Origin: a bacterium
Lineage (GTDB): Bacteria; UBA8248
Reading direction: 5' to 3'
DNA length: 64,000 nucleotides
Assembly: GCA_965261085.1 (NCBI GenBank)
Contig: OZ253442.1
Location: 800,001 to 864,000 of the forward strand
In this document: positions 1 through 64,000 of the stretch, in pieces
Layout of the letters: every line of letters begins with the position of its first letter
Numbering within the stretch: the stretch's first letter is position 1
Notes under the pieces: model-generated
Databases searched by the model: none
What the model was told of the DNA's origin: nothing
What the model saw: the letters and a program-made list of their open reading frames with translations, nothing else
Position numbers and translations under genes: made by a program

Positions 1-1856
1 AGGGCGCCGCCGCCATCCGTACTCCCCCCGGTGATGGCGCCGGTGACGCTTCCCAGCGCGGTCGCGTCGCCGAAGTTGGCCGTCAGGCGCGCCGTGGCGT
101 CGAAATAATCGAATTCAGGCGCGGAGGAAGAACTCGCTTTGCTCATGTACATCCCGCTCGCGGGTCCCGCATAGGTCGCCGAACCGGTGAGTCCTGCGAG
201 GTTGTTCACGCTGAAGGGGTCGTTGCCGCTCGCGGCGGTTCCGAATCTGAAGCCTGTATAGATCCCGTCGGCGTCCTTGAAGCCGACCAGCCAAATCCCA
301 TAGGCCAGATAGTCCGTGTCCGCGTTGTCCCGGATATCGGAGTAGACGGCCGTATAGGCATCGCGAGCGTCGGTCTCGCTACTGCCTTCCACGCCTTTCC
401 AACCCGCCGCGGGCGAGCCGGAAAACCTCTCGACGTATGCGCCTGCATCTTTCGTGCTGACGCTGAACGAGGGGGTATTGTCCGCTAATCTGCGTGTGCG
501 GGTGTAGTGCAAATCCCCGTTCGCATCGTATTCCATGGTGAAGGCTATTTTGTCGTTGGTCTGGCCACCGAAGGAGTAGGACGATTGTGTGGTGTGGCCG
601 ATTCCCTGGTAGGTCCCGAAAGTCCTTCTCGATTTCGCCGCCCGCCGTATGCGGATGTCCGCGCCTTCCGCCAGCGCGGCGTCCGCCTCGAGGGCGTCCA
701 CAAGTATGTTGCGGCCACCGGACATCGGGCTTGAAGACGGTCTATGCGCGCCGTATGCGCCTACGAAGTTCACGATACCGTCCGTAGAACCTCCGCTTAA
801 CGTCCCGGCGACCGAGCCGGGCATTCCGCCGGTTTCTCCGTTGCCGAAGAATTGGCCGCTCCAGTTGCCCGTGTAGCTGCGCGATTCGACGGAGCCGCTC
901 ACTTCGCCTATGAAGAAGCCGTTATGCGAGGAGCCGATATTTGCGGCTCCCAGGTTCAACGAGCCGGTTAGTGGTTCGTCGTCGTAGAGATTGGTGATCG
1001 AGCCGCCGATCGTTCCGAGGGCGCCCGCCCCGCCGAAGTCAGCCGTCAAAACGACGTCACCGCCAATGGTATTGACCGGAACTTCATCGGTCGTATCCGT
1101 AGCCACGCCTATCGCATTCCCTTCATAGCGCGCCGTGCCTTGCAGGGCCGTGAGGTTGTTCTGCCGGAAAGGATCGCTGCCGTCCGAAAACGCGCCGAAT
1201 GCATAATCGGCGACGCTCGACGCATCGCCGGGAACGAACAGCCAGATCCCTCCCACCAGGTAGTCGGTGTCCGGGCCGCCGCCCTGCTGTGGATCGGGAG
1301 CAGCGATGTCCGTGTATACATCGATATACAGAACACCGGCGTTGATGCGCTCGCGCAGCGCAACGCCCTTCCAGGGTGATGGGGCATCCGATATCTGGAG
1401 CGGGTTCCCTTCGTTCATGCCAAGCGACCATTCCGACCCGTTGCGCAGCGAAAAACGCGGTACGCCCGTTCCATGCTCCGCAGTGACTTCCACCTGGTCG
1501 GTTGTGGTGTTGTTGCTGTCCACATTTGAAGACTGGGTAACGCTGCCCGGATTAGGCTGGGCTTGCGCTGCCCGCGCGATCACACTCACTGCGTTGGTGG
1601 CCGTCGTCTGATCTTCGAGGGCTTGCTCTCGTGTCGGGATGGTCGCCGGTGGATCCATCGAACCGCCGCCGGTCATTCCACCGCCGCCTCCGGGCATTGG
1701 TGTCGGCATCTGGGCGGGTTGGCCGCCCATGTTGGCGCCTCCGCCTCCTCCACCCCCGCCGCAGCCCGACAGCGCGAAGGCGCAAACCAGCGCGAGCAAT
1801 ATCAACACGAACGAGAGAGATGTTTTTTGCTTGAGTTGCTTTTTGGCGTTTCTCAT
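1..1856 (-). CDS. Surface lipoprotein A with two tandem transferrin-binding-protein-B-like (handle plus beta-barrel) lobes; runs off the left edge, >618 aa
   Basis: Missing from the ORF track because it has no stop in the window. ATG at 1856 after GAGGAG. MRNAKKQLKQKTSLSFVLILLALVCAFALSGC lipobox plus poly-Gly. Internal repeat DTDYLVGGIWL..GSDPF..NNLTALQGTARYEG vs DTDYLAYGIWL..GNDPF..NNLAGLTGSATYAG. Barrel motif WSGQFFGNG..VAGT..FVGAYGA. Confidence 0.8.
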   Translation of the reverse strand, partial: MRNAKKQLKQKTSLSFVLILLALVCAFALSGCGGGGGGGGANMGGQPAQMPTPMPGGGGGMTGGGSMDPPATIPTREQALEDQTTATNAVSVIARAAQAQPNPGSVTQSSNVDSNNTTTDQVEVTAEHGTGVPRFSLRNGSEWSLGMNEGNPLQISDAPSPWKGVALRERINAGVLYIDVYTDIAAPDPQQGGGPDTDYLVGGIWLFVPGDASSVADYAFGAFSDGSDPFRQNNLTALQGTARYEGNAIGVATDTTDEVPVNTIGGDVVLTADFGGAGALGTIGGSITNLYDDEPLTGSLNLGAANIGSSHNGFFIGEVSGSVESRSYTGNWSGQFFGNGETGGMPGSVAGTLSGGSTDGIVNFVGAYGAHRPSSSPMSGGRNILVDALEADAALAEGADIRIRRAAKSRRTFGTYQGIGHTTQSSYSFGGQTNDKIAFTMEYDANGDLHYTRTRRLADNTPSFSVSTKDAGAYVERFSGSPAAGWKGVEGSSETDARDAYTAVYSDIRDNADTDYLAYGIWLVGFKDADGIYTGFRFGTAASGNDPFSVNNLAGLTGSATYAGPASGMYMSKASSSSAPEFDYFDATARLTANFGDATALGSVTGAITGGSTDGGGA

Positions 1857-2068
1857 TTTTGCTCTCCTCAAACAGTGGAAGATGGCTACTCGCCGGACCG
1901 CAGATGCAGACCGGACTATCGGTGACCAGGACCACGATTGAAGAGATGGTTTGCCGCTGTTTCGCTCTCCGGGAGATGGAGAGGGTTTTCTATTCAGCGG
2001 CTAACTGAAATCGACAATCGTGATTTTTGTGGCGGAGAAATGATCGGATAGAAAGGTGGGGATGTCAA
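1857..2068 (-). promoter_or_regulatory. Repeated promoter plus structured 5' leader, copy 1 (upstream of lipoprotein A)
   Basis: TTGACA (2068-2063), 17 nt, GATCAT. Stems ATCACGATTG/CAATCGTGGT, GCCGCTG/CAGCGGC and CTCTCC/GGAGAG. Ends at the RBS and ATG. Confidence 0.7.
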
Positions 2069-2238
2069 ACGCGAGTGGATGAGGAAAACACCAGGCGGCG
2101 GCGAGTTTAATGCTCCGTTCCCGATAGTGGCCCGCTCACGAGATGCCCCGCCGCCCCCGGCGAGGAGCCGGGAGCGGCGAGAGGGGTTGCCCGCCGTGTG
2201 ATGGGTCTGGGGAATGGGCGGCGGGCCTTTGCGTTCGG

Positions 2239-2400
2239 CTACTGTTTTTACACCCCGAAAGCGCCGATGAAGCTTTGTAGCCCATCCGCCGTAGTCGCCC
2301 CGAAGGCGCCTGCCACGGAGCCGGGATGATCGGTCGCGCTTGCGCCGTTGCCGAAGAACTTCCCGCCCCACGTGCCCGAGAAGGCGACGCTGCTACTCGT
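2239..2400 (-). pseudogene. C-terminal relic of another TbpB-like lipoprotein barrel
   Basis: Translates TSSSVAFSGTWGGKFFGNGASATDHPGSVAGAFGATTADGLQSFIGAFGV*KQ*. Aligns with YTGNWSGQFFGNGETGGMPGSVAGTLSGGSTDGIVNFVGAYGAHR of lipoprotein A. No start codon or N-terminus. Confidence 0.75.
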
Positions 2401-2474
2401 TCGCCACTGGCGGCGCTGCCGGCAGAGCCTTAATCACCGCAAAGACAATCTTCAACCTCGCGCCTCTTGATTGT

Positions 2475-3410
2475 TTATTGTCTGCGCTCTGTGTTGAATC
2501 CTCCTATCAACGCGCGACCTTCTGTGGTGCCGCCGACTAGTCCTCCCGGGTAATAACTAAACGTCCCCCCGGCTTCTTCCTGATTCGGTCCATAAAATGC
2601 ACCTGACAGCCTGTTTGAGTTCTGGTTGTAGGAGAAGCGTCCATTGTTTATTGCCATGTTGTTGTAATTGATGGGTGACAGGCTCCTGTCTTCGAACTCA
2701 GAGAACGTTGCGTCCGCTGTCATGTCTGTGAAATCGACGTTTATTTGCGCTGTTGCAGTTCCGAGAGTTCGTGGACTATTCGAGTCAAAGACTACAGCGA
2801 TTCCGGTCCATGTGGCGCTCCCTTGTGCCGGATTATTTCCGGTCACATAGCCTGTTGAATAGGCTTGTGAAAGATTACTGCTTCCAAGACCGACAATGGT
2901 TCCTGAGAACAAATATATCTCCTGGAAGCTATGACTACCCCATACTCCGATACCCCTAAAATCAAGATCTTCAAACGAGTACCCTTGGTAAGTCGTGTTG
3001 CTCATTCTTTCTTGATACCGCCCGATTGTAAGATTGGTGCCGCTTGGTGTTTCCGTGTTGTACCTGCTGATGCTTACTTCTACTGGTGGTCCCAAGTCTA
3101 TTGGAGTCGCTATTGTCAGTCCTTCACTGTTGATGATGGAGTCTGACCAAGAATAGGCATTTGTCCTATTGAATATACCGGAGAGTTTTTCGCCTGGTGT
3201 GCCTCCGGGAGTACCGCCCGTATCGTCGGAGCCGCCACCGCCGCCGGGCATCGGGTCCGGCGTCGGCATTACCATCGGCTGATTCGAGGTCGTAGAGCCT
3301 CCTCCTCCCCCGCCGCAGCCGGACAGCGCGAAGGCGCAAACCAGCGCGAAAACGAGCAGCACGAACGAGAGAGTTGTTTTTTGGTGGAACTGTTTTTGCG
3401 CGTTTCTCAT
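2475..3410 (-). CDS. Surface lipoprotein B, single TbpB-like C-terminal barrel (311 aa)
   Basis: True start at 3410 (GAGGAG RBS). Signal peptide near-identical to lipoprotein A (LVCAFALSGC-GGGGGG). GSATWTG, INVDF, LSGAFYGPNQEEAGGTF and IGGF barrel motifs. Confidence 0.8.
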   Translation of the reverse strand: MRNAQKQFHQKTTLSFVLLVFALVCAFALSGCGGGGGGSTTSNQPMVMPTPDPMPGGGGGSDDTGGTPGGTPGEKLSGIFNRTNAYSWSDSIINSEGLTIATPIDLGPPVEVSISRYNTETPSGTNLTIGRYQERMSNTTYQGYSFEDLDFRGIGVWGSHSFQEIYLFSGTIVGLGSSNLSQAYSTGYVTGNNPAQGSATWTGIAVVFDSNSPRTLGTATAQINVDFTDMTADATFSEFEDRSLSPINYNNMAINNGRFSYNQNSNRLSGAFYGPNQEEAGGTFSYYPGGLVGGTTEGRALIGGFNTERRQ

Positions 3411-3623
3411 TTTTGCTCTCCTCAAACAGTGGAAGATGGCTACTCGCCAGACCGCAGTTGCAGCCCGACTATCGGTGACCAAGACCACGATTGAAGAGAT
3501 GGTTTTCCCGCTGTTCAGTACCCCAGAGGATGGAGAACATCTTGTTTTCAACGGGTTAACTGAAATCGACTATCGCGGTTTTCGTGGCGGAGGAATGACC
3601 GGTGATAACCGCTCGAATGTCAA
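3411..3623 (-). promoter_or_regulatory. Repeated promoter plus structured leader, copy 2 (upstream of lipoprotein B)
   Basis: TTGACA (3623-3618), 17 nt, GGTCAT. Stems ACCGCGAT/ATCGTGGT and CCCGTTG/CAGCGGG. Colinear with copy 1. Confidence 0.7.
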
Positions 3624-3887
3624 ATACATGATTCATAAAGACAGACTGCAGCGGCGAGATTCTTGTCGCTTCTTGGGTGTTTGGGTGATCTAGTAGTTAA
3701 TTTTTTTTAAAAAAATAATCACTTTTTTTGAGGAAAGGGGTAGATTTCTGAGGGCATTTTCCGCAACATTGTCAAATGCACTTCGCTGTATTCGAGGTTT
3801 CCCGAAGCTCCGTTTCTTTAGAAAGGATTAACAATCACAGAAAGCCCTTGGTCGGCGATTCAGGTTGAAGATGAATGGGCGGGGCAT

Positions 3888-4106
3888 TTTCTTCTTCCGG
3901 GACAGTGAAAGAGGGCTGTTTTCCCGACCGCGAACGCAGTCGGGCTGTTTGCCACAAAAACCACGATTGAAGAGATGGGTTTCCCGCCTATTCCGGCCTC
4001 CAGGAAACTGGAGGCCGTATTCTATTTAGCGGGCAGCCCGAAACGGCCGGCTGCCGTGGCTTTTGTGGCAAACAAGATGATCGGACATGGAACCCCGCCT
4101 TGTCAA
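3888..4106 (-). ncRNA. Repeated promoter plus structured leader, copy 3 (orphan; followed only by a 19-codon ORF)
   Basis: TTGACA (4106-4101), 18 nt, GATCAT. Long closing stem TGTTTGCCACAAAAGCCACG/CGTGGTTTTTGTGGCAAACA, inner GGCCTCCAG/CTGGAGGCC, shared core CATCTCTTCAATCGTGGT. Confidence 0.55.
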
Positions 4107-4237
4107 ATGAATCAGGCGACTTGTAGATCAAGCATGACGCGAATGTATGCCGAAAATTGGCGCAAACGGCGGAAATTTTCGGCATTTCTCGATTAATGAG
4201 AAAGGCGGCGATTCGCCCGGCCACGAGACAATAGCGT

Positions 4238-4395
4238 TGTTTGCTGTAAAAACCACGATTTTAGAGATGAGTTTCCCCCTGTTGTGCTCTCCAGGGGGAT
4301 GGAGATGCGTCTTGTATTCAGCGGCTGGTTCGGTGTTGGGTCCTCGTGCTTTATTTCGCTAGAGAAATGATCGGACAGGAAATTCTAAATGTCAA
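4238..4395 (-). ncRNA. Repeated promoter plus structured leader, copy 4 (orphan, degenerate 3' part)
   Basis: TTGACA (4395-4390), 17 nt, GATCAT. GCCGCTGAATA, CTCCA/TGGAG hairpin, CATCTCTAAAATCGTGGTTTTT. Confidence 0.5.
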
Positions 4396-4607
4396 TCAAA
4401 ATCGAACGGGCGGGGCGCCATCCTTTGAAGAATGTGGGCGAGGAATTGCGTATTGATGTCTTTCTCGTCCTCGGCAAACCCCTCATCGGTCGGGATTGAC
4501 CCTCCTCATTGACACCACCCACCCCTCATGAAAGCATCGCGGGAAACGTCATCAAACCAGCGGGTGCTTTCGCCGCCTGCTCCCGCCTCTCGATAAGGAG
4601 AGCGAAG

Positions 4608-5207
4608 ATGTTTCGGCGTATCGCTCGGTGCGTGGTGGTGACGTGTCTGGCGGCGGTTCTTGCGGCGTGTGCGTTCGCCCCGCATCAGGCTCAGGCTGCC
4701 GGGCGGGACGTCGTTTTTATTAAAGCGTTTTATGCGCTCGATGAGCCGAGGTTTCACTGCGTCGACGTTCCGGGGCACCGCTCCCGCGTCAACACCGCTG
4801 CCGCCTTGGTCGTACACACCTGCAAGGAAGGCATCTGGAACCTCGATGGGCATTTCGACCCCGCCGCCGTAGCGAAGGGCCTGCTCAGGATGCCCGAATA
4901 CGGATTGTGCGTCGCCGCTGCTTCCGCCTCGGACGGCGCCAAGCTCATGCTCGGAAAATGCGACGGCACAGCCCTTCAGAACTGGCGTTTTGAGAACTAC
5001 CGCTTGAGCCTCAAGGCGCATCCCGATAAATGCCTCACCATCGGCCCGGAACCCTCCCGGCTCACGCGGGGCGGGCGCAGGCTCCCGAGCCGTCACATGG
5101 CGCGCTCGCTCGCCCTCGCCACCTGCTCGGAAGAAGCGCTAGAGAGACAGCTCTGGCGCATGGAGAAGCCCATGGATCGCACCGGCTCCATCATGCCCTT
5201 CAAGTAA
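4608..5207 (+). CDS. Secreted ricin-type beta-trefoil lectin-like protein
   Basis: AAGGAG RBS, signal peptide ending AQA, paired Cys (CVDV..TC, LCV..KC, CLT..TC), QxW motifs (LQNW, RQLW). Confidence 0.7.
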   Translation: MFRRIARCVVVTCLAAVLAACAFAPHQAQAAGRDVVFIKAFYALDEPRFHCVDVPGHRSRVNTAAALVVHTCKEGIWNLDGHFDPAAVAKGLLRMPEYGLCVAAASASDGAKLMLGKCDGTALQNWRFENYRLSLKAHPDKCLTIGPEPSRLTRGGRRLPSRHMARSLALATCSEEALERQLWRMEKPMDRTGSIMPFK

Positions 5208-5351
5208 AGACGACGCGCGGATATCACCGGTTGACGCAACCCATCATTGGGAGAGAAAAGCGAAAGAAAGCGGCGCAACCCGGAGCCCTTCTATCGATTG
5301 GGTAATCCCCGTTTGATTTTGGGCATCACGAACACGAGGAGGATCCACCCC

Positions 5352-7715
5352 ATGTCTTTCCGTAAAAACACGTCCACAAGCAAGGTGTGCGCTTTCGCGC
5401 TGGCGTCGCTGTTGGCGCTGGGGCCGGCCGGTTGCGGGGGCGGCGGCGGGGGCGGCGGCGCAACCATGGGCGCCCCGCCCGCCACAATGCCGGGCCAGCC
5501 GCAACCTGGGGGGACCGAGCGGGTAAGAGCCACCGTCCTGCCCCACCCGAGAGGCGCCGGGGACGTCGCGTCGCTCGCGTGGGAGGACGTGACGATTCCC
5601 ACGCGGGCGGGCGTTCGGCAGCGTCTTCTGCTCGCCAAAGCGGGGAATGCGGGGACCAAGTCAGTGATTCTCTTCATGGGCGGCCCGGGAACGCCGATTA
5701 CGTTTCCGCGAGAGGGAGGCATACGGCTCAGCGGCAATTTTCTCGTAAGAAGCTCCGCGCTCTTCGCCGAGGCGGGATTCGTCACGGCCATCATCGACGC
5801 TCCCTCGGACAGGAGCGAAGGCATAAACTTTTCATTCAGGCAGTCGAGTCAGCATCATGCGGACGTGCGTGCGGTGGTGGATTTTCTGGTGAGCGAGGGC
5901 GCGCGCGAGGTGTACCTGATCGGCACGAGCAACGGCACGATGTCCGTTGCATATCTGGCCTCTGTGATTACGCATCCGAGAGTTGCGGGCTATGTTCTCA
6001 CCGCGAGCGGGAGGTCGATAGTGTCTTATGCAGGTGAAATCAGAGACCCCGTCCTGATGGTGCATCACACGGACGACGGGTGCGCCGGCACGCAGTTTTC
6101 CGATGCGCAGACTACATTCAACGCGATCACGAACAGCCCGCGCAAGGAGTTCGTCTCCGTAAGCGGAGGGGATCCGCAGATAAGCCCCAGTCCTTGTCAG
6201 GCGCAGACCGCGCATGGGTTTATAGGCAAAGAGCGTGAAACGGTGGCGGCGATCGCGGAGTGGGTAAATACAGGGACGGTCACGGACACGAACCTGCTCA
6301 CGGACGAGGACGCGCCCTCGCCGCACAAGGCGTGGCTCGCGCGCTTCGGGCGCACGGCGGCGGAACACGTCACCGAAGCCATCGGCGATCGGCAGCGCGG
6401 AGCGCCAAGCTCGCGCCTGACCCTGGGCGGTCAGGATATCGACTTAGGTGTCTCTCCCCTCCCCCTGGCGGATGCAGATTCCGGCGCGCGCTTTGCGGAG
6501 GGTCTGCTCGATGCGCGCAGCGGAGACGCTTTCGCGGGGCGCGAGATGTCGATGAGCGAGTTGCTGCTGGCGAGTTCTTTCCACCTGGCTTCTGCGGAGG
6601 GAAAGGATGTAGGCGGCGGCTGGTCGCTCTGGGGAGGTGCTGCGCGTTCGAACTTCGATGCGAAAGAGGGCGCGCTCGCACTCGACGGCGACGTCTCCAC
6701 GGCGACACTGGGCTTCGACTTCGAACGGGAGCGGTGGCTGGCCGGCGTGGCGCTCTCGCGCAGCGCGGGAGAAGGCACGTTCAAGATGGGCGGAACCTGC
6801 GCTTCGGGGTGCAGCGGCGATCTCGAGAGCACACTCACCGGCGTGTATCCCTATGCGCGCTATCGCTTCAGCGAGCGTCTTTCGGCCTGGGGAATTCTCG
6901 GCCACGGGCGCGGGGAGTTGACGCTCACCACGCAGGGAAGAAGCCCCGTCGAGACCGACATCGAGATGAACATGGCGGCGTTCGGGGGGCGCGGCGTCCT
7001 GCTGCCCGCTGTGAGCAAGGGTGATTTCGAACTAGCGCTTCGCTCGGATGCGCTGCTGACGTGGACGAGTTCCGAAGAGACCCGAGATCTCGCGGAGACG
7101 GAACCGGAGACGAGCCGCCTGCGGCTCGCGCTCGAGGTCTCCCGTGCGTTCGCGCTTGATTCGGGCGCGAGCCTCACTCCTTCTCTCGAAGTGGGTCTGC
7201 GCTACGACGGGGGCGACGCGGAGACGGGAAGCGGCGTCGAGCTCGGCGGCGGGCTTCGCTACACGGGTTCGGGCCTCACGATACAGGTGAATGCCCGCGG
7301 ACTGCTGGCGCATGCGGATAGCGAATATGAAGAATGGGGCGTGAGCGGCTCGGTGCGCCTCGACCCGGGCGAGAGAGGACGCGGTTTGTCCATGCGCTTG
7401 GGTTCGTCCTGGGGCGCTTCGGCGGGCGGTGCGGAGCAAATTTGGAACGGGCGCCGCGCGGCGGGTCTGAATGGAAACGGAGAATTCGACCCGGGTTCGC
7501 ACCTCGATGCGGAGGTGGGCTATGGTCTGGGCGGCATGGGCGGCCTCCTCACCCCCTACGGCGGCATGTCGGTCTCAGAGAGTGTGCAGACCTACCGCGT
7601 GGGTAGTCGCTTCAGGCTCGATGAGCGTTTCAGCATGGGCCTGGAAGGTGAGCGCCGCGAGGGCGGCGATGACGTCGAACACGGGCTCGCGCTGCGCGGC
7701 TCCCTCCGCTGGTAG
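5352..7715 (+). CDS. Lipoprotein-anchored autotransporter-like protein with alpha/beta-hydrolase passenger and C-terminal outer-membrane beta-barrel
   Basis: GAGGAGG RBS, lipobox-like GPAGC plus poly-Gly, GTSNG elbow, AHGF His. AWLARFGRT linker, YPYARY, LTPSLEVGLRYDGGDAETG and terminal LRW. Confidence 0.8.
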   Translation: MSFRKNTSTSKVCAFALASLLALGPAGCGGGGGGGGATMGAPPATMPGQPQPGGTERVRATVLPHPRGAGDVASLAWEDVTIPTRAGVRQRLLLAKAGNAGTKSVILFMGGPGTPITFPREGGIRLSGNFLVRSSALFAEAGFVTAIIDAPSDRSEGINFSFRQSSQHHADVRAVVDFLVSEGAREVYLIGTSNGTMSVAYLASVITHPRVAGYVLTASGRSIVSYAGEIRDPVLMVHHTDDGCAGTQFSDAQTTFNAITNSPRKEFVSVSGGDPQISPSPCQAQTAHGFIGKERETVAAIAEWVNTGTVTDTNLLTDEDAPSPHKAWLARFGRTAAEHVTEAIGDRQRGAPSSRLTLGGQDIDLGVSPLPLADADSGARFAEGLLDARSGDAFAGREMSMSELLLASSFHLASAEGKDVGGGWSLWGGAARSNFDAKEGALALDGDVSTATLGFDFERERWLAGVALSRSAGEGTFKMGGTCASGCSGDLESTLTGVYPYARYRFSERLSAWGILGHGRGELTLTTQGRSPVETDIEMNMAAFGGRGVLLPAVSKGDFELALRSDALLTWTSSEETRDLAETEPETSRLRLALEVSRAFALDSGASLTPSLEVGLRYDGGDAETGSGVELGGGLRYTGSGLTIQVNARGLLAHADSEYEEWGVSGSVRLDPGERGRGLSMRLGSSWGASAGGAEQIWNGRRAAGLNGNGEFDPGSHLDAEVGYGLGGMGGLLTPYGGMSVSESVQTYRVGSRFRLDERFSMGLEGERREGGDDVEHGLALRGSLRW

Positions 7716-7743
7716 GAAACGCGGAGGCAAAAGAAGAACACAA

Positions 7744-8618
7744 ATGATGCGATGGATCGTGACGGCGATGCTCGCCTGTGTCTTGTTGGGAGGCGATGCG
7801 CTTTAGCAAGGAGACACATTCCAAATCATGGAAATTAAACGTATCAAAGTTGACATCAAACCCCACCCCAATGGAGTCGGGGACGTCGCGTCGAGCACCT
7901 GGAAGGACGTGTACCTCCCAACGCGGGCGGGCGTGAAACAGCCCCTTCTGCTCGCCAAAGCTGCGAATGCGGGGAGCAAGGCCGTCATCCTCTTCATGGG
8001 TGGAATTGGGACGCCAATCACGAAGAAAGCAGGGGAGAAATTCAGGCTCAACGCCAATTTTCTGGTAAGAAGCTCAGCGCTTTTCGCCGAGGCGGGATTC
8101 ATGACGGCCATCGTGGATGCGCCCTCGGACAAAGGCTACGGTATGGAGAATCGCTTCAGGAAATCAGAAGCGCATCAGAAAGACATTGCCAAGGTGGTGG
8201 ATTTTCTGGTGAGCGAGGGCGCGTGCGAGGTGTTCCTGATCGGCACGAGCCGGGGCACGTTGTCCGTCGCGTATCTGGCGTCCGTGATGACGCACGCGAA
8301 CGTCGAGGGCTATGTCCTCACCGCGAGTCTGGAGGATGTCGTGTTCTATACGGAGAAAATCAACGCCCCGTCCTGATGGCGCATCACGCGGACGATGAGT
8401 GCCGCGTAACGACCCTCACCGGCGCACGGGCCGCATATCGTACGTTGGCGAAAAGTCCACGCAAGGCTTTCATCACCGTGAGCGGAGGAGACCCACCGAG
8501 GAGCCGTGCTTGTGGGCCGCTGAGCGCCCATGGATTTTTGGGAGTTGAACGAGAGACGGTGGTGGCGGTCGTAGACTGGATGAACGGCAAGACGCCGCCC
8601 GAACACGTGGGCCCGTAA
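7744..8618 (+). pseudogene. Secreted alpha/beta hydrolase, paralog of the autotransporter passenger; disrupted
   Basis: Signal peptide from 7744 is broken by an in-frame TAG (7804-7806). One C is missing near 8366-8369 (INAPS* should read INAPVLMAHH, cf. IRDPVLMVHH in the paralog). GTSRG elbow. Confidence 0.75.
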
Positions 8619-8633
8619 GAAGGAGCGCGCGCC

Positions 8634-9458
8634 CTACTTCTTCTGCGCGGAGATGAGCCTGGCCTGCATGGGCACCTGAATGGTTCCGTCGCGCTCGTAT
8701 TCGCGCAGCATCCCGATGAGCGCTTCCCGTATCTTCTCTCTCGCCTCGGGCGTCTGGGAGTTCAAGCGCGACGCCGTGCGCACGGTGGATTTCTCGAACA
8801 CCTCGATAATCCGGCCCGGTTCTTCCGCCTGCATATAGAGGGTAAATCCCGTGATTTCAGGCGCGGTGAAGCCCGCCTCCTCAAACGCGCGCGCGCATTT
8901 TTCATCATCGTCGGGGAACGGAGCGGGCGGGCCGGCCACGAGGGGGACGCTCGTATCGCCGTGCTCCTGAATGGCCCTCGCCATCAGCGCCCGGTGGCCC
9001 GCGTCGTGCGTCCAGGCGGTGAAGGCGAGTTTCCCCCCGGGTTCCAGCACGCGGGCGGTCTCGGCCAGCGCGACTTCGGGATAGGGGAAGTGCAGGAAGC
9101 CGAAGTTGCTCACCACGGCGCCGAAGCGCTCATCCTCAAAGGGCATATCCTCCGCGTCGCAGTGCCTGAACTCGGCCCCCGGCCAGCGGCGGGAGGCCTC
9201 GGCCACCATGTCGGGGGCGAAATCGACCCCCACCACCGTGCAGCCCCGCATGAGCGCCCCCGCCGAGACGACCCCCGTCCCGCAGGCCAAGTCGAGCAGG
9301 CGCGTTCCGAAGCGCGCGTCCACGGCGTCGAGCAGCGAAGGAACCGCCTGCGCGGTGATGACGCCGAACAGGTCGTTGTATTCCCCCGCGGCGCCGTTCC
9401 AGCCCGAGCGCTCGAACTCGCGGAAGGCTTCCGGGTCGTATGTGGATGTTTCGTTCAT
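8634..9458 (-). CDS. Class I SAM-dependent methyltransferase
   Basis: LLDLACGTG motif I, VGVDFA, DAEDMPF, VLEPGG. AGGAGA RBS before ATG 9458. Confidence 0.85.
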   Translation of the reverse strand: MNETSTYDPEAFREFERSGWNGAAGEYNDLFGVITAQAVPSLLDAVDARFGTRLLDLACGTGVVSAGALMRGCTVVGVDFAPDMVAEASRRWPGAEFRHCDAEDMPFEDERFGAVVSNFGFLHFPYPEVALAETARVLEPGGKLAFTAWTHDAGHRALMARAIQEHGDTSVPLVAGPPAPFPDDDEKCARAFEEAGFTAPEITGFTLYMQAEEPGRIIEVFEKSTVRTASRLNSQTPEAREKIREALIGMLREYERDGTIQVPMQARLISAQKK

Positions 9459-9481
9459 TCGATGTCTCCTAAGGTCTCGCC

Positions 9482-10885
9482 TCACTCAACGCCCCGCGCC
9501 ACCAGGTCCACGCCGTCTGAGCCGATGATCTCACACGTGATGATCTCTCCCGGCTGGCTTTCAGTTTCATGCAGGAATACCTCGCCGTCCACTTCCGGGG
9601 CCTGGAGCCGCGTTCGCCCGCGAAGGATCCCCTCTCCCGTCAGGCCCTCGACGAGCACCTGCGTATGTTGGCCTGTGAGCGCTTGGTTGTCCTCGGTCAT
9701 GATGCGTTCCTGAAGCGCCAGGAGACGCGCCATGCGCTCGCGCGCGAGTTCCACCGGGACCTGATCGGGCAGCCGCGCCGCGATGGAGCGATCCTCGGGC
9801 GAGAAGACGAAGCCGCCCAGCCGGGCGAAGCGCGTCTCTTTCGCGAAGTCGAGCAGGAGTTCGAAATCTTCCTCCGACTCTCCCGGAAAGCCGACGAGCA
9901 TGGTGGTCCTGAGCGCGCAGCCGGGTATTTTCTCCTTGATGCGCGATACGAGTTCGCGTGTACCTTCTTCATCTATACCGCGCCGCATGGCGGCGAGCAC
10001 GGGCGTGGCGACGTGCTGGAGCGGCATGTCGATGTATTCGCACACCTTGGGGAGGTCGCGGTAGGCGTCGAGCAACTCGTCCGTCACCCCGCGCGGGTAG
10101 TTGTAGAGCACGCGAATCCAATCGAGGCCATTCACCTCGTTCAACTCTTCGAGCAGCCGCGCAAGCGAGAAGCCCAGGCCTAAGTCCACCCCGTAGCTCG
10201 TGATCTCCTGCGCGAGAAGGTTCACCTCCCGCACGCCGGCCTCTGCCAGCGCGCTCGCTTCTTCGATGAGCAGATCGAGCGGACGCGAGCGGAACCTGCC
10301 GCGAAATCTGGGAATCACGCAGAACGTGCAAGGCCGCGAGCAGCCCTCGGCGACTTTCAGGTAGGCGCTCGGCCCCGGTTCCGCGAGGATGCGCGGCAGC
10401 CTCCTGCCGTAATCCATCAGCGTGTCGGAGAACGCCTCGCGCGCGCCGCCGCGCTCTCCGCTCAATAGCGCAGGGAGTTGATCGTACTCGCGCGTGCCGA
10501 TGAACAGGTCCACCTCGGGCAGCCCCTGGGCGAGTTCTCCCCGGTAGCGCTCGGCCAGACAGCCCGCCACCACCAGGGTTTCGAGATCGCCCGCTTCTTT
10601 GAGTTGGGCGACTTCCAGAATCGTGTCGATGGATTCTCGCTTCGCATCCTCAATGAAGCCGCACGTGTTGATGATGGCGACTTGCGCGTCCTCGGCCTCG
10701 CTCACGAGCCGGTATCCTGCGCCCGCGAGAGCCGCGAGCATGATTTCCGAATCCACCGTGTTCTTGGCGCAGCCGAGCGATATGAGCGCGGCGCTGGGCG
10801 CTTCCGGCCCCAGGGGAACGGGCGCGTCGCGCCGCACGAGGGGCATCTCGGAGACGGGCTTGATTTGAAGGAGACTCTCGCTCAT
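9482..10885 (-). CDS. rimO: Ribosomal protein S12 methylthiotransferase RimO
   Basis: SLGCAKNTVDSE, NTCGFI, AGCLAERY, CSRPCTFC radical SAM motif, TRAM-domain APEVDG. Confidence 0.92.
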   Translation of the reverse strand: MSESLLQIKPVSEMPLVRRDAPVPLGPEAPSAALISLGCAKNTVDSEIMLAALAGAGYRLVSEAEDAQVAIINTCGFIEDAKRESIDTILEVAQLKEAGDLETLVVAGCLAERYRGELAQGLPEVDLFIGTREYDQLPALLSGERGGAREAFSDTLMDYGRRLPRILAEPGPSAYLKVAEGCSRPCTFCVIPRFRGRFRSRPLDLLIEEASALAEAGVREVNLLAQEITSYGVDLGLGFSLARLLEELNEVNGLDWIRVLYNYPRGVTDELLDAYRDLPKVCEYIDMPLQHVATPVLAAMRRGIDEEGTRELVSRIKEKIPGCALRTTMLVGFPGESEEDFELLLDFAKETRFARLGGFVFSPEDRSIAARLPDQVPVELARERMARLLALQERIMTEDNQALTGQHTQVLVEGLTGEGILRGRTRLQAPEVDGEVFLHETESQPGEIITCEIIGSDGVDLVARGVE

Positions 10886-12288
10886 CGCGCGGCCTCAGCC
10901 TTAGAGGCTTTGGGGTCTAAGTGCCATTCCTCCTTGGGGCGGTTGAAATAGCGGATGGCCACATCGGGCAGTTCCTGGCGATAGATATCCAGAGCCCGCA
11001 CCATGCCCATGGCCTCTCCCATGTCTTCGATATCGGGCAGGGTTTCGAGATAGAGCGCGGGGTCGATGCAGAGGTTTTTCATCTGGATAACGTGCAGGCC
11101 CGTACGCCCGGCGAAGTCGAGCATCGCCTCGACCTCGGTTTCCATATCCGTGACGCCGGGGAAGACCAGATAGTTGATCTGCGTGTAAAGGCCTGCGTCG
11201 ACGGAAGCTTTGACGCAATCCTCTACGTGGGAGAAATCATACGTCTCGGGACGGTAATAGGCGTGGTGCCATTCGGGCGTCACGCTGTTCGTGCTGATGC
11301 GTATGCTCTCGAGACCGGCTGCTGCGAGACGCTCCATCCACTCGGGCCGGCTGCCGTTCGTGTTCAGGTGGAGGGTGCCGCGGGGCGTGCGCTCGCGCAT
11401 GAGGCGGCAGGCGCGCTCGATGACGCCCGCCTGAAGCAGCGGCTCGCCCTCGCATCCCTGGCCGAAGCTCGCGATGGCCATCTCCGCGCTATCGAGATGG
11501 GGTACGGCGATATCGCAAAGTTCCTCGGGCGTCGGGACAATCTCGATGCGCTGGTGGCTCGCCGGGAAGAGGTCGTCCGTCTGGAGCGATATGCACCCCC
11601 GGCAATCCGCGTTGCAAAGCGGAGCGATGGGCAGACCCATCTCCCAGCGGCGGGCGAAGAAGTTTTTCGCCGCAAAACAGTGGAACTCACGCGCGCAGCG
11701 CGCGAGATGGGGGATCATCCGGTTTTTGGGGTGGGCTTCGCGTATCTGCTCGATTCGCTCGGTGAGGCCCGTGTCGTCGTATTCCTCGGGCTCCCAGCGC
11801 GGGCAGTCATCCACCCGCACGGCGGCGCATACGAATTCGCCGCTTTCCTCATCGAAGCCCAGCGCGGTGTAGGCCCACAGGGGGAGCGCCTGCGCGCCGG
11901 GTTCTCTCTCGGCGAAGGGGAGCAGGGTGCGCATCCACCCAGGCGAGGGAAACGTGCAGGCGGCCTGTAAGGCGGCTGCGCCATCGCCCCAGTCCGCTTC
12001 TTCCACGCTTACGAGCGCGTCTTCTTGCGCGTCGCCGCCCACGGGAATGCTGCCCGGGATGGTGAAGAACTTGCTCCCACCAGGGAGGGGAGAGAGTTCC
12101 TCGGGCTCCGGCGCCACGGGTTCGGCCCCTTGCGCGCCCACCATCTCGAGTTCGGGGTGTTCGAACAGGTTGCCCTCGCCGTCGGCGACCACCATCAATG
12201 GGGACAAGGTTTTCCGTCTCCTGAAAATAGGGTGGTTCGCTACCATCCCGACTCTTTTGAGGTAAGGCCTCGCGAACCCGTGGGGCAT
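10882..12288 (-). CDS. Radical SAM protein of unknown function (start uncertain)
   Basis: CNADCRGC CxxxCxxC motif, SFGQGCEGEPL, LNTNGS. Stop overlaps the rimO start (ATGA). Confidence 0.8.
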   Translation of the reverse strand: MPHGFARPYLKRVGMVANHPIFRRRKTLSPLMVVADGEGNLFEHPELEMVGAQGAEPVAPEPEELSPLPGGSKFFTIPGSIPVGGDAQEDALVSVEEADWGDGAAALQAACTFPSPGWMRTLLPFAEREPGAQALPLWAYTALGFDEESGEFVCAAVRVDDCPRWEPEEYDDTGLTERIEQIREAHPKNRMIPHLARCAREFHCFAAKNFFARRWEMGLPIAPLCNADCRGCISLQTDDLFPASHQRIEIVPTPEELCDIAVPHLDSAEMAIASFGQGCEGEPLLQAGVIERACRLMRERTPRGTLHLNTNGSRPEWMERLAAAGLESIRISTNSVTPEWHHAYYRPETYDFSHVEDCVKASVDAGLYTQINYLVFPGVTDMETEVEAMLDFAGRTGLHVIQMKNLCIDPALYLETLPDIEDMGEAMGMVRALDIYRQELPDVAIRYFNRPKEEWHLDPKASKAEAAR

Positions 12289-12438
12289 AACCTAGCAGAA
12301 TTCGGCCTCTCATCGCCAGCTTGCGGCCCTTGCCAGCGGCACCGGGTTTCGCAATACTTGAATCCTCTCCCCATTCATGAGATGGGGATTTCTCTTTCAA
12401 AGACAAATCGCGATTGCGCGAGACGGAGGTGCGCCCAG

Positions 12439-13269
12439 GTGAGCCCGGAAGAATACCTCTCTCGAGTCTCTTTGGTGAAATCGGAAACCGAGCGCCTCTC
12501 TGCGTACTGGCGAAGTTTTTCGGAAGCGCGCTGGGAGGTGGATACGTTCTGCCCCGGCTGGCGGGCGTGTCACGCCGTCTCCCACTTGGCGACGGGGGGC
12601 GAATTTTACGCGAACTCGGTTCGCCGGGCGCTGGAGGGCCTGCCGCCCGAGCCGCCCTACGGAAGCAACGTGAAGGAGTTTTTCGCCATCCGCGGCGCCA
12701 GGGGCGAGGAACTCATGGCCCTGCCCAGGGAGGAGATGATGGATGCGTTCGACGCCTCGGCCTCCAGCGTGAACGACGCGCTTGCAGACATCACTGAGGG
12801 CGACCTCGGCAAGCTCGGCTTTCACCCCCGGGGACTCACGCGGATCGACGCCTGGATCGGGCTGCGTCTCGTCGAGTTGGCGCTGCACGACTGGGACATC
12901 CGCTACGGCGAAGACGCCGAAGCCTGCGTCTCCTTGGAGGGCGTGGAGGGGGTCATGACCTTTCTGCCCTCGACTCAGAGCCGCCTTTTCGGCGTCCGCG
13001 AGAACCCGCCCTTCGATGGCCGCTTTCTGTTCTGCTCGGCCGATCCCGATCGCGAGTGGACGCTTACCGTCGCCGGCGAGAAGGCGGAAAATATCGCCGA
13101 CGTTTCGGGCGCGCACGACGCCACAATCACCGCGGACGGCGAGGCGCACCTGCTATTGCTCTACGGGCGCGCGAAGCGCGGGGAGGCGGAGGCTTCCGGC
13201 CGCCTGACAATCGAAGGAGACGGGGAGTTGGCGAACGAACTCCTGTGCGTTTTGTATGCGAATTATTAG
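12439..13269 (+). CDS. DinB-superfamily maleylpyruvate-isomerase-like (MDMPI) protein with SCP2-like C-terminus
   Basis: GGAGGT RBS plus GTG at 12439. TFCPGW..HL, ELALHDWDI, C-terminal GRLTIEGD. Confidence 0.75.
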   Translation: MSPEEYLSRVSLVKSETERLSAYWRSFSEARWEVDTFCPGWRACHAVSHLATGGEFYANSVRRALEGLPPEPPYGSNVKEFFAIRGARGEELMALPREEMMDAFDASASSVNDALADITEGDLGKLGFHPRGLTRIDAWIGLRLVELALHDWDIRYGEDAEACVSLEGVEGVMTFLPSTQSRLFGVRENPPFDGRFLFCSADPDREWTLTVAGEKAENIADVSGAHDATITADGEAHLLLLYGRAKRGEAEASGRLTIEGDGELANELLCVLYANY

Positions 13270-13292
13270 TTCCAAGAGGAGAAGCAACCCCC

Positions 13293-14186
13293 ATGTCGCC
13301 AATCACGACAGTCGATGGATACGTCTATTATCCCGGCAGCAAGACGCGCATCGGCGCCATGCGCCCGGCCGATCCGGCAAAAACGCCTTGGACGCCGCTG
13401 GGAAAACCGCTATCAGAATGCAAGGTCACCCTCGTCTCCACGGCGGGCATATTCATGAACGGTGACGTTTCATTCGATTACGAGCGCGAGTGGCGCGAGC
13501 CGCACTGGGGGGATCCCACCCACCGTGAGATTCCAAAAACGGCCGCTCAGGATGATTGTGAATACTCGCACTTACACATCAACACCGAGTATCTAAAAAA
13601 AGACAGGAACGTCTCGTTTCCGGTGGATATCTTCCTGGACTACGAACGCGAGGGAAAAATCGGCGCGCTGGCCGACACCCTCTACTCCACGATGGGCTAT
13701 ACGCCCAACTTCCACCCCCTGATGAAGAAGACCGCCCCCCTGATGGCCGAGAAGATGCACGCAGAGGGCGTGGACGCGGCCTTGCTCATCCCCGTCTGAC
13801 CGCTTTGCATGCGGTCCGTGAGCCTGCTGCAAAGAAGATTGGAAGAGTTGGGAATCGCCACCGTCTCGATATGCAACCAGCCCGAGGTGTCGGAGAAGGT
13901 CTGCGTGCCGAGGGCGGTCTTCATCCAGTATCCCTACGGGCGCATGCTGGGAGACGTGGGCGACAGAGAAGGCCAGCGCGCGGTTTGCGACGACATGTGC
14001 GCGCATCTGGAAGTAGCAGATGGCCCGAACGCCTACCGCCACCTCTCTCACGAGTGGCCCGAACCGCCCGATGAGACCCAGTGGAAGCCGCTCACGCCTG
14101 CGCCCATGCACGTGCTTCGCAACAACGGCACGGCGCCCAAGGGGCTGGGGCACTATCAGGATGAGGAACGGCCCGATCTGGACTAG
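13293..14186 (+). CDS. Selenoprotein, glycine/sarcosine/betaine/D-proline reductase component B (GrdB/PrdB)-like
   Basis: KPLSECKVTLVSTAG, GDPTHREI, DRNVSFP. EGVDAALLIPV-TGA(13797-9)-PLC continues in frame into ELGIATV..VPRAVFIQYPYG. Hairpin CTTTGCA..TGCAAAG after the UGA. Confidence 0.8.
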
Positions 14187-14218
14187 GAGGCTCGCCGTGA
14201 TTCCGGTGCGGGCGATGG

Positions 14219-14248
14219 CGTAGGGACAGGTCGCGACCTGTCCCTACG
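14219..14248. repeat. GTAG-type REP palindrome
   Basis: Perfect 30-bp palindrome CGTAGGGACAGGTCGCGACCTGTCCCTACG. Confidence 0.75.
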
Positions 14249-14294
14249 GACTCCCCTCTTATGGGTCGTGGCCGACACACGAGGGAGAAGAACG

Positions 14295-14504
14295 ACTCCC
14301 CCCTTGAGGGGGAGTCGCAGAAGCCGAGCTTTTTTGACGAAGGCTGATGCGTGGGGGGTCAATTTCGAGCGAAGAGCGAGAAATTGCTAACCGATTCTTT
14401 CCTCACCCGCCTGCAATCGCTCCTTTATCAGTCGCTATTCACCCCCCACCGGTTCGCTTGCGGGCTTCGCCCTTACCTCACCGACTCCCCCTCAAGGGGG
14501 GAGT
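14295..14504. repeat. REP/MITE-like inverted-repeat element (ACTCCCCCCTTGAGGGGGAGTCG family)
   Basis: Terminal inverted repeats; second copy at 20198-20346. Confidence 0.8.
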
Positions 14505-14535
14505 AATTTTAAGAGCGCGCTTTTTCCGAATCGAT

Positions 14536-14871
14536 CTAGAACAGCCGCCCGCCGGTGACGGCGCTTTTATCGTCAGGCGAGATGAGCACCACCTCGCCAC
14601 TTTCGTCGGGCACGCCGAGTGTCAGGACTTCCGAGATGAAGGGGCCGATCTGCCTCGGCGGAAAATTCACCACGCCGAGCACGAGCTTTCCCTCGAGTTC
14701 TTCTTTCGTATAGAGCGCGACGAGTTGGGCGGATGATTTCTTGACCCCTATTTCATCGCCGAAATCGATCTTGAGCTTATAAGCGGGTTTTCTCGCCTCG
14801 GGGAAATCCGCGACTTCGATGACGCGCCCGAGGCGGATGTCCAGCTTGTCGAAATCCTCCATCGTCGCCAC
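14536..14871 (-). CDS. csaA: tRNA-binding/chaperone protein CsaA
   Basis: DFDKLDIRLG, FPEARKPAYKLKIDFG, SSAQL, VVNFPPRQIGPFISEVLTLG. Confidence 0.9.
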   Translation of the reverse strand: MATMEDFDKLDIRLGRVIEVADFPEARKPAYKLKIDFGDEIGVKKSSAQLVALYTKEELEGKLVLGVVNFPPRQIGPFISEVLTLGVPDESGEVVLISPDDKSAVTGGRLF

Positions 14872-14923
14872 TTCGGTCTTTCTCCTTGATTATCATGACC
14901 GGCTCGCACCGGAATGAATATCC

Positions 14924-15820
14924 CTAGTCTATCGGCTCGCCCTCTGTTTTTTCCATCTCCAGAATATCGGAGCGCAGCTTTTTCGTGATCGGGCCGGGTG
15001 CTGGGATGGGGCGTCCGTCCACCTCGGCCACCGCGTGCACCCGGCTGAAGGATGAGGTGAGAAAACACTCATCCGCCGTGTAGAGGTCATAGAGCGTAAG
15101 GTCCGCCTCTTCTGCCGGAATCCCCGCCTCGGCGGCGATTTCGAGCACGACTTTTCTGGTGATGCCTTCGAGCACGTTGTGGGCGTTGGGCGTTCTTAAG
15201 ACGCCGCCTTTCACGACGAAGACGTTCTCCCCCGGGGCCTCCGCCACGAAGCCGCGCACGTCGAGGAGAATCGCCTCATCGAATCCCGATTCGACGGCTT
15301 CAATTCTCGCCATCACGTTATTCAGATAATTGAGCGATTTCACGCGCGCCTCGAAGGACTCGGAAGGCGCCTTGCGAACGCCCGCCGTCTTGAGCCTTAA
15401 GCCCGCACCCTTCGCCTTGTAGCTCGAACCCGTCTCGGGCGGCGGCGCAGGGTCGTGCAGGAGCACGGCGATCGTCGCCTTATCCACTACCCTGGGATCC
15501 AGCAGGGGATAGCCCGCCCCCCGCGAGATGACGACGCGCAGGTAGACGTCGTTCACGCCGGATTTTCTCACGCATTCCTTCACGATCTCGGCGATTCGCT
15601 CGCGCGATTCGGGGAGTTCGAGCTTGAGCGCCCGCGCCGAGCGCTCCATGCGGTCGAGATGGTCGCGGAACCTGAAGATGCGCCGGTTCGCTACCGTCAT
15701 GGACTCGAAAAGACCGTCCCCGTAGAGGAAACCGTGGTCGAAGGCGGAGATTTTGGCTTCTTCGGCTACGACGTATTCGCCGTTCACGTAGCAGATATAA
15801 GACGCGCTTTTTTCATCCAT
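14924..15820 (-). CDS. Class IV PLP aminotransferase (IlvE/D-amino-acid aminotransferase-like)
   Basis: FDHGFLYGDGLFE, VKSLNYLNN, EAPGENVF, LEGITR, DECFLT. Confidence 0.88.
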   Translation of the reverse strand: MDEKSASYICYVNGEYVVAEEAKISAFDHGFLYGDGLFESMTVANRRIFRFRDHLDRMERSARALKLELPESRERIAEIVKECVRKSGVNDVYLRVVISRGAGYPLLDPRVVDKATIAVLLHDPAPPPETGSSYKAKGAGLRLKTAGVRKAPSESFEARVKSLNYLNNVMARIEAVESGFDEAILLDVRGFVAEAPGENVFVVKGGVLRTPNAHNVLEGITRKVVLEIAAEAGIPAEEADLTLYDLYTADECFLTSSFSRVHAVAEVDGRPIPAPGPITKKLRSDILEMEKTEGEPID

Positions 15821-16719
15821 TATTCAGGGCTCGTTTTCGCAATTTCCAGAATGGCGGAGGCGAAGACCTCCGGCTTCTCGCGCTGGGCGAAGTGCCCGGC
15901 CCCTTCCACCAGAATCCTCCGGTACCCGCCTGTGAAATGCTGCTCCTTGCCCTCAGAACTCTCGGGCCGCGACGCCCCGTCCTCCGCGCCTTGCATAAGA
16001 ATCGTCGGCGTCGATATGGCGGGCAGGCCGCGCATGAAACTCTCCGCGTCATCATACTTTGGGTCGGGTTTTTCGTATCCCCAGCGGTAGCGGTAGGAGT
16101 GCATGACGATATCCACGAAATCGGGATTCAAAAAAGACTGCGCCGTCGCCTCGAATTCAGCGTCCGGAAAATTCCACCCCGGCGACCACGTCCGCCAGAG
16201 TTCACGGCAAAAACCGGCGGCGTCCGCACCTAGCGCCTCACGTCCGCGCTCCGTGCAGAAAAACCATTGGTACCAGTACGCGCGCACCTGATCGACGGAC
16301 ATCCGCTGCTGGGGGCGTCCCGTGCCGTAGCCCGCAGGGCTCACGATGAGGGCGTTCAGCCGCTTGGGATACATGGCGGCGATAGTATAGGAAGCGCGCG
16401 CGCCCCAGTCGTGCCCCACGAGCGTGAATTGCTCGATACCCAGCGCGTCGGCGAAAGCCGTGATGTCGGAGGCTATCGCGGTGTACTGGGCGCTTCTGGG
16501 CGTTGCGGGGTCCAGAAAGCGCGTCGGTCCGTAGCCGCGCACGTAGGGGCAAAGCGTCCTCAAGCCAGAATCGTTCAGGATGGGGACGACCCGATCCCAC
16601 GTTTTCGCGTCGTCTGGAAAGCCGTGGACGAGGATGACGGGCGGCGCCGTTTCATCGCCCGCCTCCAGATAGCCGATTTCGAGCGCGGGGGTTCTGAGCG
16701 ATTTGAGCGCGCCTGGCAT
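15820..16719 (-). CDS. Alpha/beta hydrolase (epoxide hydrolase-like)
   Basis: HGFPD, GHDWGA, GAGHFAQRE. Confidence 0.85.
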   Translation of the reverse strand: MPGALKSLRTPALEIGYLEAGDETAPPVILVHGFPDDAKTWDRVVPILNDSGLRTLCPYVRGYGPTRFLDPATPRSAQYTAIASDITAFADALGIEQFTLVGHDWGARASYTIAAMYPKRLNALIVSPAGYGTGRPQQRMSVDQVRAYWYQWFFCTERGREALGADAAGFCRELWRTWSPGWNFPDAEFEATAQSFLNPDFVDIVMHSYRYRWGYEKPDPKYDDAESFMRGLPAISTPTILMQGAEDGASRPESSEGKEQHFTGGYRRILVEGAGHFAQREKPEVFASAILEIAKTSPE

Positions 16720-16739
16720 CGCGGTTTATCAGTCTCGGC

Positions 16740-17483
16740 TTAAATCGCGCACCAGCCGTCGTCCACGATCAGGTCGAGGCCGTGCACCGCGCTCGCATCG
16801 TCAGAGGCCAGGAACACCGCCGCCCCCGCCATCTCCGCCGTCGATATGTAGGCCCGGCCCGTGGGCGTGTAGCTCGCCATGAGTTTTACGAATTCGGGGT
16901 CGTCCTGTAGGTGCTGGTTGAGCGGCGTGGCCGTGTTGCCCGGCGAGATGCAGTTCACGTTGATGCCGCACTTGGAAATCTCCGCCGCCAGGGCGCGCGT
17001 GATCATGTAGACCCCGCCCTTGCTCGCGCAGTAGGGCACCGCGTTGGGAAAGGCGTGCGTGGCGGCGATGGAGGCGACGAAGACGATTTTTCCGTACTTC
17101 TTCTCTTTCATGATTGGCACGATGGCCTGGGAAAGCAGGAAGTTGCCCTTGAGATTGATGTCGATGGTGTCGTCCCACTCCTGCTCGCTGTAGTTCTCGA
17201 GTTCCTTGTTGATCATGATGCCGGCGCTTCCGACGAGGATGTCCACCGTGCCGAACGTGGCGACCACGTCCGCGACCATGGCGTCCACGGCCGCCTTGTT
17301 CGATACGTCGCAGGGAAACGCCTTCGCCGCATCTCCGATCTCGGCGGCGAGCGCTTCTCCTTTTTCCGCCGTGCGGTTCACGATGGCGACCTTGGCGCCC
17401 TCTTCCGCGAAGCGGCGGCAGACGGCCTCGCCGATTCCCTGCGAGCCGCCCGTGACGATGGCGACCTTGTTCTCAAGCTTCAT
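16740..17483 (-). CDS. SDR family NAD(P)-dependent oxidoreductase
   Basis: TGGSQGIG, YCASK, VNCISPG, VDDG. Confidence 0.9.
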   Translation of the reverse strand: MKLENKVAIVTGGSQGIGEAVCRRFAEEGAKVAIVNRTAEKGEALAAEIGDAAKAFPCDVSNKAAVDAMVADVVATFGTVDILVGSAGIMINKELENYSEQEWDDTIDINLKGNFLLSQAIVPIMKEKKYGKIVFVASIAATHAFPNAVPYCASKGGVYMITRALAAEISKCGINVNCISPGNTATPLNQHLQDDPEFVKLMASYTPTGRAYISTAEMAGAAVFLASDDASAVHGLDLIVDDGWCAI

Positions 17484-17631
17484 GGGTATTTCCTCCCTGC
17501 GGCGCTTTCGAGTCGTCCCGAATGCGAAAAGTCCGTGTTGACGATTACGTTTCGATTTTTGCGGGCATGATACCGCCCTTTGGTGTTAGGGGGAAGTGGG
17601 GAGGGTGAGCAGGGCCGCGCGATGAATTTCC

Positions 17632-17774
17632 CCGTCATTCCGGCGAAAGCCGGAATCCAGAGCGGAAGGGAATGGATGAAGACGAGGGTTTGGTGCTCCG
17701 GCGTGGGATACAGGATTCCTTAGACTTTGGGTTCTCTCATCGGTTCTGGATTCCGGTTTTCGCCGGAATGACGG
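17632..17774. repeat. REP pair of the CGTCATTCCGGCGAAAGCCGGAATCCAG family
   Basis: CCGTCATTCCGGCGAAAGCCGGAATCCAG ... CTGGATTCCGGTTTTCGCCGGAATGACGG inverted pair; partial copies at 19403, 20173 and 61661. Confidence 0.8.
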
Positions 17775-18095
17775 CTGAAGAAAGGATTGACGATTTTAAG
17801 TGGCGGTCCTTCCGCGGGGCCGCCCCACGCGTATATGCGCCCTAGCCAGAGAGGCAATCCGGTACAGAATGTTATGAATGTCCTCAGATAGCGGGGATGA
17901 GTTATTTTTCAATGCCACAGCCTAGATTGCGCCATTATATTACATAATTCAAGGTAAATATGATATGTTATATCCGTAAATAAACTTAAATAGTTATTAA
18001 TTATACCCTATAATGCCATTGAATGTCTTATATAAAAGAAGTAGATTTGTTTTCAGTATAGAGGTTCCTGTTATTTAAATATAGGGGTTATCGCA

Positions 18096-19004
18096 ATGAA
18101 AATAATTCCAGAGACGCTAAAGCATTGGCGCAAGAAAAGGGGATTCAGTCAACAAAAGCTGGCGGAGGAAGCGAACATCGATCAAAAGACCGTTGCCCGA
18201 ATAGAAGTCGGCAAAGGAGGTGAGGCGAGAGGAGATACGGTAAAGCGAATCGCCAACGCCCTCCGCATCAAGCCCGAAACTTTGGGTCGGGAGCCCGACT
18301 CCGAAACGACCAACGAGGCAGAATCCCGAAAATTCGGATTGGGCGTGTTCAACCGTAGGCTTCGTCTCGATGGGGAGGTGTTGATTTCCTACGATCTGGT
18401 GGAAGAGCATTACGGAGTTGGTATGCAGAAGCTTATTGATGTGGCGCCGATGCTTTTCACCCTTCTCGCCGAGATGAGTCTCAATGTGCGTCGCCGTCGG
18501 GCCGAGGAGGCGGAGGAGGCCATAGACGCCTTCAACCGAATCCGACCGGAGCATATGGGGGGGCGTAGTTGGGACGACTATCATGAAAAAATCTCCATAG
18601 CGAAGAGAGACCTGTTCGCACGCTCCATAGACTGGATGGAAGTGAACCAGTTTTATTATGAGGAAGAGCGAAACCCCTTTTCTGATTTTCTGACCCAGTT
18701 GGCGGAAGAACTGGGGTCCGATAACGACGCGATCGATCCCGAAGAAATCCATTTCGATCCCGATACATTTTTCGACCACGTCCCTCTTTTCAAGTCATAC
18801 CGGAAAACTCTCACAGGTGAATCTAGCCGCGCTCACTTCGCTCTTACCCGCGGGTATGTACGTCTCGGGCAAATCCAAGAAGAACTTCGCGGCGAGGAGG
18901 AAGATGTAACTTCCGAGCGTGTGAAGTGTCTAGAGGCGAAAGTGCCCGATGAAGACTGGAATGAATATAAAAATTGGCTGGATTCCTTGAATCTTTCTCT
19001 TTGA
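18096..19004 (+). CDS. XRE-family HTH protein with an uncharacterised acidic C-terminal domain
   Basis: LKHWRKKRGFSQQKLAEEANIDQKTVARIEVG..IANALRI; AT-rich upstream region. Confidence 0.8.
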   Translation: MKIIPETLKHWRKKRGFSQQKLAEEANIDQKTVARIEVGKGGEARGDTVKRIANALRIKPETLGREPDSETTNEAESRKFGLGVFNRRLRLDGEVLISYDLVEEHYGVGMQKLIDVAPMLFTLLAEMSLNVRRRRAEEAEEAIDAFNRIRPEHMGGRSWDDYHEKISIAKRDLFARSIDWMEVNQFYYEEERNPFSDFLTQLAEELGSDNDAIDPEEIHFDPDTFFDHVPLFKSYRKTLTGESSRAHFALTRGYVRLGQIQEELRGEEEDVTSERVKCLEAKVPDEDWNEYKNWLDSLNLSL

Positions 19005-19036
19005 TGTCAACGAATTGTCCAAGAAGGGAGACGAAA

Positions 19037-19393
19037 ATGTTTGAATATGTGATCTCCAACCACGCCGAGGTACGGATGAGCCAGCGAGGGGTTCGGGGCG
19101 AAGACGTCGATCTGGTTCAGACATGCGGGACGCAGATCGGCCCCGTTGAGTGGTTTATGAGGGACTCTGATGTGAAACGTGAGATTGAAAATCTGAAGCG
19201 CACGTTCCGACAGATTGAGCGTACAGTGAAGGGCGGAAAACAACGACTCGAACGCGCCCTGAAGCGCAGGGTGCATCAGCTTGAACGACTGAGGGGTCTT
19301 AAGGTCGTCGTTGTGGGCGAAACGGTTCTTACATGCTATTGGCCCAGCGACGCGTATCAGCGTCGAGCGCGTCGAAGAGGCAGAACCGCGTGA
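19037..19393 (+). CDS. Small basic protein, DUF4258/RelE-like putative toxin
   Basis: GGGAG RBS, SNHAEVRMSQRGV N-terminus, VVVVGETVLTCY C-terminus. Confidence 0.55.
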   Translation: MFEYVISNHAEVRMSQRGVRGEDVDLVQTCGTQIGPVEWFMRDSDVKREIENLKRTFRQIERTVKGGKQRLERALKRRVHQLERLRGLKVVVVGETVLTCYWPSDAYQRRARRRGRTA

Positions 19394-19501
19394 TGAATTT
19401 CCCCGTCATTCCGGCGAAGGCCATATGGGCGAACCTGCATGTACGCCCTGAACGCGAGGTGCGGTTTATACGCCCACGAGCCCCCGCCCTCCGCGTGGAG
19501 G

Positions 19502-19792
19502 CTAAAGATGCCGCTCTACATCCATGCTCTGGTGCAGGATGCGGATGATTTCCACCACGTCGGATTGCATGCGGAAAAACATCACGTGCGAGCCCACCGT
19601 GACCTTGCGGTATCCCGCACGCACCTCCTCGGCCGACCGACTGACGAGCACCCCATTGCCCAGCGCCTCACACGCCGCCTGGATGTTGCGCGTGTAATCC
19701 TCGGCTTGCGCCTCGCCCCAACGCCTGACGGTATAGTCCCAGATGCCTTCCAGATCGGCCTGGGCCGCCGGTGATAGCGTATAGCTTCCCAT
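19502..19792 (-). CDS. parE: ParE-family toxin
   Basis: YTLSPAAQADLEGIWDYTVRRWGEAQAEDY, GYR, IIRILHQSMD. Confidence 0.9.
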   Translation of the reverse strand: MGSYTLSPAAQADLEGIWDYTVRRWGEAQAEDYTRNIQAACEALGNGVLVSRSAEEVRAGYRKVTVGSHVMFFRMQSDVVEIIRILHQSMDVERHL

Positions 19793-19797
19793 GCGGC

Positions 19798-20034
19798 TCA
19801 GGTGGATTTCTTGCGGGCGATGAACGCGTCGAAATCAAACGGCGTCGCCCGGCCGGACTCCTCGCCTTCGATGAGCGCCTCGCGGAGAGCTTCCACCCTG
19901 GCTTCGTGTTCTTCGAGCAGGCGCAATCCTGCGCGCACCACGTCGCTGGCCGAGTTGTAGCGACCCGATGCGACCCGATCGTTGATAAAACACACGAAGT
20001 GTTCTCCGAGTGAAACCGACGTATTGCGCGGCAT
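19798..20034 (-). CDS. parD: ParD-family antitoxin (CC2985-like)
   Basis: [41 protein letters not shown]. Confidence 0.9.
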
Positions 20035-20197
20035 GAGGATACCTCCTTCAGGCGCATCATACCAAAAATTGGTATTCGCGCAAAGGTTTCAGGTGGCGCG
20101 AGGTGGAAGAGGAGGGTGCACGTAGGGGTTGCAAATATACATCGTTCGCCATTCCTGGCACGGGTGTAATTTCGTCATTCCGGCGAAGATGAAATTC

Positions 20198-20346
20198 ACT
20201 CCCCCCTTGAGGGGGAGTCGCAGAAGCCGAGCCATTTGGGCGAAGGGTGATGCGGTGGGGGGTCGATTCTAAAATAAAAGCTCCCCCCACCGGCGCGACT
20301 GCGGGCTTGCGCCCTTGTCTTTCCGACTCCCCCTCAAGGGGGGAGT
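20198..20346. repeat. REP/MITE-like element (second copy of the 14295 family)
   Basis: ACTCCCCCCTTGAGGGGGAGTCGCAGAAGCCGAGC ... CCGACTCCCCCTCAAGGGGGGAGT. Confidence 0.8.
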
Positions 20347-20379
20347 GTATTTCACAAGCGACCGAGGAAAGAGACTTCT

Positions 20380-20405
20380 GTAGGGGCGACCCCCCGTGGT
20401 CGCCC
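20380..20405 (+). repeat. GTAG-type REP
   Basis: GTAG followed by hairpin GGGCGACC..GGTCGCCC. Confidence 0.6.
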
Positions 20406-20411
20406 GGTTTG

Positions 20412-22214
20412 CTACCCCGCACTCAACCTCTTTCTCCTGCGCGCCGTTCTGGCCTTATCCACCTCGCCCGCGTCGTCGATGGCGACGCCGTAGACCTTGT
20501 AGGCGCGCTCCTTGGTGATCCACTTCTCCTCCACGTCGTTTCGCACCTTCTCGGCGGGCCGTTCGTGCGGCGGGCCGTAGCCGCCCCCGCCCGTGCAGTA
20601 GGAAGCCACGTTCTCGCCGGGTTTCAGGATGATGTCCGCACAGCCGGGGAGATCCTCCAGAGATCCGTCCTCGCGCATGAGGAAGTTCTGGCAAACCGCC
20701 CCGTTCAGCCCGCCGAGCGTACCCTTCGAAGCGTTTATCGCGCCGTCGGACACGTATACGACCTCGAGATCCCCCCCGCCTATGGGGCCGTATTCGCAAT
20801 AGCCCGAGGGCGCGCCTATCGTCCGGCCCGCACCCTCGGTATCGGGCATGAGCCTGCGCGTCTTGATGTAGATGGGGAAGTGGAGTTCGTCCAGTTCGAT
20901 GCTGTCGACGAAGCACATGCCTGCGTTGCCCGCGTGGAGGATGGTGAGCCAGGCGTCCGTCTTGCCCGCCCCGGCGCCCCCGGTGACCATCAGGAACAGG
21001 TGGTTCACGAAGGGTTCGTTGTCGTTTCTGGGGTCGAAACCCGAGATGACGCCCATGGACGCGGGGAAAATCGGCCCGCATTCGGCCAGGCCGATACCGT
21101 CCTGAATTTTAGAGAACGCACGCTGCACGGGGTTCGTCACCCGGTCGGCGAGGTTGGTGGTGGCCACCGACATGGAGGTGGGGTGCTTGCCCCCGCCCGC
21201 GACGGAGCCATCTCGAATCAGCACGTTGACGCGGCGGAAGCTGCCCGCGTTCGTGGGCACGATGTCATCGATGCTGTTGAACACGCCTATCATCGCGCCT
21301 GTGCGCGCGCAGGCCTCGCTCAGGTTGAGGCCGCAGGGCATGGCGTCGGGGTTGTCCCTCAAATCCACCTCGATGGTGGCCTTTTTGCTGTCGATTCGAA
21401 CATGCGCGGTGATGGGGATGCCTTCTTCCGGCGTGCCGGGCACGGGGTCGTGCGTGCTGTGGGTGGTGGCCTGGCCCGTGGGCAGTTTTTTGATGGCGGA
21501 GATCATGAGCTTCTCGCTGTAGTCGAACCACTCCTTCGAGAAGTCGTGCAGCGTCTCCCAGCCGTATTCATCCCCCATGGCGAGCACCTCGCGCTCGCCG
21601 ATTCGCGCAGCGCCTATCATGGCGAGGTAATCGCCGTACCATTGCTCGGGCACGCGGATGCGCATCCGGCAGAAATTGATGAAATCCTCGTTGTTCTCGA
21701 AGTTTTCCTGCACCTTGGTGGGCGGGAAGATGAGCGCGCCCTCCTCATACACGTCGCGCGCGTGGCCCATGTAGGTGGTGGGCTGGCTGCATCCGCAATC
21801 CGCCTGATGGGCCTTCACCCACACGGTGAACTGGTGGACGCCCTTCGCGTCGATGACGGGCACCAGGATGGTGTGATCCGCCGGGTGCGAGCAGCCGTGG
21901 TAGGGCGAGTTGTGGAGATAGGCGTCGCCACGTTTCAAGTTCGGGTGTAAGTCCATCATCGAGCGGGCCATGAGGTCCGCCCCGCTCAGGTGGTGGATGG
22001 GGAGTGATTCCGCACCCGTCAGCAGTTCGCAATCGCGCGTCACCACGGAGGTCGAGAAATCGCGCGCCAGGTTCAGAACGCCCGAGCGGCCCGTTCGCAA
22101 GAGGGTATTCGCCATCTTGGTGGTGACGGCGTCGAAGCGCTTGTGCAGCACGGCCAGGGTGATGGGGTCTAGTTTGGTCTTTTGCTTCGCGCGTCCGGTT
22201 TTTGCTCTCGCCAT
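20412..22214 (-). CDS. Hydantoinase B/oxoprolinase family subunit
   Basis: LDPITLAV, RDFST, NSPYHGCSHPAD, AHQADCG, GGGGYG. Confidence 0.9.
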   Translation of the reverse strand: MARAKTGRAKQKTKLDPITLAVLHKRFDAVTTKMANTLLRTGRSGVLNLARDFSTSVVTRDCELLTGAESLPIHHLSGADLMARSMMDLHPNLKRGDAYLHNSPYHGCSHPADHTILVPVIDAKGVHQFTVWVKAHQADCGCSQPTTYMGHARDVYEEGALIFPPTKVQENFENNEDFINFCRMRIRVPEQWYGDYLAMIGAARIGEREVLAMGDEYGWETLHDFSKEWFDYSEKLMISAIKKLPTGQATTHSTHDPVPGTPEEGIPITAHVRIDSKKATIEVDLRDNPDAMPCGLNLSEACARTGAMIGVFNSIDDIVPTNAGSFRRVNVLIRDGSVAGGGKHPTSMSVATTNLADRVTNPVQRAFSKIQDGIGLAECGPIFPASMGVISGFDPRNDNEPFVNHLFLMVTGGAGAGKTDAWLTILHAGNAGMCFVDSIELDELHFPIYIKTRRLMPDTEGAGRTIGAPSGYCEYGPIGGGDLEVVYVSDGAINASKGTLGGLNGAVCQNFLMREDGSLEDLPGCADIILKPGENVASYCTGGGGYGPPHERPAEKVRNDVEEKWITKERAYKVYGVAIDDAGEVDKARTARRRKRLSAG

Positions 22215-22217
22215 GAT

Positions 22218-24290
22218 CTACTCCTGGAGCGTGATGAAGAGACTGCCGCTTCTCGTGCGTTCGGCCTTGGCGCCGGGGTCTATCACCACCGTGGTGAACG
22301 GCGATTCGATGATGGACGGCCCGCGCATCGCCTCGCCCGGCTTCATGGAATCGAACGCCGCCACGCGGGCGTTCACCAAGCCTTTGCCCGCGAAGTAGGC
22401 CTTGCGCCTCTTGGGCAGCGTCGTCTCATGGATAGTCTCGCGGACGAGCCTGCCCAGGTGGCCTTTTCTCAGTTTGCACCGCGCCACGGCGCGCCAGCCG
22501 ACGAACTCGACTTCAGACGAGGGATCGCGGAAGGCGAAGATCTCCTCGTGTACTTCGTCGAACGCCGCGCGCGCTCTCTCCACGTCTTTTTTCGAGCGGA
22601 ACCGATTGATGGGCAGCCCCAAATCGATCTCCCATACCTGGTGCTTGTAGCGCGCCTCGACGTAGAACTCGGTCGCGCTCTCCACCGCCCCCTTGCCGGG
22701 TCCTTTGATGAAGGCGCGGCATCGCTCGTCCAGTTTTCTCAAAACTGCGTTTGCGCCCTTGAAGTCGAACCTGTCCGTGATGGTGAAGAACATCGAGCGG
22801 TAATCGGCGTGCAAGTCGCTCATCATCGCGCCAGCGGCGGAGAGCGCAGCGCCCACCTCGGGAATCACCAGACCCAGGCAGCCCAGGCGCTTGGCGATGG
22901 CGACGGAGTTCAAGCCCGCCGCCCCGCCGCCTCCGATTAAAACCGCGCCTCTCGGGTCGATGCCCTGGTGGATGGTTATCTCCTCGATCGCGCCCACCAT
23001 GTTCTCCGTCGCAAGTCTCAGGATGGCCGAGGCCGCCTCTTGGAGAGAAAGCCCCAGCGGTTCGGCTACGTCTATCGATATGGACTTCTCGGCTTCGGAT
23101 AAACTGAGCGTCATCGCCCCGCCCAGGAAGTAATCCGGATCGATGTGGCCCAGCACCAGGGAAGCGTCCGTCAAGGTGGGGCGCGTGCCGCCCCGGCCGT
23201 AGCAGGCAGGGCCCGGTTCCGCGCCCGCGCTCTGCGGCCCCACGTGCAAGAGTCCGCCCTCATCGACCCAGGCGATGCTCCCTCCCCCTGCGCCGATGCT
23301 CTTCACGTCCACCGAGGGAAAGCCCAGAATGTGCCCCCGGTAGCGCTGGCCGATCCAGGTTTCGGGCGACATGGGTATCTCGCCGCGTCGCACGAGGCTC
23401 ACGTCATACGTGGTGCCGCCGGTGTCGGCCACTATCGCCGTGGCGGCCTTCGCGTCGGCGCGCGAAAAATGCCTGCCCGCGATGGGGGCCATCGAAGGCC
23501 CCGAACCCACCGAGTGGATGGGTGCTTCCGCGAGTTCGCCCGCGTCCATCACGCCGCCCTTGGACGTGAGCATCAAGAGCCGCCCGCCGAAGCCCGCCGC
23601 TTTTAGCCGCTCCTGCAAGCCGCCGATGTAGCGCGACATCAGGGGTTTCAATGAGGCGTCGATGCAGGTCGAAGACGCCCGGCGGTATTCCCGCAGAATC
23701 GGGTTCAGGACGTGGGAGAGCGTGAAGGGAACGCCCTGCAAATGTTTTTGCAGTAATTCGCCCACGCCGATTTCGTGCGCGGGGTTCACCGTGGACCATA
23801 AAAGCGAGACGGCCACGGCCTCCACTTCTTTTTCTTTTAATTCCTCGATGATGGCGAGAACCCCCGCCTCATCTAAGGGTTCGTACACGCTGCCGTCCGC
23901 GCCGATGCGCTCCGGCACCTCGAAGGTGAGCGCGCGGGGTATGTATGGCTTCGGAAACGGCACGAGGAAGTTGAACGGCTCCATGCGCCCGCCCTCGCGC
24001 AGCACGAGAATGTCGGGGTGGCCCTTCGTGGTGAGAAAGGCGGTCCTGGCCGTGTTGCCCGTCACGATGGCGTTGGTGGCGTGGGTTGTGCCGTGGATGA
24101 ATAGTTCGCCCTGGGCCAGGAGTTCGCCGGTGCTCGTCGAGAGCGCTTCGGCGGCCGCCTCGATCGCCGCGAGAATGCCCTCCACCGGATCGTGGGGCGT
24201 CGTGGGGGCCTTGAACATGTGGAGGCGGCCCCTGTTGTCCTCCAGCACGAGGTCGGTGAAGGTTCCGCCCGTGTCGACCGCGAATCGCAT
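22218..24290 (-). CDS. Hydantoinase A/oxoprolinase family subunit
   Basis: MRFAVDTGGTFTD, HGTTHATN, SGPSMA, DTGGTTYD, IGAGGGS. Confidence 0.9.
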   Translation of the reverse strand: MRFAVDTGGTFTDLVLEDNRGRLHMFKAPTTPHDPVEGILAAIEAAAEALSTSTGELLAQGELFIHGTTHATNAIVTGNTARTAFLTTKGHPDILVLREGGRMEPFNFLVPFPKPYIPRALTFEVPERIGADGSVYEPLDEAGVLAIIEELKEKEVEAVAVSLLWSTVNPAHEIGVGELLQKHLQGVPFTLSHVLNPILREYRRASSTCIDASLKPLMSRYIGGLQERLKAAGFGGRLLMLTSKGGVMDAGELAEAPIHSVGSGPSMAPIAGRHFSRADAKAATAIVADTGGTTYDVSLVRRGEIPMSPETWIGQRYRGHILGFPSVDVKSIGAGGGSIAWVDEGGLLHVGPQSAGAEPGPACYGRGGTRPTLTDASLVLGHIDPDYFLGGAMTLSLSEAEKSISIDVAEPLGLSLQEAASAILRLATENMVGAIEEITIHQGIDPRGAVLIGGGGAAGLNSVAIAKRLGCLGLVIPEVGAALSAAGAMMSDLHADYRSMFFTITDRFDFKGANAVLRKLDERCRAFIKGPGKGAVESATEFYVEARYKHQVWEIDLGLPINRFRSKKDVERARAAFDEVHEEIFAFRDPSSEVEFVGWRAVARCKLRKGHLGRLVRETIHETTLPKRRKAYFAGKGLVNARVAAFDSMKPGEAMRGPSIIESPFTTVVIDPGAKAERTRSGSLFITLQE

Positions 24291-24434
24291 TCCTCGCCTC
24301 CCGCGCTCACCCGCGCCATGCCCGCGCGGATGAGGTTTTTGAATCGCTATATGCGAATGGGTGATGAAATCGGGGAGCAATATATCATTTCTTGGGCGCT
24401 AGGATGCAAGGAGGTCTCCCGGAAAATGCGCTCA

Positions 24435-25115
24435 TCACGAATCGCGCACGTGCGCGTAGTACCGGCTTAAGCGATCGGCGGAGACGCCCAGCGCGTAAAG
24501 GATGCTGAGCCCCCACCAGATGATGAGGCATTTGGGCTTGCCCCATACCTCGATGCGCCGCCCGCTGGTGACGACGGGCGTCTCGATGATGGCGGTGCGC
24601 CCGAACTCGCGCATCCTCCTGCTCAGGTCCCAATCCTCGAACAGGGGCATATCGGCGTAGCCGCCCATGCGCTCGAACACTTCGCGCCGGATGAATATGC
24701 ACTGGTCGCCGAAGAAGAGTTTCGCCGTCTTGGTGCGCGTGTTGGCGCTGAAGCTGATGAAGCGGCTGAAACGATCGTCTCGATCGAAGCCGTGGAGAAA
24801 GCCCCCGCCCGCCGCGTCGCCCGCGCGCATGACGTCCTCGATTTCCCTGAGCGCCCCTGGGGGCAGGCGCGTATCGCAGTGAAGAAACAGGATCGTCTCG
24901 CCCTCTGCGTGGGCTGCGCCCGCGTTCATCTGGCGCGCGCGGCCCGGCTGTGATTCGACGATGAGGGCGCGCCCCTCCGCCACGACGCGCGTCTCGTCGG
25001 CGCTTCCCCCGTCGGCGAGGATAATCTGCTTCTCGCCCGTCTGGGCGTCGAGCATGTCCAACATGGCGGGCAGGCGCGGCGCTTCGTTCAGCACGGGTAC
25101 GACGATGGAGATCAT
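24435..25115 (-). CDS. Family 2 glycosyltransferase (TIGR04283-like)
   Basis: SIVVPVLNE, DGGSAD, GRARQMNAGA, FLHCDT, FFGDQ, FED, TSGRR. Confidence 0.8.
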   Translation of the reverse strand: MISIVVPVLNEAPRLPAMLDMLDAQTGEKQIILADGGSADETRVVAEGRALIVESQPGRARQMNAGAAHAEGETILFLHCDTRLPPGALREIEDVMRAGDAAGGGFLHGFDRDDRFSRFISFSANTRTKTAKLFFGDQCIFIRREVFERMGGYADMPLFEDWDLSRRMREFGRTAIIETPVVTSGRRIEVWGKPKCLIIWWGLSILYALGVSADRLSRYYAHVRDS

Positions 25116-25239
25116 CGCGTATGTCCTTCTCCTGGATTCATCTTTCCATACAAAGGCGGGGGCGATACATTTTCTAAGGCTATGATATAATGCCTCTGCC
25201 GATAGGCCATCCGATGAACCCTAACCACTGGAAACACCC

Positions 25240-26817
25240 ATGTCGATGAGCCGCATTCGAATTTCACATCTTTTCCGGTCGCGCGCAGGGGGCATCCGGC
25301 GCGTGAAGCATCTTACGATATGCCTCGTCCTTTTTGGGGTGGTGCTTTCCTCTAGCCTCGTCTTTTCGCTCTCCAGTGATCAGGAAGAGGCCATTGCCCT
25401 CTTGTATGAGGTCATGCAGAAAGTGGACGATAAGTATGCGCGCACGCCCGATTTCCGGAAAATGTACGTCGCGGGCCTCGAAGGCCTCAAGAAAAGCTCG
25501 GGCGATGGGCGCTTCGACTTCGAGGAAAAAGCGGGAGACGAGATTCTTCTCAAGGCGCAGGAGAAGGAGTTGCTCATTCGCCTCGGGGGAGACACCGATG
25601 GCGGGCTGGGCGCATTCGAGCGCGCCTATCGATTCGTAATGGAAAACGCCGGGGATTCCAAGAAGAAAAAAGGTGGACTCCGCGTCATGTACGCCGCGCT
25701 CTCTTCCATGTTGCGTTCCCTGGATCCTTTCAGCACGTTCGTCTCGCCCGAGTCCTACAAGCAGATGCGCGTGGAGTATACGGGCCGCTACGGCGGGGTG
25801 GGCGTCATCATCACGCTGCGGGAGAAGGAGCTCACCGTTATATCGCCCATCGAGGACACGCCCGCCTATCGCGCGGGTCTCAAGTCCGAGGACGTGATTC
25901 TGGAAATCGATGGAACGCCCACGGCGGATATGGCGCTTTTCGAGGTCGTGCGCCGCATGCGCGGACCCGCGGGCAAGGCGGTGGATTTGCTGATTTCGCG
26001 CGTGAGTTGGCCTAAGCCCCGCAACGTGAAGCTGCGCCGCGCCATCATCAAAATTCGAAGCGTGAAGACGGAGGTGAAAGAGGGCGGGATCGGCTATTTG
26101 AGGGTCACGGCCTTTCATGGCCGCACGACGCGGGAGCTGGATGTGGGTCTGAACGAGTTGATTCGCAAGAAGGTGCGGGGGATCGTGCTGGATTTACGCG
26201 ACAATCCGGGTGGTTTTCTCCGCCAATCCGTCCAGGTTTCCGAAAGATTTCTGCCCGATGGAAGTATGGTCGTCTTCACCCGGGGACGAAGGCGCAGCGA
26301 GACGGTGTATTTCCGCTCTCGCGGTAACGGCGTATGGCTGGGTAAGCCCTTGGTCGTGCTGATCAACAAGGGCAGCGCGAGCGCGTCGGAGATCGTGGCC
26401 GGCGCCTTGCAGGATCTGGATCGCGCCCTGATCCTCGGCAGAACCAGTTTCGGCAAAGGCTCCGTTCAGGCCATCATTCCCACCCGGGGCGCGGCGGCGA
26501 TCCGGGTGACGACGGCGAAGTACTACACCCCGCTCGGGCGCCTGATTCACGAGAAAGGCATACAGCCCGACGTCGAGGCGGGGCCTCAGCCGCTCACCCG
26601 AAAAGAGATGCGAGAGCGGAGGAAGAAGATGAAGACTTCGCTCTACAAGAAGGATAAAGAGACCGACGCCAAGAAAAAAGACGTAGTTCTCGAACTGGCG
26701 GTGGCCGTCCTGAAGGACGCTGTGAGCGCGGACGTGGAAGCGCTACGCCAGGCGACGATTCTCAGGAAGGGCGTCATGCAAGCCAGCGAAGCGGCATTGC
26801 CCACAACCTCCCCCTAG
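25240..26817 (+). CDS. ctpA: Carboxyl-terminal processing protease (S41, PDZ)
   Basis: LDPFS, YGGVG, PAYRAGL, LDLRDNPGG, SASASEIVAGALQD, SFGKGSVQ; extended -10 TGATATAAT at 25183-25191. Confidence 0.88.
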   Translation: MSMSRIRISHLFRSRAGGIRRVKHLTICLVLFGVVLSSSLVFSLSSDQEEAIALLYEVMQKVDDKYARTPDFRKMYVAGLEGLKKSSGDGRFDFEEKAGDEILLKAQEKELLIRLGGDTDGGLGAFERAYRFVMENAGDSKKKKGGLRVMYAALSSMLRSLDPFSTFVSPESYKQMRVEYTGRYGGVGVIITLREKELTVISPIEDTPAYRAGLKSEDVILEIDGTPTADMALFEVVRRMRGPAGKAVDLLISRVSWPKPRNVKLRRAIIKIRSVKTEVKEGGIGYLRVTAFHGRTTRELDVGLNELIRKKVRGIVLDLRDNPGGFLRQSVQVSERFLPDGSMVVFTRGRRRSETVYFRSRGNGVWLGKPLVVLINKGSASASEIVAGALQDLDRALILGRTSFGKGSVQAIIPTRGAAAIRVTTAKYYTPLGRLIHEKGIQPDVEAGPQPLTRKEMRERRKKMKTSLYKKDKETDAKKKDVVLELAVAVLKDAVSADVEALRQATILRKGVMQASEAALPTTSP

Positions 26818-27015
26818 TGGGGTTGTTGAAAAAGCCCCCCTGACAAGGGGGGTTGGGGGGTTCATGGCAAGGAAGGATGGGGGGGGGAGTCGGAGGGAAT
26901 AGTACTTTACCTGTCCCGCTCGTCCTCCCTCGGCTGGAAACCAACCCCCCTGGCCCCCCTTGTCAGGGGGGTAAAGGCCATGCGCCCGACGAGGGGTTGT
27001 TCAACAGCCCCCTAG
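26814..27015. mobile_element. MITE-like element with CTAG-bounded terminal inverted repeats and a nested REP pair
   Basis: CTAGTGGGGTTGTTGAAAAAGCCCC ... GGGGTTGTTCAACAGCCCCCTAG; inner CCCCCCTGACAAGGGGGG / CCCCCCTTGTCAGGGGGG. Confidence 0.6.
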
Positions 27016-27081
27016 TACGGAGTGCGCGCTCAAGCCTCTCGTTTCGGGGTCGCCCGGATGAGGGGACCTGCGATTCCCTGA

Positions 27082-27930
27082 TCATGATGTGAAGGCGATG
27101 ATGGTTCCCACCGCGGCGGCCAGCCCCAGAAACTTTCTCATCGTCATCTTCTCGGACAACCGCCAGGTGGCCAGGATTGTGGTCACGATGAAGCTCAACT
27201 GCATGATCGGCGAGACGATGGTGGCCTCGCCGTCCCTGAACGCGGCCAGCAGCGAGGTGATCCCGAAGATGAAGCAGACGGCGGTCACGAATCCGTGCGC
27301 CCAGCCCTTTTTCGAAAACTGCGGCCCCCCCTGCACCACGTACGAGTAGATGAACGCGATGGTGATGAAGAAAACCGCCTGGCTGTGCAAAAACATGATC
27401 GGGGCAACCCCGCCCGAGACGCCGAGCTTGTAGATGAAGCTGACGAGGCCGACGGCCACCATCGCCGTGACGGCCCAGAGGACGGAGGCGAGCTTGTCCG
27501 CAGAGAAACTCCCCCGGTGAAAATCCGAGAACAGAAAAATGGCGCAGCCGGTGAGGATGAGGCCCACGATTTTGGGGAGCGTGATGGATTCATCCAGAAA
27601 CCAGACCGCGAGCATGGCGGTGACGACGAAACTCATCCGGTAGATGGGCGTGCTGACGCTCGCCTCTCCGAGTTCCACGCTTCTCATGAAGCACCAGAAG
27701 CCGATGAATGTGAAAAAAGCGGTGCCTATTCCCAGGAAGGCGGGGGGCGTCCAGGCGTAGCTGCCCTCGAGTTGCGCCCAAACCCAAGTGACGGGAACGA
27801 CGATGCTCGACTGCGAAGCCGTAATCGTACCCGGCAAAATCCGGTTTCTTACCGCGCGTCCATATACGTAGTCCGCCACGCCGATCAGAAACGATGCGAA
27901 AAGAGCGAGCACGATGAACCTTGGAAGCAA
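27082..27930 (-). CDS. EamA/DMT family transporter
   Basis: About 10 TM segments in two repeats (GEASVSTPI..LDESIT; GEATIVSPI..LSEKMT). Confidence 0.85.
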   Translation of the reverse strand: MLPRFIVLALFASFLIGVADYVYGRAVRNRILPGTITASQSSIVVPVTWVWAQLEGSYAWTPPAFLGIGTAFFTFIGFWCFMRSVELGEASVSTPIYRMSFVVTAMLAVWFLDESITLPKIVGLILTGCAIFLFSDFHRGSFSADKLASVLWAVTAMVAVGLVSFIYKLGVSGGVAPIMFLHSQAVFFITIAFIYSYVVQGGPQFSKKGWAHGFVTAVCFIFGITSLLAAFRDGEATIVSPIMQLSFIVTTILATWRLSEKMTMRKFLGLAAAVGTIIAFTS

Positions 27931-28145
27931 CCCGAATCTCTCCTAAAAAAGCGCCGCAGCCCGAACCCGTATCAGGCGTCATTCCCGTTTTCGGCGGGCG
28001 CGTTTCGTCTGCATAAAGGGTATGCCAGAATACACCTTTGATTCATACCTCCCTCCTGCTCGTTTCGCTTGGCGCGCATCCTCTGCCTGCGCCGGCCGAC
28101 CGGGGACGCGGCGCGATCGAGCGACCCCGGGCAGGATTTTGTTTC

Positions 28146-28173
28146 TTGACAGGCAGAGGCCTTCCTGTATATT
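28146..28173 (+). promoter_or_regulatory. Putative sigma70 promoter of the ABC operon
   Basis: TTGACA, 16 nt, TATATT, about 150 nt before the start. Confidence 0.5.
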
Positions 28174-28327
28174 GTGGAGATATATCTCGCCATGTTGCTT
28201 GCGTGAACCGCACCGGAACCACTCCGGGGGAAGGGTTCAATCTTTCTTCTCTGTTCGTGCGGAAATAGGCAGGTCCCTGTGTCCGCACTCTAAATCCACG
28301 GAATCGGAAGCTAGGGAGGATAATGTA

Positions 28328-29584
28328 ATGGCAACGAGATCGACGTATACCCGAAAGAGATGGTTCGACGTTTCACGTTCGGCGGCGATGTTGACGGTGG
28401 CGGTTTTCGCGCTCATCGCCGTCTTTGGTTCCCCCGTTTTCGCCGCGAAGAAAGCACCCATTAAAATCGGGGTGCTGTCGTTTCTGAGCGGAAAGCTCAA
28501 GCCCATCGGCGATGAGATCACCACGGGCATTCAGACGGCCGTGAAGATGCAAGGACCCGTCATGGGCCGGCCCATCGAGTTGATTCTCGAGGACAGCCTG
28601 GTCAACGCGCAGGTGGCGGTCACGAAGGCGACCAAGCTCGTCCAGAAGAACCGCGTCACGGCGATTCTGGGAGCCAGTACGCTCGAGGCGCTGGCGCTGC
28701 TGCCCGTGGCGAATCGTCTTCGCGTGCCGATCATCACCTCGAACAGCGGCTCGGCCGTCATCACGGGCAGCAAGTGCAACTACTGGGTGTTCCAGACGAA
28801 CCCGACTCCCCAGATGGCCGTCGCGGCGATGGACGCGCTCATCAACGATAACCCGAAGCTCAAGGCCGCGAAGTGGTTCACCCTGGGCCACGACTATCCC
28901 TGGAGCCGCCGGGTGGCGCGCTCGGTGAAGATCGTCAAGGGCGTGAAGTACGTCGGCGAGACATTCGCTCCGCTCAGCACCACGGACTGGGCGCCGTTCA
29001 TCGCCAAGGTCCGATCGGCGGGCGCGACGGCGGTGGTCATTCCCGTCACCCTGGGCACGCCGCTCTTGCAGTTCATCCAGCAGGCCAACGAGTTCGGCCT
29101 CACCAAAGAAGCGGTCCTGGTGGCGCCCATCGGCCTGCCGGACTGGCTCATCGCCAAGCTGGGCGCCTTGTCGACCCACATCGTCTCGGCGGGCGCGTGG
29201 AGCGCGTGGCGTCTTGAGGACACGGTGCCCACGACTAAAAAGTTCAACGAGCTTTATTACAAGATGCACGGCCGCGTAGCCGGGATGCAGGCCATCCAGG
29301 CGGGTACGGCGGCCCAGCTTCTGTTCAACGCCATCGAGAAGGCGGGTTCGACCGACGGCAAAGCCATCGTCGCCGCGCTCGAGAAACTCGACATGGAGGC
29401 TCCTGCGGGGCGGATGCGCTTCCAGAAGGACGGACGCATGGCGGAGGTGCCGATCATTCTGGGGAAAATCGAGAAGCTCAAGAAACCGAAGTACGGCGCC
29501 ATGTATGCGCAGTCGGTCACGGCGCTTCCGGCGTCCAGGACGCTTAAGCCGGCGAAGAAGCTCGGCTGTAATCTGAAGAAATAG
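28328..29584 (+). CDS. ABC transporter substrate-binding protein (LivK/PBP1 type)
   Basis: AGGGAGGA RBS, signal peptide ending VFA, PIKIGVL..LSG, GRPIELILED, DYPW, TTDWAPFI. Confidence 0.85.
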   Translation: MATRSTYTRKRWFDVSRSAAMLTVAVFALIAVFGSPVFAAKKAPIKIGVLSFLSGKLKPIGDEITTGIQTAVKMQGPVMGRPIELILEDSLVNAQVAVTKATKLVQKNRVTAILGASTLEALALLPVANRLRVPIITSNSGSAVITGSKCNYWVFQTNPTPQMAVAAMDALINDNPKLKAAKWFTLGHDYPWSRRVARSVKIVKGVKYVGETFAPLSTTDWAPFIAKVRSAGATAVVIPVTLGTPLLQFIQQANEFGLTKEAVLVAPIGLPDWLIAKLGALSTHIVSAGAWSAWRLEDTVPTTKKFNELYYKMHGRVAGMQAIQAGTAAQLLFNAIEKAGSTDGKAIVAALEKLDMEAPAGRMRFQKDGRMAEVPIILGKIEKLKKPKYGAMYAQSVTALPASRTLKPAKKLGCNLKK

Positions 29585-29592
29585 CCATTGGG

Positions 29593-30459
29593 ATGGATTG
29601 GAATTTCTTGTTCGTCAATTCGCTGAACGGGGTCGTCTACGGCTCATTCCTCGCGCTGACGAGTCTCGGCCTGAGCCTGGTGTTCGGCTTGGGCCGAGTC
29701 GTCAACTTCGCGCACGGGGTGTTGTACGCCCTGGGGGGTTATTTCTTCGTCATCTTCCTGCCCTCGCTGGGGTGGTGGGCGATGCTGTTCGCCCCGTTGA
29801 TCGTGGTGCCCCTCGCCATCGCGATGGAATGGCTGACCATTGCCCCCATCCGCCACCGCAACGAAATCTACACCCTGCTCGTGACGTTCGGTCTCTCCTT
29901 CATGGTCACGGGCGCGATTGAGTATCTCTGGGGCACCGAGACGACCCTGATCAAACCACCCGTCATCTTCCAGGGGACGGTGGACATCCTCGGCAATCAG
30001 TTTCCCGTGTACAGGCTCATCGCGGCGGGGCTCTCGCTCCTGGTGACGGGGCTGGTCTTCGCCTTCATCCAGTTCACGCCGATCGGGCTGCAAATTCGCG
30101 CCATCACGGATGACAACGAGATGGCCGAGGCGCTCGGCATCAATACGCGCTGGCTGCTCACGAGCATATTCGGGGGCGCGGCGGGGTTCGCGGCGTTCGC
30201 CGGCGCGCTCGGCGCTCCCATTTTCTCCGTCGATCCGGAAATGGGGACGGGCATCATCATCGACTCGTTCCTGGCGGTGATACTGGGCGGTCTCGGTCAT
30301 CTGCCCGGCACGGCCGTGGGGGCGTTCATCGTGGCGTTGGCGAAATCCATCGGCGGGGGCTACATCGCGGAGTGGGCCATCGCCGTCCTGTTCCTGGTCG
30401 TGGCCGCCATCATTGTTCTGCGGCCCAGGGGAGTGTTCGGTCGTGGCCGCATCGCCTGA
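29593..30459 (+). CDS. livH: Branched-chain amino acid ABC permease (LivH type)
   Basis: LGLSLVFG..VVNFAHG, GLQIRA..MAEALGIN, VILGGLG, LRPRGVFG. Confidence 0.8.
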   Translation: MDWNFLFVNSLNGVVYGSFLALTSLGLSLVFGLGRVVNFAHGVLYALGGYFFVIFLPSLGWWAMLFAPLIVVPLAIAMEWLTIAPIRHRNEIYTLLVTFGLSFMVTGAIEYLWGTETTLIKPPVIFQGTVDILGNQFPVYRLIAAGLSLLVTGLVFAFIQFTPIGLQIRAITDDNEMAEALGINTRWLLTSIFGGAAGFAAFAGALGAPIFSVDPEMGTGIIIDSFLAVILGGLGHLPGTAVGAFIVALAKSIGGGYIAEWAIAVLFLVVAAIIVLRPRGVFGRGRIA

Positions 30460-30511
30460 TGGGCAAAGCCGGGCGGACGATGTTCCGAGGAGGGATTCGC
30501 GCGAAGTCGCG

Positions 30512-31447
30512 ATGCGGGTTCTACTCGCCGGGTTCACGCTCTTGGCCCTGGCGGTTCCGTTCATGGACTTCAACCCGTTTTTCATCACCCTGTTAACCGA
30601 GGCCTTAATCTTCGGCATCTGGGCGATGAGCCTGGATTTGCTGGTGGGCTACACGGGCCTCGTCTCGTTCGGACACGCTGCTAGTTTCGGCTTAGCGACC
30701 TACGCCGCGGGGCTTTTCGCTCAGAACGTATCTGCGGACTTTCTCCTCTCGACCGTCGTGGCCATGCTCGCCGCGGCGGCGGTGGCGTTTCTCACCGGGC
30801 TGGTCGTGACGCGCCTCTCGGGAATCGCATTCGCCATACTCACCCTCTGCATCTGTCAGGTCCTGTTCCAGATATCCGTCGTGTGGCGTTCGTTTACCGG
30901 CGGGCTGGACGGCCTCATCGGCGTTCCGCTGCCGACGCTCTTTGGCCGAGAGGTGGAACCTGGAGATGAACTCTATTTCCTGACGGTCGCCACGCTCATC
31001 GTCACCTATCTTCTCCTGCGAAGGCTGGTGGAGTCTCCCTTCGGCAAAACCCTGCTGGCGATTCGCGCGAACGAGGACAGGGCGGCCGCCATCGGCATCG
31101 ACGTGAGGCGGCACAAGCTGGTGATTCTCATCCTCTCCTGGATGACGGGCGGCGTGGCGGGAACGCTCTTCGTCTTCTTGAAGGCGGGCGCGAACCCGAT
31201 GTCGTTCTACTGGTTCGAGTCGGGCAACATACTGGCCATCACGATTTTAGGCGGCATCGGAACCCTGTTCGGCCCGATCATCGGGGCGATAGGCTTTATA
31301 TTCATTCGCGATCAGGTCACGACGATGTACCGGGCGTGGCAGTTTTCCTTCGGACTCGCCTTTGTTCTCGCCGTGCTCTTTATGCCGTCGGGAATCGCGG
31401 GCATCGCCGAGAGGTTCTGGAGACGACTTTGGCCGGCGCGTTCGTAG
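30512..31447 (+). CDS. livM: Branched-chain amino acid ABC permease (LivM type); start uncertain
   Basis: DLLVGYTGLVSFGHAA, SPFGKTLLAIRANE, LGGIGTLFGP. Confidence 0.8.
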   Translation: MRVLLAGFTLLALAVPFMDFNPFFITLLTEALIFGIWAMSLDLLVGYTGLVSFGHAASFGLATYAAGLFAQNVSADFLLSTVVAMLAAAAVAFLTGLVVTRLSGIAFAILTLCICQVLFQISVVWRSFTGGLDGLIGVPLPTLFGREVEPGDELYFLTVATLIVTYLLLRRLVESPFGKTLLAIRANEDRAAAIGIDVRRHKLVILILSWMTGGVAGTLFVFLKAGANPMSFYWFESGNILAITILGGIGTLFGPIIGAIGFIFIRDQVTTMYRAWQFSFGLAFVLAVLFMPSGIAGIAERFWRRLWPARS

Positions 31448-32187
31448 TAGAGGGTCTCCACAAGTCCTTCGGCGCCCTGCGCGCCGTGAACGGCGTGTCC
31501 TTGGACGTCGAAGCCGGGCAGGTGCACTCGCTCATCGGTCCCAACGGCGCCGGCAAGACGACCTTGTTCAACTGCATCACCGGGTTTCTCCGCCCCGACG
31601 CCGGCAGGGTGCTTTTGAACGGGAACGACGTCACCCATCTGCCGTCCCACAAGCTGGTGAAGTCGGGAATCGTCCGCACGTTCCAGATCACCCAGGTTTT
31701 CGGCGAGTTGAGCGCCCGGGAGAACGTCGAACTCGCGGCGCGCTCTCGAGAGGGGCGGAACTTCGACTTCTTCCGCAAGGCGAGCTCGTGCCGGGAGGCC
31801 CGCGAGGACGCGGAGGAATCGTTGCGGGTGGTCGGGCTGCTCGAAAAGGCTCATCTCCGCCCGGAGGAACTAGGGCACGGGGACAAACGGGTGCTCGAAG
31901 TGGCGATCGGGCTTGCGCTCAAACCCGAAGTCTTGCTGCTCGATGAGCCGACGGCGGGCATGTCCCGAACGGAGACCGAGCGCATCGCCCGCCTGGTGCG
32001 GCAAATTGCGGAACGGATGAGCGTACTCCTGGTCGAGCACGATACGGAGGTGGTTCTCTCGATTTCGGATAAAATCACCGTGATGACGCAGGGCCGGGTG
32101 ATCGCCCAGGGCTCGCCCGAGCAGATCAGCAAGGACCCGCAGGTGCAGGACGCCTACTTAGGCGCCGTCGAAGTGGGGGAGAATTGA
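31429..32187 (+). CDS. livG: ABC ATP-binding protein (LivG type)
   Basis: GPNGAGKTT, RTFQ, LLLDEPTAGM, VEHD, DAYLG; TTG start after GGAG. Confidence 0.85.
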   Translation: MAGAFVVEGLHKSFGALRAVNGVSLDVEAGQVHSLIGPNGAGKTTLFNCITGFLRPDAGRVLLNGNDVTHLPSHKLVKSGIVRTFQITQVFGELSARENVELAARSREGRNFDFFRKASSCREAREDAEESLRVVGLLEKAHLRPEELGHGDKRVLEVAIGLALKPEVLLLDEPTAGMSRTETERIARLVRQIAERMSVLLVEHDTEVVLSISDKITVMTQGRVIAQGSPEQISKDPQVQDAYLGAVEVGEN

Positions 32188-32918
32188 TGCTCCGGGTCTC
32201 CTCGCTTCACGTCCATTACGGGAGCGCCCACGTTCTCCACGGCGTGAATATCGAGGTGGGCGCAGGCCAGATCGTCTGCCTCATCGGGCGCAATGGCGCG
32301 GGCAAGAGCACGACGCTCAAGGCCATCATGGGTCTCGCGCCCGCCACTTCAGGAGAAATCGCCTTCGAGGAGCAGCGCATCGACGCCATGGCGGCCCACC
32401 GGGTCGCCCGCATGGGAGTGGCCTACGTGCCTGAGGACAGGCGGCCATTCGGCTCCTTGAGCGTGGAGGAGAACATTCGCGTCGCCGCGCAGGCCAGCCC
32501 GTACTCGGACGCGAACGGCGTTCGCGAGGCGCTGGCGTTTTTCCCCGTCTTAGAGGAGCGGGCCGGTCAACTGGCGGGAAGCTTGAGCGGGGGCGAGCAG
32601 CAGATGCTCGTGATCGCACGCGCCCTGGTGGCGCGGCCACGGCTGATTCTGCTCGATGAGCCTACCGAGGGATTAGCACCCAGTCTCGTCCGCTCCATCA
32701 GGGACGGAATCATGAAGACCCGAACCCACGGACTCTCTATTTTGCTGGTGGAGCAGAACCTCTCCCTTGCGCTGGAGGTGGGGGATTACTTCTACGTGCT
32801 GAGCCGCGGTTTCGTCGCCTTCGAGGGAACGAGCGCCGAACTCCTTGCGCGAGAGGACGTGATCGCCGAACATCTGGGAGTCGGCCGGGTCAAGGAGGCC
32901 CTCAAACCGCGTGAATGA
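32184..32918 (+). CDS. livF: ABC ATP-binding protein (LivF type)
   Basis: GRNGAGKST, LSGGEQQML, LDEPTEGLAP, VEQN. Confidence 0.85.
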   Translation: MMLRVSSLHVHYGSAHVLHGVNIEVGAGQIVCLIGRNGAGKSTTLKAIMGLAPATSGEIAFEEQRIDAMAAHRVARMGVAYVPEDRRPFGSLSVEENIRVAAQASPYSDANGVREALAFFPVLEERAGQLAGSLSGGEQQMLVIARALVARPRLILLDEPTEGLAPSLVRSIRDGIMKTRTHGLSILLVEQNLSLALEVGDYFYVLSRGFVAFEGTSAELLAREDVIAEHLGVGRVKEALKPRE

Positions 32919-32988
32919 ATCACTGCGCAGCGCCGCGAAAAAACCGAACCGCTCCGAGCCGCCCTGAACCCTGAAAAGAGAACATCCA

Positions 32989-33951
32989 TTGCTCGCCTAC
33001 GTGCTCGAGGAAAACGGCCCCTCGCTGAAAGAGGTGGCGCTTCCCGAGCCGTCTGGGGGCGAAGCCCTCATCCGGGTGCGGCTCGCAGGGATTTGCGCCA
33101 CCGACTTGGAACTCATTCGCGGATACATGAATTTCCGGGGTGTGCTGGGCCATGAGTTCGTGGGTGAGGTGGCGGGGCCGGAGACGCACCCGCTTCTCGG
33201 GCGAAGGGTCGTAGGCGAGATAAATTGCGGATGCGGAAGCTGCGCCTGGTGCACGCGCGGAATGGAGCGGCATTGCCCCGGCAGGAGCGTCCTCGGCATT
33301 CTCGGCCGCCCGGGAGCTTTAGCGGAATACACCTGTCTGCCGAGTCGAAACCTTCACCTCATTCCCGATGCCGTGGAAGATGAGGCGGCCGTTTTCTGCG
33401 AGCCTCTGGCCGCCTGTTTCGAGGTGATCGAGCAGTTCCCCGAGATCGTGGAGCGCGAAGTCCTGGTGATCGGGGACGGGAGGCTGGGCCTCTTGCAAAC
33501 CCAGGTGCTATGCGCCGCCGGGGCGAGAGTGGGCCTGCTGGGTCGCCACCCGGAAAAAATGGCTCTGCTCGCCCCTTTGGGAATTCCCATGTTTAGCGAA
33601 CCGGCGCAGGCCCTGTGCTCCGAAGGGGAGAGATGGCCCGTGGTGGTCGAGGCTACGGGTGCTGCCGAGGGGTTTTCCCTCGCCGTTTCGAAAACGAAGC
33701 CCCGAGGCGTGCTGGTCCTCAAGAGCACGGTGGCTTCCGAGGTTCGCCTGAATCTATCCTCTGTCGTGGTGGATGAAATCACCATCCTGGGTTCGCGCTG
33801 CGGGCCTTTCGCGCCTGCGATTCGGGCGCTCGAGACGGGTGCGCTTCACACGTCCTCGATGATTCACGGGCGTTTCACTTTGCGAGACGCGCCCGAAGCG
33901 TTTGAAAAAGCTAGTGAAAAGGGCATAATCAAGGTGTTGCTCCGGCCCTAG
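32989..33951 (+). CDS. Zinc-binding alcohol dehydrogenase (MDR family)
   Basis: GICATD, GHEFVG, CGCGSCAWC..HC, GDGRLG, GSRCGPF. Confidence 0.88.
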   Translation: MLAYVLEENGPSLKEVALPEPSGGEALIRVRLAGICATDLELIRGYMNFRGVLGHEFVGEVAGPETHPLLGRRVVGEINCGCGSCAWCTRGMERHCPGRSVLGILGRPGALAEYTCLPSRNLHLIPDAVEDEAAVFCEPLAACFEVIEQFPEIVEREVLVIGDGRLGLLQTQVLCAAGARVGLLGRHPEKMALLAPLGIPMFSEPAQALCSEGERWPVVVEATGAAEGFSLAVSKTKPRGVLVLKSTVASEVRLNLSSVVVDEITILGSRCGPFAPAIRALETGALHTSSMIHGRFTLRDAPEAFEKASEKGIIKVLLRP

Positions 33952-34026
33952 GCATTATTTGTATTTTTAGTGTAGAATGTAAGGTCGATATTGCTTCATA
34001 GGGTGGTGCTCTTTAAGGAGCATTCG

Positions 34027-34920
34027 ATGAGAGGCCTCACGGGGATGGCCTTGATATTGTTGCTGCTTGCTTCGGCTTGGAGTGTGGGGGTGTCTGCGGC
34101 CACGCCGGAGACACCCGAGGCGATAGAGCAAAGACGCGTTTCCCGTCTCGTCTCCCATCTCAAGCGACTGGAGAAGCCCGAGGATTGGCTGCTGGTCCGC
34201 AAGTTTTTCTCCTCCGATTCGAACGTACAGCTCAACGCCCTGTCGAACTGCCCGCTCCCGGAAAACGAATGGCCCTGGTATCTCTCCTCCGATCATCTGA
34301 AACATTACGCTTTTTCGGTGGATTTCATCCCGCTCAACATGGACGCGGACAAGCACCTCGAAACCCTGATGGTCATCCAGTCGGATTACGCCAAGGACCA
34401 CTACATAACCTTTTGCCTGATGGATGACGACAAGAACGCCCGAAAGCCGCTCGCCTCCTACAGCGACTTGAGCCGCGGGCGGGAGATTACCTACCAGATA
34501 GCCGATCTGACGGCGGACGGGGCATCCGAGTTGATCGTCAATATCCGGGAAGGTTCGAACGGCCACTATTCAGATGCCGTGCGTGTCATCAGGCCGACCC
34601 GAAAGCGCCGCTTCGAACTGGTGTGGTTCGCGCGCCTGCGAGAGGAGTTGAGATGGCCGAGAGCGTATCTCGACGATGCGGGAACCCGGGCCGTTCAGAG
34701 AAGCGAAGACCTGAGCGCCAAGGTTCGTTTCCGCTTTAACGGGCCGGGCAATCCGGCCACCCTCATCGTCAAGGGGGTCAGAAAATACGAGGAGCGGGTT
34801 TTCAACCTCAAAGGCGGGGAAGAGAAAAACGGTCTCCTGGTCGATCGGTTACCGTTCGAGGAATTCTGGCGGTGGGATAAGAAAAAACTGCAATTCGTCC
34901 GTGTTTTCGATTCGAGATAA
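34027..34920 (+). CDS. Secreted hypothetical protein with DxDxDG-like (FG-GAP/VCBS-like) motifs
   Basis: AAGGAG RBS, signal peptide, NMDADKHLE, DLTADGASELIV. Confidence 0.6.
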   Translation: MRGLTGMALILLLLASAWSVGVSAATPETPEAIEQRRVSRLVSHLKRLEKPEDWLLVRKFFSSDSNVQLNALSNCPLPENEWPWYLSSDHLKHYAFSVDFIPLNMDADKHLETLMVIQSDYAKDHYITFCLMDDDKNARKPLASYSDLSRGREITYQIADLTADGASELIVNIREGSNGHYSDAVRVIRPTRKRRFELVWFARLREELRWPRAYLDDAGTRAVQRSEDLSAKVRFRFNGPGNPATLIVKGVRKYEERVFNLKGGEEKNGLLVDRLPFEEFWRWDKKKLQFVRVFDSR

Positions 34921-34953
34921 AAAGAGCGTCTCCGCTTTTCCGGAAAGGTTGTT

Positions 34954-36501
34954 GTGAAACCCTTGAACTCCCCTCGCCCCGTCATGCTCATTGTTCTGGA
35001 TGGATGGGGATTATCCGGCGAGCATGCCCATAACGCCGTCGCATTGGCCGATACCCCGACCATGGATACCCTGCTCTCGCACCGTCCCCATACCCGCCTC
35101 CTCACCTCCGGGCGCGCCGTGGGGCTTCCTGACGGGCAAATGGGCAATTCCGAAGTGGGGCATCTCAATCTCGGCGCGGGCCGGGTGGTGGATCAGGTCA
35201 TCGTTCGCATCGACCGCTCCATCGAGAGCGGCGATTTTTTTGAACTTTCCCCGTTCGTCGAGTGTATTCAAAAAGCCGGGTCGGGAGGCGGCGCCCTGCA
35301 CATCCTCGGCCTGGTTTCGGATGGCGGCGTGCACAGTCTTCAGGCCCACGGGGTGGCGCTGGCGCGATTGGGGAGAAAAATCGGAATCGAACGCATCTTC
35401 GCCCACGCCTTCACCGACGGGAGGGATACGCCTCCCCGCTCGGGTCTGGACTTCGTCAGTCGCTATGCGGAGAACCTGCGGCGCGAGGCGGGGGCCGCGC
35501 TCGCCACCGTTATCGGACGCTACTACGCGATGGACCGCGATGAGCGATGGGAGAGAAACGAGCGGGCCTACCGGGCCCTAGTGGCAGGAGAAGGCGTCCG
35601 CGCCCAAATCGCCGCAGAGGCGATAGAGGCCTCCTATGCGCGGGGCGTGACGGATGAGTTCATCGAACCGGTGGTGCTCGGCGAAAACGGGCGCCCAGTG
35701 GGGTTGATTCGCGATGGCGACGCCGTGATCTGCATGAACTTCCGCGCGGACAGGGTGAGGCAGATCACCCGCATATTCACCGAGGATCGTTTCGATGGCT
35801 TCGACGTCTCGGGCAGACCCTCGGTTCATTACGCCTGCATGACGGAATATGACGAGCGTTTCGGGCTGCCCGTCGCGTTTCCGCCCTTGCGGATGGAGGG
35901 CCTGTTCTGCCACGCCCTGGCGGATGCGGGAAAGACTTGCCTGAGAGTCGCCGAGACGGAGAAATATCCGCACGTCACTTATTTTTTTAACGGCGGCGAG
36001 GAGGAGCCTCCCCCGGGCGAGAGGCGGCGCATGGTTCCCTCGCCCAAAGTGGCCACCTATGACTTAAAGCCCGAGATGAGCGCGGGTGAAGTGACCGAGG
36101 TGGTCCTGGATGCCATCGAGCGAGGTGATGAGGATGCCATTGTCTTAAACTACGCCAATCCGGATATGGTGGGGCACACGGGTGTGGAGAGCGCCGCCGT
36201 TTCCGCCGTGGGTCTTGTGGATTCTTGTCTCGGGCGCGTTCTCGATGCCCTGGAACGGGCCGGCGGGGCGGCGGTGATTACGGCGGACCACGGAAATTGC
36301 GAGACGATGTGGGATGCGGAAAATGATTGTCCGCACACCGCGCACACGCTGAACGAGACGCCCTGCATCGTCGTGGCGCCCGGGTTCGGCGGCCCGCTCA
36401 GATCAGGTGGCGCGCTTTGCGACGTGGCGCCCACCCTGCTGGGGTTGATGGGCGTTTCCTCTCCGCCGCAGATGACGGGGAAGGATTTGAGGATTTCATA
36501 A
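34954..36501 (+). CDS. gpmI: 2,3-bisphosphoglycerate-independent phosphoglycerate mutase
   Basis: LDGWG, GQMGNSEVGH, DGGVHS, TDGRD, GRYYAMDRD, AETEKYPHVT, DMVGH, TADHGN. Confidence 0.95.
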   Translation: MKPLNSPRPVMLIVLDGWGLSGEHAHNAVALADTPTMDTLLSHRPHTRLLTSGRAVGLPDGQMGNSEVGHLNLGAGRVVDQVIVRIDRSIESGDFFELSPFVECIQKAGSGGGALHILGLVSDGGVHSLQAHGVALARLGRKIGIERIFAHAFTDGRDTPPRSGLDFVSRYAENLRREAGAALATVIGRYYAMDRDERWERNERAYRALVAGEGVRAQIAAEAIEASYARGVTDEFIEPVVLGENGRPVGLIRDGDAVICMNFRADRVRQITRIFTEDRFDGFDVSGRPSVHYACMTEYDERFGLPVAFPPLRMEGLFCHALADAGKTCLRVAETEKYPHVTYFFNGGEEEPPPGERRRMVPSPKVATYDLKPEMSAGEVTEVVLDAIERGDEDAIVLNYANPDMVGHTGVESAAVSAVGLVDSCLGRVLDALERAGGAAVITADHGNCETMWDAENDCPHTAHTLNETPCIVVAPGFGGPLRSGGALCDVAPTLLGLMGVSSPPQMTGKDLRIS

Positions 36502-36602
36502 CGCTACAAGGCGGTGTATTTGACTGGTAGCGGTTTTCGGACGGTGGGCGGCGGATTCGGCGGTTTCATGATGAGGGAGCATTCATTCGGGAGGAGATAG
36601 GC

Positions 36603-37283
36603 GTGAGCGAGGGAGTCCCCGATTTTCAGGCGTTGCGCACGATGTTTCACCAGGAAGTGGAAGGGCTGACCGACGCCCAGCTCGACTGGGAGGATGCGTC
36701 GGCGGAATGGTCGCGCTGGAGCATCAGGCGGCAGATAAGCCACGTGGCGCTCGCCTATTTTTTCTGGTGGGTGAAGATGTGGGGCAAAACCCTCTGGCCG
36801 GAAAACCCGCCCGAAGACCCGGTGGATTTCACAAAAGCGGCTCCCAATCAATATGACCGCAGGCTGGATGAGGAGAAATACTGGAAGCTCGATGATTTGC
36901 TCCCCAAATTCGATGAGGCGCTCGCCTTCGCCGAGCGCGCAGCCGATGGAAAGAGTGCGGATGAATTGAAGGCGATTTCCATCACGCGCTCGTTCAAGGC
37001 GGAGTTGCTCATGGGGGATACGGACCTGCCGGTGAATCGGTTCTGGATGCACGTTTCCACGTTTCACGACGAGGGCCTCTCGCAAGACCCCGAGGATGAG
37101 ACGAAATTCACATACACTCTGGCGGGAATGCTCCGGCAGATGTACTGGGAGGCGCTCGTACACTTGCGGACCATTCATCGTCTCAAGCTGAAACAAGGGC
37201 TCACGCCCGCCGCGCAGATTCCCCGGGAGGGCTTGCTGCTCGATCCGTTTTTCTGGGGACCCGAGGATGAACCCAGGATGTGA
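36603..37283 (+). CDS. DinB-superfamily protein
   Basis: GLTDAQLDW..WSIRRQISH, C-terminal EALVHLRTI. Confidence 0.65.
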   Translation: MSEGVPDFQALRTMFHQEVEGLTDAQLDWEDASAEWSRWSIRRQISHVALAYFFWWVKMWGKTLWPENPPEDPVDFTKAAPNQYDRRLDEEKYWKLDDLLPKFDEALAFAERAADGKSADELKAISITRSFKAELLMGDTDLPVNRFWMHVSTFHDEGLSQDPEDETKFTYTLAGMLRQMYWEALVHLRTIHRLKLKQGLTPAAQIPREGLLLDPFFWGPEDEPRM

Positions 37284-37322
37284 GGGCGCGCGCCGCCCGC
37301 CCGTGTTTTCGAGGAGGCTTCG

Positions 37323-38126
37323 ATGCCGTTCGTAACGCTGGAATCAGGCGTAGAGATTTTCTATGAGACCCAAGGAGAGGGGCCTCCCCTTCTCCTGGTG
37401 AGCGGAACGGGCCATGATCACACCTTCTAGTCGGCGCAACTGCCCTTGCTGAGCACGGATTACCGCTGCATCGTCTTCGACAACCGGGGGGTCGGCAAGA
37501 GCACGGCTCCCGCTCCGGGATATTTCCTGGCGGACATGGCGGATGACGCCGCGGGCGTTCTCGATGCCGCAGGCGTCGAGCGCGCCCACGTCATGGGTTT
37601 TTCGATGGGCGGGCATATTTCCACCGAGCTCACGCTTCGCCACCCAGAGCGCGTCGTGAGCCTGGGGCTTCACCACACCTGGGCGAGAAACTGCGCGCGC
37701 CTGGGCTCTTTTCAGAGCGCCCGTATGCGCCTCGCCGAGCGGGGCGAGCGCGAGGCGCTCGTGGAACTGAGTCTTCTGGGGCTTTATTCCCATGAATTCT
37801 ACGATACGAACGCCGACCTGCTGGAGCAGAAAAGGCAGTGGCTCACAGAGCAATCAGGAGTCGACCTCGGCTGGGAGGGGCAACTGCGCGCCTGTCTGGA
37901 GGGGGACACCCTCGAGCGGCTTCACCAGATAAAAGTCCCCACGCTCATCACCTGTTCTGATCGCGACCTCATCGTCGACCCTCACCACGCGAAGGAAATC
38001 CACGAGCGCATCGATGGTTCCAAACTCATCATCATGGAAGGCACGGGCCACGTGGCGCTCATCGAGCGGGCAGATTTATTCGCCCGCATTTGCCATGAGT
38101 TTTTGACTTCCCTGCCGCCGGCATAG
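37323..38126 (+). pseudogene. Alpha/beta hydrolase with an in-frame amber stop
   Basis: GAGGAGG RBS, MPFVTLESGVEIFYETQGEGPPLLLVSGTGHDHTF-TAG(37428-30)-SAQLP..FDNRGVGKS..GFSMGG..GTGH. The TAG sits where Trp (TGG) is typical. Confidence 0.75.
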
Positions 38127-38205
38127 AAAATCGTGGACGACCGCTTTTAGGGGCGAATGAACCGTTTGAGCTGACTTTCAGGGAGCGCATGAAGCCGCCG
38201 CCGGT

Positions 38206-38955
38206 TTGACAAAGGCTTTGGTCTGTTGCAAGAAAAAATCGGTTTCATCCTCTTCGACCATAAAGCCGGACGTCGTTAGCGTTCGGAAAGCGAGGTGCGC
38301 CATCCTCAAGAAGATTTTCGGCTGGTTGACACAAAAGAACGACCCCCCCACTGGGGGCGGCCCGCCCCGGGCGGGCGGTGGCGGCTTCGGCCTGCCCATG
38401 GCGCCGGATCAGGCGGAGCAGGAAGCGCTTTTCGCCGAAAAAATAGAAGCCCACGGCAAGTGGCTCCAGAGTTCCGGCGCGCGCGGGGAGCGCGCCGACT
38501 TCGCGGGCGCACGTCTCGAAGCCATCAGTTTTTTCATGGTGAATCTCTCGAAAGCGAATTTGCGCGAGGCGCGTCTCGCCCGCGTCAATGCGCAATGGGC
38601 GAACCTTGATGGAGCGGATCTCACCAACGCCAACCTCGAGGGGGGCGATCTGTTCCAATCCAGCCTCGAGGGAGCGAATCTCACCGGCGCGCGGATGACC
38701 GGGGCGAAAATGATGTCGGCGGATCTCAAGTTCGCGGATTTGACGAACGCCGACCTCGGTGGAGCCGACCTGCGCGGCGCCTCGCTTCAGCGGGCGAAAC
38801 TCGGGTGCGCCAATCTCGCTGGCGCGCTCTTGGACGATGCCGACCTGGAGCTTGCCGACATCCGGGGCGTCGACCTCTCGGGTGTGAAGGGACTGACGCC
38901 CGAGCAGGCCGAAGGCGCGATCAAGGACGGGGAAACGCTTTTTCCGGGTGTGTGA
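38206..38955 (+). CDS. Pentapeptide repeat protein (start uncertain)
   Basis: HGKWL..GERADF followed by many A(N/D)Lxx repeats. Confidence 0.85.
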   Translation: MTKALVCCKKKSVSSSSTIKPDVVSVRKARCAILKKIFGWLTQKNDPPTGGGPPRAGGGGFGLPMAPDQAEQEALFAEKIEAHGKWLQSSGARGERADFAGARLEAISFFMVNLSKANLREARLARVNAQWANLDGADLTNANLEGGDLFQSSLEGANLTGARMTGAKMMSADLKFADLTNADLGGADLRGASLQRAKLGCANLAGALLDDADLELADIRGVDLSGVKGLTPEQAEGAIKDGETLFPGV

Positions 38956-39025
38956 GGTCGCATATCCTAGGATAAGAATATAAACCGTGGTGAAAATGAA
39001 AATCGAAAAGAAGGTATTGATTACA

Positions 39026-39454
39026 TCATGCGAGCAGAGGCTCGACTTCTGAGGATACGAGTTCTTTAATCAACCCATAATTAAGGCGCTGATTTTCCCG
39101 TTTGAGGTTTGTGATTTCATTGTCGACGAATTCGTTGATTTCAATGGCGATTCGTTTGGGGCTTTGATCCCCGTAATTTATCAAGAACTCCATTAGTTTT
39201 CCGCTGTTCTCGCCAACGAAAAAACTTATCTTGTCATTACCTTTTTGTTCTATAGCTTTTTCGTTGTCGATGTAATTGAACGCAATTCTCATTTTTCCTG
39301 GTTCTTCATCAGTATTCACTGTTAGCGATTTGGGAATATCAAACACGGACAGTGAAATAGATACTTCAACACCACCAACATTTTCATTAACTTCTTTTGC
39401 TTCGAGAAGATGATGAATGTCTTCCGAATTGAGCATGATATTTTTTTCTGTCAT
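39026..39454 (-). CDS. Hypothetical protein in an AT-rich islet
   Basis: 142-aa ORF with GGGAGG RBS and low GC. Confidence 0.6.
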   Translation of the reverse strand: MTEKNIMLNSEDIHHLLEAKEVNENVGGVEVSISLSVFDIPKSLTVNTDEEPGKMRIAFNYIDNEKAIEQKGNDKISFFVGENSGKLMEFLINYGDQSPKRIAIEINEFVDNEITNLKRENQRLNYGLIKELVSSEVEPLLA

Positions 39455-39479
39455 AGGATTGCCTCCCGGCTACGTATAA

Positions 39480-40166
39480 CTATAGCAATTTTCCAATCGT
39501 TGCGGCAATAGATTCAAATAAGTCATTTTGTTGGGTTTTATCCAAAAATTCATTTGGATTCCTACTGTCTACAACGAGAACACCCCACCTTTTCCCATCC
39601 AGATTTCGTATGGGTGTGGCGACGATGCTTCTCGATTTAACATTCAGCTTTTTTACTTTATCCAAAGGCAAATGGCCTGAGTTAGCATATTTATCATCAT
39701 CACGCCATTCTGGTAAATTAGGATAGTTAAGAGTTGCGTTCTTGAACCATGCCTGCCCTGCAATACCTTCGTTTTCCTTTTCGTTATCGTTGTTAATCTT
39801 AAATGGTTGTACTTTTTTCTGATATTGTGTTCCTGAACGACAAAAGAATTTCAATTTAGTTTCTCTACGATTCGCCTTGAACAAGGTAGCTCGGTGATGA
39901 AACATTTCATCAGGAGGCATATTCTTGAATAATGCGTCACGTAAAATATCAAGTGCGCTTTTATAGGACGCCTTGGACATCCAATCGATATATTCTTCTA
40001 CAAAAAATGCCGTAAAGGCGATTGTACCCAAGCTAATGTATATTTTATCGCAATTGAAATTGAGTAGCTTGAGGCAATTGAAATCTAGCGACGGCAATAT
40101 CGTAAGTAAAAGAATGCATATGAATTGGCTTGCTTTGGCTGAGCGGACGATCTTTTTGTGTTGCAT
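39480..40166 (-). CDS. Two-TM membrane protein with a GAF-like domain, AT-rich islet
   Basis: Two hydrophobic segments, then EGIAGQAW..SRSIVATPI..WGVLVVDS. Confidence 0.65.
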   Translation of the reverse strand: MQHKKIVRSAKASQFICILLLTILPSLDFNCLKLLNFNCDKIYISLGTIAFTAFFVEEYIDWMSKASYKSALDILRDALFKNMPPDEMFHHRATLFKANRRETKLKFFCRSGTQYQKKVQPFKINNDNEKENEGIAGQAWFKNATLNYPNLPEWRDDDKYANSGHLPLDKVKKLNVKSRSIVATPIRNLDGKRWGVLVVDSRNPNEFLDKTQQNDLFESIAATIGKLL

Positions 40167-40403
40167 GAAAATGCTTTCTAAGGGCTCCTAAAAGTGCTGA
40201 ATTAATATTCTCCAAATATATATCGAAAATAAAGGAAATAATAGTAGTTACATTACCCATGACACATATTCCAAATGCGGGGAAATGCGTAAAGACTTTA
40301 TCGGAATTTGTGTTTGCTCTCACCTCTCTCCTGTCTTTTTCTTTTGTGGGATTCGGTTTATGATGGATTTTTCTTGAGATTCAACGAGCAGGAGTAATAA
40401 GGC

Positions 40404-41498
40404 ATGTCGCAGACGACCCGGACGGTAGGCCATGAAGTCGATTTGGTGGAGTATTACTACGAGCAGGGCTTCTCGGACGGGCTTCCCGTCGCCCCGCCCA
40501 CGCCCGAGAAGATAGACGCCGCCGTCGCGGCCTTAGGGGGCGATAAAGACCTCATCGAGTGCCGTGTGCCTCCGCGCTGGGGCAACCTCACGAGAGAGGT
40601 TTTGGCGATCAACATGGTGATGGCGGGCTGTAAGGCGGAATACGCGCCCGTCGTCCGCGCGGCGATGCTCGCGCTTTGCGACCCGCATTTCAACCTGAAC
40701 GGCGTGCAGGCCACCACCCACATGGCGTGTCCGCTCATCGTGGTGAACGGGCCGGTTCGAGACGAGATCGGCATGAACGCGGGCTGCAACGTGTTCGGCT
40801 CGGGCAACCGCGCGAACGCGACGATAGGCCGCGCGGTGCGAATGATGCTCCTGAACGTGGGCGGCGCGTGGCCGGGCGACCTCGACAAGAGCACGCTGGG
40901 CTGCCCCACGAAATACACTTACTGCATTGCGGAGAACGAAGAGGCGAGCCCATGGGCGCCCTATCACGTAGAACATGGCTACGCGCCTGAGGATTCCACG
41001 GTCTTCGCCATCGCGGCCGAGGCGCCCCACAGCGTGACGAACCACATTTCGGACGATCCCGAGGGCATACTCGACAGCATTTGTTCGGCGATGAGCACGA
41101 TTGCGCACAATAATTCGGTGAGCAGCGGCTCGTGCGCCGTCGTCATCAGCCCTGAGCACGCGGCCACCATCACCGCGAAGAGCTGGACGCGAAACGACGT
41201 GAAAAGCTATCTGTGGATGCACACCAAGAACACGTTCGCCGATATCTCGTTCAACCATCGCTACGGAAAAATCTATAACCGAAACATCCCCAAGTGGTAC
41301 AGGCGCGAACCGGACGAGAGAATACCCATCGTGCCGAGCCCTGAGAACATGCACCTGTTCGTGGTGGGTGGGGAGGCGGGGCGTTTTTCGGCGTACATCC
41401 CCGGTTGGGGCCACATGACGAATCCGGTGCTGCGGGCGATAGACGGAAGAGCGCTCGAAGGCGGCCCCGTCTGCGTGGACGGCACCTGTCTGCTTTAG
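40404..41498 (+). CDS. Conserved partner protein of UGSC-type selenoproteins
   Basis: SDGLPVAPPT, LAINMVMAGC, QATT, NRANATIGRA, TLGCPTKY..AENEE..PW, C-terminal CVDGTC. Confidence 0.7.
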   Translation: MSQTTRTVGHEVDLVEYYYEQGFSDGLPVAPPTPEKIDAAVAALGGDKDLIECRVPPRWGNLTREVLAINMVMAGCKAEYAPVVRAAMLALCDPHFNLNGVQATTHMACPLIVVNGPVRDEIGMNAGCNVFGSGNRANATIGRAVRMMLLNVGGAWPGDLDKSTLGCPTKYTYCIAENEEASPWAPYHVEHGYAPEDSTVFAIAAEAPHSVTNHISDDPEGILDSICSAMSTIAHNNSVSSGSCAVVISPEHAATITAKSWTRNDVKSYLWMHTKNTFADISFNHRYGKIYNRNIPKWYRREPDERIPIVPSPENMHLFVVGGEAGRFSAYIPGWGHMTNPVLRAIDGRALEGGPVCVDGTCLL

Positions 41499-41526
41499 AA
41501 TTTGAGAGAGAATAGGAGGAAGAGCC

Positions 41527-42069
41527 ATGAGTGACGTCATCACCGGCCAGGTGGTCTACGACCCTAGAGGGGTGGTCGAGGCCCAAGCGCAACCCACCGC
41601 AAAGCGTGTCCGGAATTTGAAGGGCTTAAAGCTCGGCGTCCTGGACAACACCAAGTGGAACGGGCGCAGGCTGCTCGAGAAGACCACGGCGCTGATGGAG
41701 GCGGAAGGTCCCTTTTCCGAGGTGCATTACTACAAGAAAGAGAGTTTTTCCAAGAACGCGGCGCCTGAGTTGATCGCCCAAATCGCAAAGGAGAACGACG
41801 TCGTCCTGACGGCGATTGGCGACTGAGGCTCCTGCACTTCGTGCTGTATGCACGATGCGATCTCCCTGGAAGAAAAAGGGGTGCCCACCGCCGTGGTGGT
41901 GACGGAGGTTTTCCTGCATGAGGCCCACGTGCAAAGGGCGGCCTTGGGCATGGACGGTCTCGACCCCGTGGTCATTCAACACCCCCTGAGCACGCTTTCG
42001 GATGAGGAAATCTCCGCGCGCGCGAGCGATGCTGCTCTCCAGGCGGTGAAGGTTCTCCTCGGCGGATAG
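41527..42069 (+). CDS. UGSC-family selenoprotein
   Basis: LTAIGD-TGA(41824-6)-GSCTSCCMHDAISLEEKGVPT in frame. Hairpin TCGTGC-TGTAT-GCACGA after the UGA. Confidence 0.85.
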
Positions 42070-42081
42070 TTTAATCTTTTC

Positions 42082-43314
42082 ATGACGAAACCACTGGAAG
42101 GCATCCGAGTCTTAGACTTGACGCAGTTTCTCTCAGGTCCCCAAGCCACGCTTTTCCTGGCGGGTCTGGGAGCCGAGGTCATCCGTATCGACAATCCGGC
42201 TACCGGCGATCCGGTGGCCTATTCCCCCCCCTATATCGGGGCAAAAGGCGTCTCCTATCATCCCCAGACGGATGAGGACATAGGGCTGGCCTATCTCAAG
42301 CGCACGCGCGCGAAAAAAGCGATTACCCTCAACATCAAGGACCCGCGTGGTCTCGAGATGCTCTATGGACTCGTCGATCGCTCCGACATCCTGGTGGAGA
42401 ATTTCTCCGTCGGCGTCACGAAGAGACTCAAAATCGACTACGAGACGCTCCAGGCGCGAAAACCCTCCCTGGTCTACTGCTCCATCACGGGCTACGGCCA
42501 GACGGGGCCGGATGCGGGGCTCAAGGGCTACGACGCCGTTTCCCAGGCCGCCTCTGGGCTCATGAACCTAACGGGGTTTCCCGACGGGCCGCCCACCAAG
42601 GCGGGTTCGGCTCTTGGCGACAGCATGGGCGGCACGTTCGCTTTCGGCGCCATCATGACGGCGCTCTTTCACCGCGAGCGCACGGGCAAGGGCCAGCACA
42701 TCGATATTTCGATGATCGATTGCATCTTCTCCCTCATCTTCGATGAGCCGATGGATTGCTACGAGCATCTGGGCCTGCCGCCCCGAATCGGGAACCGCAT
42801 CATGCGGCTCGCTCCCTTTAACGCCTATGAGACGAAAGACGGCTGGGTCATCATCGCTTCGGGAACCAACGCCCATTGGCGCAACATATTGCGCGGCATC
42901 GAGCGCGCCGACCTTATCAACGATGAACGATACGAGGACATGAGCCGGCGCGTAAGCAAATACGAAGAGGTCGACGCCATCATTACCGACTGGACGAAGC
43001 GGCGCGAGACGAAAGAGGCGGTCTCCTCCCTGCGCGTGCACGACGTCATCTGCGGGCCGGTGCACAATATCGACGACATCCTCGCCTGGCCCCACATGCG
43101 CGCGCGCGGGATGATAGTCGATATCGAACACCCCACGCTCGGGCCGCTCGACAGCGCAAAGGCCCCGGGCTTTCCTTTCAAGTTCAGTGAAATAAAAGGC
43201 GGTTACGCCACCCCCGCCCCGCTCGTGGGCCAGCACAACGGGGAAATCCTCGGTGGTCTGCTCGGCGTGTCGGATGCGGAATTGAAAGAGCTGGAAGATG
43301 AGGGCGTGGTCTAG
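42082..43314 (+). CDS. Class III CoA-transferase (CaiB/BaiF family)
   Basis: PLEGIRVLDLT..GP, LGAEVIRI, DILVENF, SITGYGQTGP, GYD, GQHIDISM. Confidence 0.9.
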   Translation: MTKPLEGIRVLDLTQFLSGPQATLFLAGLGAEVIRIDNPATGDPVAYSPPYIGAKGVSYHPQTDEDIGLAYLKRTRAKKAITLNIKDPRGLEMLYGLVDRSDILVENFSVGVTKRLKIDYETLQARKPSLVYCSITGYGQTGPDAGLKGYDAVSQAASGLMNLTGFPDGPPTKAGSALGDSMGGTFAFGAIMTALFHRERTGKGQHIDISMIDCIFSLIFDEPMDCYEHLGLPPRIGNRIMRLAPFNAYETKDGWVIIASGTNAHWRNILRGIERADLINDERYEDMSRRVSKYEEVDAIITDWTKRRETKEAVSSLRVHDVICGPVHNIDDILAWPHMRARGMIVDIEHPTLGPLDSAKAPGFPFKFSEIKGGYATPAPLVGQHNGEILGGLLGVSDAELKELEDEGVV

Positions 43315-43319
43315 GGTTT

Positions 43320-44156
43320 ATGAGGAGCCGAGCCTACGATTTCTCAGCCATGCGGCATTTTGTCTTTATCCTGATGCTGGTTGGTTTTGTTCTTCCGGGC
43401 TGCGCCGGCGGAGTCGGCCCCGTCGGGGTCGATTCCGAAACGCTCGACTTGGCGGATGAGGCGAGGCGTACTTTCGATTCCGCCTATGTCATGATCCGGT
43501 TAAAAGATGAGTTCATCGAAGGCAGGATGAGCGACGAATTCGTTCAGAGGAAACTTGCGAGCTTCAAGAAAAAACGCCCCATCGTCATTTTTTCGCACGG
43601 CTGCGCGGGGCTTGGCCGGGGAAATTTACGCTATATGCGGCTGTTGGCGCGCGCGGGATACGCTGTGATCGCTCCCGACAGCTTCGCGCGTCACTACCGG
43701 CCAGAGACCTGTGATCCTTCCCAACATCGAGGCATAAAGGGAGCGCCTCACAGGCGGGTGAACCAGATGCGCCAGGAGGAGATTCACCACGCGGCCTATC
43801 GTGTTCGGCGCATCCCCTGGGTGGACCGGAGAAACCTGTTCCTGATGGGACATAGCCAGGGCGGCACCGCGGTAGCCGCCTACGAGGGGGATGGGTTCAA
43901 GGCCCATGTCATCAGTGGTTCCATATGCTGGCGCGGCGTTCGGTCGCCACGCGGGACACCCATCCTCGCACTGTACTCAGAGGACGACCCATGGCGGCGG
44001 GGCAGACCCGCAGATTCATGCCTGCGCAAGGCAAAGGCGCGAGGCGCGAACATGGAATTTCACCTCTTCGGGGGCCGGGCGCACAACCTCTCGCGCAACA
44101 AGAGAGCGCGGCGGCTGATTCTCGATTTTCTTGGCCGACACCGCAGGGCGGAATAA
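43320..44156 (+). CDS. Dienelactone-hydrolase-like lipoprotein (start may be 43350)
   Basis: LPGC lipobox, SHGCAG, APDSF, GHSQGG. Confidence 0.75.
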   Translation: MRSRAYDFSAMRHFVFILMLVGFVLPGCAGGVGPVGVDSETLDLADEARRTFDSAYVMIRLKDEFIEGRMSDEFVQRKLASFKKKRPIVIFSHGCAGLGRGNLRYMRLLARAGYAVIAPDSFARHYRPETCDPSQHRGIKGAPHRRVNQMRQEEIHHAAYRVRRIPWVDRRNLFLMGHSQGGTAVAAYEGDGFKAHVISGSICWRGVRSPRGTPILALYSEDDPWRRGRPADSCLRKAKARGANMEFHLFGGRAHNLSRNKRARRLILDFLGRHRRAE

Positions 44157-44298
44157 GAGCGCTTGAAGCGCGCGTCTTGAAATTTCATGCTATTCGTTCT
44201 CCCGGCAAGCTCCGGCTTTCAGGAGCGATGCGGCATCGCCCGCCCCCCTGTGGTAGGATTTCCCTTGTCGCGGACTTGAAACCTGGAGGCTCATCCTC

Positions 44299-45285
44299 AT
44301 GCGAATCTGTACTTTCAGCCTTGGGGGCGAGGCGCGCATCGGCGTCTTGTTCGAGGATAAAATCGCCGATCTCAAGATGGCCTACGCCTTGTCGCTGGAC
44401 GAGCAATCGGCGGCGGAGGCCATGGATCGCGTCGAGGCCGAAATTCCCGATGATTGCGAGGAGTTCATCGAGGACCTGGAGATGAATCGTCCTCTCGCCG
44501 AGGAAGCTCTCGAAGCGCTCGAAGCGCATTCGAGCAAAAAAGACCCGATTCGCTTCGACGGAATGCAGGTTGTCTATGCGCCCGAAGAAGTCGAGATTCT
44601 TCCCCCCGTCGTACCCGACACGCTGTTTTGTATGGCGAGAAACTATGTGGCCCATGCCGCCGAGATGGCGCGCACCAAGGTGGATGATTTCAAGGAGGAA
44701 CTCCCGCTCTATTGCTTCTTGAAGCCCAGCACCTGCGTGAGTGGCCCGTATGAGGAAGTGCCCGTCTACCCCTCGATGGAAAAACTCGACTACGAACTCG
44801 AACTCGGCGTGCTCATCGGCCAGGGCGGCAAGAACATTCCCGTGGAGCGGGCGATGGATCACGTGGGCGGCTACACTCTGTTCAACGACATGAGCGATCG
44901 CACGAGCCTGAACATGGGCAAGTTCATCGACTGGTACGCCATGAAGGCGCCGGACGGCTTCGCCCCCATCGGCCCCTACATCCTGCTCCCAGAAGAAGGT
45001 CTCGACCCCCACGATTTGAGGCTCAAGCTGTGGGTGAACGGTGAACTGAGGCAAGACGCCACCACGGGCGACATGGTCTGGCGGGTCGCCGAGCAGATAT
45101 CGTATCTATCGGGCATCGCCACGCTGCGAACGGGCGACATCATCGGCACCGGCTCGCCTGCGGGCAACGCCGCCTCCTGGGGGAAATACCTGGAGCCGGG
45201 CGACCTGATTGAGGGCGAAATCGAGCATATCGGGCGGCAGGCGTTTCGAATCAGGAGCGAAAGCCCCGAGTATACGCCGGTCTAG
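44299..45285 (+). CDS. Fumarylacetoacetate hydrolase family protein
   Basis: NYVAH, FLKP, DYELEL, GYTLFNDMSDR, FAPIGP, GDIIGTGSP. Confidence 0.88.
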   Translation: MRICTFSLGGEARIGVLFEDKIADLKMAYALSLDEQSAAEAMDRVEAEIPDDCEEFIEDLEMNRPLAEEALEALEAHSSKKDPIRFDGMQVVYAPEEVEILPPVVPDTLFCMARNYVAHAAEMARTKVDDFKEELPLYCFLKPSTCVSGPYEEVPVYPSMEKLDYELELGVLIGQGGKNIPVERAMDHVGGYTLFNDMSDRTSLNMGKFIDWYAMKAPDGFAPIGPYILLPEEGLDPHDLRLKLWVNGELRQDATTGDMVWRVAEQISYLSGIATLRTGDIIGTGSPAGNAASWGKYLEPGDLIEGEIEHIGRQAFRIRSESPEYTPV

Positions 45286-45379
45286 TTCTCCCGGCGGTTG
45301 ATTCGCACCCGTTTGCGCATTAAGATTTTCGCATCGATAGATAGAATACCGAACCGTTGAAACCCGAGAGGGGACCCCC

Positions 45380-46747
45380 ATGAACCCAGCCATAGCCGAA
45401 GCCGAATCCCTGCGGACGATGGACAAGGAGCACGTCTGGCATCCGCTCATGAACCATTCCGGGATCGAGAAAAATCCCCTCGACGTCGTGGTCAAGGCCA
45501 AAGGCTCGACCATCCAGGACGCCTCCGGTAAGGAATACATCGACGCCATGGCGGGGCTTTGGTGCGTGAACATCGGCTACGGGCGCGACGAGGTCGCCCG
45601 GGCGGCGTACGAGCAGATGCTCGAGTTGGCCTATTATCCGCTGACCCAGGTGAACCCCCCCGCGGCCAGGCTCGCCGAGCGTCTCGCTTCCCTGCTGCCC
45701 GAGGGGGTCGAGCGCATCTGGTTCGTGAACTCGGGATCAGAAGCCGTGGACACCGCCATCAAGATAGCCCGCGTCTACGGACGCCTGAAAGGCGGGAGGC
45801 GATATAAAATCATCGCCCGCCACCAGGGCTATCACGGGGCGACCATCGGCGGCGCGAGCTTGACCGGCCAGACACTCAGGCGCGCGATGTTCGAGCCGCT
45901 CCTGCCGGGGGTGATTCACGTGAGCGCCCCCTATTTCTACCGCAGCAACGCAGATTCCGAGGCAGAACTCGCCCGGCGGTGCGCGGATGAACTCGACGAG
46001 GTCATTCGCTACGAAGACCCCGAGACCGTGGCGGCGTTCATCGCGGAGCCCATCATCGGCGGCGGCGGGGTGATTCCCCCGCCCGCGGATTACTTAAAGC
46101 GCATGCGCGAGGTGTGCCGGAACCACGGGGTGTTGTTCATCGCCGATGAGGTCATCACCGGTTTCGGGCGCACGGGGGAGCTATTCGCTTCGGATCTGTA
46201 CGAGGTCGAGCCGGACATCATGACGATGGCCAAGGGGCTGAGCAGCGCCTATCTGCCCATCGGGGCGACGGCGACCACGAACGAGATATTCGAGGCCTTA
46301 AACGTGGAGGGCGATTCAGGGTTCCTGCAGATAAACACCTATGGCGGACACCCCGTCGCCTGCGCGGCGTCGCTCAAGAATCTCGAGATCATGATGGATG
46401 AGGAGTTGCCCGCGCGCGCCAAGAAGGTGGGCGCCTACCTGGGCGGGCTTCTGGGGAAACTCGCCGACATCCCCTGCGTGGGAGATATTAGAGGCGTGGG
46501 CCTCATCTGGGGTGTTGAACTGATAGAAGAAAGCGGCGCGCCGCTCTCCACGGCGGCCACGTCGAAGGTGCTTGCCTACGCCAAGGAGGCGGGCGTAATT
46601 TTCGGCAAGAACGCCGGCATCGCCGCCGGCCCGTCGAATACCGTCACCATCAGTCCGCCGCTGGTGCTGACCGAGGAAGAAGCCGAGCGCGCCGCGTCTG
46701 TTCTCGACGGCGCCTTGCGCCGCGTTCAGGCGGAGAGCGGGGCATGA
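45380..46747 (+). CDS. Class III PLP aminotransferase (omega-amino acid/taurine type)
   Basis: YIDAMAGLWCVNIGY, NSGSEA, YHG, FIAEPIIG, DEVITGFGRTG, MAKGLSS, TYGGHP. Confidence 0.9.
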   Translation: MNPAIAEAESLRTMDKEHVWHPLMNHSGIEKNPLDVVVKAKGSTIQDASGKEYIDAMAGLWCVNIGYGRDEVARAAYEQMLELAYYPLTQVNPPAARLAERLASLLPEGVERIWFVNSGSEAVDTAIKIARVYGRLKGGRRYKIIARHQGYHGATIGGASLTGQTLRRAMFEPLLPGVIHVSAPYFYRSNADSEAELARRCADELDEVIRYEDPETVAAFIAEPIIGGGGVIPPPADYLKRMREVCRNHGVLFIADEVITGFGRTGELFASDLYEVEPDIMTMAKGLSSAYLPIGATATTNEIFEALNVEGDSGFLQINTYGGHPVACAASLKNLEIMMDEELPARAKKVGAYLGGLLGKLADIPCVGDIRGVGLIWGVELIEESGAPLSTAATSKVLAYAKEAGVIFGKNAGIAAGPSNTVTISPPLVLTEEEAERAASVLDGALRRVQAESGA

Positions 46748-46798
46748 GGCGCTAAACGAAAAATTTATCTCGCACATCATTTTCTGGGAGATTGAAAG

Positions 46799-47461
46799 AT
46801 GTCCAACATCACCATGCTCGATATCGAGGATTTGAAGAAGACGAAGCTGGCTCCTTTCCTCAACAAGGCGCTCAAGCACCGCGCGCCCGACCCCGCCTTT
46901 CACGCCATGCAGGGCCACAACGAGGAATTGGCGAAATCGATGTATCTCGCCTGGGGCACGGTGTTCAACACCGGCGTCATCGACCACAAGCTCAAGGAGA
47001 TCATCCGCGTTCAACTCTCGCGCCGCGCTTTTTGCAATTACTGAGGGAACGTGCGTTCTGCTTCGGCGAAGCAGGCAGGCCTGACCGAGGAGTTGATAGA
47101 CGAGGGCATCGACAACTGGCGCGACAGCGAGAATTTCACCGAAGCCGAAAAACTCGCTCTCGAATACAGCGAACTTATGGATTCAGAGCCTGAGAAGATC
47201 GACGAGGCCTTCTACGCGAGGCTCAGGGAGCACTACTCGGATGAGGAAATCGTGGAGTTGGGTTCTTTCATCGGCTTCAACGTGGGCTACCACACTTTTT
47301 TCAGAACGCTCGATTTCTACCCCATGTTCTCCCCCGACGGCCGGCTGGTGAGCCAGGAGGAATCGCGCCGCATCTACGGCGATTGTCCCGTCTCGCACAT
47401 GAGCGGCCCGCTTGAGCGTGCTCTCGAAGAGGGCGAAGCGCAGCAAGCCAACGGAAGCTAG
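46799..47461 (+). CDS. AhpD/carboxymuconolactone-decarboxylase-family selenoprotein (CxxU)
   Basis: IDHKLKEIIRVQLSRRAFCNY-TGA(47042-4)-GNVRS..FTEAEKLAL..HYSDEEIVEL in frame. Hairpin CTGCTTC-GGC-GAAGCAG after the UGA. Confidence 0.85.
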
Positions 47462-47470
47462 GAGGAAGAC

Positions 47471-48076
47471 ATGCCGATAATCGAGCCGCTTGACCCCGAA
47501 GCGATTGAGGAGAAGGACTGGAAGCGCGTCATGGAGCGCACCGCCGAGACCCAGGCGCCGGATGCGTTGTTCTCGCGCATCATGGCCCATGCGCCCGGCT
47601 ACGCCGCCGCCATGCACGACGCCATGCACCGCTCCCACGCCATGGGCGGGGTGGACCACAAGCTCAAGGAGATGGTCCGCATCCAGCTCGCCAGAACCGC
47701 GCAGGACACCTACTTCGCGAACTTACGCTCCGAGCAGGCGAAAAAAGAGGGTCTGACGGAGGAGCGCATCGAGGCCGCCTGCGGGGATTTCGAGAACGAC
47801 CCGCAGTTCACCGACGCCGAGAAGTGGGCGCTTCGCTATTCCTACTGGATGTACCGCGACGCCGCGAAGCTGGACAAGGATTTCTACGATGAGGGCAAAA
47901 AGCATTTTTCCGAAGCCCAGATTATGGAGCTCGGCGCAATGGTGGCGCTTCACTACGGTCTGCAGGTCTTCATGCGCACGCTCAAGGCCTACCCACTGCA
48001 CGATCCGGAAGGAAACGTCGTGACGCAGGCGCAGTCCGAGAAGATTTACGGAAAAGACGTGCCCCTGCCCGCCTGA
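47471..48076 (+). CDS. AhpD/CMD-family paralog lacking the redox motif
   Basis: VDHKLKEMVRIQLARTAQDTYFANLRS..FTDAEKWAL..HFSEAQIMEL aligns with the upstream gene. Confidence 0.8.
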   Translation: MPIIEPLDPEAIEEKDWKRVMERTAETQAPDALFSRIMAHAPGYAAAMHDAMHRSHAMGGVDHKLKEMVRIQLARTAQDTYFANLRSEQAKKEGLTEERIEAACGDFENDPQFTDAEKWALRYSYWMYRDAAKLDKDFYDEGKKHFSEAQIMELGAMVALHYGLQVFMRTLKAYPLHDPEGNVVTQAQSEKIYGKDVPLPA

Positions 48077-48093
48077 AGCTCGCCACTAAGGTG

Positions 48094-48122
48094 AAACGCT
48101 CGCTATCCGGCGGGCGTTTTTT
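48094..48122 (+). terminator. Rho-independent terminator
   Basis: AAACGCTCGC..GCGGGCGTTT followed by a T-run. Confidence 0.6.

Positions 48123-64000: not shown

What the first reader, a model, noticed from the sequence alone, without database searches (positions are those of the whole stretch)
1857..4395. Four tandem copies of a promoter plus structured RNA leader, with covariation, at the head of a surface-lipoprotein locus
Seen: minus-strand units at 1857-2068, 3411-3623, 3888-4106 and 4238-4395 all begin TTGACA-17/18 nt-G(A/G)TCAT. The spacer sequence varies freely while its length is kept. All share the core CATCTCTWMAATCGTGGT. In copies 1-3 the 5' end pairs with this core (ATCACGATTG/CAATCGTGGT; ACCGCGAT/ATCGTGGT; a 20-bp stem in copy 3). 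A second helix covaries (GCCGCTG/CAGCGGC vs CCCGTTG/CAGCGGG). An apical hairpin keeps its pairing despite changes (CTCTCC/GGAGAG, CTCCA/TGGGG, GGCCTCCAG/CTGGAGGCC). Copies 1-3 add a further hairpin before the RBS and ATG. Inference: this is a structured cis-regulatory RNA or sRNA family that I cannot match to a known riboswitch.
Basis: partly seen in the sequence, partly recalled or inferred. Interest (0 to 1): 0.85.

Follow-up and report, generated by a model that had tools for sequence, protein, structure and literature searches.

The report
Two-state leader RNA family, tandem copies
The four repeats are real copies of an uncatalogued, roughly 150-base folded RNA that sits behind its own promoter in front of genes for exported and surface proteins and can fold in two competing ways, which probably gates translation of those genes.

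Summary
Four minus-strand units each carry TTGACA-17/18-G(A/G)TCAT (4 matches, 0.02 expected) and the shared core. They are diverged members of a larger family. A covariance model finds it in 21 of 23 genomes of the genus, with 12 copies in this genome. It also occurs in 3 of 28 other genomes of the phylum and in three Acidobacteriota MAG records.

On 107 aligned copies (55 clusters at 80% identity), 88% of cells pair, against 37-49% when partners are slid. All 45 pairs show double changes. The closing helix P1 has a quite different sequence at different loci.

A second helix that was not in the model competes with P2 and P4 and also covaries, so the RNA has two exclusive folds. In units A and B the core pairs with the 5' strand or with the ribosome-binding site, at nearly equal energy.

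By a crude test, 33 of 38 genes directly downstream start with a signal peptide, against 12% in the background. Units C and D have no gene, yet keep their order in 7 of 8 species.

Nothing in Rfam 15 reaches threshold. The nearest family is sRNA-Xcc1 (28-30 bits against a cut-off of 53, in a few copies only). The trigger is unknown.

The parts
4367..4395 (-). Unit D promoter-like site (TTGACA, 17 nt, GATCAT)
4212..4362 (-). Unit D RNA, with no gene behind it. Core at 4252-4269, P3 at 4319-4324/4276-4281, apical hairpin at 4300-4305/4288-4293. P1, P2, P4 and the alternative helix are degenerate.
   Evidence: R1 99.8 bits; helices; orthologues in 7 genomes
4207..4218 (-). Small GGGCGAATCGCC hairpin followed by a U-rich run after unit D. 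It is also present in A-type units of other genomes.
4077..4106 (-). Unit C promoter-like site (TTGACA, 18 nt, GATCAT)
3919..4072 (-). Unit C RNA, the canonical family member. P1 4055-4069/3951-3965, P2 4049-4054/4033-4038, P3 4028-4032/3984-3988, P3a 4008-4017/3994-4003, core 3960-3977, P4 3936-3944/3923-3931, alternative helix 4034-4040/3941-3947.
   Evidence: R1 169 bits; every helix fully paired; fold z -7.96
3828..3887 (-). Degenerate RBS region and a 19-codon ORF after unit C. This looks like a relic of a lost downstream gene.
   Evidence: read; likeness to the A/B RBS region is by eye,
3595..3623 (-). Unit B promoter-like site (TTGACA, 17 nt, GGTCAT)
3411..3588 (-). Unit B leader. P1 5' strand 3572-3579, P3 3549-3555/3507-3513, apical hairpin 3531-3535/3521-3525, core (anti-SD plus P1 3' strand) 3484-3501, P4 3447-3466, RBS region 3416-3432.
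2475..3410 (-). Lipoprotein gene behind unit B, 311 aa, with lipobox, Gly run and TbpB_B_D domain
2251..2400 (-). Gene remnant: about the last 50 codons of a TbpB-like lipoprotein, with stop codons upstream
2040..2068 (-). Unit A promoter-like site (TTGACA, 17 nt, GATCAT)
1857..2033 (-). Unit A leader. P1 5' strand 2015-2024, P3 1995-2001/1953-1959, apical hairpin 1978-1983/1965-1970, core 1931-1948, P4 1893-1914, RBS region 1862-1878.
3..1856 (-). Lipoprotein gene behind unit A. It has more than 618 aa and runs off the window. Its N-terminus is paralogous to the gene behind unit B.

Best explanation
Each unit is a sigma-70-type promoter followed by one copy of a roughly 150-nt structured leader RNA. 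The RNA belongs to an uncatalogued family.

Fold I has four elements:
- a long closing helix P1;
- a hairpin P2;
- a hairpin P3/P3a with a conserved internal loop (UGAAUACAAGA opposite GGAAUAG);
- a 3' hairpin P4.

Fold II pairs the 3' strand of P2 (CGGGYYG) with the 5' strand of P4 (CRRCCCG). It cannot coexist with P2 or P4, and for steric reasons probably not with a full P1.

In units A and B, the stretch CAUCUCUUCAAUCGUGG lies between P3 and the end of P1. It can pair with the 5' strand (P1), which leaves the ribosome-binding site free. It can instead pair with CCACUGUUUGAGGAGAG, which hides that site. The leader therefore gates translation of the lipoprotein genes.

Units C and D are gene-less copies kept by selection. 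They may act as extra leader modules on read-through transcripts or as separate RNAs.

What flips the fold is unknown. It could be a small ligand, a protein or another RNA.

Shown here: the family, its structure, the two competing pairings, the complementarity to the RBS, and the link to exported proteins. Inferred: transcription from these promoters, the direction of regulation, and the trigger.
For: Promoter pattern: 4 matches against 0.02 expected. In every class the promoter lies just upstream of the P1 5' strand.

Structure on a structure-blind MAFFT alignment of 25 copies: 79.7% of cells pair, against 35-48% when partners are slid.

Structure on 107 copies aligned to the model:
- 88.1% paired against 37-49% slid;
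- 45 of 45 pairs show changes on both sides;
- 700 cells with double changes against 209 in shuffles;
- 0 of 500 shuffles reach any measure.

After dropping 4 rows, 103 copies form 55 clusters at 80% identity. P1 is 88.7% paired with 5.5 pair types per position.

The alternative helix was not in the model, yet it is 80-89% paired, and one pair reads UA 44, CG 26, UG 9.

Strand: G.U cells 593 against A.C cells 195. Sense hits score 134-169 bits; the two antisense hits score 26-27 bits.

Bistability:
- Unit A: RBS-hidden fold -60.2 kcal/mol, P1-forced fold -58.2.
- Unit B: -57.5 against -53.9.

Core-RBS duplex: -17.2 kcal/mol in A and B, and down to -24.4 (17 contiguous pairs) in orthologues.

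Distribution:
- 21 of 23 genomes of the genus, and 12 copies in this genome.
- 3 of 28 other genomes of the phylum.
- Three Acidobacteriota MAG records.

Downstream ORFs that start within 70 nt and have an SD: 33 of 38 look like signal peptides. The same crude test passes 422 of 3436 background ORFs. This also holds in other genera and phyla.

Gene-less units: the order D, then C, and finally A is kept in 7 of 8 arrays. C orthologues are 84% identical in the RNA and 65% in the flanks.
Against: - No transcript data exist. No RNA run was available, so the transcription start sites and the RNA itself are inferred.
- The A5 alignment was fitted to the model, and the copies are relatives. The shuffle statistics therefore overstate significance.
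- On the small unbiased set, the number of pairs with double changes (16 of 44) is reached by 110 of 500 shuffles.
- Units A, B and D lack the family's alternative helix (1-4 of 7 pairs) and P2 (1-4 of 6 pairs). The general two-fold scheme fits unit C best.
- In the P1-forced fold of A and B, a small local hairpin still covers part of the RBS. The 'on' state is therefore not clean.
- Outside the lipoprotein subfamily, complementarity between the RNA and its own RBS is only slightly better than with other RBSs (mean -14.4 against -12.2 kcal/mol, ranks spread widely).
- P4 is usually not followed by a U run, so no terminator mechanism is evident.
Confidence: 0.7

Rival explanations
1. It is a true riboswitch. 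The conserved core (P3 internal loop, GGGAACCCAC, CGGGYYG/CRRCCCG) binds a small molecule, for instance a second messenger or a signal related to the envelope. Binding selects one fold. This is a more specific form of the best explanation.
For: Invariant unpaired nucleotides lie within covarying helices. There are many copies per genome before functionally linked genes, namely exported and surface proteins. Two exclusive folds exist.
Against: No ligand is suggested by the gene set: no transporter or biosynthesis genes were seen. No binding pocket can be tested with these tools. Units A, B and D have lost parts of the conserved core.
Confidence: 0.3
2. It is an antisense RNA of the phage C4 / sRNA-Xcc1 kind. 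The folded RNA is cut out of the leader or made alone (units C and D). A loop of this RNA pairs in trans or in cis with target sites flanking it, one of which overlaps the RBS of the lipoprotein genes.
For: The core is complementary both to an upstream site (the P1 5' strand) and to a downstream site at the RBS. The gene-less units C and D carry the same or nearly the same core. They give -17.5 and -13.9 kcal/mol with the A and B RBS regions, against shuffled means of about -10 and -9. A few copies give sub-threshold sRNA-Xcc1 matches in which the alternative helix serves as the closing stem.
Against: No C4 or IsrK match at E up to 1 or 10 in the stretches searched, namely the region of the four units and 17 loci with other copies. 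No sRNA-Xcc1 match in this genome at E up to 10. A genome scan for further target sites found only sites inside coding regions. No sign of processing sites. No likeness to phage or plasmid records.
Confidence: 0.2
3. The units are duplication relics. The promoter, 5' UTR and signal-peptide cassette of a lipoprotein gene was copied repeatedly by recombination in a variable surface-protein locus. The RNA structure would have no function of its own.
For: A and B precede paralogous genes with near-identical N-termini. A gene remnant lies at 2251-2400. Unit C is followed by a degenerate RBS and a 19-codon ORF. Unit D is degenerate. The same cassette is joined to different mature domains in other genomes.
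Against: The family occurs at unlinked loci with wholly different P1 sequences that still pair. It also occurs in another phylum. Gene-less C units are better conserved than their flanks.
Confidence: 0.05
4. It is an element of the DNA or of the opposite strand, for instance plus-strand terminators or small plus-strand ORFs. The reverse complement of the core reads TTIEEM in three units.
For: The plus-strand scan flags the apical hairpins, followed by T-rich runs, as terminator-like. Plus-strand ORFs overlap the units.
Against: G.U pairs far outnumber A.C (593 against 195). The model scores 134-169 bits on the minus sense and 26-27 bits on the other. One-base indels between the copies break any common reading frame. 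The promoters face the minus direction.
Confidence: 0.03

Closest known systems
sRNA-Xcc1 (Rfam RF02221). An 88-nt RNA of Xanthomonas campestris (PMC2996969, passages read). It lies upstream of symE in integron cassettes (bioRxiv 10.1101/2025.06.18.660453, passages read).
   Same: In the few copies that match, the Rfam model aligns its closing stem to the alternative helix. Its first hairpin, with an AAUACAA / GGGGAAUA internal loop, aligns to P3. Its second hairpin aligns to the CCCAC...GUGG stretch (alignments). Both RNAs sit upstream of a gene and have no known mechanism.
   Different: Scores are 21-30 bits against a cut-off of 53. Only 2 family copies in 23 genomes of the genus match at E of 1 or less (three further RF02221 matches there were not checked against the family's copies), and none in this genome at E of 10 or less. 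This family has an extra 15-20-bp P1, a P2 and a P4, is about 150 nt long, lies on the chromosome and precedes exported-protein genes. It shows no likeness to phage or plasmid records.
Phage P1/P7 C4 antisense RNA of the immI operon, and IsrK.
   Same: A folded RNA is embedded in a leader, with complementary sites upstream and downstream. The downstream site overlaps a ribosome-binding site.
   Different: No Rfam match to C4 or IsrK. The context is not a prophage. No RNase P-type processing signal was examined.
Bartonella Brt1-9 RNAs (PMC5387305, abstract read only)
   Same: Both are multi-copy, roughly 200-nt structured RNAs specific to one genus. Each has its own promoter and sits directly before a gene, and the copies cluster on the chromosome. 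The Brt RNAs are proposed to act both in cis, like a riboswitch, and in trans.
   Different: The Brt RNAs precede helix-turn-helix regulator genes, not exported proteins.
Translational riboswitches and tandem riboswitch arrangements (PMC9481103, listing and start of abstract only)
   Same: The RNA has a junction closed by P1, conserved unpaired nucleotides, an RBS-hiding alternative pairing and several modules in series.
   Different: No ligand is known. Each module has its own promoter. Two modules have no gene.

Membership tests
sRNA-Xcc1 (RF02221) | Score at or above Rfam's gathering cut-off (53 bits) | tested here: not met
   The best scores are 30.0, 29.5 and 27.9 bits, on copies in other genomes. 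Nothing matches in this genome at E of 10 or less, or in the four units.
sRNA-Xcc1 (RF02221) | Closing stem, first hairpin with AAUACAA/GAAUA loop, second hairpin and U-rich tail, in that order | tested here: inconclusive
   The order and the loop letters fit Fold II of the family. The second hairpin has little covariation (CG 73, UA 5). The tail is not conserved.
sRNA-Xcc1 (RF02221) | Location in integron cassettes, phages or plasmids | tested here: not met
   The copies are at chromosomal loci before exported-protein genes. There is no blastn likeness to phage or plasmid collections.
C4 antisense RNA / IsrK | Match to the Rfam models | tested here: not met
   Neither appears among matches up to E 10 or E 1.
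C4 antisense RNA / IsrK | Target sites upstream and downstream that are complementary to the RNA, with the downstream one at an RBS | tested here: met
   This holds for units A and B and their orthologues. It does not generally hold for other classes.
C4 antisense RNA / IsrK | Processing of the RNA out of the leader, and action in trans | not testable with these tools
   No RNA data.
Riboswitch (any class) | Conserved structured aptamer supported by covariation | tested here: met
Riboswitch (any class) | Expression platform with mutually exclusive pairings | tested here: met
   P2 and P4 compete with the alternative helix. P1 competes with the core-RBS duplex in A and B.
Riboswitch (any class) | Direct binding of a small ligand | not testable with these tools
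   Needs in-line probing or a binding assay.
Any Rfam 15 family | Match at gathering score in the region | tested here: not met
   Only rRNA and tRNA match in the window. Nothing in 1700-4600 is better than E 0.23, and those hits are unrelated eukaryotic or archaeal families.

The most novel reading that the evidence does not exclude
This is a new class of ligand- or factor-sensing leader RNA dedicated to the secretome. It couples the translation of dozens of exported and surface proteins to one signal, across at least two phyla. In this array the gene-less copies C and D are made as separate RNAs whose exposed anti-Shine-Dalgarno loop silences the sibling lipoprotein mRNAs in trans. One RNA fold would then serve both as a cis switch and as a trans antisense regulator.
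Probability: 0.2. Interest if true: 0.85.

Novelty: new variant of a known kind. Interest (0 to 1): 0.66.

Why it matters
Structured leader RNAs with strong covariation and many copies per genome are the usual signature of riboswitch-like regulators. Nearly all known classes control metabolism or transport.

This family sits almost only before genes for exported and surface proteins. These include transferrin-binding-protein-like lipoproteins, in uncultured bacteria that cannot be studied genetically. If it senses a signal, it would define a regulon for the cell surface. It would also be a compact RNA with two alternative folds, both supported by sequence comparison, that can be tested in vitro.

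Earlier unchecked notes of this scan describe comparable 'Xcc1-like two-state leaders' before surface-protein genes in other phyla. If these are related, the poorly understood sRNA-Xcc1 would be the tip of a large, widespread class.

Tried and rejected
- The RNAalifold tool on the gappy MAFFT alignment of 35 copies gave 0 pairs. Per-subtype alignments and a hand-set structure were used instead.
- A 16-base core pattern scanned against genome contigs returned only chance matches in unrelated taxa and cost one scan. A 27-base pattern found 7 loci, all in relatives.
- The look-up of sequencing runs listed no RNA holder.
- The genome scan for further trans targets of the core found 88 seed sites. 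Among the 25 best, three are the units' own antisense strand. Of the other best sites, the five inspected lie inside coding regions or lack a convincing gene start.
- blastn of unit C against the phage and plasmid collections found no match.
- Earlier notes searched by place and by sequence returned nothing.
- Plus-strand small ORFs (TTIEEM) were rejected because single-base indels between copies break the frame.
- Plus-strand terminators were rejected by the G.U against A.C counts and by the strand asymmetry of the model.
- The second hairpin of Fold II (CCCAC with GUGG) is about 79% paired but almost only through conservation. It is kept as a possibility, not a finding.
- A test that the RNA's 3' half is specifically complementary to its own RBS across the whole family gave only a weak signal.
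- Literature searches for a prior description found none. Supplements were not available.
Full report
**What is in the window.** Read on the minus strand, positions 4395 to 1857 hold four units.
- Unit D: promoter 4395-4367, RNA to about 4200.
- Unit C: promoter 4106-4077, RNA 4072-3919.
- Unit B: promoter 3623-3595, leader 3588-3411, then a 311-aa lipoprotein gene at 3410-2475.
- Unit A: promoter 2068-2040, leader 2033-1857, then a lipoprotein gene of more than 618 aa that runs off the window.

TTGACA-N17/18-GRTCAT occurs four times in the 64 kb, only here, against 0.02 expected. The generic promoter scan finds three of the four, and B has GGTCAT. The 18-base core is exact in A, B and C and has two changes in D. 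In the 4.27-Mb genome only one other place matches with two or fewer mismatches. Between gene B and unit A lie about the last 50 codons of another TbpB-like lipoprotein with no start.

The gene behind B matches TbpB_B_D (29.5 bits, cut-off 26). It also matches the Slam-dependent lipoprotein model, but weakly and below that model's cut-off. The genes further downstream are unrelated metabolic genes and a transposase.

**Not in Rfam.** At gathering scores the window holds only an rRNA operon and two tRNAs. A permissive scan of 1700-4600 gives five chance-level hits to unrelated families, the best at E 0.23.

**The four copies alone.** Single-sequence folds are significantly stable for A (z -4.11) and C (z -7.96). 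They are not for B (z -1.57) or D (z +0.11). Four sequences cannot establish covariation, so I looked for relatives.

**Relatives and subtypes.** blastn over 41 related genomes found clear copies in seven genomes of the same genus, again in tandem arrays. After fetching those loci, an HMM of the four copies found 35 further copies.

The copies fall into orthologous subtypes that keep their order. D comes first, then C, then a variable unit (some without a promoter), then an A-type unit directly before a lipoprotein gene. This order holds in 7 of 8 arrays, and one array lacks D. Public records of close relatives are labelled Nitrospinota MAGs.

**Structure.** Subtype C gives a clean consensus: P1 (15 bp), P2, P3 with an asymmetric internal loop, the apical hairpin P3a, a single-stranded CCAUCUCUUC that leads into the P1 3' strand, and a 3' hairpin P4.

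On a structure-blind MAFFT alignment of 25 copies, 79.7% of cells pair, against 35-48% when the 3' partners are slid. There are 53 cells with double changes against 31 in shuffles (0 of 500 reach this). However, the count of pairs with a double change (16 of 44) is not exceptional, since 110 of 500 shuffles reach it.

**The family is much larger.**
- A covariance model of these 25 copies (R1) found matches in 20 of 23 genomes of the genus, and six more in this genome at unlinked loci.
- I fetched 60 of the roughly 125 listed hits, taking the best-scoring ones outside the arrays, plus the six own copies.
- Realignment gave 107 rows, which include 2 antisense and 2 partial rows.
- A second model (R2) found the family in 24 of 51 genomes of the phylum. 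That is 21 of 23 in the genus (12 matches in this genome) and 3 of 28 outside it.
- A degenerate pattern of the conserved loop, scanned over all species genomes, returned 57 loci. I gave R2 the 25 loci whose titles were not of this genus. Five matched (56-83 bits), all in three Acidobacteriota MAG records.
- The same pattern over metagenome contigs gave 87 stretches, of which 80 were listed as loci. R2 matched 10 places in 9 of those 80 loci.

**Covariation on the large set.**
- 88.1% of 4313 cells pair, against 37-49% slid.
- All 45 pairs show changes on both sides.
- 700 cells have double changes, against 209 in shuffles.
- 0 of 500 shuffles reach any measure.

P1 has unrelated sequences at different loci that still pair, for example GCCACAAAAGCCACG, GGCAUACAAUCCAUG and CGCCAAACGAUUCAAAC. 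After dropping the 4 bad rows, the 103 copies form 55 clusters at 80% identity. On one representative per cluster, P1 is 88.7% paired with 5.5 pair types per position, P3 95.8%, P3a 88.4%, P4 79.6% and P2 74.0%.

G.U cells (593) far outnumber A.C cells (195), and antisense hits score 26-27 bits against 134-169, so the minus strand is the RNA strand. Two caveats apply: this alignment was fitted to the model, and the copies are kin.

**Conserved letters and a second fold.** The invariant letters are CGGGYYG (the 3' strand of P2), CCCGCUGAAUACAAGAC, GGAAUAGGCGGGAACCCAC and AACCRGCCCGG.

CGGGYYG is complementary to the P2 5' strand, and also to CRRCCCG just 3' of P1, which is in turn the 5' strand of P4. 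This alternative helix was not in the model. It is nevertheless 80-89% paired per position, with one pair reading UA 44, CG 26, UG 9.

The helix cannot coexist with P2 or P4. Its 3' strand follows P1 after only 3-4 nt, while its 5' strand abuts P3 at the far end of a 15-bp helix. I therefore infer that it also excludes a full P1. A small hairpin CCCAC/GUGG could form in that second fold, but it is supported almost only by conservation.

**Units A and B.** The core CAUCUCUUCAAUCGUGG pairs either with the 5' strand (10 and 8 pairs) or with CCACUGUUUGAGGAGAG, which includes the Shine-Dalgarno sequence. The energies are as follows.
- Unit A: unconstrained optimum (RBS hidden) -60.2 kcal/mol, P1-forced fold -58.2.
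- Unit B: -57.5 against -53.9.
- Core-RBS duplex: -17.2 kcal/mol here, and down to -24.4 with 17 contiguous pairs in an orthologue.

A copy in another genome (L198) has the full family core together with this anti-SD arrangement, and so links the subfamily to the family. Outside the subfamily, specific complementarity to the cognate RBS is weak.

By the family's criteria unit C is canonical: every helix is perfect, including the alternative helix. A, B and D have lost P2 and the alternative helix.

**Gene context.** I called the first ORF downstream of 81 copies. Of the 38 ORFs that start within 70 nt and have an SD, 33 have a signal-peptide-like N-terminus and 16 have a lipobox. The same crude rule passes 422 of 3436 ORFs (12%) of this genome.

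I scanned 53 of the 75 called ORFs with Pfam. The 22 I dropped were short or SD-less ORFs, or lay in the spacer after the commonest class. Results: TbpB_B_D in 5, FHBP_C in 2, Sel1 in 2, DUF4875 in 2, single hits to CsgG, GH113, GT25, TM2 and a HAMP-cyclase, and no hit for most. Copies in other genera and in Acidobacteriota also precede proteins with signal peptides or lipoboxes.

In the lipoprotein subfamily the leader travels together with a conserved N-terminus (MRNAKKQ..., lipobox, Gly run). That N-terminus is joined to different mature domains, including 801-aa proteins.

**Gene-less units.** C orthologues in 8 genomes are 84% identical in the RNA, 77% in the promoter and 65% in the flanks. 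D orthologues in 7 genomes are 75%, 82% and 64-73%. Unit C is followed by a degenerate copy of the A/B RBS region and a 19-codon ORF, so it probably lost its gene. The cores of C and D could pair with the A and B RBS regions (-17.5 and -13.9 kcal/mol). A genome scan found no other convincing targets.

**Comparison with known RNAs.** The only recurring Rfam signal is sRNA-Xcc1 (RF02221).
- 29.5 bits on one of 14 loci.
- 30.0 and 27.9 bits on two of three acidobacterial loci.
- Five matches at E of 1 or less in 23 genomes of the genus, two of which overlie family copies.
- None in this genome at E of 10 or less.
- The cut-off is 53 bits.

In those alignments the Xcc1 closing stem corresponds to the alternative helix, and its first hairpin with the AAUACAA/GAAUA loop corresponds to P3. 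So the family is not a member by Rfam's test, but its second fold resembles Xcc1 in layout.

sRNA-Xcc1 is an 88-nt RNA of unknown mechanism (PMC2996969, passages). It lies upstream of symE in integron cassettes (10.1101/2025.06.18.660453, passages).

Earlier AI notes of this scan report many 'Xcc1-like two-state leaders' before surface-protein genes in other phyla. They also point to phage C4/IsrK and to the Bartonella Brt RNAs (PMC5387305, abstract read). I treated these as leads only. The C4-like layout of flanking complementary sites fits units A and B, but no C4 or IsrK match was found.

Four literature searches found no description of this family. Supplements could not be seen.

**Verdict.** The units belong to a real, uncatalogued structured leader RNA family with two competing folds, tied to exported-protein genes. 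In units A and B it most likely gates ribosome access. The trigger is open, as is the role of the gene-less units: cis modules on read-through transcripts, or trans antisense RNAs. No transcript data exist for it.

Noticed in passing
G000:C1:765578-765800 (outside the window), and orthologues L194-L215: The commonest and best-conserved class of the family is not followed by a protein gene. It is present in most genomes of the genus. Instead it is followed by an RBS and a conserved 6-codon ORF, MG(H/R/Q/D)(A/L)(A/S)S, then stop. The RBS-AUG stretch (GGAUUGUAUG) repeats the P1 3' strand, so the P1 5' strand could hide it.
   Followed up: partly
G000:C1:4008240-4008441 (outside the window): Another copy is followed by a 16-codon Cys/His-rich ORF (MGFCHHCSHLKTKSAD).
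   Followed up: no
window 2251-2400 (-): C-terminal remnant of a TbpB-like lipoprotein gene (…GTWGGKFFGNGASATDHPGSVAGAFGATTADGLQSFIGAFGV*) between gene B and unit A. It is a sign of recombination or deletion in the locus.
   Followed up: yes
window 3685-3780 (-): Between units C and B lies a further TTGACA (3775-3770) with no RNA unit behind it, and an AT-rich near-palindrome (about 3730-3685). Neither appears in the arrays of the other genomes that were read.
   Followed up: no
window 3865-3887 (-); also after C/E-type units in L022, L023, L024, L026, L027, L029: A short conserved element, (G)GACCCGCCC(R)UUCAUCUUC, follows gene-less units in several genomes. Its reading frame is not kept, so it is not a peptide. 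It is complementary to the P3 3' strand GGCGGG.
   Followed up: partly
window 1857-1760 and 3410-3310 (-); L021-L029: The leader, the N-terminal MRNAKKQ... signal peptide, the lipobox and a Gly run form one cassette. This cassette is joined to different mature parts: TbpB-like domains of 190-660 aa, or 801-aa hydrolase/beta-barrel proteins.
   Followed up: partly
window 4608-5207 (+), 5247-7715 (+), 7828-8376 (+): Divergently transcribed neighbours: a ricin-type lectin, and an 822-aa lipoprotein with a weak alpha/beta-hydrolase match and a weak C-terminal beta-barrel match, followed by a truncated paralogue. In three other genomes the orthologue of the 822-aa gene carries its own A-type leader. 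Here it does not.
   Followed up: partly
window 55975-61489 (+): Complete rRNA operon (16S, two tRNAs, 23S, 5S).
   Followed up: no
L150 3710-5152 (G000:C1:788710-790152): A DDE transposase gene (DUF772/DDE_Tnp_1) lies about 10 kb downstream of the lipoprotein locus.
   Followed up: no
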